The notes below the pieces were generated by a model that saw only the letters and a program-made list of their open reading frames with translations, was not told where the DNA came from and did not search any database. The translations under genes were made by a program, and so were the position numbers. Positions 1 through 64,000 of a stretch of 64,000 nucleotides of DNA are shown piece after piece. How positions within the stretch are numbered: the first letter of the stretch is position 1; each line of letters opens with the position of its first letter. This DNA is from Chiloscyllium plagiosum (lineage: Eukaryota). Location: contig NC_057711.1 in assembly GCF_004010195.1 (NCBI RefSeq), forward strand, positions 113,315,909-113,379,908, given 5' to 3'.

Positions 1-630
1 CTGGGGGTTCATGTACATAATTCTTTGAAATTTGCATCACAGGTAGAAAGGGTGATTTAGAAGGTGTTTAGCACGTTTGCCTTCATGGCTCAGACAAGGA
101 GTTGGAAGAACAGCATGTTGAAGTTGCACAGGATGTTGGTGAAGCATCTGATGGAGCATTTCTTTGTGCATTTCTCATTGTCCTGTTATAGGAAAGTTAT
201 TATAAATCTGGACACAGTTGAGAACAGATTTACCAGAGTGTTGCCTAGAGGGTTTGAGATATAAAAATTTGGACAGTCTGGGACTTCTTTCACTGGAGTG
301 TAGGAGATTAAAGGGTGATCTTATAGAGGTTTATAAAATCATGAGGGCCATAGCTAAGGTGAATGACAAGGGTCTTTTCCCTAGGGTGGGGAGTCCAAAA
401 TTAGGGGGCATATTTTCAAGTTGAGAGAAGAAAAGTTTGAAAAGAACACGAGAAGCAACTTTTATACACAGAGAAAGTGGTTTGTGTGTCGAATGGTCTG
501 CCAGAGAAAGTGATGGATGCAGGTACAATTACAACATTTAAAAGACATTTAGATATGTGCATAATTAGTAATTGGAGTAATGTAGGCCAAACACAAGCAA
601 GTGGGACTAATTTAGTTTGGGAATATTGTC
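1..630 (+). mobile_element. CR1 LINE 3' fragment (degenerate ORF2 C-terminus)
   Basis: ORF 218..424 contains LGLLSLECRRLKGDLIEVYKIM, the CR1 ORF2 C-terminal motif, followed by 3'UTR-like sequence. Confidence 0.9.
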
Positions 631-649
631 AATGTGAGCTGGTTCTAGG

Positions 650-3600
650 GAGTCATAGACTCCTACAGCATGGAGAGAGGCCCTTTGGCCCAAACTGGTC
701 CATGCCAACCAAAAAGTCCATTCATGCTAACCTTATTTCCCTGCACTTGGCCCATATCCTTCTAAACCTATCCTATCCATGTATTTGTCCAAATGCCTTT
801 TAAATATTGTTAATATACCCACCTCAACCACTTCTGCTGGCAGCTCATTCTATGTGGGTACCATCCTCTGTATAAAAAAGTTGCCCCTCAGGTTCTGTTT
901 AATTCTTTCTCCTCTAACCTTAAACTGATGCCCCGTAGTCCTTGATTCCCCAACCCTGGGAAGACTAAGTGCATTCACTTTATCCATGCCTCTCATTATC
1001 TTACTCACCTCTATAAGGTCACCCCCTCAGTCTCCTACGCTCGAAAGAAAAACATCCTCACTTGTCCAACTTCTCCCTTTAACTCAGAATATCGAGGCCT
1101 GGAAATGTCTTTGTAAATTTATTCTGCACTCTTTCCAGTTTAACAGCATTGTTCCTATAGGAAGGTGACTAAAACTGTGCACCATACTGCAAGTGCAGCT
1201 GCACCAACATCTGTACAACTGCAACATAATTTCCCAACTTCTATACTCAATGCCCTGACTGATGAAGGTCAGTGTGTCAAAAGCCTTCTTCACTGCCCTG
1301 TCTGTCTGTGACTCCACTTTCAGAGAACCGTGTACCTGAACTCCAAGGTCCCTCTGTTCCACTACACTCCTTAAGGCCCTACCATTTGCCACGAAACTCC
1401 TACCTTGATTTGACTTCCCAAAATGCAAGACCTCACACGTATCTATATTAAACTCCATTGCCATTTCCCAGCCCACTCCCCCAGCTGATCAAGGTCCTGC
1501 TGCAATTTTTGAGAACCTTCCTCACTGTCCATGATACCACCTAATTTAGCGTCATCAACAAATGTACTAATCATGCCTTGTACATTCTCATCCAGATATA
1601 GATAACAAACAATAATGGGGCCCAGCAACGACCCCTGAGGCACTCCCCTAGTTATAGACCTCCAGTCCGACAAGCATCCTTCCACTATTGCCCTCTGCTT
1701 CCTACCATCAAGCCAACTGTGTATCCAATTTTCCAGTTCGCCCTAGATTCCATGCAATCTATCCTTTCAGAGCTGCCTACCATGTGGAATCTTATCAAAG
1801 GCCTTTCTGCAATCCATATAGACTACATCTACGGCCATGCCCTCGCCAACCTTCTTAGTCACTTCTAATACATTTGTAAGGCATGATCCCCCATGCACAA
1901 AGCCACATTGACTATTCCTAATCAAACCATCTTTCCAAATGCATGCATATCTTATCTCTCAGGATCTTCTCAAGTAACCTACTTACCACAGATGTTAGGT
2001 TTACTGGTCTATAACTCCCAAGTTTTTCTTTTGTTAGGTCAGACCACTCAAAACATTCTTGAGCAGGCAACCCAGACCATAACTTTGCAATTTGTTTCGG
2101 TAAGTGTACAGTGAAAATTACCCAGAGTAAGGTAGCTAGGTTGACTACTAAATTTTAAAACAGACAGAAACATATTCACAGAATTACACAATGAAACACA
2201 AAGAACAGAATAAAGAACCCCTACAAAACTCAGTCTATCCAAAGTAGACTTAATTATACTGTTGTGAATATACACAACAGTCCCAATAAGCAAACCCCCT
2301 TAGAAACCAACACAAACAGAACACATGCTTACAGGTTGAAGTTAGAAGGAGAGAGAGAATTTCCAAACAGCTCACTGCTGAAATCCCAACCAGTTCTGGA
2401 CTGAACTGCTCAGCTCAGCTCGAGGGCTGACCACTTCTCTTTCATTATACAGGTCTCTTCTAAAACACGACTACTTTGGCCTAAAGTCTCATCTGTTTAC
2501 ATATAAACAAAAGGCCTCTCAAAATCTTTTTCATCTCTGTACCAAACCAGACTGATCAGAGCCCGGCCCAGTTTATTACTCCTCTGAAAAAATCAAGAAC
2601 AGAGTATCCTTGAGCCAAGGACAGCTTTTCTTTAAAAAAAAGGACTACTACAGCCCTTCTTGAATAAGTGCACAGCATTCGCTACCCTCCAGTCTTCTGG
2701 GACTTCACACGTGGCTAAGGATGATGCAAAAATATCAGCCAGGGCCCCTGCAATTTCTTCTATAGCCTCTTGCTGTGTTCTTGGATATATCTGGTCAGGA
2801 CCAGGAGATTTATCCACCTTCACACATTCTAATACATTCAACACCTCCTCTACTGTGATATGGATTGTCCCCAAGATATGACCACAAACTTCCCCAGGTT
2901 CCCAAGTCTTCATGTCTTTCTCCACAGTAAACACAAAGGAGAAATATTCATTGAAGACCTTACCCATCTCCTACGGTTCTACATATACATGTCTACTTTG
3001 GTCCTTGAGGGGTCCTAGTCTCTCTCTAGTTGTTCTTTTTCCTTTAATATACTTAAGGAACCTCTTTGGATTCACCCTAATCTTCTCAGCAAAAACTATC
3101 TTGTGCCCCCTTTACGCCCTCCTGATTTCCTTCTTCAATAAATTCCTGCATTCCCTATATATCTCCTTTGATATATCATTCCCCTTAATCCCAGCTGCCT
3201 GTACCTGAGCCATACTTCCTTTTTCCTGGTCAAAGTCTCAAAATCTCTTGTCATCAAGGGTTCTCTATTCCTGTCAACCTTGCCCTTCACTCTCACAGGA
3301 ACATTTAGGCCTTGAATTCTAGCTATCTCACTTTTAAAGGCCCCCCACTTGCTGGAGGTTCCTTTGCCTGCAAACAAACTACTCCAATCAACCTCTGCAA
3401 GCTCCTGGCTAATTCCATCAAAATTCACCTTGGCCCAGTTTAAAACTTGAACCTGTGGGCCAGTTTTGTCCCTCTCCATAACTATTTTAAAATTAATAGA
3501 ACTATGGTCACTGGTCCCAAAGTGCTCCCTCACTGTCACCTTCCTGAGTAGACCCTCTATATATTGTTTGAGGAAACTTTCCTGAACAGACTTAACAAAT

Positions 3601-5250
3601 TCCATCCCACCTAAGCCCTTAATGCTCTGGCAATCCCAGTGTATTTTTGGAAAATTAAAATCTCCTACTATGACAACCCAATTGTTCCTGCAAGTTCCCC
3701 AATCTCCCTGCACATATGTTCCCCTAATTCCCATTGACTATTTGGGAACCTGTAGTATAACCCCAATGATGTCACCATCCCCTTCTTATTTCTTGGCTCC
3801 ACCCATAAAGCCTCACTGGATGATTCTTTCTTCAGTTATTTCATCTCTGATTACTATTGTGACAGTTACCTTAATCAAAAACATAACTCCCCCACCCCTC
3901 TTTCCACCACCTGTCCCCCCTAAAACATCTGTACTCTGGTACATTAAGTTGCCAGTCCTGTCCCTCCATTAGCCATGTTTCTTTAAGGGCTATAATACCC
4001 CAGTCCCATGTACCTAGCTACATCCTGAGTTCATCAGTCATACCTGTCAATCCTCTTGCATTGAAATAAATGCAATTTAATCCAACAGGCATTCCTTGCT
4101 CCCTGCCATGTTCTAGCCTCTCCTGTCTTTTCACTTTACTATTTCTGATTACTGTATCTCCTTTGAGCCTCACACTTGCCTCTCTGCTGTTGAGGATCCC
4201 ACCCCCCTGCCCATCTAGTTTAACCCCTCCCTTGCAGCCCTAGCAAACCTGGTCGCCAAGATATTGGTTCCCCTCCAGTTCAAATGCAAACCGTCCCTCT
4301 TGAACAGGTCGCCTCTACCTCAGAAAAGATCCCAATTATCTAAAAATCTGAATCCCTGCCCCCTGCACCAATTATTTAGCTACGCATTCATCTGCCATAT
4401 TCTGCTGTTCTTACCCTCACTAGCACATGGCACTAGAAGTAATGTGGAGATGACCACTGACGAGGATCTGGTTTTAAACTTTTTCCCTAGTGCTCTGTAA
4501 TCATTCTGCAGGACCTCATCCCTATTTCTACCTATGTCGTTAGTGCTAAAGTGCACAATGACTTCTGGCTGCTCATCCTCCCCCTTCAGAATGTTTGGCA
4601 GCCACTCTGAGACATCCTGAATCCTGGCACCTGGGATTCCCGTTTATGGCCACAGAATCTCCTGTCTGTCTCCCTAACTATCATGCATCCTATTACTAAG
4701 CTGCTGTTTACCTTTACCCTTTCTCACTGTGCCCCAGAGCCAGTCATAGTGCCACCGATCTGGCTACTGCTGCCTTCCCCTCAATGGTCATACCCCCCCT
4801 CAACAATATCCATAATGGTATATTTGTTTTCAAGGGGAATGGCCACAGGGGATTCCTACACTCTCTGCTTACTCAGCTTGCCTTTCTTGGTGGTCACCCA
4901 GCTACTCTCTGCCTGCACCTTCAGTGTAACCACCTTACTAAAATTCTGATCAATGAAGCACTCAGCATCTCGGATGATCCTGAGTGCATCCAGCTCCAGA
5001 ACACAGTCTCCCAGGAGTTGCACTACTCGCAGGTGTAGTCATCAGGGATGATGGAAGTCTCCCTGAGCTTCCACAACCTACAGGAGGAATATGCAACTGC
5101 TCTAACTGCCATCTTAACTGCTGTAAGACTAAAGAGAAAAGTTAAAAGGACTTTACCTGAGCTTATCCGTACATTTTGCTGAACCACTGCTCTCTGAAGT
5201 CCCTCGAGCCTTACTATTTACTCTGCTACAAACAAATGTTGCAATAGCAC
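650..5250 (-). mobile_element. Near full-length decayed CR1 LINE (ORF1 zinc finger + SGNH esterase, ORF2 APE endonuclease + RT)
   Basis: Minus strand: ORF1 start MAVRAVAYSSCRLW...PDDYTCE*C at ATG 5112, DGLHLNWRGTNIL near 4260-4295, endonuclease VIVGDFNFP and SDH (ORF 3135..3734), DKSPGPDQIYPR (2632..2967), RT GVPQGSLLGP and FVDD (1443..1685), and a CR1 tail near 650. Many stops and frameshifts. Confidence 0.92.
2032..2652. mobile_element. Solo-LTR-like insertion interrupting CR1 ORF2
   Basis: About 620 bp of non-CR1 sequence, starting TGTT and ending near CA, splits otherwise contiguous CR1 sequence (…gtttttcttt | cagcccttctt…). No clear TSD. Confidence 0.6.
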
Positions 5251-5378
5251 TCCTCTCCACGCTCTCCCAGTTCCATTCTGGTTAATACTGTTTGGCAGGG
5301 TTTTAATTCTGATGATTCTGATAAACGTCAGGCGAGAGGGTAGATTCACTTGTTGGGGGTGGGCATTGCTTGGCTCTT

Positions 5379-5977
5379 ATAGAGTCATAGAGTCATAGAG
5401 ATGTACAGCATGGAAACAGACCCTTTGGTCCAACTGTCCATGCCGACCAGATATCCCAACCCAATCTAGTCCCACCTGCCAGCACCTCCAAACCCTTCCT
5501 ATTCATATACCCATCCAAATGCCTTTTAAATGTTGCAATTGTACCAGCCTCCACCACTTCCTCCGGCAGCTCATTCCATACACGTACCACCCTCTGCGTG
5601 AAAAAGTTGCCCCTTAGGTCTCTTTTATATCTTTCCCCTCTCACCCTAAACCTATGCCCTCTAGTTCTGGACTCCCCCACCCCAGCAAAAAGACTTTGTC
5701 TATTTATCCTATCCATGCCCCTCATAATTTTGTAAACCTCTATAAGGTCACCCCTCAGCCTCCGACGCTCCAGGGAAAACAACCACAGCCTGTTCAGCCT
5801 CTCCCTATAGCTCAAATCCTCCAATCCTGGCAACATCCTTGCAAATCTTTTCTGAACCCTTTCAAATTTCACAACATCTTTCCACAATATTCCACAGCCG
5901 TAACATGACCTCCCAACTCCTGTACTCAATACTCTGACCAATAAAGGAAAGCATACCAAACGCCTTCTTCACTATCC
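5379..5977 (-). mobile_element. Young 5'-truncated CR1 (HER1-like) with (ATGACTCT)n tail
   Basis: ORF 5393..5959 is a nearly clean ORF2 C-terminus (LFSLERRRLRGDLIEVYKIMRG…WNELPEEVVEAG). An octamer tail lies at 5379-5400. Confidence 0.93.
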
Positions 5978-5995
5978 TGCGTGATATGAATGTTA

Positions 5996-6090
5996 GAGTT
6001 GAGAGCATGGTGCTGGAAAAGCACAGGAGGTCAGACAGCATCCGAGGAACCCCTCAACTCTGATCTCCAGCATCTGCAATCCCCACTCTC
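5996..6090. mobile_element. Short Penelope-derived fold-back insertion with 21-bp TSD
   Basis: An inverted arm (gtgctggaaaagcacagg…) is followed by the forward terminus (ctctgatctccagcatctgca…). It is flanked by tcctgc(g/c)tgatatgaatgtta at 5975-5995 and 6091-6111. Confidence 0.8.
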
Positions 6091-6949
6091 TCCTGCCTGA
6101 TATGAATGTTACTTAATCTTGGGTGGTCATTGAAGCTAAATCCAACCCGGGCTCACCTGATGGCTGATATGTATGTGAATATTTCAACAGGGTTCTCTGC
6201 ATGGTAGTCAGTGGTGAGACCCCTGGTTGATTGATTCTCTCCTTAAGATAGGAATGTTGAGGACAAAGGTAGGGAGTGCTGCGTATATTCACTGCACTTG
6301 AAGAATAAGATTTCAACCTCCCTGATCGGTGTGGTATTAAGAACCAGTAATATTTTTAAAAATGCTAAAAGTTTAGAAAATCCATGATTCAAAATCATAA
6401 AAGTAAAGGCATTTTTCATTCATTGGTAATACTCGACAGTAGAAATTCCAATGAAAACATTTATCCCAGCCTGCACTGAGGTAACCTTTCTTTTCTCTGG
6501 ATTGGAGAAAGGAAAATTGGCTAGAATTCCTACACTTGACTATTATCCAGTGACCTGAGGAGTTGGGTGTTCTCACCTTACAGGAATGTTACTACAAGGG
6601 TATGGATATTCTCCTGTGGTCAGATAGACTGCCAATATTCACACGAGTAGCTGGTGATTGGAGGCTGGAACCACATGAGACTGTCCCTTTGGATCGCAAG
6701 GGGTGGCTCGATGGTTATCTGTTCTCATTTTTCTCCTCAATTTCTAAGTGTTTGTTTGCACTGGACGTTTTTTGTTTCTTTATTTCTCACCCCCATTTCT
6801 TATTAGGGAGATACTGGTGTGCAAGCCCAAGCTAACAGCATTCCCTTTTGTGGGGTCATATATAATGAGACAAAGGAGCATATAGTAGAAAATCTGAAGT
6901 TTTAAAAACACCATATTTTTGTCATTGCATAATCCACACTAGAATGAAC

Positions 6950-7380
6950 CAACTGTCCTGCGAGGAGAGATTGAGTCAACAGAACTTACATTCTCTAGAG
7001 CTTGAATAATGAAATCTCATTGAAATGGATACAAATCTGGATGTTTTGACAGGTTTGGTGCCGAGACACTTTTCTTCCCATAGCAGGAGTGTCTGGAATT
7101 AGGAGGGTGAAAGATCACGGCTATTTAGCGCTGAGATGAGGAACAATTTTTCTAGTTAAGCGATTATGAATTGCTAACAATCCTCTATCATTATGAGCTG
7201 TGGATGCTCAGTCCTTGCATCTATTCAAGATCAAAATTGTTAGATTCTTGAGCACTGAGGGAATTGAGGGATGTGGAGATAGGGTAGGGGAGTGGAATAT
7301 CACTCATGATCTTGTTAAATGGGGCAGCAGGGGCGAGAGGCCAAATGGCCTATATCATCTCCTAGCACTTATGTTCTCAT
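6950..7380 (+). mobile_element. Old CR1 3' fragment
   Basis: Degenerate CR1 ORF2 end and 3'UTR motifs (gaggccaaatggcc…cttatgttct). Confidence 0.7.
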
Positions 7381-7554
7381 CGTCTTGTGTATACTCCTGT
7401 CAGTGAACTACTGGATCACAGTACCATCTCATATAAGGCAAAAATCTATGGCCATAATATGGCTCTAATGTACTGTATTGTTTTGACCTATTTTTGAATC
7501 TTTGCAGTGATGGAGGCCAAAATCTGCTTCTTTCAAACTTTAGGGTGCTCTCAC

Positions 7555-7681
7555 CTTATTGGAATGTTATTACGAGTCCAAGTTATCTCAGCTGCTGGAT
7601 ATGACTCCACACCACACAGGAAAGAAGCTTCATCTTCAACCAGAGCGTCCACTGTTTCCAAGGGGCTGGTAATCTGAGGAG
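7555..7681 (-). CDS. MUSK: MuSK coding exon 2, N-terminal half of Ig-like domain 1
   Basis: Acceptor tttgccag| and donor AG|gtgaga enclose 127 nt that translate (A)[41 protein letters not shown](R). This matches vertebrate MuSK (human, recalled: [43 protein letters not shown]). It is too short for the ORF track. Confidence 0.97.
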
Positions 7682-8045
7682 CTGGCAAAGTAACACAGGT
7701 TGAAGAAATACAATCCCAAAATCATTTTACAAAAACTACAGCAAATTCTTAGCCATATGAATTGGAGACTCTGCCTTTCTTTGATTTAGTGCCCTTTTTG
7801 CCTTCGTGGAGACTAATGCATTCAATAAAAATATGGCTTAAGTGAATCTAATTGTAGAACACCAGATACAACAAATATTTAATATTATTGTCATAAACAA
7901 TCAATTTCGCCAGCAGTTGAATTTTGAAATCACAACTTTGGCCTTTGGGAAATCAGGAAATGTGTGGACTCATTGATATTGTTAAGGAATGAAAGGAAAC
8001 AACATTGTCTTCTGTTATTATGTCTCATGGTCAGTATATCAGTGC

Positions 8046-8528
8046 AGCACGGAGGAGAATGGGACCCGTGTGGGGGAGAGTGAGCACAGCGTGGGGGAGA
8101 ATGGGATCCGCGTGGGGGAGAGTGAGCGCAGCACGGAGGAGAATGGGACCCGCGTGGGGGAGAGTGAGCGCAGCACGGAGGAGAATGGGACCCGCGTGGG
8201 GGAGAGTGAGCGCAGCACGGAGGAGAATGGGACCCGCGTGGGGGAGAGTGAGCACAGTATGGGGGAGAATGAGACCCGCGTGGGGGAGAGTGAGTGCAGC
8301 ACGGAGGAGAATGGGACCCGCGTGGGGGAGAGTGAGCGCAGCGTGGAGGAGAATGGGACCCGCGTGGGGGAGAGTGAGTGCAGCACGGAGGAGAATGGGA
8401 CCCGCGTGGGGGAGAGTGAGCGCAGCACGGAGGAGAATGGGACCCGCGTGGGGGAGAGTGAGCGCAGCACGGAGGAGAATGGGACCCGTGTGGGGGAGAG
8501 TGAGCGCAGCACGGAGGAGAATGGGACC
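8046..8528 (+). repeat. 42-bp minisatellite, ~11.5 copies, in MuSK intron 1
   Basis: The unit agcacggaggagaatgggacccgcgtgggggagagtgagcgc starts at 8046, 8088 … 8508. A degenerate 21-bp periodic tract continues to ~8645. Confidence 0.97.
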
Positions 8529-8703
8529 AGCACTGAGGAGATTAAGTGTGTCGTGCAGAAGAGTGAGCCCAGCATGTTGGACAGCAAGATCAGCAAGTTG
8601 GAGAGCGAGACCTGGGCAGAGGAGAGCGAGATCAGCGCGGATGAGATGGTACAATGGTACAAAAATCCTTGGCACAACCAAAAGCTTTAAAAGGCACAGT
8701 AAT

Positions 8704-9026
8704 GGGCGGCACGGTGGCACAGTGGTTAGCACTGCTGCCTCACAGCGCCAGAGACCCGGGTTCAATTCCCGACTCAGGCGACTGACTGTGTGAAAAGTTT
8801 GCACATTTTCCCCGTGTCTGCGTGGGTTTCCTCCGGGTGCTCCGGTTTCCTCCCACAGTCCAAAGATGTGCGGGTCAGGTGAATTGGCCATGCTAAATTG
8901 CCCGTAGTGTTAGGTTAAAGGGGTAAATGTAGGGGTAGGGGTATGGGTGGGTTGCGCTTCGGCGGGTCGGTGTGGACTTGTTGGGCCGAAGGGCCTGTTT
9001 CCACACTGTAAGTAATCTAATCTAAT
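8704..9026 (+). mobile_element. HE1-type tRNA-derived V-SINE, full length
   Basis: A box TGGCACAGTGG, B box GGTTCAATTCC, V-domain gtttgcac…gggtttcctccgggtgctccggtttcctcccacagtcc, CR1-like 3' end and (AATCT)n tail. Confidence 0.95.
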
Positions 9027-9199
9027 TCAGAATAAAAGATAAGAATCAAAATAGTTTATGTTGTAACTCTGTTTGCCATCATCGTTTTGAGTGTCTGCAA
9101 AGTACAGCTAGAACATAATTAACAGGTCCAAAAGACGAACTCGTGTAACCGGTTTAGAAAAGAGAAAATACATCCAGGAGGAAATTCCTGAATAATCAC

Positions 9200-9548
9200 A
9201 TCCCTACAGTGTGGAATCAGGCCATTCGGCCCATTGAGCCCACACCACCCCTCCAAAGAGCATCCCACCCAGAACCACCACCCTACCCTATCCATGTAAA
9301 CCTGTACTTCCCATGACTCCTGCTCCTAGTCTGCACATCCCTGGACACTATAGGCAATTTAGTGTAACCAATGCACCTGACCTGCACCTCATTGGACTGT
9401 GGGAGGATACCAGTGCATCCAGAAGAAACCCATGTAGACACTGGGAGAACGTGCAAACTTGACACACACAGTTGTCCAAGACTGGAATCAATTCCAGGTC
9501 CCTGGCACTGTGAAGCAGCAGTGCGAACCACTGAGCCACCATGCCACC
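9200..9548 (-). mobile_element. HE1-type SINE, older copy
   Basis: Reverse complement of HE1 head, V-domain and tail, more diverged. Confidence 0.9.
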
Positions 9549-9567
9549 TGGGTAGTTGTAGAATAAT

Positions 9568-9876
9568 GGTGGCACAGTGGTTAGCACTGCTGCCTCACAG
9601 CGCCAGAGACCCGGGTTCAATTCCCGCCTCAGGCGACTGACTGTGTGGAGTTTGCACGTTCTCCCCGTGTCTGCGTGGGTTTCCTCCGGGTGCTCTGGTT
9701 TCCTCCCACAGTCCAAAGATGTGCAGGGTCAGGTGAATTGGCCTTACTAAATTGCCCGTAGTGTTAGGTAAGGGGTAGTTGTAGGGGTATGGGTGGGTTT
9801 CGCTTCGGCGGGTCGGTGTGGACTTGTTGGGCCGAAGGGCCTGTTTCCACACTGTAATCTAATCTAATCTAATCTA
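9568..9876 (+). mobile_element. HE1-type SINE, young copy
   Basis: Near-identical to 8704-9026, with an (AATCT)n tail. Confidence 0.95.
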
Positions 9877-9899
9877 AAAAAAACTCTAAATTGGATACT

Positions 9900-11060
9900 A
9901 AATCAGAAGCAGAACAAGTAAATTGGGAGTACAGCAGATAATAGTTACTGTTCAGCATGAAGTAAGAGATGTGAAGTGATGCTGAAAGCTTTTGAAATAT
10001 TTCAACTTTAGTACTAACAAAATTCTTGAATAAACAAGATTTAATAGAAGAACAGAAAATCCTGGAGAATCCATTGATGATCCTTCATTATCACTGCAGA
10101 CAAAGGGAACCATATAACAACGTTGACTTAATATTAGAATTCATAAGGGACAGAATTATTATAGCTATTACTGCTGAAACTTTGTCAGATTTGCTACAGT
10201 CCAAAGAAGATAATTCTGGAAATGGCTATTTAGATGGGTGAAGCTGCGGTCAAAGAAACAACATAGTTCAATCCTAAGGGAATAAGATCAATTTCACACA
10301 GAGATGTTTGAAATTCAGTCAATTCTAATGGTATTGAACCCCAAAAGAGATAGGTGATAACCCACCATGTTAGTTAAGATAGTTAGCAGATACTAAAACT
10401 CTTCATCAAGATTGTGGAGCAAAATATCCCACAGATATGAGCAATGTCCAGTTAGTAAAACTGAAGGTTTTTATTGTAAAGTAATAGGCCACTTTCAGAA
10501 AAGCTTCCGAAGCATGGTAGGACACAGTCAGAGAGAAGCAAAAGACCACTTTATAAAGCAATAAATAAATTAGAACTGTCTGAAGCAGAAGACAAGCCCA
10601 AGATTTTCCTGAGGAAATTCATGACCCAAACCAAACATTTTGGCATGCTGCCATTTATGCCCATAGGCATTTCATGGATTTCAAGTTAGAAATGGGAACA
10701 CGATATTTCTAGATAGCAAGCCTCAGTTGACAAAATGCATGACTTCATAGTTCAAAAGGCATGGCACTTAATGGTAAAAGTATGCCACAGACAACACTCC
10801 AACATAGGGGGCACCAAATACTAGAAAGCTTATATATATTTCACAAGAAGGAATTCTTACTTCTGAGTACAAGGGTGCAGATTGATCTCAGTCTCATGCA
10901 AAAGTGCAAGGAGTTAAATAGCAAAAAGTCTAGGAACAACGGGTCCATTTCCTGTCAAGAAACAGGCAGTAGAAGGTTCTTCTGGGCTCTATAGTCATGG
11001 TGGAACCTAAACAAAAAAGCAGACTCCCCTATGATTGGTTAGAATAAGAAATTTGAGTGC
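9900..11060 (+). mobile_element. Decayed Ty3/Gypsy gag-protease remnant
   Basis: ORF 10026..10241 has LEFIRDRIIIAITAETLSDLLQSKED, resembling the Gypsy Gag motif IRDRIVVGI…LS..LQ. FKLEMGT near 10680-10700 resembles the protease motif FKLDTGA, and ORF 10761..10994 resembles post-protease sequence. Confidence 0.7.
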
Positions 11061-11494
11061 AATAAGAACCATCCACAATGATGTCATAAAATGGGGAGAG
11101 TTGTGGATAGTGAGGGAGATTGTCAAAGGATACAACAGGATATAATTCAGTGGATAAAAAAGGTAGGGTCATGGAAGCTAGGGATTCCTAATAGTCTTTG
11201 CATTACTGTAAAATCTATTCTTTTAACTTGCAAATGTTTGCAGACATGGGATAAGCAGCAACTTGCTTACTCTACAAGACACTTCACATTAGAACAGGAG
11301 GTGGCTATCCTGGCCAACACTATACAACTTAAACCTTAAAGAAGCCATATACTTAGAAGATATGCCTGGCAACATTCAAAATACCATCTCAAGAATAATT
11401 AGAGGTGGACAATCTTCGCAGGCTTTGCCACTGACATTCACATCCCATGAACAAAGAAAAATATAAATGATCTTTTAATAGTATAGAACTTGAA

Positions 11495-11800
11495 TGCTGT
11501 TGCAAAAAGAGAGATTGCAACAACTTTTTTTCTCCTGCACTCATCAAGACATATCACAAGAAAACCAAATTTCAAGGGAATAGCAATTTCTAATGACCAA
11601 GGAAAGTTATTGATTGGTTGGTAAAGTCTCTGATTGGCACAGGCCTTGCCATAGAAAATACATCAAGAAGCAACTACACCTCAGGCTTTTGTTTATATTC
11701 AAAGCTTTCAAGCCAACTTTGGCAATGGATTGCCATGAAAAACACTTCAGAGAATAGCTATTCCTCAAGATTTTGTTTAGTTGAAATAAATGACAATACA
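11495..11800 (-). mobile_element. Old Penelope-like terminal repeat, related to 12990-13385
   Basis: The reverse complement shares blocks with 13190-13385, including a degenerate ttgatgagtgcaggagaaa motif. Confidence 0.55.
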
Positions 11801-11829
11801 TAGGCATGGTAGGCTGGACCAGAAAATTA

Positions 11830-12495
11830 AGAAACATGAGATCTATAGTGAGTTAGTAAGTTGGATGCAAATTTGGCTTGATCATGAAAGACAGAATGTA
11901 GTTGTGGAGGGGTAATTTTTTCGACTGAAGGTTGGTGACCAGTGGCGTTCCGCAAGGCGCTGGGACTTCTAACGTTTGTAATATTTATAAATGATTTATA
12001 TGAAAACCGTAGGTGGTCTGATTCGTAAGTTTGTGGAACAACATGAAAATTGGTTGAGTTGTGGATAGTGAGGAAGGTTGTCAAAGGATACAACAGGATA
12101 TAGATCAGTTGGATAGTTCACTAGAGAAATAGCAGATGGACTTTAATCCAGACAAGTGTGAGATAATGTTGCACTTTGGGAGGTTGAATGCAAGAGGAAA
12201 GTATACAATAAATCGCAGGACCTTTAGGACAATTGATATACAAAGGAATCTTGGGGTACAAGTCCATATTTCCCTGAAAATGGCACCAGAGGTGGATAAG
12301 GTAGTAAAGAAGGCCAATGCTGTGCTTGCCATCATCAGTCAGGACACTGGCATTTAGACAATTACCTGAAAAGACAGAGAATAAAGGGGTACGGACCATG
12401 TGCAGCCAGATGAGATCAGTTTAGAATGGCATCATGATCGGCCTAGACACAATGGGCTGAAGGGTCTGTTCTGATGGTATACTGTTCTATATCCT
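11830..12495 (+). mobile_element. CR1 RT fragment with tail
   Basis: ORF 12136..12357 MDFNPDKCEIMLHFGR…LGVQVH, with a CR1 3' end at ~12450-12495. Confidence 0.85.
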
Positions 12496-12989
12496 AAGTT
12501 ACATGCTCTGACTGCAAAGGATAAAGCTTGGTGTATAAATACATATAGTTGCTAGCACATGTGATTGAGCCACATTCAGATATACAGATGATAATCTTAA
12601 ATTGTTTAGTAAGTGTTGTCTAAGCTTAGAGTACTATCTAAGATTGCACACTATGTTTTAGGTTTGGCAAGTGCAATCCAATTGAATGCAATCAGTATTC
12701 TGCCTGTTGTGAACAGACAAAGGAACATGACGTTTGAGACAGTCCAACAGGCATTGGCACATATATCCTAGAACAATGAAATTCTTACAGCACTATGCTC
12801 ATTTGTGTGGTAGGCAGTGTGTCTTTGGTTTGATGACAACATCGTGTTTGTGGAGAATATCATTTGTTTTGCTACTTCATGGTATCAGTGTGAAATGGCT
12901 TGTTTCACCTGTTCCTCATATTTTGAGACACTTTATCCTTCCAGGAAAATCTGAGCTAGACTGGGCGCTTTTCAAGGTCGAAAGTGGTG

Positions 12990-13385
12990 GCCTTGTATCA
13001 TATGTAGTAGCAAACTGCATGTGTTCAGACAGCTAGAAGCTACATGGATTCAGATACATAGTGCTGTTTTTTGCAAGAGAAAAAACATGTGCGTGCTTTG
13101 AACCTTTTTCACTTAAACAAAAGCCAGACAACTTTTCCTTAATACATTCGCCATGATAATGCTTTGAAGGTAAACTGACTTGAATTTAAACAAAAGCCTG
13201 GGGAATAACTGTTCCCTGATGCATTCTCCATAGCATCACCTCTCCAGTCAGATTTAACGTGCCAACAAATCTGTCCCCTTTCTCATGCAGTATAAATTGT
13301 TATTCCTGTTGAGATTTGGTATTCCTGTCAGCTAGCCTGATAAGTGCAAGAAGAAATGATTTAACAGCATATATATTTTTTTCAC
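12990..13385 (+). mobile_element. Old Penelope-like 3' end (endonuclease C-terminus + terminal repeat)
   Basis: An LEATWI…VFCK-like translation near 13032-13080 is followed by a terminal repeat with degenerate cctgataagtgcaagaagaaa. Confidence 0.55.
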
Positions 13386-15239
13386 AAAGTATTATACTAA
13401 CAACATAAAAATACAGTGGTTTTTTTTCTGTGGGAGGGACACATTGACATGTCAAATTATTTATTTTACAAATGGTATTCAGGGTAAGTTCCTGTGTGAG
13501 GCCTTGTAGTGGTTTAAGAAAGCAGACAAAAATCAGACAGTTCCCAACAAAATCCCTAGACTAGTCTATAGTTATTGATGTCCAACTTTCATGAAACTTT
13601 TTTTAGCCTCACATCTTGCTTCCAATTAAAGGATGATACACGAGCTGTTTGATTTTTGACAGGAATATAGATGACCTGCTACAAAAATGTGGAAGTCATT
13701 CCTGGCTTCTTCACCGAGTTCAGTGGGTCAGAGGTCCTTCAGTGGATTGATTAGTGATCATTCCCACTTGCTGAGCAGCTGAACAACAAAGTCTCAGGTT
13801 TTCCATAGAATTTTACAATGCAGAAATGGGCAATTAGCCTTGACAGGTCTTTGCTGGTATTTACAGCACTCACAAATCTCTTCACAAGCCACGTCATCTA
13901 ACCCGATTAGTCAAACATTCTATTCCTTTCTCCATTAAGTGTTTATCTAGTTTTCACTTGAATCTATCTGAATGATTTCTTGTGGTAATGTGTTCCACAT
14001 TCTCACAATGCTCAAGGAAAGCACCTTTGAGACTAGTTTAACTCTCACTGCATGCCATAAAATTGGGCTTAAAAGCAATTGAAGATCAAACGGAATTTGG
14101 CCAGACCCCTGCCAGTACATTGAAGAACGAGCTAACCTCTTTCTCAATATCCTACCGTCACCTTCCCTAACCCTCATTGATGCACTTCTGTTGAGTTCTT
14201 AAGGGGGTTCAAGCAATGCAGTTTTTTTCTTCAGCATGAAGCTCCTTCTTGCGATTTTTCTGGTAAAAATGGAGCTGACATCCTCATCTCTCTGATTTGG
14301 AGATACTTGCTGACTGCATCATGGCATCTTGGACACTATCTGAAAACTGATGGGAAAATGTATTGCCCCTTTCAGGGGCTGTAAACTGCTTAAAGGTAAG
14401 CTCCATTCTACTGTGTTCTCAGCCTTCCCAAACTCGATGGATGCGACGTGGACTTGATGGGCCGAATGGCTGGCTTCTACATTGTAGGATTCTATGATTC
14501 TACCAAATAGCCAATGCCCTTTGACCACGATGACTCGATGTGTGGCCGTCTCACCCTGCAGCTGGCCATTCATGATTTAATCCCATTTCCTGGTCTTAAG
14601 CATATAGTCCAAACTAGAACTCCGAGTGCTGTCTGAAGGAGTGTAGCACTGTCAGAAGTGCTGTCTTTTGAAATCAGATCCAAACTTTTGGTTCTTAGAG
14701 GGATGTTTAGATAGACGTGCAGAGCACTTTACTGGATGTGGAAAGATGTGAGGTGTCCTGATATTGTGATATGTCAGGGGCAGATGCAAGCCTCTCTTTC
14801 GACAGGGAACTGACTGTGTGGCATTTAAAACAACAACTGCTTGCATTTATATAACAGCATTCAACATATTCAAACATCTGTTAATAAAGCTAAACATTGG
14901 CTTTGGCCAGTTATATTGGGAGGTGGACCCCATTGTTCCTCCAATAGCTGTTTCAAACAAAGACTAGCTCCAATGCGCCCCATTTATCAAGCTTGGTTTC
15001 AGCATCTGAGTTCAAAATTGGGAAAATCTAGTCAAATTTCCACATCTGATCAGAACTGGAGTCACAGTTCGGTGAATGGATACACCTGAGGAAGTTACAG
15101 AAGGAAAAGGTTGGACCTATCAACTGTAGTCTTATTGTCAGATATCCTGCACAATATTTGCTATTTAAATCAGATACGAGTGCCATTCTTCAGGACTTGC
15201 AACATGAAAGGAGACCACCAAGCCCAACATGCTGTACCA

Positions 15240-15408
15240 CAAAGAACAAAGAACAAAGAAAATTTACAGCTCAGGAACCCACCCTTCGGCACTCCAAGCC
15301 TGTGCCGAACCCCAATCCACTGTCTAAACCTATCGCCCAATTCCTAAGGATCTGTGTCCCTCTGCTCCCCACCTACTCATGCATCTGTCCGGATACACCT
15401 TAAATGTG
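15240..15408 (-). mobile_element. CR1 3' tail fragment with (TTCTTTG)n end
   Basis: Tail aaagaacaaagaacaaagaa followed by a CR1-type 3'UTR. Confidence 0.75.
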
Positions 15409-16140
15409 TGTAAGGTCCTAGAGAGTGTTTCTGAACAAAGAGACCTTGGAGTGCAGGTTCAAAGCTCCTTAAAATTAGAGTCGCAGGTAGATAGGATAGA
15501 GAAGAAGGCGTTTGGTATGCTTTCCTTTATTGGTCAGAGTATTGAGTACAGGAGTTGGGAGGTCATGTTGGGGCTATACAGGATGTTGGTTAGGCCACTG
15601 TTGGAATACTGTGTGCAATTCTGGTCTCCTTCCTATTGCAAGGATGTTGTGAAACATGAAAGGATTCAGAAAAGATTTGCAAGGATGTTGTCAGGGTTGG
15701 AGGATTTGAGCTATAGGGAGAGATTGAATAGGCCAGGGCTATTTTCCCTAGAGCGTCAGAGGCTGATGGGTGACCTTATGGAGTTTTATAAAATTATGAG
15801 TGGCATGGATAGGGTAAATAGACAAAGTCTTTTCCCTGGGGTGGGGGAGTCATAGGTTTAGGGTGAGAGGGGAAAGATATAAAAGAGACCTAAGAGGCAA
15901 ATGTTTCACACAGAGGGTGGTGTGTGTATGGAATGAGCTGCCAGAGGAAGTGGTGGAGGCTGGTACAATTGCAACGTTTAAAAGATATCTGGATGGGTAT
16001 ATGAATCGGAAGGATTTGGAGCGATATGGGCTGGTTGCTGGCAAATAAAACTAGATTAGGTTGAGATATTTGGTCAGCATGGATGAGTTGGACCGAAGGG
16101 TCTGTTTCCGTGCTGTACATCTCTATGACTCTATGACTCT
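15409..16140 (+). mobile_element. Young CR1 (HER1-like) 3' fragment with (ATGACTCT)n tail
   Basis: ORFs 15379..15855 and 15863..16048 give LVRPLLEYCVQFWSP…WNELPEEVVEAG. Same subfamily as 5379-5977 and 42955-43965. Confidence 0.93.
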
Positions 16141-16800
16141 AAGGATGTGCCTTCGGGTCCCAGTCTACCAATGGAAACATCTTCCTAACATCCACTCTGT
16201 CCAGGCCATTAAGTGTTCTATAAATTTCAATTAGATCCCTCCCTCATCCTTTTAAACTCCATTGTGTATAGTCCCAGAGTCCTCAAATGCTCCTCATATG
16301 TTAAGCTTTTCATCCCTGGGATCATTCCTGTGAATCTCCTCTGAACATGCTCCAAGGCCAGTACATCCTTCCTGAGATATGGGACCCACAATATTAAATA
16401 GTGCACAATATTTTAAATGTGGTCTGACCAGCGTGTTATAGCTCCTCAGAAGTATATCGCTGCTTTTATTTTCAAGTCCTCTCAAATTAAAAACCATCAT
16501 TGCATTTGCCTTCCTAAAAACTGACTCAACTTGTAAGTTTACCTTGAGAGAATCCTGGACTAGAACTCACAAGTCTCTTTGCGCTTCAGATTTCTGAATT
16601 TTCTCCCCAGTTAGAAAATAGTCCATGCCTCTATTCTTCCTACCAAAGTGCATGACCTCACACTTTCCCACATTGTACTCCATCTGCCACTTCTTTGCCC
16701 ACTCTCCTAACCTGTCCAAATCCTTCTGCAGCCTCCCCAACTTCTCAATGCTCCCTGTCCCTCGACCTATCTCTGTATCATCTGCACACTCAGCCAGAAT
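16141..16800 (-). mobile_element. CR1 RT fragment (second subfamily)
   Basis: ORF 16567..16824 ADDTEIG…LQKDLDRLGEWAKKWQMEYNVGKCEVMHFG. Confidence 0.9.
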
Positions 16801-16819
16801 ACCCCCAGTATCAAGGCAC

Positions 16820-17530
16820 TTCATGGGAGCTTTATGGAGTAAAATTTCACACTGAGCTTCAAAAAGAGATACAAGGACAAATGACCAAAAGTTTAGTTAT
16901 AGAGTTAGGATTAAAGCTATGTCTTAAAAGAGGAAAGCAAAGTGGAGAGGGGGGTGAGTATAGATTGAATTCTGGATCTTGGGACCTTGCTAATTGAAGA
17001 TACAGTCACCAATGGTGGAAGTATGGAAATCATGGATGCTCAAGCAGTCAGAATTAGAGGAAAGCCGATATCTCAGAGGATTAGGGGTTTCAGCCATTCC
17101 TTACATTTGGAGACAAGGACATGTATTTAGTTGAAAACACGAATGAGAATTTTAAAATTGAGGCATTATTTAACTGGAACCTAATGTAGGTCAGCAAGCA
17201 CAGGGAAGCCAAATAATAGGCACCACTGCTCTGACTTAGACATTAGCAGCAATTATGGAGGGTGGATGTTTGGCAAGGAGTGTATTGGAATAGTTGCGCC
17301 TCGAGGTAACAGAAGCATGGGTGAAGGTTTTAGCCTCAAAGCAGTTGATGCAGTGATGAAGTCGAATGATGTTGCAGAGGTGGAAATGTGTGTTCTGAAT
17401 GATGCCACAAATATATGGTTGGGAACACATTTTGGGATCAAGTATGACATCAAGGGTGTGAACTGCCCAGTTCAGACACAGATGGTTGCAGCAAGAGAGA
17501 TGGAATTTGTAGCAAGGGAGATGATTAGGA
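16820..17530 (-). mobile_element. L2 LINE 3' fragment
   Basis: ORF 17236..17604 has LDVILDP…HFHLCNIIRL…THASVTSRRNYSNTLL, a decayed form of the L2 motif FHLRNIARL…HAFVTSRLDYCNALL. Confidence 0.8.
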
Positions 17531-17964
17531 AATAAATAGTACAACTTCTCATCTGCTTTGTCACTGTAGTCCTGCAAAGTGTTCATTTTTACATATGGAT
17601 CCAATTGTCTTTGTTAGAAAGTTAAGATGGAATCTGTTTCAACAAACCTTTTGGACAGTACATTCCAGATCATAACACCACACTGCATCAAAAAGGATTC
17701 ACCTCAACTATTCCACAGATTTTGTCATTTGAGTATGGGATGCCAATGTGCTTGAGCAGATAGCTGCCACCACACTCCTTTTCTATCTGGGTCTATGGTG
17801 CCTATTTAATCTACAGAGGTAGAGGAAAATCATTAGATATTTTAATGAGAAGAGGCTACTTCCTTAAAAATGATGTAGTTTCATGCATGATAGCAAGCAG
17901 GTACAAGTTGGTAAAACAGATGCTGTTAATAAGATTATTTGGAGCATTTAGGATAACAGAACTG

Positions 17965-20110
17965 CCCCATAAGACTGTGGGATAAAGGAGGCCTTTCAGA
18001 CTATCAAGTTTGCTCCATCATTCAATGATGTTCTTCAACCCCATTTTCCTGTCTTCTCTTCATAACCCTTGATTCTTTAATTAATCAAGAACCTACCCAT
18101 CTCTGTCTTAAACATACCCGATGACTTGGCCTCCATAGCCTTCTGCAGCAAACAGTTCCACAGATTCACCACCCTCTGGCTGAAGAAATTTGTCCTTATC
18201 TCAGTTCTAAAGGGTTGCCCCTTCACTCTGAGGATGGGCCCTCAGATCCTAGTCTCTTTTACTAGTGGAAACATCTTGTTCATGTCCACGTTATCCAGTC
18301 TTCTCAGTATTCTACAAGTTTCAATGAGATTTCCCCCCCACCTTTTTAAACTTTAGCGAATACAAAGCCAGATTCCTCGATCACTCCTCATGACAAACCC
18401 CATCATTCTCGGGATCATTCTTGTAAACCTCCTCTGAAGCCCCTACAAGGTCAGCACATCCTTTCTTAGATAGGGGGCACAAAACTCCTCACAATATTCC
18501 GAATGCAGTTTGACCAGACTCTACTACAGCTTCAACAGTAAATTCCTGCTGTTGCATGCTAGCCCTCTTGAAATGAATGCTACTATTGCTTATGCCTTCC
18601 TAACTGCCCACTGAAGCTGCATATTTACCTTAAGAGAATCCTGACTAGGATGCCTAATTTCCTTTGTGCTTCAGATTTCCAAAGTCTTTGCCATTATAAA
18701 ATGGTCTCCTGCTCAATTCTTCCTATCAAACTATGTAACATTAGTGTTCCATCTGCTCACTGTCTTTGCCCACTCTCAGCAGCCTGCACACTTCCTCAAC
18801 ACTACCTGTCCATCCACCTATCTTTGTGTCATCTGAAAATTTAGCAACAATGCCCTCAGTTCCTTCATCCAGATCATTAATGTATAATGTGAATAGCTGT
18901 GGTCATAACGCTGACCACTACAGAACTCCACTAGTCACCAGTTGCCATTTTAAAAGAGATGCCTTTATCTGCACTCTCTGCCTTCTGCCAGTCAGCCAAT
19001 CCTCTATCCATGCCAGTAACCTGCCCCGAACAAAATGGGTTCTTTTCTTATTTAGCAGCTTTCTATGCAGCACCTTGTCAAATGCAATATTAGCTTTCAT
19101 TTTAAGAGGGTTAGCATACAAGAGCAGGATGTACTATTGAGGTTGTGTAAGAGTCTGGTCACACTGCATTTGGAATATTGTGAAACTTGAAACAGATCAT
19201 TTTACACTGCTTCTCCTTTGTCTAAATTGCTCATTATCTTCTCAAACAATTCCATCAAATTTGTCAGGCATGACGTCCCCATTATGAAGCCGTACTGACT
19301 TGGCCCTATTTCATTATACACTTTCAAGTCCTCCACAATCTCATCTTTAATAATGTTCTCTAAAATCTTAGCGATGACGGGGTCAGGCTAACTGGCCTCT
19401 CATTTCCCGTCTTCTGTCGCCATCTCTTCCTAACCAGGGCTGTCACATTAGCTATTTATCAGCCCTCTGGCACTGTCCCTGACTCCAGTGATTCCTGAAA
19501 GACCACCATTAATGCCTCCACAATCTCTTCAGCTATCTCCTTCAGAACCCTAGTGTGCAGTCCATCTGGTCTGGCTGTATTAATCCACTTTCAGACACTT
19601 TCTCTGCAGCCCAGATGAGTTACCCTGAACCCGGGCACCAGGCAAACAATATAGCCTTCAGGACTTATGATCCTAGTCACAGAGAACAATATCCTTTCCC
19701 CTGACTGTACTATCCCCAGTTACAACTAAATTTCTCTTTCTCCCCTCTACATGAATGCTCCCTGTATCATGGTGCTGTGGTAGCTTGCCCATCTTCCCTA
19801 CAGCCCACGCTCACATCCACACAGGGAACAGGAATCACAAACCTGTTAAACAAGTTCAAGTCAGCACTGCTTCCTAGATCCCTCTACCTGCCTCACTCAT
19901 AGTCAGACTCACACCCTCCTGTCCCTCCCCACTGACTGAATTTAGAGTAGTTAATATAAAGGGTGTGACTGACTCCTGAAACATGGCATCTAGGTAACTT
20001 TCCCCCTCCCACTCCAGCTCATCAACTCGTAAGCAACCAACACTTGCTGCTGATGTGGTCACTATGAACAACAATGGGGCTCCCATATCATTCAGGTACA
20101 ACACAACACA
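17965..20110 (-). mobile_element. Rearranged CR1 (tail, RT and ORF1 pieces)
   Basis: ORF 18918..19121 AFDKVLHRKLL…LLAWIEDWLTGRRQRV. ORF1-like sequence at 19600-20100. A short segment near 19080-19185 is in the opposite orientation. Confidence 0.8.
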
Positions 20111-21399
20111 ACCTTGACAGGCTTCTCTATTTCATCAACTTTGTTCTTAATTTGATTTTGTCAAATTTCCTACAGGTCTTTTAATTTATTACCTATAAGT
20201 ATTTTCCCTATTTATCTTCAATCTGAAAGTAAACTATAATAGTCAAATTAGCAACTATTAGCAACCGATGAACTTCTGGTTTCCTTGTGATGTCACTCTG
20301 TCTTTTGTGCTGGGTCCCCAATCCTGGACTTCATCCCATGCAAAAACCTTACAAACTGTGACCCATCAAAATAAACAAGAAGCATCTCTTCCCCTCTGCA
20401 CTGAATGCCCATGCTGCATCCAAAGTTCCTGAACTGTATACTCAGTTGGGCTGTGTCTCACTCTTTCCTGACTTTGCACAACTTACTGGTCATGTGCTTT
20501 CAACAGGTCTTCTCTGATATAGACTATTTTGCTATATAAAGATGTTCTGCCTTTTTCCACTCGGGTGCTTATGATATCATCAGATTGGGTCTACCTCAAT
20601 GCAGACTGTATTATTCTTTTGAGAAGCATTACATCAAACATCAGTTAAATTGCCTGTTACCTTGTATCGGTTCCTTTTGGTTACTGACTATCCTGCCAGT
20701 GAGGCAAACAATTCAATCTAAGTGCCTCATTATTTTCTCTTCCATAAAACCTCCTCAACTTCCTCCTGTTCTCAGGAGAACATCATCAACTTCTACATCC
20801 CCTCCACTTCAGTGAAGACTCTGTTACAATCTGGAAAATATCTTTTGGACTCCACACATAGTGAGATTTCTGATAGGATTCTTCAAATGCATCCACACAA
20901 TGTCAGTGAGAAACCACAGAAGCAAATATAGAGTTGTGCTAGGGCTACTGTTTCCATGGACTGTGTGCTGAACCTTTGAACCCACATCTGCAATATTCTA
21001 TCCTCATGGTGTCTGCCTACCATGAGTTCTGGCTGCTGAGTATTTGAATATACTCTCTGCGTAGTGAGATTGTCCCTATTCTGATCACAGCTTCTCTGTC
21101 TCTACCTTGTCTAAGACTATTGAGTGCTTCTCAGGAGTTCCTATAAACTCCTTACTTATATTCTAATGTACAGAATACTGACTGTAATTCTCCAGTACAG
21201 TTCTTCCATTCTTCGCTTCTCAGAGTGTTGATGGTATTTGACTGTTGACAACTGTCATATCTTCATCTACATTGTCATTATTAACGTACTAATTCCCATT
21301 ATACTGCAATAGCAACGATATTAAGTTGCTATATTAAAGGTGCTCTACAAATGCACATTCCCACTGTTGTAGTACTAACGTGACAATGATATCCAGGCC

Positions 21400-21965
21400 C
21401 TGAATGTAATGGCAGACTGAGGCAGAATTGGCATCAGTAGCAACGCCAGGGTGAGGCTCCACCTCAGTTTGAGGTCTCCTGGCGAATGAGGAGCAAGTCC
21501 CAGGAGGTGGCAGTGGCAGCAATACAAAGCCAGGATGAGGCGGATGTGGCTCCATCGCAGCCCGAGGTCACCTGATCCAGACTGGCAGGCTGAGCCAAGG
21601 CTCCTGACCATGGCTATAGCGGAGGTGGCAACGTTTCATTGGCAGCAGCGGGCAGGGACTCGAGGCAGCAGGATGGAGGTCCAGGGCTGAGTGTTTCAGA
21701 GACCACTGATCTTTATTGAGATAAAATAAACTTTTTATGTTTCTGGCAGTGAGGCCATGGTTGGAGTGGTGGGTCAGGACTCTTGACAGAGGGGATGGGA
21801 GTGATCTTTTAGCCTTTCCTTTTAGCTCTGTTTCTTTTACTTCTGCTTTTGTCTTTAATTTGTATTTTAAAATGGCACCTGAGAATTGTGACTTTGTACA
21901 GTTTACCAGCACTCCTGTACTTTAGTACACATGATAAAAAAAACTAATCTAATTCTAACTCTAAT
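21400..21965 (+). mobile_element. Non-coding retro-element with GC-rich body and Rex1/Babar-like tail
   Basis: GC-rich body, T-rich linker, then aaaatggcac…cactcctgtactttagtacacatgataaaa…ctaatctaattcta. The tail is related to the reverse complement of 56465-56560. Confidence 0.55.
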
Positions 21966-22474
21966 TACTGCTTCTGCCTGTGAACCAGATTTTAGTGATT
22001 ACTGTACCTAGACATTAAAATCCTTTGGGTGCCCTATAGCTCCTGCAAGATCACCGTTAAGAAAATACGCTGTGCTATTTATCTTAGAAGAAAACATGGA
22101 TGACCTTCCCCCACTTTGAACTTTACCTCCTGACAGATTTTCCCCTCATTTAATCCATTTTTCTCCCTTACTAGCTCCCCATCCCCATCCAGTCAGCTTT
22201 TGGTTCATGTCTCACATTATTCAGTTTATCAGAATAACATTTCCAATTCTCCACTCCCCACGCACAAACTATGAAATATTTCCATGCTTCATGGCTTTCA
22301 TTCCAGAATATGTGTAAAATATTTGCACAGCAGAATTGTCCACTTAATCTTCAAATTGCAATGTTTCTTCACAGCTTGGGTTGCATAGAATCTTCCAGTG
22401 CAGTATCAGGCCATTTGGCCCAACAGCAGATCTGATGGGTTGAAGGCCTCTTTTGTACTGAATGATTTTCAATT

Positions 22475-22875
22475 GTGGGATGTGGGCGCCACTGACTGGT
22501 TAACATTTATTGCTCATCCCTAGGTGCCTCTGAAGAGACTTTTTATGGATTGGTACAACTGAATGACTTGCTTGGTCAGTTAAGAGGGCAATTGACAGCC
22601 AACCACATTGTGGTTGGTTTGTAGTCACATGTAGGTCAGACCAGGTGAGGATGGGAGATTTCCTTCCCTGAAGGCCATTAGTAAACCAAATGGGTTTTCC
22701 AACAATCAAAAATGATTTCATGGTCATCAGTAGTTTCTTAATCAGTAGTTATATTTTTAATTGAACTCAAATTCCACCATCTGCTGTGGCATAGATTCGA
22801 ACACGGGTTCCCAGAGCATTCGCTGAGTTTCTGGATTAATGGTCTAGCAATAATATTATGAGACAATCACTTCCC
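22475..22875 (-). mobile_element. tRNA-derived SINE (second family, CR1-like tail)
   Basis: Minus strand: B-box GTTCGAATC near 22793-22802, core ggaaaacccatttggtttactaat…agggaaggaaatct, tail gggatgagcaataaatg. Homologous to the split copy at 42692-44035. Confidence 0.8.
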
Positions 22876-22904
22876 CACAATTCTACACTTCACTGAATCA
22901 GGAC

Positions 22905-24350
22905 ATAGAGTCATAGAAATATACAGCACACCTGATCGTCTATGATCGTCTATGCCGATCAGGTGTCCAAAATTAATCTGGCCCCACTTGCTAGCTTTTG
23001 GCCCATATCACTTTAAACCCTTCCTATTCAAATACCCATCTAGATGCCCTTTAAATGTTGTAACATTAATGTCTCATTAGCCTCCATCACTTCCTCTGGC
23101 AGCTCATTCCATGCACACACCACCTCTGCATGAAAACGTTGCCTCTTAGGTCCCTTTTAAAACTTACCCCTCTCACCTTAAACCTATGTCCTTAAGTTTT
23201 GGACTCCATCGCCCTGGGGAAAAGACCTTGTCTGTTTACCCTATCCGTGCCCCCAAGATTTTATAAATTTCTATAAATTTCAGTGTCCAATGCTGCAGGA
23301 ATATAGCCCCAGCCTATTCAGCCTCTCCCTATAGCTCAGACCCTCCAAACCTGGCAACATCCTTGTAAATCTTTTCTGAACCCTTTCAAGTTTCACAACA
23401 TCCTTCCTATAGCAGAGAGACCAAAACTGAACAGAGTATTCCAGAAGTGACCTAGTCAATGTCCTGTACAGCCACAACATGACCTCCCAACTCCTGTACT
23501 CAATGCACTGACCAATAAAGAAAAGCATATCAAATGCCTTCTTCACTATCCTATCTACCTGTCACTCCACTTTCAAGGAACTATGAACCTGCATTCTAAG
23601 GTCTCTTTGTTCAGCAACACTCCCTAGGACCTTACCATTAAGTTTTTTTTTAGATTAGATTACTTACAGTGTGGAAACAGGCCCTTCGGCCCAACAAGTC
23701 CACACCGACCCGCTGAAGCGCAGCCCACCCAGACCCATTCCCCGACACCTAACACTACGGGCAATTTAGCATGGCCAATTCACCTGACCTGCACATTTTT
23801 GGACTGTGGGAGGAAACCGGAGCACCTGGAGGAAACCCACACAGACACGGGGAGAATGTGCAAACTCCACACAGAGAGTTGCCTGAAGCGGGTCTCTGGC
23901 GCTGTGAGGCAGCAGTGCTAACCACTGTGCCACTGTGCCGCCCACAAGTGTATAAGTCCTGCCCTGATTTGCCTTTCCAAAATGCAGCACCTCACATTTA
24001 TCTAAATTAAAATCCATTTGCCATTTCTTGGCCCATTGAGCCATCAGATCAAGGTCCTGTTGCATCCTGAGGTAATCTTCTTCATGCTCCACTACACCTC
24101 CAATTTTGATGTCAGCTGCAAACTTACGAACCATACCACCTATATTCACATCCAAATCATTTTTATAAATGATGAAAAGCAGCGGACCCAGCAGCGATCC
24201 GTGTGGCACTCCACTGGTCACAGTCCCCCAGTTTGAAAATCAACCCTTCACCACCACCCTCTGTCTTCTACCTTCGATCCAGTTCTGCATCCAAATGGTT
24301 AGTTGTCCCTGTTTTCCATGTGATCTAACCTTGCTAACCAGTCTACCTTG
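22905..24350 (-). mobile_element. CR1 RT + 3' end, interrupted by an HE1 SINE
   Basis: ORFs 23280..23546 and 23766..24221 (GVPHGSLLGPLLF…FAAD…WQMDFNLDKCEVLHFG). Confidence 0.92.
23643..23943 (-). mobile_element. HE1 SINE nested in CR1
   Basis: A full HE1 splits the CR1 sequence cttaccattaagt|gtataagtcc, with aagt on both sides. Confidence 0.93.
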
Positions 24351-24750
24351 CATCTTGGGAATAAACCAGAAGTTTACTTGAAGAGTCTGCATGGGGAGGT
24401 GGGAAGTGCTGAGGGAGAGAGGAGCATTGCTATAAAGCAGCTGTTAACTTGTGGCATTGATAGGTGTTGCCTCTGATTCCCTGCTAACTACTAGGAAAGC
24501 TGCTTACCGATAGTGAGTTTTATTCCAAATACTCCGTGGGATTCTGATTTAAATATATTATAAGTATTGTGCCTCTCCATAGCACAGAAATCTCTGAAAC
24601 CACGATAGCCATTGTCATAAAAACCACAGCAACACGTGTGTAGATTGGGAGCACATTTTAAATGCTTTCATCAGCACCCCTGGACTCTGTCCCATCTCAT
24701 TGAATGCAGGGGATTAATGTCAATGGCTGGAACCTCATCCAGCTCATTTA

Positions 24751-24864
24751 TAGATATTTTTAACCAACCTGGTCAGACAAATTACGACACACATCTGGAG
24801 CAGGTGAGACTTGAACTTCTGGCCCAGCGGTAGGAACACTACCACTGCACCACAAGAGACCCCC
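24751..24864 (-). mobile_element. Short (~115 bp) tRNA-head SINE-like element
   Basis: Minus strand ggggtctcttgTGGTGCAGTGGtag…aGTTCAAGTCtcacctgctccag has A- and B-box-like motifs but no cloverleaf. Confidence 0.6.
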
Positions 24865-25452
24865 TCAGCAGCTTTATCCCCCATCTTCATTGCCCCAGTA
24901 ATTACTCAGCATTCACTTTGAATGAATCACATTTAAACAAGGCAAGACAAGCTATCATAAACAACAAACTTGCTTTTCTATAGCTGCACCATGGGCAGTT
25001 TCCACTGACACCCATCTCTGACATTTCCTGATCCAATCAGCAGTCAGCTAAAACAAAGACGGTTTCTTTTAATTATTAGATTTGCGATTAATTGCTAAAA
25101 GGAATGATTATATGGCTCATTCGTGGCAAAAACGAAATGGCATCCTGCCCTATAAATAATGCATAGACATAACGATAATAAATCGCTACAATTCTAACAA
25201 AGCAAAACCTGAGCAATAAATATGAGCTATTAAGTAATCCTGCTCCAGTGTCATGCTCGTTGATAGTTTTGGGTTGTTTTCACAAACAGTTGAATTTTGT
25301 TTCATTCAAAGTAAATTTACAATTAACCAGAATAATTAAATGATCACTTCTAGCTGTTTACAAAGAAAGCGCGTCGAGAAACAGCACATGAAATTCTGCC
25401 CTAACTAAAAAGCAATTTTATTAACCAGAACAGTTCGACAATTGAAGCAAAC

Positions 25453-25537
25453 CTTTGGGAAGAGTCCCGTCAATCAAACTCCCGGTTCCCATCAGGAAGA
25501 TCATCAGAAGTGGAATGCTGAATGGGGTAATGGTCAT
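25453..25537 (-). CDS. MUSK: MuSK (muscle-specific receptor tyrosine kinase) coding exon 1, signal peptide
   Basis: The minus strand reads ATG(25537)-MTITPFSIPLLMIFLMGTGSLIDGTLPK-G|gtttgc, which is 85 nt (28 codons + 1). It closely resembles the Torpedo MuSK N-terminus as recalled (MNFIPVDIPLLMIFLVTTGGSADGILPK). The phase-1 end joins exon 2 in frame (G+CT = Ala). Confidence 0.95.
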
Positions 25538-26030
25538 GATAAAGTGGTGGACGGAAGAATTTTCAGCCAAGCCACCTTGTATTCTGTGTTAAAACCTGAG
25601 TTTATAGCCGGTAATGTCTCTGGACTCTCTCACAGATCCCAAAAAGAGGCCCTAGTGCATCTAAGTATAAATAGGAATTTTCAAAAGACTGGAACTGGAA
25701 AATGATGGACGTTAGCAGATGTTCCTCATCCTATCCAGCCATCTGCTGGTATATAAGCCTACTGCCTCCTGTAACTAGAGTAAATAAATCTTTCATTCAG
25801 GCAGCTCAAGATTAGGCACAACAATAGTCTTTTGCTAATATCTCCCACAAATTAAATCATTATCCTTCAGCAATTATAAGCTTCCAATTTATAAACATCA
25901 ACATATAGTTCAAGGAGAGTTAAGTGACAGCATTAAGTGAGTTTGATTACACTAACCTTGAATGAAATTGAAACATATTATTCTGGTACATCTAACAGTC
26001 TTTGTGTGGAGTTCCCACCTGTTGCCTGAT
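25538..26030 (-). promoter_or_regulatory. Putative MuSK 5'UTR and proximal promoter
   Basis: Repeat-free sequence directly upstream of the MuSK ATG. It contains Ets-like ACGGAAG (25551), MEF3-like TCAGGTTTT (minus, 25591-25599), MEF2-like site 25665-25674, E-boxes at 25716, 25740 and 26016, and an AT-rich TATA-like box at 25750-25756. The TSS cannot be determined from sequence. Confidence 0.6.
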
Positions 26031-26244
26031 TAGTCGCATGTATAGGTTTATTTTAAGTCAGGAATGTGTGATTACCAGTCTTTCCAAGGGTGATAACTAT
26101 GTTTCCCAACTCAGTTTGGTGCTGTAATTTCAATTGTAGCAAACTCTATGGATGGAATCTTATAAGGGTCTGAGTGACTTGGACCATGGCAAGATGAATA
26201 AAAGAATTTAGCAGCAGTAGCTGGGAGCCCCATCTTGGCTTCAA

Positions 26245-26580
26245 GATTCACCAAGGCTCTTCTGACAGCATCTTTCAAACCCCCGGCCACTTACATCTAG
26301 AAGGACAAAGGCAGCAGTTACGTGGGTATGCAACCATCTGCAATTTCCCCCCCAAGCCACTCAACATCCTGACTTGGAAATACATTGCCATTCCTTCGCT
26401 GTTGCTAGATCAAAATCCTTGAATTCCCTCTCTGATGGCATTGTGAGTGTACCTACATAAAATGGACTGAAGTGATTCAAGAAGGCAGCTCACCACCCTT
26501 CTTAAAGGCAACCAAGGATGGGTGTTAAATGTTGGATCAGACAAAAATGCCCACGTCCCACAAGTAAATTAAATAAAAGA
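26245..26580 (+). mobile_element. CR1-clade LINE 3' end
   Basis: catctagaaggacaaaggcagcag…ttcaagaaggcagctcaccacc…ggatggg. The same 3' end recurs at 37490-37850, 39770-40500 and 52075-52430. Confidence 0.75.
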
Positions 26581-26617
26581 GATCATCTCTCTCCATCTTT
26601 TATGCCTTTCATAAGAG

Positions 26618-26869
26618 CTCAGCACCACCTTCCTAACCTGCAATCTTCTTCCTGACCTCTCCGCCCCCCCACCCCCACTCCAGCCTATCACCCTCACCTT
26701 AACCTCCTTCCACCTATCACATTTCCAATGCCCCTCCCCCAAGTCCCTCCTCCCTACCTTTTATCTTAGTCTGCTTCAACTGAAGAAGGGCTCATGCCCA
26801 AAATGCCGATTCTCCTACTCCTTGGATGCTGCCTGACCTGCTGCGCTTTTCCAGCAACACATTTTCAGC
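26618..26869 (+). mobile_element. Penelope-like terminal repeat with 10-bp TSD and decayed hammerhead core
   Basis: C-rich tract, CTGAAGAAGGGCTCATGCCCAAAATG at 26780, then ggatgctgcctgacctgctgcgcttttccagc. TSD ttcataagag at 26608-26617 and 26870-26879. Confidence 0.85.
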
Positions 26870-27276
26870 TTCATAAGAGATGTGCCAAGATTTAAGCTAG
26901 GCAGTGCTGAGTTGACAATTGACTGTTAAACACCTTGTTAACAACTCAACTCGCGTCATTATTGATTGTTAAACACCTTGTTAACAACTCAACTTGCATC
27001 ATTAATATTAGTGCTTCTGATTTTACCAAACTCACCAAACAAGTCCATCATCGGGAAAGCCCAACAAGAAAGAGTGGGCACCTGGCAGATTCAGTTTATT
27101 GCAAACTCCAGGTGACCTCCATGCTGGACACCAAGAGCCAACATCTCAGGCCACACCACTCCATGGGCACCAGCCATACATCCAGAGACATTGGCATCCG
27201 ACATGACACATCTCTGATCCATTTATAAAAGGCTTCTGCATTTCAAATGCTCACAGTGTGACTATCATTGGAATGC

Positions 27277-27329
27277 NNNNNNNNTGGATGCTGCCTGACC
27301 TGCTGTGCTGTTCCAGCAATAAAGTTTCA
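27277..27329 (+). mobile_element. Penelope-like insertion, mostly lost in an assembly gap, with 16-bp TSD
   Basis: actatcattggaatgc at 27261-27276 and 27330-27345 flanks an N-gap plus ggatgctgcctgacctgctg. Confidence 0.8.
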
Positions 27330-28559
27330 ACTATCATTGGAATGCCACTGTCATTGCACTCAGGGATACATACCCAGCGCATGGATTGGACCAGGCCGCA
27401 GCTCCAGGCTCCTCACTCTCTGTCATAGTGATCACATGCTCTGAGCATAACTGGATGTTCACAGCATGCTTGCCATGCATTGCCTTGTCTTTCTGTGCTT
27501 TATCCCCTTGGACAGAGATATCAGGCTCATATCACTTCTGTATTGCTTCTCTGCTTTTTACAGATATAAAGCCGAGAATCCTATCATGGTTGTCAGCAGA
27601 CCTCAGTCAAGTCAAGAGGGATATCCTTTCCTCAGTGGTTACCAGCAAAACGTCAAGGGCAACCTTTGATAATAGTGCAGGACCTGCTCAGGACAGTCAG
27701 AATCACGGTCCTCTCCTCATGAAATGCTTAATGATGAGCAGTCCCCCATTCATCCTGACTCCTTCTTCTCTACTGAGGGCTGTTATCCTCTCGCAATGAG
27801 AAGGAGCGGTATTAAACCATCCGTGTCTATGAAGGCCTGCTTATGATACACCCCTACAGGATTAAGATGTCAGAAAGGTTAGCACAAATGTTTTCATTTT
27901 ATTGAATGCAAATATGGATAACACCCTGCCAACATACAGTGGGTATGAGAGGAAAGCTGAATGAACAATATTCCTGCAACCACATCCGACGTAATTGATG
28001 GAGTTATATATTCTTTCCAATGAGTAGTTATGATTTAGTTCTTTCCTCAAAAATCATTGAGCATCTTCCTGAGGCAGCCTGACTAAACACTGATTGTATA
28101 AAATTTGTTCTGCTGTCCTACTCCTGGTCCGACTCAAATCCTGAGTTTTAACAGTATATTTATTTGCACATTGGATCTCCTGAGCAATTTAGCCAACACA
28201 TTGTTTTTGATATGTTTGTTACAGTTGGACATTCCCACTGCAGATGAACATATTATTTAGATTTGGGGGAGTTGGTTCTTTGAAGTGGTTAGTTTGGTAG
28301 CTTTTACAATGAATTAATGGAAGTGAAAGTGGATGGCATCGATGTTGCCTTTGGTGCAGGTAGGGAGGTGTCCTGAGCAAGTGAGCAGGCAGCGTAGAGG
28401 TCACACAAGGTTAGTGGTGTCAGCGGTTGGAGTGTGTGTAATAGAAGATATCGCAAGTAATAGCGATGGTGGTAGAGCATGGGCTTTGGTGAGAGGTGAG
28501 TCCAGTAGCAAAGTTAGAGTGAATGTGAGATATTAGAGAGAAGATAGTGACATTTGCAC

Positions 28560-28760
28560 TTGGCAGAGTAGAGAAAAACATTGACTTTCTTCCGAGAGTG
28601 CTGGGCATTCCTCCGGACAGCTGAGATCACATTGGCCTGGCCAGCAACCTTGGACATTGATTGGTGTCGTAGCCTTGACTCCTGCTCCCGGGGGAAGAGT
28701 AAGTTCCGATTTGGCACCAGCACAATGCCAGGACCCTGCCTGCCATCTCCAGAACTGACA
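28560..28760 (-). pseudogene. Decayed Myb/SANT (trihelix) domain of a PIF/Harbinger-type transposon
   Basis: ORF 28514..28801 contains RNLLFP…KVAGQANVISAVRRNAQHSRKKVNVFLYSAK. This resembles the Harbinger/NAIF1-type pattern LFP…W..VA..VNA.S…RT..QCRKK.NDL…AK. Confidence 0.6.
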
Positions 28761-29009
28761 GTGGGTACAGATGGGCTTTTAAAGATGGTACAGGTGCCCA
28801 TCTATTGGCAAATATCCACTGAGTAGTGAGCCATTCTGAGAATGGCACGTGGGAAAATGGGGTGGAAATTGGATGATAGATGCACCACAGGGACAAGGTA
28901 AACAATTAAAGAGGCAGGGTTTACAAAGATATGGCTCCACAGTGAGAAACCCTTCAAAAAATTTGACACAAATGTCAATGTAATAATGATCAAATGATTT
29001 GCTTTTGGA

Positions 29010-29280
29010 ATGTTGGTTGAGGGAAATGAATTAGCTAGCCAATACTCTTAGGGCAACTGCCCTGATTTTCTTTGAAATCATGCCATTTGGATTTTAAAGG
29101 TCTCTCTCATAGGACAGATGGGTCCTTAATTTGATGTCGCACCTGAAAGATGAAATCTCTGACAGTGCAGAAATCCTTCAGTGCTGCACTAAAGTGATAG
29201 CCTAGATATAATGTTGAATTCCTGGGGTAGGACCTGGACTCACAACATTCTGACCCAGTGAGGAGAGAACTACCAATTAA
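29010..29280 (-). mobile_element. DeuSINE-like (SacSINE1-type) element
   Basis: Deu-domain-like agtgcagcactgaaggatttctgcactgtcagagat…tttcag. Related decayed copies at ~14615-14770 (+), 35930-36280 (-), 40590-40810 (+), 55060-55170 (+) and 55860-56050 (-). Confidence 0.7.
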
Positions 29281-30329
29281 TTTTGCTGCCAAATGCATGA
29301 CCATTGAGTTACATGTTTGAGTTATTGTGCACTCTATTAATTCTTATACATCAATACCTCTTCACTTCCATCTTCTAATAACCACTACGTTATTTTACTT
29401 TGAATTAGCTGACAGAGCCTGAGATCCTTTTGTCAAGAGTTGCAAAAGATCATACATTTGTGTATTCAATCAGCATGGACAATTTTAGTCCCATTAAAGG
29501 GGGTGATGAATCAAAATAATTAAACAAAGACTGAACAGGAGTCCAATAAATTATAAAATGCATAAGAGCATAAGTAATAGGGTTGAGTAGGCCATTCAGT
29601 CCCTTGAGCCTGACCTTGTAAAATATGACTAATCTGATTATAGTATTCCCTCTTATCCTTGCAAATCTTGACTCACCAATGGAGGATGAATTGAAAACTA
29701 CTTTTAATAAGAGAAAGCAATAATTGAAGCAAGGGATATTTTCTTTAAAAAAATTTATATCACACTTTTCATCTCCCAAAACTCTTCACAGCCAATGAGG
29801 TATGATCTGAAGTGGCCACTGTTATAATGTGTGAGGGTACAATACATGCCTGTTTATATTAAACATGAGGGTGTTTACTTTGGCTGCTGGCATACCACCC
29901 ATCCTGGAAATGAAGAGGTCATGGGTCACTTTTGAAGTCCACAAGAAATTATTGAGTGGTCACCCAGAGCATGGAACATATAACAACTTGTTGGCTGATT
30001 CAGAAAGATAATGGAGGTTTTTCTTTTCTAAACCTGTCACAGTTATCTGAATGCACAAATAGAGCTGTTGCTCTTTATCTACATCAGGCAGGGCAAGTTG
30101 AGCATGATGCTGCTTGTTTAAATACAAAAGTATATACATAGAAATGTATGCTTCATATAATTGAGTCACATCTGTAATATAGTGTATCCCTGCTGGAGAG
30201 ATAATACAATATTCCCTTTTTCCAAAGAAAAAAACATCATCAACAAATGCGCCATTGCACATAGACATGTGTTGTCAATTCAACAATTAACAGACATGTA
30301 AAAACAGAGTTTACAAGATTAATAGGAGG

Positions 30330-31490
30330 TTTCTAAACTCACCCTGATCTGGTGATCATATATTCATCTGGAAAAGTATGTGTTATCCTTGCTTCCTCTT
30401 GGCTGACACCTTGGTTGTCTTTCCACAGTTCAGTGGTGTTCAGCATTATCACACGATCATTGCATCAGAACTTTCTTCCTAATCTGTGGCATAATTTATA
30501 ATGGTTTGAGATGGCTTCTGTTCCTTTGCAAAGTTAACACCATCATCAGTAATGACTTCATAGGACCTGGGCTGGGATGGATATCTTTGAAACCTTTGCT
30601 GCTTTCCAGGTATTTTTTACTGGATTTCTGACTTGTCCTCACTGTCCAGTGTATAATTATGATGATTCTCTACCTGCTCGTTGGAGGTGTAGATGTTTCA
30701 CTCTCTGTGAGGTGGAAAGTCCTGTGGATCTTTTATTCTCAGCACCGTGGTGGGTTTAAATCTTATGAATTATTACAATACTGAGATCTGTGCATAGTAG
30801 ATGTCCTGTCATTGCTGGACCATCAGTACTGACCTGGTGGAAGATTTCAGGAATCTAAGCTGAATGTGAATGTTTGCACCTCAGTGTGATGATGACACTA
30901 CACAGGCTCTTTGTAGGTTGTACCATGGAACACCACTTGTTTGGATACTTGTATTTTAGGATACTCCTGAATTTGTGATGTTGATGGTTGTAAAAGCTTC
31001 TGCTTGTTTTATACCGCCATCATGGTGTGCGCGGTTGTCATATGAAAGGCTTGGTCTTTCTCCAAAGGTTGCTTTTCAGTTTGTTGTCTGTTCACTTCAT
31101 TGAGCTGTTTACTTACATTTGGACAACTGCCCCTGCCACCTTCAGTCTGGTGTTATACCACCTGTTGGGCACCTGGGTTGTGTTTTGGATCAGGTTTGGC
31201 CTTTGAAACAAGATTTTCTGCAAAGGTGTGCCCGACATCTTTGGTGACTTATGCTTTGCAGATGTGAAGAAATACTGGAAATGTCTAGTTAGGTGTGACA
31301 AACTGCATTTATGTCAGAGGTTGCTGGTTTGTTGCACTTTGCTGACTAGAACAATAAAGTTTTCTATGTCATTGTTGTTGGTTTGCCACTATGGCTTCAT
31401 GTTGGCATCCAACTTCCATCAAGGAATTAATGGCTGGACACACTGCCTTTATGCTACACTAATTGCCAAAACATATGTTTGAACATCCAA
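30330..31490 (-). mobile_element. Decayed Ty3/Gypsy remnant (integrase C-terminal region)
   Basis: The minus strand near 30508-30575 reads PRSYEVITDDGV…RNRSHL, the typical PRSY.V…G…RNR.HL motif. Extent is approximate. Confidence 0.6.
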
Positions 31491-31800
31491 TGTAAGGGTT
31501 TGTAAATGAGTGAGTGGGTGAGTGGATGAATAGATAGAGAGGTAATGTTGGTAGATGAGCAGGGTAAGTGTGAATGTTGGCAGGTAGGTAGGATGGCAAG
31601 TAGGCAAGTGGGTCATCGGGTCAGAGGCTGCCATTTTGTATTAGGAGAGGTTGTCAGGACAGGGGCAAGTTGGATTGAGTCAGGAGGTGGTGATGGATAG
31701 TTTGATCTGTGTAATTAGGAGAGTAGTCAGATCAGATGGAGAGTAGTCAGGAGGAGTTGACAGATAGTCAGAGGATTAGGGGGATAGTTAGCAGGTTCAG

Positions 31801-32154
31801 ATGGCATGGTGGCTCAGTGATTAGCACTGCTGCTTCACAGTGCCAGTGACCCGGGTTCAATTCCAGCCTTGGGCAACTCTCTGTGCGGAGTTCGCACGTT
31901 CTCCCTGCGTCTGTGTGGGTTTCCTCCGGGTGTTCCGGTTTCTTCCCACAATCCAAAGATGTGCAGATTAGGTGAATTGGCTATGTTAACTTGTCCCGTA
32001 GTGTTCAGGGATGTGTAGGTTAGGTGCATTGATCAGGAGTAAATATAGGGTAGGGGAATGGGTCTGAGTGGGTTACTCTTCGGAGGTTTGGTGTGGACTT
32101 GTTGGGCTGAAGGGCCTGTGTCCACACTGAAGAGATTCTAATTCTAAAAAAAAA
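31801..32154 (+). mobile_element. HE1-type SINE with 6-bp TSD
   Basis: Full HE1 body with gttcag immediately before the head and after the A-rich tail. Confidence 0.92.
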
Positions 32155-32456
32155 GTTCAGGGTGAATTTTAAAGAGTTTGTGTGAGTGATTGGGAAATCA
32201 GTTCTGCAGTTACCCAGGATTTTAATATATCTAAGTACTACAGAAGTCTAACTCATAATGAGAGCTGGAGGCTTCTGTGGAGGGTCGCAGGAATCAGGAA
32301 ATTGCCTGTTGGAAGTTTAAACTTCCTAAGCAAATCCCACTGATGTCAAAACACTGGGACTTTTGCTGAGTCCCCCTACATGCATCTTGTGTTAAACATC
32401 CAGATTCCAATGATCAGGAGGGTAGAAAGTCTGGACCATTGCTGCAGATCAATGAT

Positions 32457-32747
32457 AATTCCCGACTCAGGCGACTGACTGTGTGGAGTTTGCACATTCT
32501 TCCCGTGTCTGCGTGGGTTTCCTCCGGGTGCTCCGGTTTCCTCCCACAGTCCAAAGATGTGCACGTCAGGTGAATTGGCCATGCTAAATTGCCCGTAGTG
32601 TTAGGTAAAAGGAGTAAATGTACGGGAATGGGTGGGTTACGCTTCGGCGGGTCGGTGTGGACTTGTTGGGCCGAAGGGCCTGTTTCCACACTGTAGGTAA
32701 TCGAATCGAATCGAATCGAAACGAATCGAATCGAATCAAATCTAATC
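32457..32747 (+). mobile_element. 5'-truncated HE1 SINE with (AATCG)n tail
   Basis: Starts within the B box. The V-domain is intact and the tail reads aatcgaatcgaatcg…aatctaatc. Confidence 0.92.
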
Positions 32748-33529
32748 TTCACCTGAACTGAGAAAAATAGATATGTAATAGGCTCTGTGTCAGTGAGGGA
32801 GAGAGGAAGAACAAAGAACCAAATAGAAGATGTGTGACAAGATAGAGGGAAGGAGTGATTATGTGACATAAGACATCATGGTAACTGTTGTTCAAATTTG
32901 AAGCAAAGGAGTAATGAAAGAAATGAGAAAAAGGAAACAGAACAAGCTAAACCAAAAGAAACCAAATGAAGGCAGAGGTAATGATCCAAAATTGTTAAGA
33001 TCAACATTAAGTACAGAAAGTTGTGCATTACTTTGTCTGTAAAGGGCTCTCACAACTTTCATATTGAATGCTATTTTCTATAAATAGTGAACTAAGGTTC
33101 ACTAATAGACAGAATTTGAACTTTGCTTTTCTCCAGCTGCAATATTGAACTTAGTCCTGCTGAGAAATAGCAGCAATGGGAACAGATTGGTGGCATTCCT
33201 GAACATCAGGAATGGGGTAGAGTAATAATATTTTTTTCAATTGCAACTCTTCACACTAGCGACCCCTCCTTCAGCTAGTTCTATAAGAACTAGTCTGTGG
33301 ACTGTTTTGATGGCAAGGTTCTAATACAGAGTCTTTTATCTCTTTAAGAAACATTAAGGAATGACCAAAATTCTTGGCACCAGAAACGTCACCTCACAGT
33401 GCCCAGTATCACTCATCTAAACTGTTAACAAGTACATTCCATCGAGTTGAGATAATGTTTGAAGACGATTCAATAGCTGAAGCATACAGATCAAGAAAGC
33501 ATTGTTTCTAGTGCATGTAATAAAAGAAC

Positions 33530-33910
33530 AATACCTGGTATTTGTATAATACCTTTATTGCAGTAAAATATCTAAATGTGCCTCATAGGAGAATAACATG
33601 AACAAAATATGCCCACCAAATCACATGAGATTGTATCAAGTTAGAAGTCAATGAAGTAAGTCAGCAAAGAGCATCTTAAAGGTGTAGAAAGGGGTAATGA
33701 AGTGGAGAGGTTTAGAAAGGGAATTTCAGAGCACAGAGCCCAAGGCATGGCTGCCATTGATGGAGCAATTAAAAATTGTGAATGTGTAAGTGATCAGAAT
33801 GGGTGAGTACAGAGATCTCAAAAGACTGTAAAAGGCAAAGAGCGATGGGAAATGGGGGCAAATATCAAGAGTTTGAAAGGTTAATGAAGATGTTAAAATT
33901 CAGATGATGG
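33530..33910 (-). mobile_element. Old L2 3' fragment
   Basis: gtggagaggtttagaaagggaatttcagagc…tggagcaattaaaa resembles 16940-17050 and 38960-39310. Confidence 0.65.
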
Positions 33911-34248
33911 TTGCCTATCAAAGAGACACCAGAGAGACTTGTTTTAAAAATACTTCCTGTTACTCAAGTAATGGTGGGTCTCATATGTAAGTCAACTCCT
34001 GACTTTAAACCTAAGAAACCTCTTTGTAATGCCACGTGCTCATCACTGAAATCAAACTCATTCAGGAGAAAAGCTACTCATTGGTAGAGTCATAGGATAG
34101 CCACTGAAAATGGCGTGTGCGCTCCTTGAGTGTGAGTATATCAACACATGGTTTCAAAGCTACAACCATACTGGTACATGATGCATTCCCATCAATCCTG
34201 CTCTCTAAAATGCCAACATGGTATTAAAAAGGAACAACAGATACTTGG

Positions 34249-34466
34249 CAAAAGTGAGAACTGCAGATGTTGGAAACCAGAGTTTAGATCAGAGTGGTGC
34301 TGGAAAAGCACAGCAAGTCAGGCAGCATCTGAGGAGCAGGAAAATCGCCATTTTTCCATCACCAAAATCTATTCCTGATGAAGGGCTTTTGCCCGAAACG
34401 TTGATCTTCCTGCTCTTCGGATGCTGCCTGACCTGCTGTGCTTTTCCAGAACCACTCTGATCTAAA
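34249..34466. mobile_element. Penelope-derived fold-back (hairpin) insertion with hammerhead core
   Basis: Arms 34282-34347 and ~34399-34466 are reverse complements. The loop/arm junction carries CTGATGAAGGGCTTTTGCCCGAAACGTT (34375-34402). Confidence 0.88.
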
Positions 34467-37400
34467 CAACACTTGGTCCAGTTCACTCTTAAATTTGATG
34501 AGACTGCAGAGCAGACAAGTACTTAAAGGAATTCAAGATATGGGAGAAGAATGTTTGAGGTTGAAGGAAATTTTCTACACAGCTGAGGTAGATGCCTACA
34601 AATACACTTGCAAACAGACGAAAATCTAACACAAAGTTACAGATGGAAAATAAAGTTGCAAAATGGGTAATTGAGAAATAGAATGGACTCTCAGCTTCTT
34701 GTAGATCTATTTGAATACTTGCTCTGAGTAAGAAATGAGGCCTGGCAGATTTCAAATCCAACCCTAGATGCTGTACCAGGTTTGGGCACAGAATGTTTGT
34801 CTCTTTTAAAATTATTATTTTATAAATAAAACTTCAATGTTAAAAATATTTGCATTGGTTTTGGGTGTTGGGTTGTCAGGAACAGCCCATGACCTGGCAA
34901 CTCTATGAAAGTGAGGCAGTGGGAGAGGGTGGATAGCCACCCCTCTCAAATAATACTCATGTTAAAGTCAGCCCCCTAAACATCTGGCTAAATATATGGT
35001 CACAGAAGTTCAAATTTCACATGAGTACATACAGTCACTCAAAGCAGAACATTGTACGTTAAATATAGACATTTATTTGTGTACACAGTGGTTCTATCTT
35101 CCACTCTGCATTGGGAGTTTTACAAAAATAACTGTAATAGAAAAGGGACATTATAAGCTGTTTGTTTGATTTGGCCATTCATGCAGGGAAGGTGCTGTGT
35201 GTTATATTGGACACAAAGTGTAATGTAGCTTGTTACAGTATTGGACTGCTATTGAATCACTAGAGCATCCAATGCATGATATGTCAATGGTACCAGAGCC
35301 TTTTACAGCAAAACAGACATTAAAGTTCAAATATGGCATTGAAAAATGGCAGACATGGCAACTGCATAGGTTGCTTATATGAAATTCATAAATTTCAACA
35401 TTTGCTAATGAAAAACAAAGATGACTTGAAGCAAAATTGAACCATCAATTCTCGGAGACATATCGACTTACTTTAAGAAAAAGGAAAACAAACCTTTTGT
35501 ATTATTATGCTGCAAATGTCTGGAACGGCTCCAAAAACAGACTTAACTTGACTCGAAATATCAAATGCTTCTAAAATCTGGTGTGGCTTCTCTTTCATTT
35601 TAAATCATTTGGAGGTATTTCTAGCTGTTTTTTAAATAAAAGACAAGAAAGAAATGGGCCTTGAAGTACAGTATATTTTTGACTGGTCTCTAGAATATGG
35701 CAGTTCTGAGGTTAAGGGCCCAATGATCAGTTTCTGAAGTTATTTCAAAATGTTCTTGTAACTACAATATAGTTCTTTTGAGTGACAGAATACCATCAAC
35801 AGACAAGATGCTTTTTCACATATAAGTACTGTTGCAATCTCCAGAGGCAAAGAAGTTATGTTTATTGTTAATGTTTATATTTGTTTACACAAAATAAAAA
35901 TAATTTATACAAAAATGCCTGCTCTTTGGAGCACCCTTGGCAACTTCAGAATACACTTCAGTGTTTTGCAGCAAATGACATACTTATGGAGTGTAGTTGC
36001 TGTGGTAACTGGGGAAAACAGCAGTCAATTTGCACAAAGAGAGCAATAATGATTTTGAATGTATAAGCTGCACTTTTAAGAAAAATTAGTTCAGGATAAA
36101 TATTGGCCAGACAACCATGAGGTTCATTTACAGCTCCTGACCAGGTGCTAGATTTCATCTGAAAGATGGCAGCTCTAACAGCAAAACACTCCTTTAGCAT
36201 CAGCCTACTCTCTAACATTCCAGTTTCTGACATGAGATTTGAACCTCCAACCTTCCATTTGGGAGGTGAGGGTACTAACTGATAATTAATTTGACCTAGA
36301 GTATAGAAAGGATATCTGTTCATCAACCTTGGACTGAATGTATTAACATTGCTCCATTAAATATTATTTTTATATAGACAATGATTGCTAGACAAAAATT
36401 GAGGCATAACTATTGGCTTCTAGTTCTTACATTGAAGAATAGTTCTATGTGGAGACAGTTTGAGACAGTTAAACTCTGCCTTCGGTTATTCCCTTTGGCA
36501 ATAGCTTTCAGTTGTTCAGGGCTGCTAAGTGGGTCGGTGGTGCATTATGTAAACTAAATTTGACAAATCTCAGTGCGAGAGTCAGTGAACCACTGCTGTA
36601 CATATTCATAAACACACTCGTCTCAAAGCAGCTGGAGCCTGTTAAAGGTTAAAGTCTGCCATTTATTTCCTTGCGGAATAGCAAATTCAATCTTTTTGAT
36701 CAAACAGTAAAAACAGTCGGATGAATGAATAATTTTGAAATTAGTAAATATTTTGAGGGAAAAGTGAAACTAGGGATTTGAGAGTGAGTGGCCCCCAAAT
36801 TGATAACTTGCTGTCATTGATACTGCACAGCTGGTTTGACCTTTTACTGCGAGAATGTATGGCTCAATTTCTTTTTTAGAATTATTGCCGACACAAGGAT
36901 TATATTGCTGGCTAGCTGCTTTACAGTTCACGCAGTTGTAAAGATTTTACTGGCTTTCAGGAAAAAGGATAATCAGCTATGTCTGAATCCAGTCTTAATT
37001 AAATGTGTGTGGACCATATATGGCGCCAGACTGGTATACTTGCGTAACTTCAGCTCAACTCTAGCTTTCTCTGGTGGGTTAAGTCGGTATGGGCCTTGCA
37101 AACACTGGCCAGTCAGACAGTGAGATGTTGCTTTTGCCCAGCTAACAGTCGGGAGGCACAACATTGAGAATAACTGTTGGATTTCCATGTTTAGCCCTGT
37201 ATCTATTCTTTGCCTGAATGCTGTTGCATCATTAATGTTCAAAATAATGGGGAGCAAGTGCCAATACCTCACCGTTGTTTTGCCAAGAAAATAGGCTGAT
37301 GTACTGTACAAATCTAAGTATCATTGAAGCATGAGAATCCACAGTGAAGAAATGTGTTCAAATAGACCATACCTGCTGTACTGTGAGTAGCTTTTAGCAC

Positions 37401-37881
37401 CACAACTTATGGAGGATATGATAACTTTGAAGGAGTCCAACATAGATTTTCCAAAATGTATTCTGGACGCAAATGACTTCTTGTGTTAGTTTGTTCAATG
37501 TATGCATTGCTGGGCAAGCCAGTATTGTGCATCCCTAACTGTCCTTGGGAAGGTGATAATAGGCTACCTTCTTGAACTGTTGCAGTCCTTGGAATGTAGG
37601 TATACACACAATAAAGTTAGGAAGAATTTCTGATGTTTGACCTAGTGATAGTGAAGGGAAGGCATTAGAGTTCCTTAGGATTTGGAGGGGATCATGTAGG
37701 CAGTGGTGTTCCTATCCATCCACTGTCTTTGTTCTTCTTGGTGGTGGAGGACACAAGTTTAGGAGATGCTGTTGAAGGAGGCTGGGGGTGTTTTGTAATG
37801 GCACACACTGCTGCTACTGTGCACAAGTGGTAGAGGAACTCAGTAAGATGGTGGGTGGGCTGCTGTGCATTTCACCACATG

Positions 37882-38060
37882 CTGAAAAATGTGTTGCTGG
37901 AAAAGCGCAGCAGGTCAGGCAGCAGGAATCCTGAAGAAGGGCTTATGCCCAAAACGTCGATTCTCCTACTCCTTGGATGCTGCCTGACCTGCTGTGCTTT
38001 TCCAGCAACACATTTTTCAGCTCTGATCTCCAGCATCTGCAGTCCTCACTTTCTCCTAGT
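37882..38060. mobile_element. Penelope-derived fold-back insertion with TSD
   Basis: ctgaaaaatgtgttgctggaaaagcgcagcaggtcaggcagca pairs with tgctgcctgacctgctgtgcttttccagcaacacatttttcag. TSD tcaccacatg at 37872-37881 and 38066-38075. Confidence 0.88.
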
Positions 38061-41000
38061 TGATATCACCACATGGTCATCTGAAGTTTTTATCCAAGTT
38101 GCGCACAAATCCTCTCCAATATTGCTGTGGTAAATTCTGGCCCAGTGGGATATCTGGTACAAACTTATTCCCAATGTGGGGAAAATAATTAATAGCTTCT
38201 CAGAAGTCCAATAGCTGAGACCAAAATGACAAAAATCTTGCTGAATCCTCTCAATGAATCCTAACAGAATATTTTAAAAATAGTAATCTGCCACACTTCA
38301 AAAAGCTGAATATCACAACAGCCCCATTTAAAACAGCATAGTGGAAGATCTGCAGCGCAGATATGATTTAATGCACACTCAAAGTGGTCAGGGGCTGCCC
38401 TTTGAGCTGTCCTCTCATGGTTTATGGTCCTGTTGCTAACCCACCATTTGCGTAACTGACAAGACCATCCTTATTATACAAACCAGTATTACGTTACACA
38501 TTTTCTCTGAATTTCAAGCACTGAGTTCTGTAAAATCATAAAATCAATTCCTTGAACAGTTGCTCTGTTGTTTGTCTGCTGCCCTGCTGAGTGCCACTGC
38601 TTTATGATTCTGCGTGAAGCACTGTGACCAAACCAAACAGGATATGAGGGCTTAAACTAAGTCTGTATTAAGTGTTGGTCCAGATGTTTCTGACTTTGCA
38701 CCTGACAATGCACTTCCTATGTGACTGAATGGCAGGCCTGAATAAGGCTACAGCCGTGCTAATGAGTGTAGAGCTAATTAAAGCACACATTTAAAGCCAA
38801 GTACTTTAATTAGCATGCCGTCCCATATTTCAGCACCATATCTGTTCATCATTCACTACAGCCAGATATATTCAGTTCACCAACAATTTTGGAACAATAT
38901 TAGTATAATAAAGTGTCCAAAGAGCTTGGAAGAAGTCTTCAAGACATTAAAGAACGTAAGGAGATATTAGGATAGGTAGTGAGAAGCTTGGTTAAAGCGA
39001 TAGGTTTTAAGGAACGTGTTAAAGGAGACAGGTAGGAGGCTGAGGGGGCAGACAGCTAAAAACAGAACTACTATTGGTGGAGCATTTAAAATCAGGGATC
39101 TTCCAGAGACAGGCATGAGCAGAGCCCAGATACCTTAGAGAGTTGTGTGGCAGGAGGAGGTCACAGAGATATGCAGAGGTGCGGCCATGGAGGGATTTGA
39201 CAACAAGGATGACCATTGAAGTTACAGTGTTGCTTTTCAGAAAGTCAATGAAGTTCAGTGAGCACAGGATTCGGTGTGAGTCAGGAAACAGACAGTAGAG
39301 TATTGGGTGAGCTCAATATTAAAGTAAATATTAAACATTCTTGTTATTTTTACTCCTCGATTTTTTTAACCTTCTATCCGGATGTGCTATTTCTTAATAT
39401 TTGTTTTAAAAAGTTCACGGTTAGAATTTAGAACTTATTCACCACACCAAACTTCCATTCCCCATATTACAAATGCCAGCTAACTTAAGGTTTGGCAATT
39501 AATTCCTACTTCAATTTAGCTCTGAGAGAGCTGGGTTTCCAAAAATATTCCCATCTTTAGGCAGGTTGTCAAAAAGACAACGTCAAACTTGTAACATTGA
39601 ACACTTGAAGTAGAAGTAATATTAAGGAACAGCAGTCTATGTTTAAGTTCACTAAATCTTGTTCATGTTGCGATGCTCTGTAAACTATTCAATTTTGGTA
39701 CAATATGGCGCCTTATTTGTTAGAAAGTTTCTCCTTCAGTGAAATTTCATTCCCAATTATATCAGGCAGTCCCCTAACATGTCTGTGGAACACCAATAGC
39801 AAGATGCAACTTGGGCCAACAAATCGCAGTTATCAACAATATCTCGAGACAGGGCAGTCTGCTTGATTTGCACCCATTTATTATTCACTAACTCCACCAC
39901 TGGTGCAGGGTGGCAACAGTGTGTACCATCTACAAAATACATTGTAGTAACTCATCAAGACTGTTTTGACAGCACCTTCTAAACCCCTGGCCTCTACCAA
40001 CTGCTGTGTTATGTCTCAATATATCAGCACACCTTTAAGAGTCATCATATCATCACTGTATCATGACATGTGACCCGATGATCTCAACCTCCACCATAAC
40101 TGGGCTATTTGAAGCACGAGATGTGAATGAAAGCTTAACATTGTTCATAACTGAATAGTTTGGAATTAGCCTTGATACTGAAGTGTTTGTGACTGCATTA
40201 TAGAATATTCATCTCGAATATGGATCAGTGATATGAGTCTGTTAAATCTTTCAGTACTACTGTACTCACTTTAGGTTCTCATATATGGAATCTAATATAA
40301 AAATTGCCTTATCTCATACAAATACCTTTCTGAGGGCAAAAGCCCAAATCACAGTGGCAGATTGCCATCTAAAAGGACAAGGGCAGTAGATCAACGACTA
40401 CACCATTGTTCAAGAGGGCAGCTCACCACCATCTGCTTCAGGACAATTAGGGATAGGCAATAAATGCCAGATAGGTAGAAATCCCATGAATAAATTTAAA
40501 AAAAACAAAACAAAAACCCACCAAGTTTCTTTTCAAGCCATATGCCAACCTTGACTTGGAATCAAATCACGATGAATAAGTTAATGGAATAAAATAAACA
40601 TGCTAAACGTAAGTGTTGAGTTCAAACTCCTGCCCTGAATTTGAGCACAACAACTTAGGCTGACTTTCAATGCAGAAATGCGGGAATGTTGTACTGTCCA
40701 AGGTGTCTTCTTTACGATGACCTTAAATTGAGATTCCATTAGCCATCTTCGGTAGACTTGAAAGGTACCATCCCTTGTCTTTGAACAAGAGCAGGGAATT
40801 CCTCAAACAAATGTTATTTAAAGAAGCAAAAGTCATCATTGATTGATGTATGGTAAAGCTATATGATTCTCAATGTTAAAGGCACCTACATATAACACTG
40901 TCATACAGGGTGTCAGAGGTTGCATATATAATCCATAATCAGGAAATATCATTCTAGAATAAGAAGATGTGTTCAGCCCATAACATTAATTCTAATGTTG

Positions 41001-42691
41001 AATAAATAGAGCAATACAGGAGCAACATCCTTTGAAATGGCATACCCTAAATGCCAATTTTCCAGCGTAGAAATGGGGTCAGAGTGAAAAACAGTTTTGG
41101 AAACATTGTCTTAATGAATCAAGTTCAGAAGCAACTTTGAGGAAATGATTGAAATAGGCATCATTTCCCTGGTGTCAATACCAATGGTGTTTGGCCATGG
41201 TTACCATACCCAAAACCAATGGATCCTTCTGCATTGCCTTAAGATATTTCAATGAGGTGGTAGTGAGGGATAGATACCCAAGTTCACAGTCAATGCAAGT
41301 GCAGCCAAATTGTTTAAAAGTAAAGTTTCTTTTTAATCAAACTCATTGCTAGCAATATATTTAAGCATGTGTAATTAAACAAGCAATCAAAAATCCCTAC
41401 TACATCCATGATTCTGATTTGGAGATTTGGCTTTACCAGACTGCCATTCAGAATTGCCAGCACGCTACGTCCAATGGATTATAAGGTTTCAAAGGGATCA
41501 TATACCATGTGGATGACAAATTGATTCATGGGGAGATAGTCAAAGAACATGACCAATTGGTTCAAGCAGTTTCAAAATGCTTACCTTAATGACAAGGTGG
41601 CTAGTTGCTTCTTAGGACACATGATTGACAAAAACAAAATGGCTGGTAAAAGACTCCCCCATTCAGAAATCAGGTCATGAACTGCTAATATTTCCAGGTG
41701 TGGTCAAGCAGTTGGTGAGATTCTTACTTCGTTTGGTAACCATGACTTGAGTCAATCATTCAAGAAGATGCAAGGATGCTACTGGAACTTGTATCAGGAA
41801 AATATTTTCCAAAAGATCCACAGACATCCTGGTCAATTACAATTTATCCTTTTCAATCATCATCGCTGTGGATGCTTCAGCTACAGGCACAGGAGCAACC
41901 AAATGGGTATGGAAACTTCATTCCTCTAGCACAATGTTAGACACAGGGACAAGATTGTACACTTATTGAGAAGGAGGCCTCTTAGTCACACAGATTTCCA
42001 TGGGATTTTCAGACTATTTCCTTGACCTGAAGTTCCTCATAGCAATGGTCCATAGATCATTACTCTCACTTTAAGGTAAGAAAACAATTGCCTCATGATG
42101 CAAAGGTTGTTGCCTCATCTTATACGCTTTGACAATGTGAACAAACATATGCAGGGGGAGCTGCAAACAATGATAGATGCACTCACCAGAGCGAACGTCA
42201 ACAGCCTTACAATGGCTGAGGAGGAATTTATTGGTGAAACTCAGGCCACAGTGACCAGCAACACAAACCAGACACAATAAATAATTCAGAAACTAAAGGA
42301 AGATGGAGAATATGTTGCAGTTTGTTGGCATTCTGTCAACGGGACACCATCCAAAGGCCCAGTGGGTTGTCATGCAGAGTTATTTTGAGCATTGACTACC
42401 ATTCACCATTGTAGACAACTTACCAGTTTTCGATCATAAATCACCTTCGTCCAGATTGTTAATATATAATGTGAATAGTTGTGGCCCCAACACTGATCAC
42501 TGTAGACCTCCACTAATCACCGGCTGCCATCTGGAAACAGACTCCTTTATCCCCATTGTTTGATGAAAGGTTGATCAGCCCAGCTTCACTGTGGATGGTA
42601 TCCTAAATGAGATACACCAGTGGCACTTAAGGATCACCAAATGTACAGCCAAAGCTCAGGTATCTTAAAGGAAATTAAAGTTGACTACCTT

Positions 42692-44035
42692 AGGCAGAGA
42701 GATGGTGGCTCATAGTGACTGGACTAGTATTCTAATCGCCCCAGAGTTAATGATCTGGGTCATGGGTTCAAATCCCAGTATAGCATATGGTGATACTTGA
42801 GTTTAATAGAAACATAGATTCAAAATAAGCTCCCCTAATAGTGATCATTATCATAAAACCCATCTGGCTCATTAATGTCCTTTAGGGAAGGAAATCTACT
42901 GTTTTGACCTGGTTATAGCCTATATGTGACTCCAGCCCCTCAACGGTGTGATTGAGTGGAAGTCCACAAAGATCGATGCTGGGTCCAATACCTTTCATCA
43001 TTTATATAAATGATTTGGATGCGAGCATAAAAGGTATAGTTAGTAGGTTTGCAGATGACACCAAAATTGGAGGTGCAGTGGAAAGTGAAGAAGGTTACCT
43101 CAGATTTCAACGGGATCTTGATCAGATGGGCCAATGGGCTGTTACGTGGCAGATGGTGTTTAATTTAAATAAATGCGAGGTGCTACATTTTGGGAAAGCA
43201 AATCTTAGCAGGACTTATACACTGAATGGTAAGGTCCTAGGGAGTGCTGCTGAACAAGGAGACCTTGGAGTGCAAGTTCATAGCTCCTTGAAAGTGGAGT
43301 CGCAGGTAGATAGGATAGTGAAGAAGGTATTTGGAATGCTTTCCTTTATTGGTCAGAGTATTGAGTACAGGAGTTGGGAGGTCATGTTGCGGCTGTACAG
43401 GACATTGGTTAGACCACGGTTAGAATATTGCGTGCAATTCTGGTCTCCTTCCTATCGGAAAGATGTTGTGAAACTTGAAAGGGTTCAGAAAAGATTTACA
43501 AGGGTGTTGCCAGGTTTGGAGGACTGAAGGGAGAGACTGAATAGGCTGGAGCTGTTTTCCCTGGAGTGTCAGAGGCTGATGAGTGACCTTATAGAGGTTT
43601 ATGAAACCATGAGGGGCATAAATAGACAAAGTCTTTTCTTTGGAGTGGGTGAGTTCAGAACTAGAGAGCATGAGGTTTAGAGTGAGAGGGGTAAGATATA
43701 AAAGAGACCTAAAGGGCAACTTTTTCATGCAGAGGGTAGTACGTGTATGGAATGAGCTGCCAGAGGAAGTGGTGGAGTCTAGTACAATTGCAACATTTAC
43801 AAGGCATCTGGATGGGTATATGAATGGGAAGGGTTTGGAGGGATATGGGCCAGGTGCTAGCAGGTGGGACTAGATTGGGTTGGGATATTTGGTCAGCATG
43901 GATGAGTTGGACCAAAGGGTCTGTTTCTGTGCTGTCTATCTCTATGCTCTATGACTCTATGACTCCTAATTGCTCTCTGGGCAATAAATGTTGACTGAGT
44001 CAGTGCTTCCCATACCCTATGAACAAATAATAAAA
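42692..44035 (+). mobile_element. tRNA-derived SINE split by a CR1 insertion (parts 42692-42955 and 43961-44035)
   Basis: Head with GGGTTCAAATCCC and core aaacccatctggctcattaatgtcctttagggaaggaaatct. The SINE resumes after the CR1 tail as ctaattgctctctgggcaataaatg. Confidence 0.8.
42955..43965 (+). mobile_element. Young CR1 (HER1-like) 3' 1 kb
   Basis: ORF 42952..43527 LGPIPFIIYINDLD…FADDTKIGG…LEYCVQFWSP, with an (ATGACTCT)n tail. Confidence 0.95.
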
Positions 44036-45291
44036 ACTGACTATGAAACTTGTGTTATTCACAGGATTGGGCATGGACAGCCACTGATCCCCACTACTTT
44101 CTCAATAGACCTTGCGAACTAAAGGGAAGAGACATATTTACATCTTGTCTTATTGTTGTTGATTAGTTTTCATAGTGGATAGATATATACTGTCACCACC
44201 GAAGTAATCACTAGGGTCTTCCATGAAATTTTCACGTTGCATGGGATCCTGATATGGTTATGTCAGATAATAGACCACAATTTGATAATGAGTCTTTCAG
44301 CCAGTTTGCTGTTACTTGTGGATTTGAACATGTTACCAGCTCACTGAGATACCCACAGCTGAATGGGAAAGCTGAACATGGAGTCCAGATAATCAGATCC
44401 CTTTTCAACAAAATGTTGACTTTTATATAGCCTTGTTAAATGACCAATTTCCCTAATCCCACTCCAGTATGGCTTACTGCCATCAGACTTACTGATGGTG
44501 AAGGAAAATTGGAGATTCAACTCTGTTGACTCCACAGGTCTATAAAAATGCTCATTGGGAACAGCAGGCTACTCATTATAATTGAAATGCAGTGTATGAC
44601 AGTAACCACATTTGAGCCAAGGTTATGGATATGGTACGTCAATTGGAATGGTACAGTTATCAACAGGCCAGCAGTGATTGTATGTTATCTGAACTGAGGG
44701 AGTTATTTAGAGAAACCACAGGAACTTTGTCTTGTTGCTGAAGAATTAACCATTAATGTTTGATTGGGGCAAATCAGTGAAGATGTTATGAGCACATTGG
44801 TTTACAGATCAACCAAAATCAAGAACAGGATCAAAGTTAATGATCCTCACACAAAACCTATCAATCTTTCACGACCAAAGAGAGCACATTCTGCAAGAAT
44901 TATGAAAGCACAAATTTAGTAATTCAAGGGAAGGGCATTTGGGGTAGCAGTAAATGCAAATGTAGCTATGTACCTGAATGTATAACTGTAACTATAAATA
45001 AAAAATACCAGTGGGGGATGTTGTACCGGTATATGTTAATGTTTCTGAAGAGTTAATGTTAAAGTTGCATTAAGCTCCACCCAGTCTAAGGAGTCTATGG
45101 GTGGAGAAGAAGGAGTCAAGCATGATATCCTGATGGAGCCAGACATGTCACCTCTGTTGCTTGATAGTCTTTGTAATTATGCCTAACTAGCTAATGTACC
45201 TATTGGTATTGTAGAGTAAACTACAACTTGTTGTTAATACAAGTGCAGCTTCTTGTTGGGACAATAGAGGTTTATTTTCTCCTACTGCGAA

Positions 45292-45620
45292 TTAGAACCC
45301 CTACAGTGTGGAAGCAGGCCATTCAGCCCATCAAGTCCGCACGAACCCTCCAAAGAGTATCCCACTCAGACTCACCCTCTTGCCCTATCCTGCACTTCCC
45401 CTGGCTAATCCACCTAGCCTGCATATCCCTGGACACTATGGGAAATTTAGCATGGCCAATCCACCAAACCTGGACTGTAGCAGGAAACCAGAGCACTGAA
45501 GGAAACCAGCTCAGACACAGGGAAAATATGCAAACACCACACAGACAGTCACCTAAGGGTGGAATCGAACCAAGGTACCTGGCGCCATGAGGCAGCAGTG
45601 CTAACCACTGAACCACCATC
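45292..45620 (-). mobile_element. HE1-type SINE, older
   Basis: Reverse-complement HE1 head (ggtggttcagtggttagcactgctgcctca) and tail. Confidence 0.88.
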
Positions 45621-47799
45621 AGTTAGATAGGCCATAACTTCAGCATTGAAAAGAGGATTGCTATAGTGGTTCAAAGCTCTCCACCACACTCCACAGGTTA
45701 GGGTCTGTGTATCATTGCAGTTGTATGTTTAGTTAGTTGGCTTCAGTAGGTCCTGAGCTGGGGTGTATTATCATCCCGGTAATAATACTTTCATTACATT
45801 TGGATAAGCTTTCATTGTAAGCTTCTAACCTCTTGACCTTTTGTTACAATGCTCAACCAGGGCCTGTCTGTACTATTATTGTCCTTTTAAAGAGAGAGTA
45901 GAAATGAGGAGTGGTGGCAGTATTGTAACCAAACTACAAGGCCAGGAGTAGTTAGTACTGCAAAACATAATTAATTCAAGCTATTATTGAAGCTCAACTT
46001 AAACACAAGTTAATGTCAGAAAAAAATTCCAATGGTAGTCTTCTTGCCCTCTGAAAGCAATTTCTTTTCATTCTTCGTTAAAAGTATTCCTTAATTGTAA
46101 TTTCCAGTGAATCCTCCTCTTCATCCAGTTTCCATCTTCATCATGTAATTGTCAGGTCTCTCTTAAAGAAAACTGATACTTTTGGAGCATCTTTAACATT
46201 CCAATCTATATTACGTATATATAATTTATGTATATATTACAACAAGCTTTGTTCTATATCCATACATTTCGTTTTCTACCTGATGCTGCTATTGTCTTGT
46301 GGTTTCAGACTTTATTTTCTTATTTCCCTAGAGATGTAAATATACACGCTAATATGTCATCTGTCTTTCCTACATTCTCCCAGTTTTCAGGATTTTAGGA
46401 ATGAGGTGTCACAATGATTAATAACCACTCAGTGCCAACTGGAATCTTTCGCTATGGTTCCACAATCAGAAAAGTCAAGTTGAGGTTAGCAGCGCACACG
46501 CTTCATATTAATCCTCTGTTGTAATTGGCAGTAGAGAAAAATCAGTGGACATATCAATGACACAAGTTCCAATAGTTTGTCACAAACGCGATGCCTGAAG
46601 TGCTTGGTATTGTTTGTAGAGTGTAATCACAGCACCATCTTGTGGTGCCATCATAATATGATATATTAGGCTATGTTTTCTGTGACAGAAGTTTGGTTTG
46701 AGGGTGGAGGCCCAAATTTATTGTAGTTCTGTCAAACGTCTGAAGTATTTGTAATGGGAACCTGCCAGAGGCCTGGGAAATGGAGATGAACCTTAAGGTC
46801 TTGACTCTGGGAGACCTCAGTAGTTTCATTGATCTACTTCCTTCTTCCAAGTTCAATGAATGAAGTAGCTGGGATGCAGAACCTTTATTTTGAGAGTTTG
46901 CTCTGCCCTCGCACAGAAGATTTCTAGAGACAGATGCAGAATATCAGCCTCCACAATGACCCACTAGGGAGATAGACTAAGTCAGATGAGTTGCTTCAAC
47001 TTCTCAAAAGAGATTCAAGATAACTTAAATTAGGAATCTGTATTAGCTCCCTGCAAAAGGCCATCACTGGGGTGCACTGAAGGGAACCAACCTCAATTAA
47101 TGGCAAAAGAGGATCAATCAAATGATATAAACCAGTGAACATACAGGAAACAACAAGGATGGTAGCTTCCAGGAAGGACTGAACAGGATTTGGCTCTTTT
47201 CTCTGGAAAAGAGAAAACTAAAGGGTTAACTGATCGAGTTTTTTTAAATTATAAGGAGGTTTGATAGGGTGTATGTGGAGAAAATGATTCCAGTTGTGAG
47301 GGGTTGTGGGGGTCTAAAACAAGAGTACATGAACGTTTGGTAGTCATTAAGAAATCAACTTAACCGATTCAGGAGAAACAACTCAAAGGCCAGTGAGAAT
47401 ATGGGATTCACTACCACAGGAAGTGAAGAACATCATTGTCTGTAAGAGGAGGGAGAAAGGAGGACCTAGACACCCGCGGGATCTGACTTCTCTTAATCCA
47501 GGGATTTTAAATGTAACAAGTCAGGAGGTGACAATAATGAGCGAGGGCACTGGGAAAGGGAGCTCAAGTTGTGAAGTGGACCATTTCTTGAGGAAAGAAT
47601 GTCTTTGCAAAGGACATCCTTGTCAGAAAGAGACGCCATGGAGTGAGGAAGAGTCAGACAAAGGATCTCCTCAATCAGATGTGAACCAGAAATTTAACTC
47701 CACACAAAAACTCAACATTTCTGGTTTAACTTCATTTGGAAAAACACGATAACAGTAGGGTAAAGAATACCTATTTCATAACCTTCAGGCCAGTTGTGT

Positions 47800-49830
47800 A
47801 CTTAAATCCTTCATTTCTGATGTAGTCTGCAGAGTTCCACGGCACAAACCACAAGTCACAGTGAATGAGTTTAAAGATGGAGCCGTTAGTGGAGGAACTG
47901 GGGCCAATATCCATGAGGGAAGCAGAAGCTGCTCCAGTATCATTGGGTGCTCAGGTATTCTCAGTGGCAATCAGACCTTTAAGCCAACCCTAGTCAGAGG
48001 CTCCCTTTGTGCACTCTGTTGTTGCGATGGAGAAAGGAAATGATACCTGTGGTTGGATATTCCAATTGGTGATGAGGAGGAAGCTGGACAAATTTGCAAG
48101 AAGACCAGAAACACCCGTTGATCTGGTCATTGAGAACTGCATTAAGGATGCACGGCTGGTATTGGTCTACAGTGGCCTTAAGACAAGAGAACAGCAAGCA
48201 TTTGTAGCACAATGTCTAGATGGGAAAGCCCTTCAGGAAATATTAGGAACTGGTACTGATGGTTAATGAAATCCGCAGCAGATCTTCAAGGTACTGATGA
48301 GCAGCAGAAGTTTATTGAGTGCAAGTAACTTGAAGGAGACAATCTGATAACCGTATTCCTGGAGCTGGTGAAGTTGTTCAAACACATCATCCTCCTGGAT
48401 CCTCCCTTGAAATCAAACTGGGACAGGTAGCTGATGATTGCCTCATGGATACAAAATGAGCTGAGAAGGCTTAATTATGAGAAACTTCAGCTATCTATTG
48501 GTGATGTGCGGAATCACATCATTCAGATCGTAGGGAAAGATTGTGAACGCTAACCTGAGGAAAGAGGCTAACAGCAGGGAGGAGAATGTCAGTCAGAAGG
48601 GAATGCAGACCGCAGACTGAAGAAGCAGTTGGAACAGATTATTGCACAGCGAGTGCAGATCCAGTCCTTGCTGTTCTATCTCCACAATATGCCTCAGGGA
48701 TGATTCCACCCAAGGTGTGCTGCAAAGAGGTTTTGGAATTATGGCAAGGCTGGACATATCAAACAAAACTGCCCTCAACAACCACAGCCACCATTATCAT
48801 TCAGTATGGGATCCCTGTCCAGTGCATTCTCTTCTTACCAGACATTTAACTAGTTGGGCCTCCCATCGAGAGTGGTAGGGGTGGGGTATGGAGGGCTCGT
48901 TCAGGAAAAGGTTCAGTCTTTGATGTGGAAACAGGGAGTTATCCTCCAATGAACATTAAATTTGGCAAGGTACAGGCATCATATCTAAATGACACAAGTG
49001 TAGAAGTGTGGCTATTACCATATTTTGTGTGATGTGAGCACCTTTGAGAGATGAGGGAGCGATTGATGTCTCTTCCTTCATCTGGGTCTCTGTTTTGCAG
49101 GGGTCAGACATCATCTATTGTGGCATTATTGAGCTTACTCCATCTATTCTCCATCACACTATTCATGTACTGGGGTTTCTGAGTAGACCACGACTCAATT
49201 AATAACCCAATGAAAGTAAGAAAGTTGCAATTAAGCAAAATGTTCAGGTTGAATGTGTTAAGAGATACCTGGGTATCCTTGGAAAGCATGTATGGTAATT
49301 AGAATGAGCAGCACATTACAAGATCGGCTGTTGGGAGTCAGTAGTCTTTGACTTTGTTCCACGCATTCATGCTGAATTAGCCCTTAATGGACCCTTAAAC
49401 TGTTCAAGCAGGGAATCACTTGTTCATTTACCTGCTGCAACATTACTGCTCTTGAAGGCTCATGCCAGCCATCTCCAACTGTCATCATCAGGCCTTGCTA
49501 GGGTGTCACATCACATGGAACAGAGCTTCCACTTGGTGTACCCCTGGTAGCCACTCTCTCACTATGGGAAAAATGGCAAATGTACCATGCAGATTACTAA
49601 TTTCAGCGACAAAGGTGTTCCTCTCCAATCAAGACACCCATATCTGTCCTTGAAACTGCCAGTGCTGCATTGGACTGACTGGAGGAGATATTTCTAACCT
49701 GATTTTAAAGACAGACATTGGCAAATTGGAAGAGGTTCAGAGAAGGGAGCTTGTTTCTATTCTAACGAAGTACAGGATAATTTTCAGTCAAAATGATGAT
49801 AGTATTAGGTATTGTGATTTGGTGAGGCTC
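47800..49830 (+). mobile_element. Decayed Ty3/Gypsy gag-pro-pol start (second family)
   Basis: ORF 48009..48266 RRKLDKFARRPETPVDLVIENCIKDA…EQQAFVAQCLDGKALQEI is Gag capsid-like. YLNDTSVEV near 48983-49010 is protease-like. QRRELVSILTKYRIIFSQNDDSIRYCDLV near 49738-49825 resembles the pre-RT linker. Confidence 0.7.
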
Positions 49831-50384
49831 AGGATTCTTGAGAGAAAGAGGGACAACAGAGAGTTGGAGGGACAGAGAAAGGATTTCCTCAACCCAATAT
49901 GAATTCAAGGTTTAATATATCCAAATGATCTATTTTCCTGGTTTAACCTCAATTTACCTCATGATTATAAGGCTTGGTGATAGTGAAATAAACAATCTAT
50001 GCTTCATGATTTTTAGGCTGTCTGTATGCTTAAATTTCACAGTTCAGGTTAAAAAGAAGGTGAGGAAATAGCAGCTACTTTAACAGTAAACTTCTAACAC
50101 ATTCCTGATTCATTAAATGTCCACTTGGAATGAATGTTTTTTCCAAATGTAAGTACGTTATAAAAATGTGAGAGAGATTGAGCTTGGTACTTTAGTCCTC
50201 TTAGCCAAACATTTGTTGTGGGAAGTTATTGGAAACTATAAGAACAGATCGGGTGAGCACTTAAAGAAATCTAAGCATATTTGAAAGAATCAATATGGCT
50301 TTATAAAGAGTCAATAATATTTAACAAACTAATTAACATTCATGGCAAGGGAAGGGGGATTTTTTTTTTAAATGCTCAAATGCT

Positions 50385-51535
50385 CATTCACACGATGGCT
50401 AGGCCAGAATTTATTGCACATCACTGATTGCCTTTGTGAAGATCCTGGTGAACAGCCTTTTGATTTAATGCAGTCCATGAAATTTTAGCAAACCCATAGC
50501 GTTGTTAGGAAGTGAGTTCCAGGATTTTAGATCAGAGTTCAATTGATCTGTGGTATAAAAAGAAATGTAAAATTTCCCATGTATCAGTCACCCTTACCTT
50601 TGCAGGTAGTAGAGATTGTGGGTTTGGAAGCTGCTATCATATTGGTGAGTTTTTGCAGTGCATCTTGTGGATGGTACACACTGCTGCTACTGTGCAGCAT
50701 TGGAGAATGGAGTGATGTTCATTGCCTGAGATGTGGTACTAATCAAATGGACTGAATTGTTCTGGATGGTGTCAAGGTTTGGGTGTTGTTAAGGTTTGAG
50801 TGTTGATGGAGCTGCACTCATCCAGGCTAGTGGGGAGTATTCCATCATACTCTTGACTTGTGCCTTGTAGATGGTGAACAACTTGATGAGTCAGGAGTAG
50901 AATTTCTTGCCACATAATTCCCAACTTCTTGACTTGCACTTGCGCTCACAATATTTATGTGCAGTTAAGTTTCTGGCCAATGATGACCTCCTGGATGTTT
51001 ATAGTAGGAGAGTCAGTGATGGGATCATCATTGCAGGTCAAGGGATGAAAATTAGATTCTCTCTTGTTGGAAATGGCTATTTCCCAGAACAAGTGTAACA
51101 TGAATGTTATTTCAGCCTAAGTCTGCATGTTGTCCAGGCCTTGCTGCAATTGGACATGGGCTTACTTCAGTATTTTAGGAGTCTTAAATGAGGTTGGATA
51201 TTGTGCAATCATCAGTGAATATCCCCAACTCTGACCTTAAGATAGAGTGAAGGTCACCACTGAAGCAGCTGAAGATGGTTGGGCCTGGGACACTACCCTG
51301 AGGGAAAACCACAAGCATTTTCTTTTTTCTAGACGTATGACTCCAACCAGTGGAGAACTTCATTCCTGATTCCCATTTGGTCTAGTTTCGTTCAGGCTCC
51401 TTGGTGAAGTACTCTGTTTTGATGTCAAGGGCAGTTTCTCTAAATTTGTCTCTGGTGTCCTCTTTCATCCATCTTTGAAATAAAACTGTAATGAGGTGAG
51501 GAGCCCACTGGAACTGACAGACTCCAAACTGAGTG
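50385..51535 (-). mobile_element. CR1-clade LINE RT fragment
   Basis: Homologous to 52075-53015. The GSVPGPTIFSCF-like RT motif appears near 51260-51300. Confidence 0.75.
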
Positions 51536-51544
51536 TGATAATAA

Positions 51545-52070
51545 TGAAAACAAAGAATTACAAATGCTGGAAATCTGAAACAAAACCAGAAAATGCTGGT
51601 CAAACTCAGCAGGTTTGGCAGTGTCTGTAGAGAGAAAAACAGAGTTAACATTTTGAGTCCAGTGACCCTTCATCAGAACTGAAAAATAGAGGGTGGTTTT
51701 TGTGTTGATGACGGGGATGGGGCTGGTGGGGGTGTGGGAGAGAGAGAATACAGTACATGGAGATGGTATTGAGAGAGTGTGAGAGAGAGAGAGAGAAAGA
51801 GACAGACAGACAGACAGACAAACAGAGGGGATAGGCAAACAAAGAGATTGCTGGCAATTACCTGAGAGAGAGATAATTGCTCTGTATAGTGCTAATAGAA
51901 GTGTAAATGGTTGAAAATAGGTTGACTATACTGGGAGCAGCCCACACAAAACAGAACCTGGGCTTAATGAACAAGGACGAGGGTGTTCACATTCTGTAAT
52001 TGTTAAACTCAATGTCGGGGGATGACGGTTGTAAGGTAGAAGATGAGGTGTTGTTCCTCCAACTTCCATG
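51545..52070 (-). mobile_element. Penelope-like 3' end (different family) with hammerhead-like core and GA/GACA microsatellite
   Basis: Minus strand AGTT-CTGATGA-A-GGGTC-ACTG-GACTC-AAAATGTT-AACT (51643-51680). EEQHLIF…LQP…IEFNN endonuclease-tail-like sequence at ~51995-52060. Confidence 0.8.
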
Positions 52071-52074
52071 TTAT

Positions 52075-53015
52075 TTATTCATTTGTGGAACATGGGCATT
52101 GCTGGCTGGCCAGGATTTATTGCCCGTCGCTAGTTGCCTTTGAGATAGTGGTGATGAGCTGCATTCTTGAACCGCTGTAGTCCACCTGTTGTGAGTTGAC
52201 CCACAATGCCATTAGGGAGGGAATTCTAAGATTTTGACCGAGCGACAGTGAAGAAATGGTGATATATTTTCAAGTCAGGATGATGAGTGGCTTGGAGAGG
52301 AACTTGTTCCCATATATCAGCTGCCCTTTTTCCTTCTAGATGAAAATGGTTGTGGGTTTGGAAGGTGCTGTTTAAGGATCTTTGGTGAATTCCTGCAGTG
52401 CATCTTGTAAATAGTATACATTACTGCTACTGAGCATCGATGTTTATAGATGTAGTGTCAAAAAAGTGGGCTGTTTTGTGCTGGATGGTGTTAAGCTTCT
52501 TGAGTGTTATTGGTGCTGCATTCATATGGGGAAGTGGGGAGTATTCCATCACACCCCTGATTTGTGCCTTGGAGATGGTGGACAAACATTGGACAGACAG
52601 GACTTGAATTACTCCCTGTGGTATTCCTAGCCTTTGACCTGCTCTTGTAGTCACTTTGTTTATATGGTGAGCCAAGTTGAGTTTCTGGTCAATGATAACC
52701 CTCAGGATGTTGATAGTGGGGGCTTCAGTGATGGCAACATCATTGAATGTCAAGGGGTGGTGGTTAGATTGTCTCTTATTGGTGATGGTTATAGCCTGAT
52801 GTGAATGTTACTTGCCACTCGTCAGCCCAAACCTGAATTTTGTCTAGCTCTTATCCAGATCTTTGGACATGGACTGCTTTAGTACCAAATAGTGCTGAAC
52901 ATTGTGCAATCTTCAGTGAACATCCACACTTCTGACCTTATGATGGAGGGAAGGTCATTGATGAAGCAGCTGAAGATAACTCCTGCAGAGATATCCTGGA
53001 ACTGAGATGACTGAC
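52075..53015 (-). mobile_element. CR1-clade LINE RT + 3' end
   Basis: ORF 52427..52753 INILRVIIDQKLN…HINKVTTRAGQRLG…KAQIRGVMEYSPL. Confidence 0.85.
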
Positions 53016-53019
53016 CATG

Positions 53020-53710
53020 TCACAGGCTCGAAAGAGTCGCTCCAGTAATTCTATTATGTAGTGTAACAATGGTGACTTCCTCCTTTTGTTGGAAAAACCT
53101 CCCCTTGAGGAGGTTCAGAGACCTACACTTGGTGTCCATAAACTAACTCAAATAGCATAAAGCCAGTAGACCCATTGGGAAAGTCCCTGGTGATAAACAA
53201 ATGAATATCTAATCTCTTATCCCAGTCATGGAGGTAAGTGTGGTAGGATGTCCTAATCATTATTTTTAAGGTCTGATGGTACTGTTCTAATGCTCCATGT
53301 GACTCTGAGTGATACACTGAGGGATGTATGCTGGGTGACACCCAGTTATTCATAAACTCCACAAACACAAAATGGGTGAAGAATTGGGTCGATTTCCTCA
53401 TGACAGTTTTGATGGATTATCTTTCTCAGAGGGATATTTTCAGGAAAATGAATAGCTATGTCTGTGATGGTAAGTCTACATTGGGAACTCCCTTTTCATC
53501 AAAACAGGGGTCACAGTCCACTAACACCTGACTGAATGGTTCCCCAAAAGCTGGCACATGAATTGTAGGTGCATGTTTTATTGCGGGTTGGGGTCTCCCC
53601 ACAACATGATAGGTGTGACAGGCATCTGTGGAACCTCACCACATCCTTGTGAAGTGGTGGCCAGCAAAATTACTGACTGTAGTGGGCTTGGGTTTTGTTA
53701 GACTGACGTG
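53020..53710 (-). mobile_element. Ty3/Gypsy integrase fragment
   Basis: ORF 53123..53401 SVYHSESHGALEQYHQTLKIMIR…DWDK…STGFMLFELVYGHQV matches the Gypsy integrase core and GPY/F region. Confidence 0.85.
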
Positions 53711-56464
53711 TCTAGTCATCAACGTTTTGTGACCCACCTCGAATATTTCCCAACCATGCCTCATCCTTCTTGCTGCCAAAGTGCAGAACCTCATATTTGT
53801 CTCTGTTTTACTCCATCTGTGAAACATTTGCTCACTCACCCAACTTGTCCAAATCGTACTGAAGTTTCTCCGCATCCTCCTCACAGTTTACCCTCCCACC
53901 TAGCTCTGTGTCATGGAATTCCTATCTTCTAATGTCGCCATCAAATTTACACGGCTGGTCCAGTTCATCTTCTGGTCAAGGTAAGAAATTTATACGATGT
54001 AGAACATCAGTGGATATCATTTATTTGAAATTCCAGATATATTCAGGTTTGCTATCGATGACAAATTGGTAGGATAATCAATATTGTAGACCAGAGAACA
54101 AGATTACCAATGAACGACTGATAGATTAAGCAAATGAATAAAACTGCAGCCAATGGACAGACATAAACAAGAGCAAGTGTGATGTAATCAATTTTGTGTT
54201 TAAAATGGATAGTCCCAATATTATTGTGATTCCATCCTGCTACATCCTTGCTTGCCATCAAGTGAATGCCAGCAGCACTGGGACGAGGTCTCTCACTGGA
54301 CATTAATTTCCTCCTTAATGGCTCCACCTGGGATTGTTGGGAATGAAGGCCTTCCATAAACAAATCTCTACTCTGTGAACTTAATTGAGGAAGAGGTCAG
54401 GAGGCAGTGGGGTAACCCACCCACCACTATCCCACCTGATTAATGCCCCCATCCCTTCCCTTAAACCTTCCCTGGGGAAGAACTTCAAGTTCCATCGAAG
54501 GGAAGGAGATCAAGAGAGGAACAGAAACAAGATGGGAGAGAGATGAGAGAGATGTGGAGAGTGATGAAGAACAAGAGTGAGCAAGAGGGAGCTAAAGCAA
54601 CAGAGTCGGATTAAAAGAGTGTGCAAGTGAAAATAGAAAGATCAAAAGAAATTGACAGCAAATGAGAAACAAAATAAGACAGAGAAGATCAATGGTAAGA
54701 AATTTGGTGCCAGTCTTATGTGTTAAAATATTCACAGGTTTTAATACTTTGCTGTGCGCAAATGAACCCTTTGTGATATTACAGTATTGTACAGCTAATG
54801 AAGTACCACTAGATGGGGACATTTCACATGGGAACTATCAGTGTCAGCTAACCATTGTACCCTGGATGTTCAGTTTACTACACATCCCTGCTGGAGATAT
54901 AAATCAGGCAGTAGCAAGACAGCCAATCAATCTATAAGAACAGTTTCTCCTCCTGATGATGACAACCTCACCCATGCGCTGCTTATTTGTTTGAGGACAC
55001 ATGTCTTCATGGTGGCCACGTGACTTATTCATACTTTCTGAGGTATACTGCTTTGGTACCCATGGCTCAATGGGTAGAGCTTTCACCTTGTATTCTGAGA
55101 GCTATAGGTTCTAGTCCCACTCCAGAAACCTGAGAGCAAATGTTAGGAGGATACTCCAGTGTTGTACTATATGAGGTAAATGCAAAAGATCCTACAAATA
55201 GCATAGAGTCGTAGAGATGTACTTGGTCTGCTTTTGTGATGTTGGCTGAGGGATAAATATTGACCAGAAGACTGGAGAGAGAACACCCGATTCTTCTTTA
55301 ACATAATGAGAAGATATTTTGTGTATCTACTTGAAAGAGATGTGACTTCAGTTTGAAATCTTATTGGAAAGACTCTACAAGATTTTAATATCAAAAATTA
55401 TTCCCTGGCTTGTCGAGTTCTCAGCAGCTGTGGTCAAGGATAACTCCTCAACTCAGATGCACTCAAATGAAGAATGATTCAACAATGTATGAGGATGAGA
55501 GTGGAATTGGTGCCACTACTGCAGTGTGCACCCAGACAGGTCAGCCCAAAATCTGGCTATAATTTGTCTCTGGGTAGAATTGGGCAATGAATTCCAAACT
55601 TTGCAAGCCAGCAACTGCAGGCATGGTCACAAATGGGTGAACAGTATAAATTAGGCATTCAAGGAAAAGGAAGAAAAACAAGCATTTATTTAACACCTTT
55701 CCCAATCTCAGGTTATCCCAGAGCGGTGGACAGCCAATGAAATATTACAAGCATAATGAAATGTAGCAACTGATTTGTGCACAGCAGGCTCCCATAAACA
55801 GCAATGAGATATTGTATGATGTAATATAATGTTATCTTATTAGAATAACCTGTTTCAATGTTGTTCATTGAGGGTTAACTAATTATCAAGACACCAGGGA
55901 TAACTGCCCTTCTCTTCTTTGAATGAGTACCATGGGATCTTTTGAATCCAACTGCGATTGGAGTCTTGGTTTAATGCCTTGAAAAGATGTCACCATAACT
56001 TGCACTGAGCTGTAAACCTAGTTCTTTGTATTCAAAAATCTGGAGTGTAGGTTCCCTGAGAGTTGTAGGGCTGGAGGAGGAAGGGCCAAGATTTTAGAGG
56101 GATCGAGTACAAAATAAGGAATCAAAAATAACACTTGCCCAATCCGTATGATGAATTAAGGATGAAAAGAATGAAATAAATGGGCATTTGGCAGTTTCTA
56201 TGGTAACAGATGTTAAAAGTAGGTTCCATCCTTTTGATGTCAGGAAGCTGGGAGGTGTGCCACTCAGAAAACAATATCCTTGTTAACATACTTCAGAGTG
56301 TGGTTAACAATTAGTTCTCAGGAGCAATACTGATTTCGTATAAACACTGCATGAATAAAGACTGCCAAGAACTCCTACATAGAAGGAAAAATGTTTCACG
56401 TAGAGGGTGATGAGCATTAGCAACTGTAAGGGTGAAAGAGACAGAAACCCTCATAACATTTAAG

Positions 56465-57530
56465 AACTAGAATTAGTATTAGCTTCATTGTCACATGTCA
56501 CATGAGTTCAGTGAAATGTTTATAAGCTGCTACATACAGCACCATCTTAGGTTCAAAGGTATAAATTCATAAGTACAAATTCCTAGGGAAACAAAATAAT
56601 TAGAAAAATAAAGAAATAAAAAGTCCTGCATTATAGATCATAGGAATATAATAGACAAATAAAGAAATAAAATGTTCAGAAGAACAGTCCTTCCAACCCA
56701 GTCCACGCCAATAGTTGACATCGGGATAGGACACTGCCACACTGGGCCAGCGAGAGATCGCTATGTTGGGCTGAGATTGTCACACTGGGCCTGCGAGAGA
56801 TCGCTATGTTGGGCTGAGATTGTCACACTGGGCCTGCAAGAGATCGCTATGTTGAGCTGAGATTGTCACACTGGGCCTGCGAGAGATCGCTATGTTGAGC
56901 TGAGATTGTCACACTGGGCCAGCGAGAGATCGCTATGTTGGGCTGAGATTGTCACACTGGGCCAGCAAGAGATCGCTATGTTGGGCTGAGATTGTCACAC
57001 TGGGCCTACGAGAGATCGCTATGTTGAGCTGAGATTGTCACACTGGGCCAGCGAGAGATCGCTATGTTGGGCTGAGATTGTCACACTGGGCCAGCGAGAG
57101 ATCACTATGTTGGGCTGAGATTGTCACACTGGGCCAGCAAGAGATCGCTATGTTGGGCTGAGATTGTCACACTGGGCCTGCGAGAGATCGCTATGTTGAG
57201 CTGAGATTGTCACACTGGGCCAGCGAGAGATCGCTATGTTGGGCTGAGATTGTTTAACTGGGCCAGCAAGAGATCGCTATGTTGGGCTGAGATTGTCACA
57301 CTGGGCCTGCGAGAGATCGCTATGTTGGGCTGAGATTGTCACACTGGGCCAGCGAGAGATCGCCATATCAGGCCAGGAGATCATCACAGCAGGCTGGGAG
57401 ACAGCCGAGCTGGTCCAAGAGGATGTCACTCCGGACTGAGAGGACACCATGCCAAGCCAAAAGATCACCATGCTGGACGAGAGACTGCCATGCTGGGTCT
57501 GCGCTGCGACGAAGAGTCCAAGTCCCCCAG
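56465..57530 (-). mobile_element. Non-coding retro-element with Rex1/Babar-like tail hosting a minisatellite
   Basis: The minus strand ends cctaagatggtgc…tttcactgaactcatgtgacatgtgacaatgaagctaatactaattctag, with a T-rich linker and a GC-rich periodic body upstream. Confidence 0.6.
56738..57363 (+). repeat. 43-bp minisatellite, ~14.5 copies
   Basis: The unit cacactgggccagcgagagatcgctatgttgggctgagattgt starts at 56738, 56781, 56824 … 57340. Confidence 0.97.
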
Positions 57531-58576
57531 CCCTGAGGTATTTAGATGTACACTTGCGATGCCAAAGCATACAAGGCTATGGGCCAATTGCTGGGAAATG
57601 TGACCAAAATAGTTAGGTGGCTGTTTTTCACCGGCATTGACACAATGGGCCAAAGGCTGGAGATCTCTACAACTCTGTGACCCATCGGAGATGTATTGTG
57701 CTATAAAGGAGGAAAAATACAAAGAATGTTTTGCACCAAAAAGGGAGGTGGTTGATGAGATTGGTTTCTACAGCAACAAATAAACCAATCAATCAATGGA
57801 CGAAAAGTTTCTGCCAATCATAAAGAAACAAGAGCATGAATAGACCATTTAACATTCCAAGCTTTCTCTGCCAAGAAGTAAGATCATGGCTGTGCTTCCA
57901 TGCATTTATGTCTTGTATGTGCTAAATGACTAAAAATTCACACCTCTCTGGGACAAAGAATTCCAATGTTCACAACTCTTCGAAGAAATTTATCCCCCTC
58001 AGACTGAAATGGCTGAGTCCTTATTCTGAGACAGAGGAAGGATGGGGTGGAGGGGGAGAAGGATGGGGAGAGGAGACAGGGTCAGCTTCACTTTCTACAT
58101 TGGCTGTTCATGGCTTAGTGATTAAAAGCCCAGATAGTGACAGTGTAGCAGGAGGTTGACTCTCTCCAACTTGTACCTTTAACTGCAGCGCTTTGGGCTT
58201 TGTGTGAGCAAGCCTTCTTCAGTGATACTGGCAATTTAAATCCATGAAGCAGTTCAGTAAAAGCAATTTTAACAGGGGGGCTGGGGGAATCAAATGTGGG
58301 TCACAGGTTTCCAGGGCTTCCTGGAAATAGCCGATGAAAAGGAGACAAGAGGGCAGCTCAAATCAAATGGGTTAAAAATAGTGACCCAAAATTTCCAGAA
58401 TTACTGAATTATCACTCCTGATTCTGTGAAAGATATTAGCTCAAAATGTATGTAAATTCTGTACTTTACACATTATTTCTATGATTTGGAAAGCCAAGTT
58501 CACTACTTGGCTAGTTTGATCTCCATTTTACATTCTTGATAGATCAGATCAGCACGATTGCTACTTATACTGAGCT

Positions 58577-58746
58577 AGGCGAAAATGAGGACTGCAAATG
58601 TTGGAGATTAGATTCAAGAATGTGGTGGTGGAAAAGCACAGCAGGTCAGGCAGCATCCGAGGAGCAGGAGAATGAACATTTTAGGCAAAAGCGCTTCATC
58701 AGCCCATTCCTGATGAAGGGCTTTTGCCCGAAACGTCGATCTCCTG
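58577..58746. mobile_element. Penelope-derived fold-back insertion with 13-bp TSD and intact hammerhead core
   Basis: TSD cttatactgagct at 58564-58576 and 58747-58759. CTGATGAAGGGCTTTTGCCCGAAACGTC at 58710-58737, with a decayed inverted copy at 58675-58702. Confidence 0.88.
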
Positions 58747-58960
58747 CTTATACTGAGCTGTCTTGTCTTGGGTGTAAGACAAGGAACTAGATGGTCTAAA
58801 TTGTTTTGCTACATCTATCAGGACGTAGTTGAATGTTGAATTCTTTTCTCGCACAAACAGATATAAATATCTCCCTGAGGATCTTTATACACAGCATTAA
58901 ATCTGCGATAGGGTATCCTTGACCTGAGGGAGGCTTGCTGGGACTACTTTACAAAATCTA

Positions 58961-59081
58961 TGATTTGGAGATGCCGGTGTTGGACTGGGGTGTACAAAGT
59001 TAAAAATCACACAACACCAGGTTATAGTCCAACAGGTTTAATTGGAAGCACACTAGCTTTCGGNNNNNNNNNNCACATGTC
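58961..59081 (-). mobile_element. Penelope-like terminus (third family), interrupted by a gap, with 10-bp TSD
   Basis: Minus strand ccGAAAGCTAgtgtgcttccaattaaacctgttggactataacctggtgttgtg. TSD acaaaatcta at 58951-58960 and 59082-59091. Confidence 0.75.
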
Positions 59082-60289
59082 ACAAAATCTACAACTCTTG
59101 TTCCCGAACTCTTAAATCCTTTATGTTTGCAATGTCCCTTTAAATAAATCCACATCACACTCACACTAAATTCAGAAGCAAATGCAGTGGTTAGATAAAA
59201 ACAAAGTAAAGGTGTGCTCTTATATTCTAGTCCCCTGTGTTTCAGCCATCTCACCCTGACTGCTCCCAGCCTGTCATTAAGCTAAAACTAACTTCCTCCA
59301 TGACTCTGACCTCTAGATTCCCCAGCTAAGGCTTGGTTGCAGGCAGCTCAGCATGTACACCCTTCACAGCAGTTGATTATCTTGTACACCAAATATTGTA
59401 ATATTAAACATGATTTAAAATAAAACTCCTTTAATTCTTTGCCATGCAAATTAACAAACATGGAGCCAACATAAAACTGCCCAGGTGGTCCTGCACTCTG
59501 ATTGGCTAGTGTAATTGTCACTGGCCTGAAAACAATTCTTACCAGGGTCAACTTGTGCAGGATGCTGTGACCTTTCTATTTACAGAACCCAGCTCACATC
59601 TGGTAGAAATTAGGCATTTTCCAAGCGATTACTTGCCAGAGTTGAAGGTGAGGATACACATCTGGCCTTTCTGAAGAATTTTATTTTAACAATGATGAGC
59701 TGATGTTAATACTGTTCAATAGTAATAGAGAATATTAGGAATATGAGGTAACTGCCCTCCAAGTGCACACATATTCACAAACATGCAAATTTGAACATAA
59801 AAGCTTGTACACATGCACGATTGCACATACATGTAGGCACATCCACACATATGAATGCATGCACACAATTAAACCACATGAACCCATCACACGCAGTAAC
59901 ACTAGACTTAGTAGAGGAGCTCAAAGTTGTGAGGACGTTTGTTAAGCAAGTAAGGATAAATTGTTTCCAAGAGTGGAAAGAACATTAACTAGAAGTTTAA
60001 AGTTAATTGACAAAGAACTTGTGCATGCAATATTGTCTCTTACAAAACAAATTGTTGTGATTTGAATCACTGTCTGAAAGAGTGATGGAAGCACAGACAA
60101 TAATAGCTATCCAAAAAAAAATTGAATAAGTTCATAACTCTCCAAAGTTTGCCTTTTATGGACAAAATGACTTCATAAAGGATCCTCCAGGTAATAAGAC
60201 ACAAGACCATAAGACACAGGGGCAGAAATTAGGCCACTCGGCCCATCAAGTCTGCTCCACCATTCAATCATGGCTGATAGGTTTTTCAA

Positions 60290-60872
60290 GGAGAAAGTGA
60301 GGACTGCAGATGCTATCCTCTACATCAGGGAGATAGGACACCTACTTGCAGATCGTTTCAGTGAACATCTCTGGGACACCTGCACCAACCAACCCCACCA
60401 TCTCATGGCTGAATGCTTCAACTCTCCCTCCCACTCTGTCAAGGACATGCAAGTCCTGGGCCTCTTCCATCACCAAAGCCTTACCACCCGACGCAAGGAG
60501 GAAGAATGCCTCAAATTCTGCATTGGGACCCTGCAACCACAGGAAGTCAATATGGATTTCAACAGTTTCCTCATTTTCCCTCCCCCCACATTATCCCAGT
60601 CCCAAGCCTCCAACTCAGCACCAACTCCTAACCTGTCCATCACCTTTTCCATTTATCCTCTCCACCCTCCTCTCCGACCTATCACCTCTCCCTCACCTTC
60701 ATCTACTTATCGCATTCCCAGCTACCTTCCCCCCCACTCCACCCCCCTCCCAATTATCTCTCAGCCTCCCTGGCCCAGAAATCTCATTCCTGATGAATGC
60801 CCCAAAATCGATTCTCCTGATCCTTGGATGCTGCCTGAGCTGCTGTGCTTTTCCAGCACTACACTCTCGACT
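60290..60872 (+). mobile_element. Penelope-like element 3' part (GIY-YIG endonuclease C-half + terminal repeat) with short 5' inversion and 16-bp TSD
   Basis: ORF 60270..60974 LYIREIGHLLADRFSEHL…FNSPSHS…GTLQPQEVNMDF is a decayed YIGET.R.L..RF.EH motif. The inverted terminus gagaaagtgaggactgcagatgct is at the 5' end. Direct repeats ctga(t/c)aggt(t/a)tttcaa at 60274-60289 and 60873-60888. Confidence 0.9.
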
Positions 60873-61666
60873 CTGACAGGTATTTCAACCCAATTTTCAT
60901 GCTTTCTCCCTGTAACCCTTGATCTCCTTGGCAATCAAGAACTTAGCTATCTCTGTTTTAAATATACTGAATGACCTCGCCTCCACAGCCTTCTGTGACA
61001 ATGAATTTCACAGATTCACCACTCTTTGGTGAAAGAAGTTTCTCCTAATCTCCATTCTAAAGGGCCTTCCCTTTACTCTAAGGTTGTGCCCTCAGGTCCT
61101 CATCTCTCCTGCCAATGGTAACATCTTCCAGTAACGTCCACTCTGTCCAGGCCATTCAGTATTTTGAAAGTTTCAATCAGATTCCCCCTCATCCTTCTAA
61201 ACTCCATTGAGTATAATTCCAGAGTCCTCAACTGTTCCTCATACATTAAGCCTTTCAGTCCTAGGATCATTCTGGACACTTCTGGACACACTCCAAGGCT
61301 AATATATCTTTCCTGAGGTATGGCAAAATTGTTCACATTATTCTAAATGTGGTCTAATCAGAGTCTTATAAAGCCTCAGGTGTATATCCCTGCTCTTATA
61401 TTCTAGTCCTCTCGAAATGAATGACAACATTGTATTTGCCTTCCTAACTATTGACTCAACCTGCAAGTTTACCTTAAGAGAAACCTGGACTAGGACTCAC
61501 AAGTCCCTTTGCACTTCAGACTTTTGAATTTTCTTCCCATCTAGAAAACAGTCCATGCCTCTATTCTTTGTACCTCACACTTTCCCACATTGTTTTTCAT
61601 CTGCCACTTTACCCACTCCCTCTTAACCTGTCTAAACCTTTCTGCAGCCTCCCTCCTACTCAATGT

Positions 61667-61986
61667 GGGCGGCACGGTGGCACAGTGGTTAGCACTGCTG
61701 CCTCACAGCGCCAGAGACCCGGGTTCAATTCCCGCCTCAGGCAATTGTCTGTGTGGAGTTTGCACGTTCTCCCCGTGTTTGCGTGGGTTTCCTCCGCGTG
61801 CTCCGGTTTCCTCCCACAGTCACAAAGATGTGCAGGTCAGGTGAATTGGCCATGCTAAATTGCCTGTAGTGTTAGGTAAGGGGTAAATGTAGGGGTATGG
61901 GTGGGTTTCACTTCGGCGGGTCGGTGTGGACTTGTTGGGCAGAAGGGCCTGTTTCCACACTGTAATGTAATCTAATCTAATCTAAT
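61667..61986 (+). mobile_element. HE1 SINE nested in CR1
   Basis: Full-length young HE1 with an (AATCT)n tail, interrupting CR1 RT sequence. Confidence 0.95.
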
Positions 61987-63192
61987 ACACCTGTCCTTCC
62001 ACCTATCTTTGTATCATCTTCAAACTTAGCCAGAATGCCCTCAGTTACTTCAGCTAGTTATTTAAAGTCGAGGTCCCAACACTGATCTTGTGGAACACCA
62101 CTAGTCACCTGCTTCCATCCTGAGAAGGACTTTCTGCCTTCTATCAGACAGCAAACTCCTATCCATGCCAGCACCTTGCCTCTAACACCATGAGCCCTTA
62201 TCTAACTCAGCAGCCTCCTGTGCCGCACCTTATCAAAGGCTTTCTGGAAGTCCAGACAGATAATATCCACTGCCTCTTCTTGGTCTAACCTGCCCATTAC
62301 CTCCTTAAAGAATTCTAACAGATTTGTCAGGCATGACCTCCCCTTGATGAAACCATGCTGGCCTTGCCCTATTTTACCATACACTTCCAAGTATTCAGAA
62401 ATCTCATCCTTCACAATGGGCTCCAAAATCTTACCAATGACTGAGGTCAGGCTAATCGGCTGATAATTTCGCATCTTTTGCCTTACTCTCTTCTGAAAGG
62501 GGGGGGGGGGTTACATTAATGATTTTCCAGTCGCCTGGGACCCTCTCTGACTCCAGTGGTACCTGAAAGATCACTAGTAAAGCCTCCACTATGTCTTCAG
62601 CTAACTCCTTTAGAACTCTAGCGTGTAGCCCGACTGGACCAGCTGATTTATCCACTTTCAGACCTTGCAGTTTTTCAGTTATAGTGATCCACATTCCACA
62701 TTCTGTTTGAGGACGGGAAATATAGACTGCAACTAATGTCCTGAAGATAGATGAAGACAGTTAGCTAAAGTAGTACGGGAAAATAAAATTTAAAAATTAA
62801 AATTTTGTCCAAGCCGTTACCATCTCCTGAAGTAGACAGACTAAGGTGGCAATTTTCGCAACTCCCACTACCCACCTAAAAGATAAAAATCCGGAACAAT
62901 CTCCATTTAAAAAGAAGAGTTCTTTCATTTAAGTTGAACATGGAGAAGATGCTCTCAGAGGCTGATGAGTCATTGAAATTCTCTTCTCCAGACGGCATTG
63001 AGGGGGGGTGGTGCGTCATTTATTTACGGCAGAGATTGATAGATTAGATATGATCCTACTAAATCTGGAATAAGTTTGATGGGCCGAATGGCCTGCTCGT
63101 GCTCATGTTCTTATGCTGCTATATTGGTAACTTTCAAAGAGCCACAGAAATGCCGAATGGCCTCCTCTTGTGCTTTGTAACTTTATCATGAT

Positions 63193-63377
63193 CTGAAAAA
63201 TGTGTTGCTGGAAAAGCGCAGCAGGTCAGGCAGCATCCAAGGAGCAGGAGAATCAATGTTTCGGGCATAAGCCCTTCATGATTCTCCTACTCCTTGGATG
63301 CTGCCTGACCTGCTGCGCTTTTCCAGCAACACATTTTTCAGCTCTGATCTCCAGCATCTGCAGACCTCACTTTCTCC
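63193..63377. mobile_element. Penelope-derived fold-back insertion with 14-bp TSD
   Basis: Arms 63193-63254 and ~63280-63341 are reverse complements. TSD aactttatcat(g/a)at at 63179-63192 and 63378-63391. Confidence 0.88.
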
Positions 63378-64000
63378 AACTTTATCATAATGCATGGATA
63401 CTTGAACATGTTGCGGTGCAATGAGTAGCATTCCTGAGACTAGGACCTGATGACCAAAGCAGTGCGTTCATAATGGGGCCAAGCAAGTTGTGAATGTTTT
63501 CAATGCACCCAATAGCAAGTAAAAGTGGAAGAGATTCTTGCTTTATCATTATCTGGAATGAAAGTTGAAGCCTCAACCATCATTATCTGTAGCTCCAGGG
63601 TACAACAACCACCTTAAAAAATATATTTTGCCATAGCAACTCGGACACCCTGAGTGAAATGTAACAAACCAGCACCATATGGATAAGATCACTGCCACAC
63701 ACAGCACAGACATTCCACATCCATTAACCCATAAACGCTATCAGCTTAGCTAGAAGACCACAATAAATTTCTGCACGGATATTGGTTCCTTTTTCTGACA
63801 CCCCATTGTCACTATTTAACAGTGTGTGGGTTAAGAGCTCCACTAAAATAGGGGATAGAGGAATGTAGAATTCCTCTTTCATCCAAAATGTAAAATGGAA
63901 AGGATAAAACCCCTATCCTTAACAATGTTTGCTTCACCTGAATATGGTAAAGGGACAAAGGGATCTGGATGCACAGAGCCATCAATCATGAAAAGTAGCA

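Follow-up and report, generated by a model that had tools for sequence, protein, structure and literature searches.

Does the short motif at positions 58710-58737 (plus strand) of this 64,000-nucleotide stretch of the Chiloscyllium plagiosum genome (hereafter, the window) derive from a self-cleaving RNA, which element carried it there, and does it cut? The sequence-only reading had seen here a hammerhead core with an extra A after A9, a short stem II and a GUC cleavage triplet, and had proposed that such repeats are the termini of Penelope-like elements (PLEs). All of the structural features are present as described: the motif, CUGAUGA-A-[GGGC UUUU GCCC]-GAAA-C-G-U-C, is a minimal type I hammerhead with an intact core and a predicted cut after 58737. 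Positions within the motif are given throughout as hammerhead position numbers (G12, C15.2, U16.1 and so forth).

The motif belongs to a repeat family, termed here family A, which occupies eight loci and a total of 1736 bp in the window. The insertion around it spans 58561-58759, is flanked by a 16-nt target-site duplication (TSD; 58561-58576 and 58744-58759, one mismatch) and includes an inverted arm with a tail on the minus strand (58578-58702); this arm contains a decayed hammerhead (58702-58675) and, by prediction, forms a long hairpin with the 58710 copy. A sibling of identical layout and with the GUU triplet claimed for it is found in the inverted pair at 34249-34467, where the plus-strand core at 34375-34402 is intact and the minus arm has a tail and a deleted stem II. 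Two further plus-strand copies had been said to carry G12>A, which is correct for both 37931-37958, in the inverted pair at 37881-38057 (tail at approximately 38022-38057), and 26780-26807, in the pseudo-LTR fragment at 26620-26870 (plus); the damage to the latter had been underreported, as it also carries C15.2>U and U16.1>C. The longest insertion, at 60288-60873 (plus strand, 16-nt TSD), consists of an inverted tail piece (60288-60312), an endonuclease remnant (60312-60578) and a C-rich pseudo-LTR followed by a hammerhead with stem II deleted (60790). The remaining loci are an inverted pair at 63191-63378, the minus arm of which begins within the core and the plus arm at 63280, the first base past the predicted cut; a short inverted pair without a hammerhead at 5996-6095 (21-nt TSD); and a plus-strand arm at 27286-27330 (16-nt TSD) that adjoins an assembly gap at 27277-27284.

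Eight family A arms reach the motif and two of them keep the whole core. In the others, either stem II is deleted or there are substitutions (G12>A, C15.2>U, C17>U, G16.2>A), most of which are transitions of the CpG type. Stem I comprises two adjacent pairs in this family, consistent with the earlier caution that it is weak in the best-preserved copy. The copy at 37931 has a 6-bp stem I, which we do not regard as typical of the family: it coincides with the point of inversion, and AUUC precedes the motif in three other copies.

Could a palindromic repeat resemble a hammerhead core by chance? A loose core-plus-stem-II pattern does occur by chance and alone is not significant, with three matches in the window at a stem of at least 4, where 30 first-order Markov simulations average 0.43, and 14 when one mismatch is allowed, where they average 9.6; moreover, an Rfam search of the window returned no hammerhead family among its eight matches at E<=5. 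On the other side, the full minimal-hammerhead descriptor, in which a palindromic pair, UH and stem I are added to the loose pattern, matches twice (58710 and 34375) and never in 500 dinucleotide shuffles, counts that are to be read in light of the descriptors having been drawn up after the motifs were seen and of copies within one family being non-independent. With G12A allowed there are four matches, adding 37931 and 51676 (minus), and a relaxed descriptor gives five, adding 58222-58188 (minus), against one match in 200 shuffles. A perfect core at 43576 that matched the loose pattern was dropped, as it fails the full descriptor. Given also that the layout is found in three families with different stems, and downstream of an endonuclease as in known PLEs, we regard a chance resemblance as highly improbable.

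The second of these families, family B, lies at 51541-52075 (minus) and consists of a frameshifted endonuclease C-terminus (approximately 52071-51993), a pseudo-LTR and a hammerhead at 51676-51647 with G12>A and C15.2>U. It had been described as an unrelated family that keeps the layout with its own stems. The layout, stem II (GGGUC/GACUC) and the four pairs of stem I (AGUU/AACU) are as described, but a relationship does exist: alignments of the family B 3' region to family A score 47 and 45, values that none of 1000 shuffles reached, and judged by this similarity family B is a distant relative of family A. Family B (51690-51679, minus) and one family A subfamily (26755-26769, plus) have a pyrimidine tract followed by AG immediately before stem I, an arrangement that resembles the intron end at helix I of the Penelope element of D. 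virilis (PMC4209133).

Family C is represented by an arm at 58961-59063 (minus), with a 12-nt TSD across the adjacent gap. The window holds solely the 3' half of its hammerhead, GAAA-GC-UA-GUG at 59061-59051 (minus; G12 at 59061, CUA triplet ending at 59054), and the 5' half falls in the gap. When the missing half is taken from the read ends of sister copies, the motif that had been noticed beside the gap at 59064 gains a full core and a stem II different from those of families A and B, namely CUGAUGA plus A, a stem II of GGAGC/GCUCC with a loop of GUC or AGC, and a stem I of three pairs (CAC/GUG). There were 562 such reads behind 59063 (agreement 0.89) and, behind 59051, 327 in X21 and 660 in X1; the core completed in this way is the sequence of the sister copies and may differ from the content of this locus's own gap. 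Family C does not align with family A (455 of 1000 shuffles scored as high) and aligns weakly with family B (8 of 1000). This gap, at 59064-59073, and that at 27277-27284 both lie inside fold-back insertions, between the target-site duplications, and short-read assemblies are therefore likely to undercount such insertions. A candidate for a fourth, older family, at 58188-58222 (minus), is a single copy with two core mismatches and a 5-bp stem II (GGCUU/AAGCC); it has no sibling in the window, no protein link and no downstream similarity to families A, B or C.

Across the families, a CUGANGA / GAAA / NUH core in type I order is present in the two intact family A copies, in family C (in reads) and, with G12>A, in family B. 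An unpaired base between positions 9 and 10.1 and a G10.1-C11.1 pair are found in all four descriptor matches and in family C. Stem III had been thought to be reduced to a 4-nt palindrome, and this is what we observe: ACGU in family A, decayed to AUGU in family B, and AGCU in family C. Compared by eye, stem II stays paired in three different sequences (GGGC/GCCC, GGGUC/GACUC and GGAGC/GCUCC), with changes on both sides at the third pair from its base (G-C, G-C and A-U in A, B and C, respectively) and at the fourth (C-G, U-A and G-C). In a formal count on six window copies, with family C left out and family B misaligned by MAFFT, the signal was weak: 22 of 500 shuffles were as well paired, and 155 of 500 had as many pairs changed on both sides.

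Which element supplied the motif is indicated by the longest family A insertion, in which the translation of a frame at 60312-60578 looks like the C-terminus of a GIY-YIG endonuclease; the frame is followed by the C-rich stretch, the decayed motif and the family A 3' end. A phmmer search with this fragment matched 258 proteins at E<=0.001, the best single-stretch match being 2.3e-12; three matches (P0001, P0005 and P0011) were set aside as multi-stretch and repetitive. Pfam found nothing relevant in the fragment itself, and GIY-YIG in 16 of the 21 relatives scanned (E<=0.01; six above the Pfam cut-off); one relative, P0109, has a weak RVT_1 in addition to GIY-YIG. Names were obtained for six of the nine relatives looked up, of which five are from skates, rays or whale shark and one from a sea urchin. 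A word-based homolog search for longer proteins gave 11 candidates, none at E<=1e-5. For family B, the upstream region is matched by 50 of 151 proteins (best 1.6e-6), compared with 3-15 for 19 non-overlapping control pieces (a 20th, which overlapped the tested region, was left out). A GIY-YIG C-terminus followed by a pseudo-LTR with a hammerhead is thus present in families A and B; for family C, no endonuclease or other protein link was seen in the window.

A CX2-5CXXC linker is present in 22 of the 48 relatives with enough upstream sequence, including the best match, P0002. Neptune and Nematis elements have this linker and Penelope/Poseidon elements lack it, according to PMC8557442, and one preprint lists vertebrate PLEs as Neptune and Poseidon only. 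Judged by these features of the homologs, the parent elements are probably Neptune; in the window itself, the endonuclease fragment is without a linker and the truncated copies are without an RT domain. In three ray or skate host proteins (P0110, P0094 and P0002, annotated as neuromedin-U receptor 1 or 'mucin-2'), the C-terminal ends are PLE endonuclease sequence, reflecting either exonisation or gene-model error. The 20-nt family word was found at no viral locus; its 17 metagenome loci were taken as chance, all matches being at most 30 nt. As to the rest of the window, 7930-8909 is a tandem repeat of units of about 33 nt that is open in several frames, and many frames (for example, 1084-1742, 5393-5968, 42952-43527 and 62202-62760) resemble what we take to be fragments of CR1/L2-type LINE reverse transcriptase.

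The anatomy of the insertions points in the same direction as the endonuclease. In family A, six insertions have two arms in inverted orientation, one arm alone bearing a tail of about 33-36 nt, and TSDs of 12-21 nt with at most two mismatches were found at eight of ten loci tested (without a null control). An adjacent inverted, 5'-truncated copy and a 30-40 bp tail at one end are described for PLE insertions (PMC8557442, section 6). The endonuclease remnant and this anatomy bear out the proposal that the repeats are hammerhead-bearing PLE termini. Their small size (mostly 100-250 nt) and great number (eight family A loci in 64 kb, and 148,973 matching X1 contigs) would also suit a non-autonomous family, retrozyme or SINE-like, whose units spread by themselves through circular RNA, and tandem hammerhead retrozymes are reported from one chondrichthyan (preprint 10.64898/2026.07.22.740005). 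Such a family, however, is hard to reconcile with copies that are inverted pairs with variable junctions (no head-to-tail tandem of these units occurs among the window's loci), with an end sequence that runs continuously from the endonuclease remnant at 60312-60873 and with units that have no canonical 6-bp helix I; we consider it improbable. Our main reading, to which we assign a probability of roughly 0.8, is that these are minimal type I hammerheads in the pseudo-LTRs of at least three endonuclease-bearing PLE families, probably Neptune, preserved in short dead insertions, and that the parent elements likely cut weakly, as protein-assisted dimers.

The points at which the arms start bear on whether the template RNA was cut. 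Read by eye relative to the predicted cut, they lie at about -500, -190, -39, -35, -30, -28, -28, -25, +1, +12 and +20, in addition to two tail-only pieces. Of the seven readable insertions, four have the start of their longer arm at the 5' edge of the motif (C3 = -28), within the interval from -39 to -25, and in six an arm traverses the predicted cut site. The arm at 63280 starts exactly at +1, a single case that is not significant. A template RNA that starts at the motif's 5' edge would fit a pseudo-LTR start site with internal priming (PMC6765202, PMC2377424). We put forward only tentatively that a minority of arms start at the cut, in which case the shark copies would form a fossil record of where PLE RNAs start and of how often they are cut in vivo.

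Alternatively, the parents may keep the motif as a folded signal, for protein binding or as a mark of the RNA 5' boundary, and cleave rarely or never in vivo. Both the insertions that start at the motif's edge and the arms that run through the cut site speak for this, as does the anole element, in which hammerhead mutants left insertion unaffected and RNA-seq showed no read ends at the cleavage site (PMC11167929). On the other hand, three families that differ in their stems have all retained the full set of catalytic positions, G12 and the NUH triplet among them, the anole motif was cleaved once the protein was added (PMC11167929), and one arm does begin at +1. A purely signalling role is thus possible but, in our view, doubtful.

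RNA of the family occurs in both orientations in run X21, with 5381 matching reads of approximately 13 million; run X22 contributed none. Reads were collected at 80% likeness over 58520-59200 and so had to resemble the reference, which biases them towards conservation. In these 5381 RNA reads neither starts nor ends pile up anywhere in this interval, a result on the side of a folded signal from a single-cell poly(A) library that is poorly suited to the question. At the decayed minus arm (58702-58675), the majority of reads show core and stem II restored; among X21 RNA reads, G12 is present in 348 of 438 and in 295 of 352. Among differences at 58710-58737 listed at 10% or more of reads, the ones shared by RNA and DNA affect N7 and loop II. 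At 58733, 94 of 394 X21 reads in one direction and 1 of 181 in the other have A15.1>C; this change, found at about 0.25% of depth in DNA, comes perhaps from one highly expressed copy.

Predicted folding suggests that the copies in the window do not act as ribozymes. The segment 58655-58750 forms a predicted hairpin of -51.9 kcal/mol (z -8.1) in which the whole motif is paired with the antisense arm, so that the 58710 copy would be shut away by its own inverted arm. Since the arms of an insertion are on opposite strands, a read-through RNA would contain one sense motif and its complement; given this and the hairpin, the window's loci are likely inactive, and the model in which two copies together form stem III is inapplicable to them as they stand. 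For dimers of the 58710 copy, the predicted hammerhead-type fold has -13.3 kcal/mol against -24.6 for an alternative (two monomers, about -14.4), which suggests that naked RNA would not favour the active dimer and that protein would be needed. The family A fold-back at 63215-63321 matches the microRNA family mir-2756 at 53.8 bits (E 1.4e-9), short of its gathering score of 61, and such fold-backs could be mis-annotated as microRNA precursors or be sources of dsRNA.

The presence of the repeats in both orientations of poly(A) RNA, together with a report that 30% of whale shark PLEs are intronic (10.1101/443036), might instead suggest ribozymes that the host has domesticated for cutting its pre-mRNAs. 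Both the broken core in six of the eight family A arms and the predicted hairpin around the 58710 copy argue against such a role, and we find it very unlikely.

We therefore return to PLE parents that likely cut weakly with the help of protein. In metazoan PLEs, minimal hammerheads of pseudo-LTRs were uncleaved as monomers and weakly cleaved as multimers (PMC4209133); in the anole element, cleavage by the ribozyme required the protein of the element, and the tail is accounted for by two internal priming sites (PMC11167929); and in one preprint eight of nine related dimers failed to cleave. The role of PLE hammerheads has been called unclear (PMC8557442). Based on these systems, we propose that the element's protein would nick AT-rich DNA and that reverse transcription would begin at either of two internal sites (after PMC11167929), approximately 85 and 120 nt downstream of stem II, giving the optional tail. 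The template would be mostly uncut RNA, as we infer from the arms that cross the predicted cut site in six of the seven readable insertions. In a tandem transcript, two copies of the same sense could form stem III by pairing through their palindromes, ACGU or AGCU (after PMC4209133), and cleavage after GUC, GUU or CUA would trim the precursor RNA. Selection would act on the motif in the parent elements; once inserted, copies degenerate mainly through mutation at CpG positions, and the inverted arm is predicted to close over the motif.

Much of this motif is not new. The class of PLE hammerheads has been published, together with its additional base following A9 and its palindrome (Cervera and de la Pena 2014), and PLEs are known to have expanded in whale shark (10.1101/443036). 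In the literature we found no description of hammerheads in shark PLEs, and Repbase, Dfam or paper supplements may list the families. Our data extend PLE minimal hammerheads to cartilaginous fish. The density seen here (eight family A loci and two intact cores per 64 kb, extrapolated from one window) suggests that there are enough copies for genome-wide junction counts, which could test cleavage in vivo without bench work.

The closest counterparts are the minimal hammerheads of metazoan PLE pseudo-LTRs (PMC4209133), which share with the shark motifs the CUGANGA core, the extra base between 9 and 10.1, the G10.1-C11.1 pair, GAAA-N-N'-U-H with a palindromic 15.2/16.2, the lack of a loop III, a short helix I, and an occurrence either singly at dispersed sites or as pairs on opposite strands. 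In Fig. S3 of that work, the rows for Ciona, Xenopus and turtle have a layout equal to that of the shark motifs, and cartilaginous fish are absent among the rows compared. Stem II of family A has 4 bp, in contrast to 7-8 in Schistosoma, and its stem I has two adjacent pairs; a stem III formed by a 4-nt palindrome pairing between two copies would agree with the published model (PMC4209133). With the endonuclease-positive PLEs of the Neptune clade (PMC8557442) the shark copies share a C-terminal GIY-YIG followed by a pseudo-LTR with a hammerhead, the adjacent inverted 5'-truncated copy and the tail at one end, whereas the window's copies have no RT or linker and have clear TSDs (12-21 nt). PAc, a Poseidon element of Anolis (PMC11167929), belongs to another clade, and its ORF starts inside the hammerhead, where no open frame starts in the shark copies; it likewise has a hammerhead about 100 nt upstream of two tail-defining end points and an apparently uncut template. 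Non-LTR retrozymes (PMC7229834; 10.64898/2026.07.22.740005) are also small hammerhead-bearing animal repeats, and are derived from PLE pseudo-LTRs according to the latter preprint; they are head-to-tail tandems, those of PMC7229834 with canonical hammerheads, whereas the shark units are inverted, dispersed and minimal.
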